This document shows positions 1 through 5,699 of a stretch of 5,699 nt of DNA, piece by piece. The position numbers were made by a program, and so were the translations under genes. The notes under the pieces were generated by a model. It worked only from the letters and a program-made list of their open reading frames with translations, was not told the origin of the DNA and ran no database searches. This stretch comes from a virus (Duplodnaviria > Heunggongvirae > Uroviricota > Caudoviricetes), in IMG/VR virus record IMGVR_UViG_2667527918_000008. One strand, written 5' to 3'. Every line of letters starts with the position of its first letter. The stretch's first letter is position 1.

Positions 1-228
1 CTAAGCAGGCGTTACAGCCTGGGGCTGTTGTTGCCCGGATCGCCAGAGAACACGATATCAGGGATTTCAGTGCCCAGTACTCCCACCGGAACGTATATAG
101 CATCCCCACAATTTTTCATTACGGGATGTTCAGAGCATTCATTACCGGGGTCATATTGCGCCCTGTCCGGGGTGCCGGATGCACATGTCTCTGGCGCAAT
201 GCCCGGGCTTTTTATTCGCACATCGTGA
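1..228 (+). CDS. Possible 3' end of an upstream gene running in from the window edge (tail-fibre-like C-terminus?); hypothetical
   Basis: Frame 1 is stop-free from position 1 to TGA at 226-228 (75 codons). The TGA overlaps a GAGG Shine-Dalgarno (227-230) placed 8 nt before the in-frame GTG at 239 of the next gene, a typical coupled-gene junction. The translation is Ser/Thr/Gly/Pro-rich with no motif I recognise. The opposite-strand ORF 12-221 is an equally long alternative. Confidence 0.25.
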   Translation, partial: LSRRYSLGLLLPGSPENTISGISVPSTPTGTYIASPQFFITGCSEHSLPGSYCALSGVPDAHVSGAMPGLFIRTS

Positions 229-238
229 GGAATGCACC

Positions 239-921
239 GTGGAAATTAAAAAAATCATTAATCCCCGTTATACCGAAAGTGGCGCAGTAGACTGTGACGT
301 TTTTTTTGACGACAGGGACCAGGCAGTCCCCTACACAGCCACCGCTGATGATGTCGCTCCGACGGGTCAGCAAATCTGGCAGGAACTGCAAAGCGGCAAA
401 TGGGGTGAGATAGCCCCATTCACTGTGACACCAGAAATGCTGGAAGCGGCCAGAGAGGCCAGACGTCAGGAAATTGAAGCATGGCGCGCAGAACAGGAGG
501 CGAAACCGCTCACGTTTGAATGGAACGGTCGTATCTGGAATGCTGGTCCCGATTCACTGGGCCGCCTGTCCCCGGTAGTCATGCTGGCAAAATCTGTCAC
601 AGCACAAACACATNNNNNNNNNNGCTGTTCACGTTTGAATGGAACGGTCGTATCTGGAATGCTGGTCCCGACTCACTGGGCCGCCTGTCCCCGGTAGTCA
701 TGCTGGCAAAATCTGTCACAGCACAAACACATATGGCGTGGAGCGATGCCGATAATCAGCAGGTGAAACTGTCGATGCCGGAACTGGAAGAACTGGCGGC
801 AGCAATGGTGCAGGCGCAGGTCGATCGCAACGATGAGATTTATCGCCGTCAGCGGGAGCTGAAGGAAGAGCTGAATAGTCTGAAGGATTTGAATTCGGTT
901 AGGAATTTTATCGTGGAATAA
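239..921 (+). CDS. Phage tail-fibre assembly / tail chaperone-like protein; reading frame interrupted by a scaffold gap (ORF-track pieces 179-697 and 520-921)
   Basis: The two ORF-track pieces encode the same peptide segment (TFEWNGRIWNAGPDSLGRLSPVVMLAKSVTAQTH) on either side of the N-run. Deleting 614-732 (119 nt) joins frame 2 at 613 to frame 1 at 733 and gives one continuous ORF of about 187 aa from GTG 239, or about 207 aa from ATG 179. GTG 239 has a GAGG SD at 227-230; ATG 179 and 185 are alternative starts. The C-terminal region (MAWSDADNQQVKLSMPELEELAAAMVQAQ...) resembles, from memory, DUF4376-type tail-fibre-assembly/chaperone proteins encoded downstream of tail-fibre genes. The functional call is unverified. 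Confidence 0.55.
511..613. repeat. Left copy of a 103-bp direct repeat flanking the N-gap
   Basis: 511-613 is identical to 630-732 except at one position (T at 553 versus C at 672), a synonymous GAT/GAC Asp codon in the respective coding frames. Sequence immediately upstream of the two copies differs (ccgct versus gctgtt). Confidence 0.9.
614..623. other. Assembly/scaffold gap (run of 10 N)
   Basis: Ten consecutive N characters. Confidence 0.95.
630..732. repeat. Right copy of the 103-bp direct repeat flanking the N-gap
   Basis: See the left copy: 102 of 103 positions identical, offset 119 nt. Confidence 0.9.
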
Positions 922-926
922 CAGAA

Positions 927-961
927 GCTGCGGCACGTCGTATGCAGGAACGTGCCGCGGT
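927..961. terminator. GC-rich hairpin in the tail-assembly/sitD intergenic region; candidate (possibly bidirectional) terminator
   Basis: GCGGCACGT (930-938) and ACGTGCCGC (950-958) are exact reverse complements, giving a 9-bp stem with an 11-nt loop, extendable with G-U pairs to 927-961. It lies 9 nt after the TAA stop at 919-921. The flanking U-tract is weak on both strands. Confidence 0.3.
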
Positions 962-1121
962 TGGCTGGTAAACTTTCGATAGTGCGAGTATTGAATGATT
1001 TCTAGGCGTTATCGATTTTACGTATTTTTTGCATGATAGAATTCGTACCTCCTCCCAACGACCTTCCATGGCTTTCCGGACTTCTGTAGGCTGGCGGACG
1101 ATGCTGTCCTCGGATGTTGTG

Positions 1122-1979
1122 CTAATTGGGTGATAACAGATCCTGTGTATGGGCGTTTCCCTTTGTGCGTGCGTTGATGCTGGTAACGGTAAACGTCATG
1201 ATGAACACGACCGCGAATAAGACGACAATCGTCGGAGCTGGTGCGCTGTCGATAAAAAAGGACAGCCAGACACCAGTCATTGACACTATTACCGATATGC
1301 CAGTCGCCAGTAGGAGCGCAATATGAAAGCGTTGTGTCAGGAGTACTGCAATGGCGCCAGGCGCAATGAGCAGAGAAATAGAGAGAATGATACCTACTGC
1401 TTTCAGCGTCGCCACAATGGTCAGGGAAACCATGCACAGCAGCCCATAATGCAGCCATCTCGTATGCAAACCGCTTACCTGCGCCTGTTGATAATCAAAG
1501 CTGAACAGCAAAAAATCCCGCCATTTTACGCTAATAACAAGTGTAACCAGCCCGGCAATAATCACCGTCTGGATTATGTCGCCGATGGTTATCCCGAGCA
1601 TGTCGCCGAAAAGAATATGGTCAAGATGTACGTCTGGTTTAATTGCAATATACAAGATCAGACCTGCGGCAAACATGCCAGAAAAAACAATCCCCATAAC
1701 TGTATCTTGCTTGATTCGGCTGTTGTCTTTCAGGTATCCCGTCGCCACCGCGCAGAATACTCCGGCGACGAATGCCCCTGTAGCCAGAGGTAACCCCAGA
1801 ATCCAGGTAAGCACGATGCCAGGAAAAACCGCATGACTCATCGCGTCACCCATCAGTGCCCAACCTTTCAGGACCAGAAAGACCGACAGCAGCGCACAGG
1901 GTATGGAAACTACCAGTGAAATCAGCAGTGCGTGACTCATAAAGGTGAACTGCAGTGGCTCCAGTAATAATGCCATCAT
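1122..1979 (-). CDS. sitD: Mn2+/Fe2+ ABC transporter permease SitD (ABC-3 family inner-membrane component)
   Basis: 285-aa highly hydrophobic multi-spanning protein, paralogous to the adjacent permease, at the fourth position of a binding-protein/ATPase/permease/permease operon. Its start overlaps the sitC stop (ATGA, 1976-1979). TAG stop at 1122-1124. Confidence 0.92.
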   Translation of the reverse strand: MMALLLEPLQFTFMSHALLISLVVSIPCALLSVFLVLKGWALMGDAMSHAVFPGIVLTWILGLPLATGAFVAGVFCAVATGYLKDNSRIKQDTVMGIVFSGMFAAGLILYIAIKPDVHLDHILFGDMLGITIGDIIQTVIIAGLVTLVISVKWRDFLLFSFDYQQAQVSGLHTRWLHYGLLCMVSLTIVATLKAVGIILSISLLIAPGAIAVLLTQRFHIALLLATGISVIVSMTGVWLSFFIDSAPAPTIVVLFAVVFIMTFTVTSINARTKGNAHTQDLLSPN

Positions 1980-2833
1980 GAGCGATCCTCCAGCGCTTTA
2001 TGCGCACGCCGACGATTTGCCAAAAGTCCATGGGTGGGCGCAAATACAAATGCTAAAAGAAACAGCAGTGTCTGCGCCACCACGATGATTCCACCTGTCG
2101 CGCCGTCCAGAAAGTAACTGACCCACGCGCCGAGGAAACTGGTTACACTGCCAATAGTTACAGCAATTATGAGCAGGCGGGGAAAACGATCGGTTAACAA
2201 CCATGCTGTTGCACCGGGAGTCACCACCAGACAGATCACCAGAAAGGCACCAACCGTTTGCAGCGCCGCAACGGTCGAAACCGACAGCAGGGTGAAGAAG
2301 AGGATTTTTAATCTGCCCGGATGTAATCCAATAGCACGGGCGTGATTCTCGTCGAAAAAGGTCACCATAAGATCTTTCCATTTGAAAAAAAGCACGATGA
2401 TCGAGAGAATGCCAATGATAGTGAGTTGCAGGATATCCGCCGGATCGATTGCCAGAATATTGCCCAGGACGATGGTCTGAATGTTCACGGATGTCGGGTT
2501 CAATGACACCATAAACAGCCCCAGGCCAAAAAAGGACGAGAAGATCAGGCCGATGATGGCATCTTCTTTTAAGCGGGTGCGTTGGTTAAGAAACAGCATG
2601 CTGCCCGCTGCCAGTCCGCCGGAAAAGAAGGCTCCCAGAGAAAACGGAAGCCCCAGCATATATGCCCCCGCAACACCCGGGACAATAGAGTGCGACAGCG
2701 CATCGCCAATCAGCGACCAGCCTTTTAGCATCAGATAGCATGACAGGAAAGCGCAGAGACCGCCGACCATTGCCGAGACCCACATCGCATTGAGCATATA
2801 TTCATAGCTGAAGGGTTCCAGTAGCACGTTCAT
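1976..2833 (-). CDS. sitC: Mn2+/Fe2+ ABC transporter permease SitC (ABC-3 family inner-membrane component)
   Basis: 285-aa hydrophobic membrane protein with clear similarity to the SitD ORF (shared LKGW..GDA.SH..PG core). Its start overlaps the sitB stop (ATGA, 2830-2833). Confidence 0.92.
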
Positions 2834-3657
2834 CTTGCTTCCCTCTGCACCGCTGACGGTCGATGTGCCACAAAAGGGCGTTCATCGTCAGTAATAATGC
2901 TTTCTTCCGAGCCGTTAAGTGTGACATGGCGCAGTACGCCGCTAAAAGCCAGCTCCAGGTTCTCGGCTGTAAAAGTGGTGTCTGTCGGCCCGCTTGCCAG
3001 GACGGTGCCTTTGACCATGACCGTATAATCGCAAAATGTCGTGACTGAGCCGAGATTGTGCGTTGAGACAAGCATCGTTTTGCCTTCCGCGCGTAACTCC
3101 CTCAACAGGCTGATGATTTTCGCTTCGGTTTTCACATCAACGCCGGTAAAAGGTTCATCCAGCAGGATCACATCACCCTGCTGTGCAATTGCTCTCGCCA
3201 GAAAGACGCGTTTCTTTTGTCCACCGGAAAGCTCGCCGATTTGACGATGGCGAAAATCCACCATATCGACACGTTCCAGCGCATCGGTGACAATCTGACG
3301 ATCCCTCTTTTTGGCTATACGCAACATACCCATATGCCCATAGCGGCCCATCATCACCACATCTTCCACCAGTACAGGAAATGACCAGTCAACCTCTTCT
3401 GACTGAGGGACGTAGGCAACCAGGTTTTTCTGTAGCGCCTGTCGCGTGGGAATACCCAGAACAGATATCTTTCCGCTGGTCAGACGCACAAATCCCATAA
3501 TCGCTTTAAACAACGTCGATTTTCCGGAACCGTTTACCCCAACCAGAGCGGCAATAGATCCACTTGGTACTGTGAAGGATGCATCGCGCAGTGCTGTGTG
3601 CCCGTTACGCCAGGTGACAGTAACATCATTAACGACAATGCCTGCAGATTGCATCAT
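2830..3657 (-). CDS. sitB: Mn2+/Fe2+ ABC transporter ATP-binding protein SitB
   Basis: 275 aa with Walker [13 protein letters not shown] signature LSGGQKKR, Walker B VILLDEP and an H-loop STHN. Its ATG (3655-3657) overlaps the sitA TAA (3657-3659) by one base. Confidence 0.95.
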
Positions 3658-4571
3658 TATTTCTCCCTTTTCCCGGCTTTAATTCCCTGTACCAGCGTAC
3701 TGGTAGTAACCTTAAGAAGGTCGATATACGTAGGTACCGGGCCGTTTTCTGTGCTCAGGGAATCGACATAGAGCACACCGCCGTAGTGTGCGCCGGTTTC
3801 ACGCGCAACCTGACGCGCTGGTTTATCGGAAATCGTACTCTCGCTAAAGACTGCCGGGATATGATTTTTCTTAACTATATCAACAACCTTACGTACCTGC
3901 TGCGGTGTTCCTTGTTGATCGGCATTAATCGGCCACAGATAAAGCTCTTTTAGCCCCAAATCGCGTGCGAGATAAGAAAAAGCCCCTTCACTGGTGACCA
4001 TCCATCGCTGATTCTCAGGGAGTTCCGTAATCTGCTTACGCAGGGGGGCAAGGGTTTGGGTAATCTTGGCTTTATAAGTATCGGCATTACGTTGGTAGGT
4101 TTGTGCATTTGCCGGATCGTATTTTATCAACGCATCACGAATATTATCGACGTAAATCAGAGCATTATCTGGCGACATCCATGCATGGGGATTAGGTTTG
4201 CCCTCATAGGGTCCTTCGGTGATCCCTACTGGCGTCACACCCGAAGAGACAATTACTTCTGGAACCCCATTGAGATGCTGGTAAAAGCGTTGGAACCACA
4301 ATTCCAGATTCATACCATTGGCGAGAATCAGTTGTGCCCCCTGCGCACGTTTAATATCGCCAGGGGTAGGCTGATACTCATGAATTTCTGCACCAGGCTT
4401 GGTTATGGATGAGACTTCTGCAGCATCTCCAGCCACGTTTTTGGCCATATCCGCGATGATGGTAAATGTTGTAATGACCTTGAATTTTTCAGTTGCACTT
4501 GCCTGAAATGCGATCGAGCAGGTGAGGGCGAGGCACCCCAAGAGCATGGTTACTTTTTTTATTGAGTGCAT
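3657..4571 (-). CDS. sitA: Mn2+/Fe2+ ABC transporter periplasmic substrate-binding protein SitA (cluster A-I metal-binding protein, PsaA/YfeA/MntC-like)
   Basis: 304 aa with an N-terminal signal peptide ([26 protein letters not shown]). Candidate metal-ligand positions are in the expected order for the family: His in EIHEYQPTP, His in NPHAWMSP, Glu in TSEGAFSY and Asp in YVDSLS. It is the first gene of the operon, with only a weak SD (AGG about 9 nt upstream). Confidence 0.93.
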
Positions 4572-4603
4572 AATTTAGTACCTATAGTGAGCAAAATTAG
4601 AAC

Positions 4604-4625
4604 AAACATAGCAACGGCTATGTTT
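4604..4625 (-). promoter_or_regulatory. Predicted MntR (Mn2+-responsive repressor) operator
   Basis: Perfect palindrome AAACATAGC-AACG-GCTATGTTT (9-bp arms, 4-bp spacer), 33-54 bp upstream of the sitA ATG and overlapping the predicted -10/+1. It matches the AACATAGC...GCTATGTT MntR box as I recall it from enterobacterial mntH/sitA promoters. Confidence 0.7.
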
Positions 4626-4652
4626 TATAGCATAACCTATACAAAATGAAAA
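4624..4652 (-). promoter_or_regulatory. Predicted sigma70 promoter of the sitABCD operon
   Basis: Read on the minus strand: -35 TTTTCA (4647-4652), a 17-nt spacer, then -10 TATAAA (4624-4629). This places the transcript start roughly 50 nt upstream of the sitA ATG. Prediction by eye only. Confidence 0.45.
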
Positions 4653-4666
4653 TAATTATCATTAAC
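4648..4666 (-). promoter_or_regulatory. Predicted Fur box (iron-responsive repressor site)
   Basis: Minus-strand GTTAATGATAATTATTTTC matches the 19-bp Fur consensus GATAATGATAATCATTATC at about 16 of 19 positions and overlaps the predicted -35. Confidence 0.65.
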
Positions 4667-4778
4667 AGCTTTGAGGCCTAAAACAGGGATTAGGTTGTTT
4701 CCTGCTGGCGACATGATATTGAGGAAAAAAGTAGAGCAGCTATTAGGCTTTGAAATGACTTTATGAGGAAAATTGTTG

Positions 4779-4862
4779 ATGGCAAAAATGGGGCAAAAAA
4801 GAGTGGGTTATCGTAGCTTATTGTTGTCGCTGATAATGTTTAACATATTGAAAAATAAATAA
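4779..4862 (+). CDS. Candidate small ORF (27 aa, MAKMGQKRVGYRSLLLSLIMFNILKNK); hypothetical small hydrophobic peptide
   Basis: ATG at 4779 preceded by GAGGA (4765-4769) with 9-nt spacing. Basic N-terminus followed by a hydrophobic stretch. No homology could be assessed; it sits in AT-rich DNA where chance ORFs are common. Confidence 0.15.
   Translation: MAKMGQKRVGYRSLLLSLIMFNILKNK
4781..4800. repeat. Pair of GG(G)GCAAA motifs spaced 11 bp, containing the 12-mer AAATGGGGCAAA (4786-4797)
   Basis: GGCAAAAATGGGGCAAAAAA. The 12-mer AAATGGGGCAAA recurs exactly at 4972-4983. Confidence 0.6.
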
Positions 4863-4971
4863 AATACTTATGAGTCAGATAGTTGTGATTTTTGCCCTTA
4901 CTTGTTCAGGTTGTATTGTTCTTTCTTTGTAATTTGTTGATTTTCTTGCATTATTTCAGTTCTCTGGTACT

Positions 4972-4994
4972 AAATGGGGCAAATTGGGGGCAAA
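4972..4994. repeat. Second pair of GGGGCAAA motifs spaced 11 bp (AAATGGGGCAAA then TTGGGGGCAAA), 9 bp from the integrase stop codon
   Basis: Exact 12-mer match to 4786-4797 followed by a degenerate copy one helical turn away, immediately 3' of the integrase gene. Candidate recombinase arm-type or accessory-protein binding sites. Confidence 0.6.
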
Positions 4995-5002
4995 CTTTGC
5001 AA

Positions 5003-5656
5003 CTACGATAACCGCGCATTCAACATGGCTATCTGTTCGTCGTTCATGTCATCAATCCACATACCGTAAATTTCATACACCATTTGCGCAGTTTCATGCC
5101 CCATCTGGCTGGCTATAAATGCCGGGTTCGCTCCTGCCGTCAACAGCCAGCAGGCAAAAGTATGTCGCGTATGGTACGGATTACGGCGGCGAATACCAGC
5201 ACGTTTTACTGCTGCATTCCATCTTGTACCCAAACTGCTTACCGAGTAATAAGGTTTCTGTTTTTCGTTACACACCCTGGGCATGAAAACAAAATGCAGT
5301 TTTTGTTTTTCAGTTCTGCCGTACTCCCGATGATAAAAAGTGATTTCGCTTTTGCGATGATGCCCGGTCAGTTTGTATTGCTCCTTCAGTGCTTCAAGAG
5401 CCGGCTGCAGTAATGCTACCGTCCGGATCCCGGCATTTGTTTTTGGGGGACCGAACATATCAAGTATCGTCAGGTTTCTTCTGACATTCACAATTCCCTT
5501 CTCGAAATCCACATCCTCCCACGCCAGAGCTGCCAGTTCCCCGTGACGAAGCCCGGAGTAAACGGCAAATTTCCACAAGTTTTGGCTCTGTCCTTTTTCA
5601 CTTTCCATTAATGCATTGAATTCTGTTTTAGATAACGGGTCAGGTAATGCTGCCAA
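5003..5656 (-). CDS. int: Tyrosine recombinase / phage integrase, C-terminal catalytic domain; the N-terminal part is either disrupted or lies beyond the window (possible pseudogene)
   Basis: The translation contains the conserved catalytic-domain elements GLRHGEL (box I Arg), HTRHTFA (box II) and MGHETAQMVYEIYG (C-terminal Tyr region). The frame meets an in-frame TAA at 5666-5668, so the only in-window start is a TTG directly after that stop. An intact integrase would be about 330-420 aa, not 217. Confidence 0.8.
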   Translation of the reverse strand: MAALPDPLSKTEFNALMESEKGQSQNLWKFAVYSGLRHGELAALAWEDVDFEKGIVNVRRNLTILDMFGPPKTNAGIRTVALLQPALEALKEQYKLTGHHRKSEITFYHREYGRTEKQKLHFVFMPRVCNEKQKPYYSVSSLGTRWNAAVKRAGIRRRNPYHTRHTFACWLLTAGANPAFIASQMGHETAQMVYEIYGMWIDDMNDEQIAMLNARLS

Positions 5657-5699
5657 CTTACTGATTTAGTGTATGATGGTGATTTTAAGGTGCTTGCGT

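Follow-up and report, generated by a model that had tools for sequence, protein, structure and literature searches.

Gene Content of the Window

The window analyzed here is the whole 5,699-nt stretch of the IMG/VR virus record IMGVR_UViG_2667527918_000008. At its left end lies a piece from inside tnpA, an accessory gene of an IS66-family (ISSfl3-like) element (1-60, plus strand), followed by the 3' end of a gene annotated as 'prophage tail fiber N-terminal domain' (61-228, plus strand), which aligns to the end of CDS 2900-4168 in the reference locus L001 (NZ_CM177021) and is truncated by the IS fragment at 60/61. Two parts of a gene for a protein with a DUF4376 domain come next, the 5' 435 nt (179-613, plus strand) and the 3' part with its stop codon at 919-921 (625-921, plus strand), and between them is the sole run of N found by a sequence scan of the window (10 N, 614-623). 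The stretches to the left (1-613) and right (624-5699) of this run are referred to as the left and right contigs.

An intact sitDCBA operon for an iron/manganese ABC transporter (1122-4571, minus strand) occupies most of the right contig and was identified from its ORFs, the RefSeq annotation of matching regions and Pfam. Beyond it are a remnant of a tyrosine recombinase (phage integrase) gene of 217 aa (5003-5656, minus strand; PF00589, 85.8 bits) and, at the right contig end, the terminal 57 nt of an IS1 copy (5643-5699, plus strand), recognized by the second occurrence of this sequence in L009 and other loci. The sequence GGTAATGCTGCC... at the right end of the window is what we take to be the IS1 inverted repeat. 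Within 5003-5699 the integrase remnant is interrupted by the IS1 end that starts at 5643.

Gap and Flanking Duplicate

The N run is flanked by the only long direct repeat that a repeat search detected in the window, with 510-613 and 629-732 matching over 104 nt at 99% (103/104) and a spacing of 119 nt. A match of this length with one mismatch is far beyond what chance is expected to produce. The homology extends in the same register to the first base after the gap, giving 109 nt (505-613 against 624-732) with four mismatches, at 505/624 (A/G), 507/626 (C/T), 509/628 (C/T) and 553/672 (T/C). The change at 553/672 is a synonymous GAT/GAC, and those at 505, 507 and 509 alter the translation from KPLTFEW on the left to (K)LFTFEW on the right. 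The offset of 119 is not divisible by 3 and the gene consequently shows up as two ORF pieces in different frames (179-697 and 520-921). The preliminary description of this DNA had likewise noted the two frame-shifted pieces, together with a 103-bp repeat from 511 at an offset of 119; the repeat, its offset, the GAT/GAC change and the PLTFEW/LFTFEW difference were all recovered, while the length is revised to 104 nt within a 109-nt overlap.

The DUF4376 Gene in Finished Genomes

Alignment to L001 placed window 61-613 at 4001-4553 and window 624-1200 at 4445-5021. The two contig ends thus share exactly 109 nt of one gene, which is 624 nt long, annotated as 'DUF4376 domain-containing protein' and adjoins sitD. 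By this mapping nothing is missing at 614-623 and the true distance across the gap is the 109-nt overlap. Collapsing the overlap in the window restored an intact ORF of 624 nt and 207 aa. The product of the collapsed gene in its sit-linked version is P0001, an identical 207-aa DUF4376 protein that occurs on 54 contigs and that NCBI assigns to Shigella flexneri.

The 207-aa protein matched DUF4376 (PF14301) with 57.9 bits against a Pfam cut-off of 25, this being its only Pfam match at E ≤ 0.001, and matched PHROG 1141 'tail fiber protein' with E = 1e-87. By these scores the gene belongs with the DUF4376 proteins of tail-fibre modules. It had earlier been labelled 'tail-assembly-like', which holds loosely in the sense of a tail-fibre protein (PHROG 1141, PF14301) but not in the sense of a tail-fibre assembly chaperone: these carry a Caudo_TAP domain (PF02413), of which the 207-aa protein has none. 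The Caudo_TAP genes of the reference loci are separate and lie further upstream.

Window 61-4944 is matched at 99.6-99.8% by eight complete E. coli genomes whose ipaH content marks them as enteroinvasive. An exact look-up of the SitD protein returned 10 complete genomes, eight of which have a single DUF4376 gene in the same register (207 aa in seven, 205 aa in one); in the other two (L012 and L013) an IS66-family element adjoins sitD where the DUF4376 gene would be. All 14 sit-linked copies examined are single, uninterrupted genes, and the arrangement with both 109-nt copies and real sequence between them was absent from the approximately 46 copies examined and from 43-45 places in E. coli complete genomes. 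At one further locus, L002 (NZ_CP119441, E. coli O121 strain 201805972), a complete IS66-family element with tnpA, tnpB and tnpC lies at 4717-7296 between the DUF4376 gene and sitD, and this insertion changes the 3' end of the DUF4376 gene to give a product of 225 aa.

A Multi-Copy Tail-Fibre Module and Its Cargo

The 144-nt stretches on either side of the gap are present in 9 of 5426 E. coli complete genomes, at 2-7 places in each. At the other copies a tail-fibre N-terminal-domain gene is likewise followed by the DUF4376 gene and next by a cargo gene, and the cargo at the non-sit copies in the E. coli complete genomes is ipaHa, ipaHb, ipaHd or ipaH3/Hc. Six aligned E. coli loci (two sit-linked and four ipaH-linked) show no differences between about position 395 and collapsed position 735 (window 854), beyond which they diverge fully. 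Wherever a non-sit locus was annotated or scanned (L003-L007 and L019), the gene for an ipaH-family E3-ligase effector lies about 180 nt downstream of the DUF4376 gene on the opposite strand. This placement of ipaH indicates that sit and ipaH share one cargo slot after the module in related prophage remnants. The gene had been proposed to be a repeated phage gene with a block common to prophage paralogues, and its recurrence at 2-7 places per genome in nine enteroinvasive E. coli genomes bears this out; the comparison of copies and flanks that had been recommended gave ipaH genes as the other flanks.

This organization is that of the known PAI sit of S. flexneri and EIEC and of the chromosomal ipaH islands on lambdoid prophage remnants, in which sitABCD or ipaH likewise directly follows a tail-fibre module within IS-riddled remnants. 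To the PAI sit the window adds only the usual island content plus an assembly join, and the island itself is nothing new.

Origin of the Right Contig

The right contig, including its first five bases, is identical over 5076 of 5076 nt to the sit-linked locus of L009 (CP026788) and L016 (CP044155). We refer to the sit-linked copy of the DUF4376 gene as copy B and to a second, ipaH-linked paralogue described below as copy A. The right contig has no mismatches to B and more than 900 in 1500 to A. Its start, 624-732 (plus strand), has the alleles G, T, T and C at the four variable sites and matches L009, L016 and L031 at their sit-linked copy with 100% identity; sitDCBA is the cargo that follows this copy. 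The integrase remnant and IS1 of the window's right end also occur in six of the eight SitD-selected genomes that have the DUF4376 gene. Past about 4944 the EIEC genomes have uspF-ompN instead, and the sitA-side flank differs between the Shigella type and EIEC.

Origin of the Left Contig

Window 1-60 shares all 60 nt (100% identity) with tnpA of IS66-like elements carried by EIEC invasion plasmids (H71-H73) and falls within CDS 2179-2853 of L047. It is an internal piece of tnpA with no IS terminus and is fused directly to the last 168 nt of the tail-fibre gene. A copy matching the left contig was sought with a degenerate pattern in species-representative genomes and IMG/VR. Three loci, L019 (S. 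flexneri SFBU1023, CP182556), L020 (CP178302) and L037 (IMGVR_UViG_2869936548_000004), have both the IS-fragment junction and the alleles of the left contig, and window 1-613 is identical to each of them at 612 of 613 positions, IS junction included, with the sole difference at 183. The stretch at 179-613 is thus the A version of the DUF4376 gene, and the last 109 nt of the left contig (505-613, plus strand) have the alleles A505, C507, C509 and T553. Copy A continues into another 3' end (...EMKEELSGLDDLASIRAFDVE), followed by a 571-aa gene with NEL and LRR_TTSS domains, an IpaH effector, as scanned in L019.

Compared with the sit-linked locus of L009, the left contig differs at 183, 505, 507, 509 and 553, and its first 60 nt are without any match. 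Over its whole length it has a single mismatch to A and 49-53 to B. The 60/61 IS junction was found upstream of none of the 14 sit-linked copies, and all four copies that bear it have a non-sit 3' end and flank, the flanking gene being ipaH in the one scanned (L019). No E. coli complete genome was found to contain window 1-613 contiguously. The fusion of IS fragment and tail-fibre gene is a deletion or recombination scar conserved in four genomes.

Position 183 of the window is A, which encodes His at residue 2 of the DUF4376 protein, and is T in the three A references compared base by base. The A at this position is shared by EIEC copies and by P0001, the protein of S. flexneri copies that combine a sit-type 3' end with the KLF variant, and may represent either a strain SNP or a single-SNP bubble that was popped. 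Among the fetched Shigella reference loci covering the site, both A and B copies have T (Leu), except for L036, which has a sit-type flank and A. Position 183 was dropped as a marker of A against B since the A and B references do not differ there.

Comparison of Copies A and B

Copy A lies 16.7 kb downstream of copy B in the same orientation in CP182556, CP178302, UViG_2869936548_000004 and UViG_2526164621_000008. The two copies were compared base by base in three genomes, one of which (L031 for B and L037 for A, on one IMG/VR contig) has the window's B alleles. In this genome A and B differ over positions 61-735 only at 505, 507, 509 and 553, the very four sites at which the two 'repeat copies' in the window disagree, and in the other two genomes A and B are identical. 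Upstream of position 61 the two copies differ at 345 of 461 positions.

The sit-linked copy has G, T, T and C at the four sites in L009, L016 and L031 and the 'A' alleles (A, C, C, T) in CP182555, CP182556 and CP178302 (L008, L018 and L021). The four sites alone were dropped as a copy marker because some strains have the same alleles at the sit-linked copy; it is the IS junction, and not these sites, that assigns a copy. The identity of A and B at the four sites in some strains appears to reflect gene conversion between the copies.

The suggestion that the apparent gene might be a chimera of two paralogues is borne out by these comparisons, with 1-613 matching A at 612/613, 624-5699 matching B at 5076/5076, and A and B differing at the same four sites. 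The scaffold is a chimera of the left half of A and the right half of B, and the gene is neither duplicated nor frameshifted. By the coordinates of SFBU1023, simple arithmetic places the left contig about 11 kb past the right end of the window.

Assembly Geometry

Small de Bruijn graphs were built from L009 (for B), L037 (for A) and one IS66 copy at k = 61, and also at k = 55 and k = 77. At k = 61 the unitig containing the A junction begins at window position 1, 60 nt ahead of the first unique base. A bubble arises from the four variant sites; its arms, at 445-613, hold 109 k-mers each, and the B arm opens with a k-mer whose last base is collapsed position 505, equivalent to window 624. The simulation at k = 61 therefore reproduces where the window begins, where it breaks off (613) and resumes (624), and how long the duplicate is (109 nt); none of this was recovered at k = 55 or k = 77. 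In these terms 505-613 is the A arm of the bubble at the left contig end and 624-732 is the B arm at the right contig start. The predicted right end at k = 61 was 5702 compared to an actual 5699, and the shortfall of 3 nt fits only if another IS1 copy in the genome has a TCA flank; no such IS1 copy was present among the fetched loci.

Velvet prints a later node minus its k-1 prefix, writes gaps of less than 10 bp as 10 N and has a default bubble limit of 100, which is below 109. The scaffold appears to have been made by a Velvet-like assembler. Like other unmerged overlaps and unpopped de Bruijn bubbles of this style, with their 10-N gap, the window has a minimal N run with both sides falling on the same reference coordinates, ends that lie k-1 = 60 nt from the nearest distinguishing bases, and a duplicate whose length is the number of k-mers in the bubble. 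It differs from the usual error bubble, in which the arms are variants of one locus: here they are two true paralogues 16.7 kb apart, so that the join is also a mis-join.

Interpretation of the Join

The duplicate in the window is very likely an assembly artefact in which the contig ends of two near-identical Shigella prophage gene copies were printed in succession. Since NCBI names the matching proteins as Shigella flexneri, the window would be a short-read scaffold of S. flexneri or a very close relative, consisting of two contigs with a minimal 10-N join. Such a genome would contain several near-identical tail-fibre modules (a tail-fibre gene followed by the 207-aa DUF4376 gene), each with different cargo, and the source presumably has the same A/B arrangement as the references: copy B followed by sitABCD and, 16.7 kb on, copy A with the IS66-family fragment at its left and ipaH at its right. 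At k = 61 the four clustered sites would give the bubble of 109 k-mers and the assembler would have left its arms unmerged, its output being the A-side path (1-613, to 60 nt beyond the last A-specific base), 10 N, and then the B arm and everything onward (624-5699). What looks like a direct repeat is one 109-nt segment of a single gene that was written out from both A and B, and the frameshift and the split gene are themselves artefacts. A contig join across a repeated phage gene had been put forward in the preliminary description, and the single copy in finished genomes, the 109-nt overlap and the k = 61 geometry all agree with it. The same description had cautioned that linkage of 1-613 to sit was unproven, rightly so given the distribution of the IS junction (0/14 sit-linked copies; 4/4 with a non-sit flank), and the linkage is very probably false.

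It is unlikely that the window instead represents one physical locus with a truly sit-linked left flank, the four mismatches being consensus noise from the reads of other paralogues or the product of a mixed culture. The A alleles at 505-553 of the sit-linked copy in CP182555, CP182556 and CP178302 mean that both allele sets are possible there across strains, and all three protein variants are found in public data. The IS66-family fragment at 1-60, however, is upstream of no sit-linked copy and in every case upstream of a non-sit 3' end, and the divergence to the left of 61 leaves no homology through which gene conversion could move the junction.

A real junction of A-left with B-right, formed when RecA-type recombination between 675-nt direct repeats either duplicated the 16.7-kb sit segment in tandem or excised a circle, with only the overlap left unmerged, is very unlikely. 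A duplication or circle arising between B and the downstream A should show A-left followed by B-right, as the window does, and a review (PMC7545054, citing Fisher et al., 2009) describes the sit island as unstable via homologous recombination. Against this, one recombinant junction would hold one allele set over 505-553 and the scaffold holds both; both arms would be expected in any case from the parental A and B copies. The order itself depends on a 10-N scaffold link within a repeat, the weakest kind of evidence, and the junction was unseen in finished genomes, both among the 14 sit-linked copies and as a contiguous 1-613 in E. coli complete genomes. We likewise give little credence to a subpopulation of cells in which the 16.7-kb sitABCD segment between the 675-nt repeats was amplified in tandem through RecA or excised as a circle; if it were true, these repeats would be direct candidates for the sequences on which the reported sit-island instability acts.

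The genuine tandem duplication that had been named as the alternative, here of about 119 nt within the gene with about 10 unresolved bases between copies, is the literal reading of the sequence with nothing else in its favor and is extremely unlikely, as the finished sit-linked (14/14) and paralogue copies examined are all single and uninterrupted, the inter-copy differences are exactly those between paralogues A and B, the length and end points are set by k-mer geometry, and the N run is of the conventional minimal length.

Consequences for Annotation and Repeats Around sit

The preferred reading, an assembly artefact joining two paralogues, makes the window a standard gap-flanking duplicate with a repeat-induced mis-join in the well-known sit/ipaH prophage-remnant islands of Shigella, with nothing new in it. 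Its main value is for quality control: the split 'tail' gene and the IS66 fragment beside sit should be neither annotated nor interpreted. In many S. flexneri draft assemblies there are 'partial' proteins of the same cluster cut at contig ends, and short-read assemblies of Shigella repeatedly break into contigs at the DUF4376 gene. Drafts of this kind give unreliable calls of synteny and copy number for the ipaH and sit islands where this gene is concerned.

The only point to carry forward concerns the nearly identical direct repeats of about 675 nt around sit, on which the deletions by homologous recombination that have been reported for this island could plausibly act. These repeats, which bracket sitABCD, comprise the tail-fibre 3' end and most of the DUF4376 gene (window 61-854, collapsed 61-735). 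Identity between the two repeats is 99.4-100% in the three genomes with a base-by-base comparison, and their spacing is 16.7 kb in four (L018/L019, L021/L020, L031/L037 and L024/L044).

Follow-up and report, generated by a model that had tools for sequence, protein, structure and literature searches.

The locus described here raises a simple question: what are the short direct repeats that stand in pairs in the spacer between the sit genes and the 3' end of an integrase gene? The DNA analysed is a stretch of 5,699 bp of phage sequence, which we refer to as the window, and one pair of repeats abuts the integrase gene. An initial annotation of this DNA proposed that the repeats may be binding sites of the recombinase or of an accessory factor, or else remnants of an att site. 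These proposals differ in which protein would read the repeats and in whether they belong to a larger attachment site. Here, we describe a comparative analysis of the spacer, of its relatives in prophages and viral contigs, and of the integrase encoded beside it.

Results

Genes of the window and state of the integrase

The features of the window are collected in Table 1. Positions 3006-5699 are 100% identical to a locus of E. coli ECMA0423 (L122, CP178302.1), and the integrase gene is the 3' part of intR, which in E. coli encodes the integrase of the cryptic prophage Rac. The portions of intR that encode the arm-binding and core-binding parts of the protein are absent from the window, and at L122 2173-2940 about 422 bp of the gene (roughly codons 58-198) have been replaced by IS1. 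As a result of this interruption and loss, the integrase adjoining the attachment site of the window cannot be functional.

Table 1. Positions and strands of the features of the window; for repeat units, the strand is that on which the TGCCCC form is read
Feature	Position	Strand	Remarks
Tail-fibre assembly gene (tfa)	179-921		interrupted by N gap
sitDCBA	1122-4571	-	
Spacer, 431 bp	4572-5002		between sit genes and int
Outermost P-arm unit U5, degenerate	4781-4789	-	reads ATTTTTGCC(A) on int strand
P-arm unit GGGGCAAAAA (TTTTTGCCCC on int strand)	4790-4799	-	exact motif
Motif-like copy TTTTTGCCCT, opposite orientation	4889-4898	+	immediately left of core
Phage-borne ttcA 5' end, translation MQENQQITKKEQYNLNK*	4898-4951	-	start codon at 4951
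26-bp Rac att core TTGTTCAGGTTGTATTGTTCTTTCTT	4902-4927		crossover region inside ttcA codons
IHF consensus AATCAACAAATTA, candidate H'-like bend site	4930-4942	-	between core and P' pair
P'-arm unit GGGGCAAA, core-proximal	4976-4983	-	conserved across 80 loci
P'-arm unit GGGGCAAA, int-proximal	4987-4994	-	8 nt from int stop; conserved across 80 loci
Tyrosine integrase, 3' 217 codons	5003-5656	-	Pfam Phage_integrase match
intR 3' part, catalytic domain only	5003-5642	-	96-97% nucleotide identity to E. coli intR
IS1 end interrupting intR	5643-5699		100% matches to annotated IS1 family transposase features

Two further observations concern the flanking genes. A gap of 10 N in tfa (614-623) separates two near-identical copies of a segment of ~110 bp (504-733), which appear to stem from scaffolding or assembly and not from a true duplication. 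The promoter region of sitA (4604-4663) contains a perfect MntR-type palindrome, AAACATAGC-N4-GCTATGTTT, at 4604-4625, which was mis-scored as a terminator and was the sole "terminator" in our promoter and terminator scan, and a Fur-box-like sequence, GAAAATAATTATCATT, at 4648-4663.

Repeat words in the spacer

A scan of both strands of the window found the word GGGGCAAA, which reads TTTGCCCC on the integrase strand, in exact form at 4790, 4976 and 4987. All three copies are on the plus strand and together span 205 bp; 0.37 copies were expected, and a count of 3 was reached in only 1 of 200 shuffles. The 12-mer AAATGGGGCAAA, which the initial annotation had noticed twice at a distance of 186 bp, is indeed present at 4786-4797 and 4972-4983, and the 11-bp spacing given for the right-hand pair is correct when measured from start to start (4976-4983 and 4987-4994). 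Two details of that description have to be amended. The second left-hand copy does lie at 11 bp; it was said to follow the first, however, whereas a shorter GGCAAA (4781) precedes the GGCAAA at 4792. The right-hand pair does adjoin the stop codon of the integrase gene (TAG, minus strand, 5003-5005), from which the last repeat is separated by 8 nt, not 9.

A one-mismatch, inverted copy of GGGGCAAA is present near the core at 4891-4898. It is not conserved, its place being taken in PHB10 by a direct TTTTGCCA shifted by several bases and in locus L111 by no copy at all. We set it aside as a fifth site on these grounds, and it is probably without function; not every copy of the motif, then, need be functional. 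A different direct repeat in the same region, formed by TTATGAGGAAAATTGTTG (4761-4778) and TTATGAGTCAGATAGTTG (4868-4885), which are 107 bp apart and 78% identical, is probably due to chance, since its left copy falls outside the DNA homologous to Rac.

A complete attP of the Rac type

The spacer was found to contain a whole attP and not just scattered sites, so that the suggestion of att-site remnants was well founded. Its P arm extends over 4781-4901, its core over 4902-4927 and its P' arm over 4928-5002; the P' arm abuts the 3' end of intR, and the repeats occupy the outer ends of both arms. The 26-bp core lies in the 5' end of ttcA with an IntR-type integrase gene adjacent, as in a Rac-type attP, and window positions 4902-4927 are identical to the annotated attP of Rac-SA53 (KU052037 722-747). 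Ordinary Rac prophages (attL) match the window from 4902 rightwards only, the DNA to the left of that position being bacterial ttcA. The target of integration is ttcA, a protein gene; Rfam and tRNA scans detected no tRNA and no known RNA family overlapping the spacer, and the absence of tRNA matches indicates that the target is not a tRNA. In integrated prophages, the fragment of ttcA carried by the phage runs on as full ttcA, and the phage-borne 5' end replaces that of the host upon integration.

On the left, the P arm of the window matches K-12 Rac and the sit-carrying prophage SPF_0923 on their attR sides, and also E. coli Jnd12, whose locus is in the attP configuration. The homology to the Rac P arm begins exactly at 4781, with the first repeat unit; the match to phage 21 and lambda-like phages in their sit regions extends as far as 4768. 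This makes the repeats the outermost parts of a recombination module of ~215 bp, and, because the cargo homology stops 13 bp before the first unit, the sit cargo and the Rac-type att/int module meet at a mosaic boundary. The Jnd12 locus shows the same order of cargo, attP and int as the window, together with two places that match intR. This order probably arose from two Rac-type prophages in tandem at ttcA. The sitABCD genes and their promoter are also carried, at ~92% identity, as b-region cargo by phage 21 (OL657228, L209) and by lambda-like hybrids.

The only exact match to the IHF consensus in the window, WATCAANNNNTTR, occurs at 4930-4942, and is statistically weak, at least one match having been obtained in 46 of 200 shuffles. 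The part AATCAACAA of this candidate site is kept in PHB10 and L111.

The P-arm array and its deletion

Alignments revealed that K-12 Rac, E. coli Jnd12 and SPF_0923 are 31 bp longer than the window at the left pair. Their longer array, GGCAAAAAT GGGGCAAAA CGCTGCAAAA GGGGCAAAAAA GGGGCAAAAAAA, comprises five helically phased units whose GCA trinucleotides are spaced by 11, 10, 9 and 11 bp, and U5 of the window corresponds in the alignment to the final unit of K-12 and Jnd12. Units 2-4 are missing in both the window and L122; the longer array is present in the best full-length match among 5,426 complete E. coli genomes. Read from these alignments, the left pair of the window is the remnant of an array of 4-5 units after a 31-bp deletion, which by the same comparison took U2-U4 and left the unit at 4790-4799 as a fusion of U1 and U4.

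The P arms were compared in six or seven independent attP or attR sequences, most of the 80 family loci described below contributing the int-proximal arm only. In intact relatives, two units and two further units are separated by a gap that is not conserved and is as long as one or two units (2+gap+2), with unit spacings of 9-11 bp that track the helical repeat. The same motif stands in the same orientation across the core in PHB10, whose integrase is 69% identical, and in L111. At ~43% integrase identity, the Stx1 phage HUN/2013 has a 2+gap+2 array ~190 bp past int, and a Yersinia phage likewise has an array in the other arm.

When 2.9 million viral contigs were scanned for the exact pattern of a 2+2 array, 39 matches were obtained. 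About 25 of these are of an enterobacterial, att-like type, many of them located 200-650 bp from the ends of prophage contigs or ~190 bp past a VT1-like int; the remainder are simple 11-nt tandem repeats in GC-rich contigs. With arrays at contig ends among them, these matches are supportive but not decisive. A four-unit TGCCCC array with 12-bp spacing was also seen in Silvania confinis (L127 674-726), ~1.3 kb upstream of a truncated IntR-like gene, and may represent the P arm of an element that is adjacent or in tandem.

Conservation of the P' pair beside the integrase gene

The initial annotation had named two findings that would speak against its proposal, occurrence of the motif at chance frequency and lack of conservation beside related integrase genes; neither was observed. 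One genome per species was scanned, which yielded 80 loci of the IntR family with integrases 42-100% identical. (A search for IntR in viral contigs gave 80 near-identical loci, most of them ending at the int stop codon, which were unusable for judging divergence.) The sequence TGCCCC-N5-TGCCCC is present at the 3' end of int with no more than one mismatch in 75 of the 80 loci and with no more than three in 79, so that the pair is kept in 75-79 of these relatives. Across both strands of the 80 loci (400,434 bp), 60 pairs of TGCCCC at a spacing of 10-12 bp were counted against ~0.4 expected, so that over these 400 kb the pair exceeds chance ~150-fold. In 57 of the 60 the spacing is exactly 11 bp and the pair is on the int strand at the int 3' end; the other three sit in arrays resembling those of the P arm. 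The motif follows the IntR family in hosts from Escherichia to Yersinia, Enterovibrio and Photobacterium.

Two sets of relatives are informative as to the level at which the pair is maintained. The members of a group of ~25 species, with IntR orthologues 60-74% identical, are all integrated at ttcA and all keep (T/A)TGCCCC-N5-(T/A)TGCCCC just past the int stop codon, in non-coding DNA, where spacers and flanks vary freely around invariant hexamers. Among 46 more distant relatives with other target genes, 44 have the pair within the coding tail of int. There it occupies all three reading frames and is translated into unrelated peptides (FAPSMPH, AVPHGCPK, NAPIVPLK, TAPHMPPE), which indicates that the constraint acts on DNA and not on protein.

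At the int 3' ends of the Stx-phage-type and distant loci (L114-L166; L006 2740-2769), a proline codon that lies wholly on the motif is usually CCC. From this codon usage and the use of three frames, the tail peptide of the integrase may itself be shaped by the DNA signal. Pantoea sp. alder81 (L095 3230-3650) is the sole locus of the 80 without a TGCCCC pair after int; its DNA downstream of int is unrelated to ttcA, and the att side may have been replaced.

The arm-binding domain of IntR

Full-length IntR matches the Pfam family PF12167, Arm-DNA-bind_2, over residues 5-69 (E = 3.9e-26), and this N-terminal arm-binding domain is the best-conserved part of the IntR family. Smyshlyaev et al. placed the domain in the IntBPP-1 subgroup of arm-binding recombinases, which includes the putative integrases of Bordetella BPP-1, a Stx2a phage and Gifsy-2, and predicted that it adopts the canonical fold, with three beta-strands and a single helix (PMC8138268). 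A search of the PDB with full-length IntR returned distant matches to the catalytic domain only, and a profile search of the PDB with the arm-binding domain gave no credible homologue.

Discussion

The combined evidence leads us to propose, with a probability of roughly 0.8, that the GGGGCAAA words of the window are sites of the arm type, read by the Arm-DNA-bind_2 domain of IntR. The motif is present in both arms, is unrelated to the core, and co-occurs with an integrase lineage that has the corresponding N-terminal domain; to be present on both arms and tied to one integrase lineage is the defining feature of arm-type sites. The suggestion of arm-type sites made in the initial annotation thus gains support from the arm-binding domain of IntR, from the position of the core between the two repeat clusters, and from the conservation of the int-adjacent pair.

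By analogy with lambda Int, each IntR protomer would be heterobivalent, with its N-terminal domain on an arm unit reading TTTGCCCC and its core-binding and catalytic domains on a core-type site. Bends of the IHF type, for which the sequence at 4930-4942 is a candidate, would fold the arms back onto the core. Through this bridging and folding, the P' pair and the 2+gap+2 array of the P arm would scaffold the intasome and, together with XisR, set the directionality of recombination.

The motif could instead be read by a different protein. Its tandem, direct and helically phased copies in the int-distal P arm recall the X1, X1.5 and X2 sites of lambda, and XisR, the excisionase and recombination directionality factor, shifts an attR fragment of 294 bp in which the array is included (PMC4632033). 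The motif is, however, paired in the P' arm as well, which is not the case for the Xis sites of lambda. We mapped the published gel-shift primers onto the L167 sequence in order to place the fragments. AttM (L167 2169-2459), which XisR did not shift (PMC4632033), comprises the array in full and the P arm as far as the core edge, whereas the shifted AttR (L167 2290-2583) also includes the core and the bacterial side. These published results locate the XisR sites at the core or to its right, and it is very unlikely that the repeats are bound by XisR; of the "recombinase or accessory factor" originally considered, the recombinase is retained and Xis is disfavoured. Some other conserved protein, such as a host nucleoid protein or a further phage factor, might also occupy the repeats in place of the integrase, given that conservation shows a function of the DNA but leaves the binding protein unnamed. 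This we consider unlikely: the motif tracks one integrase family across hosts and keeps its place beside the int 3' end, it is unlike the IHF consensus, and the high conservation of the N-terminal arm-binding domain in these integrases fits a shared arm motif.

Readings in which the repeats serve no recombination protein fare worse. The right-hand pair is 21-43 bp upstream of the start codon of the phage-borne ttcA (4951), and an integrated phage must supply the ttcA 5' end, so that the pair might be a promoter or regulatory element of that gene. Yet the motif is absent upstream of native ttcA (the bacterial attR side of SPF_0923 and K-12), the pair is equally conserved beside integrases that target other loci, the same motif builds the P-arm array, and a promoter scan gave no sigma-70-like match over the pair; a role in ttcA regulation is accordingly hard to credit. 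It is just as improbable that the repeats are a product of chance or slippage in A-rich DNA of low complexity, or that the P' pair is a relic of an ancestral int coding tail. The region is AT-rich, and the 31-bp deletion between units shows that the repeats recombine or slip, but the excess of GGGGCAAA in the window and that of the pairs in 400 kb speak against chance, and hexamers that stay invariant amid variable spacers, both in non-coding DNA and in three reading frames, speak against chance and relic alike.

The arrangement of the repeats resembles that of the arm-type sites of lambda. As with P1, P2 and P'1-P'3 of lambda, short direct repeats unrelated to the core stand in both arms of an attP of ~215-250 bp, the P' sites are contiguous, with a period of about one helical turn, and adjoin the int stop codon, and the stretch from these sites to the core contains an IHF-type site (a candidate one here). 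The units also lie at similar distances from the core, with the two P' units at ~+65 and ~+76 and the complete P-arm array of K-12 at ~-92 to -135. The arm-site motif of lambda, which is bound by the N-terminal domain of lambda Int, is C/AAGTCACTAT; here it is TTTGCCCC, and the domain is Arm-DNA-bind_2 instead of Arm-DNA-bind_1. The numbers of units differ as well, with two P' and 4-5 P units against three and two, and the core lies inside the protein gene ttcA.

Phage 21 provides a second parallel. It is a lambdoid phage with tandem subsites directly beside the int 3' end, annotated as "P1P2P3, consensus YYTTCCCCAAAA" in OL657228; it carries sitABCD, there in the b region, and it rebuilds the end of a host gene, there icd. 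The motif and the type of integrase are nevertheless different, the Int of phage 21 being lambda-like, and homology to the window stops at 4768. A third comparison is with Rac-SA53 and the Rac prophage whose attL, attR and attB were defined by Liu et al. in 2015 (PMC4632033), which share the 26-bp core and intR. The P' pair and P arm of the window are 93-100% identical to those of K-12 Rac, from which the window differs in its attP configuration, in the loss of 31 bp of the array and in its sit cargo. Liu et al. defined only the core of Rac and showed that XisR binds an attR fragment, leaving the arm sites undescribed (PMC4632033). Literature searches, which were incomplete in coverage, for arm sites of Rac/IntR, DUF3596 and Stx/933W/Gifsy-2 integrases and for the motif strings found no description. 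Arm-type sites, which are textbook elements in lambda, thus seem to have gone undescribed for the integrase subgroup of Rac, Gifsy-2, BPP-1 and many Shiga-toxin phages.

The element in the window is itself of an ordinary kind, and a decayed copy. With intR cut by IS1 and U2-U4 gone from the five-unit P-arm array, this attP is a fossil and the system is dead in this genome; with a dead integrase and a shortened P arm, nothing may be bound at these sites today. For the window, then, the spacer is understood as an attP in decay, flanked on one side by a sit-carrying lambdoid prophage and on the other by an integrase of the Rac type that IS1 has broken. The family-wide motif written into the coding tails of int is a modest comparative finding in its own right. 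A signature made up of two TGCCCC units spaced by 11 bp at the 3' end of int, together with the 2+gap+2 array on the other side of the core, could mark the limits of attP, attL and attR in these medically relevant prophages and could guide the design of integration vectors. It also makes cross-talk between the integrases of co-resident prophages testable.

We suggest, tentatively and as a possibility that we would not favour over its opposite, that all enterobacterial integrases with Arm-DNA-bind_2 (the IntBPP-1 type) share one arm code, TGCCCC at 11 bp, whatever their core. Such a group would cover Rac, the Stx1 and Stx2 phages and many others. If this is true, the tail peptide of the integrase would in most members be a by-product of a DNA signal, and the motif would be a simple marker for predicting the att boundaries of Stx prophages. 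Furthermore, co-resident integrases, such as those of a Rac-like and a Stx prophage that share an EHEC cell, could sit on one another's arms, and arms occupied in this way could alter the integration or excision of the partner prophage.
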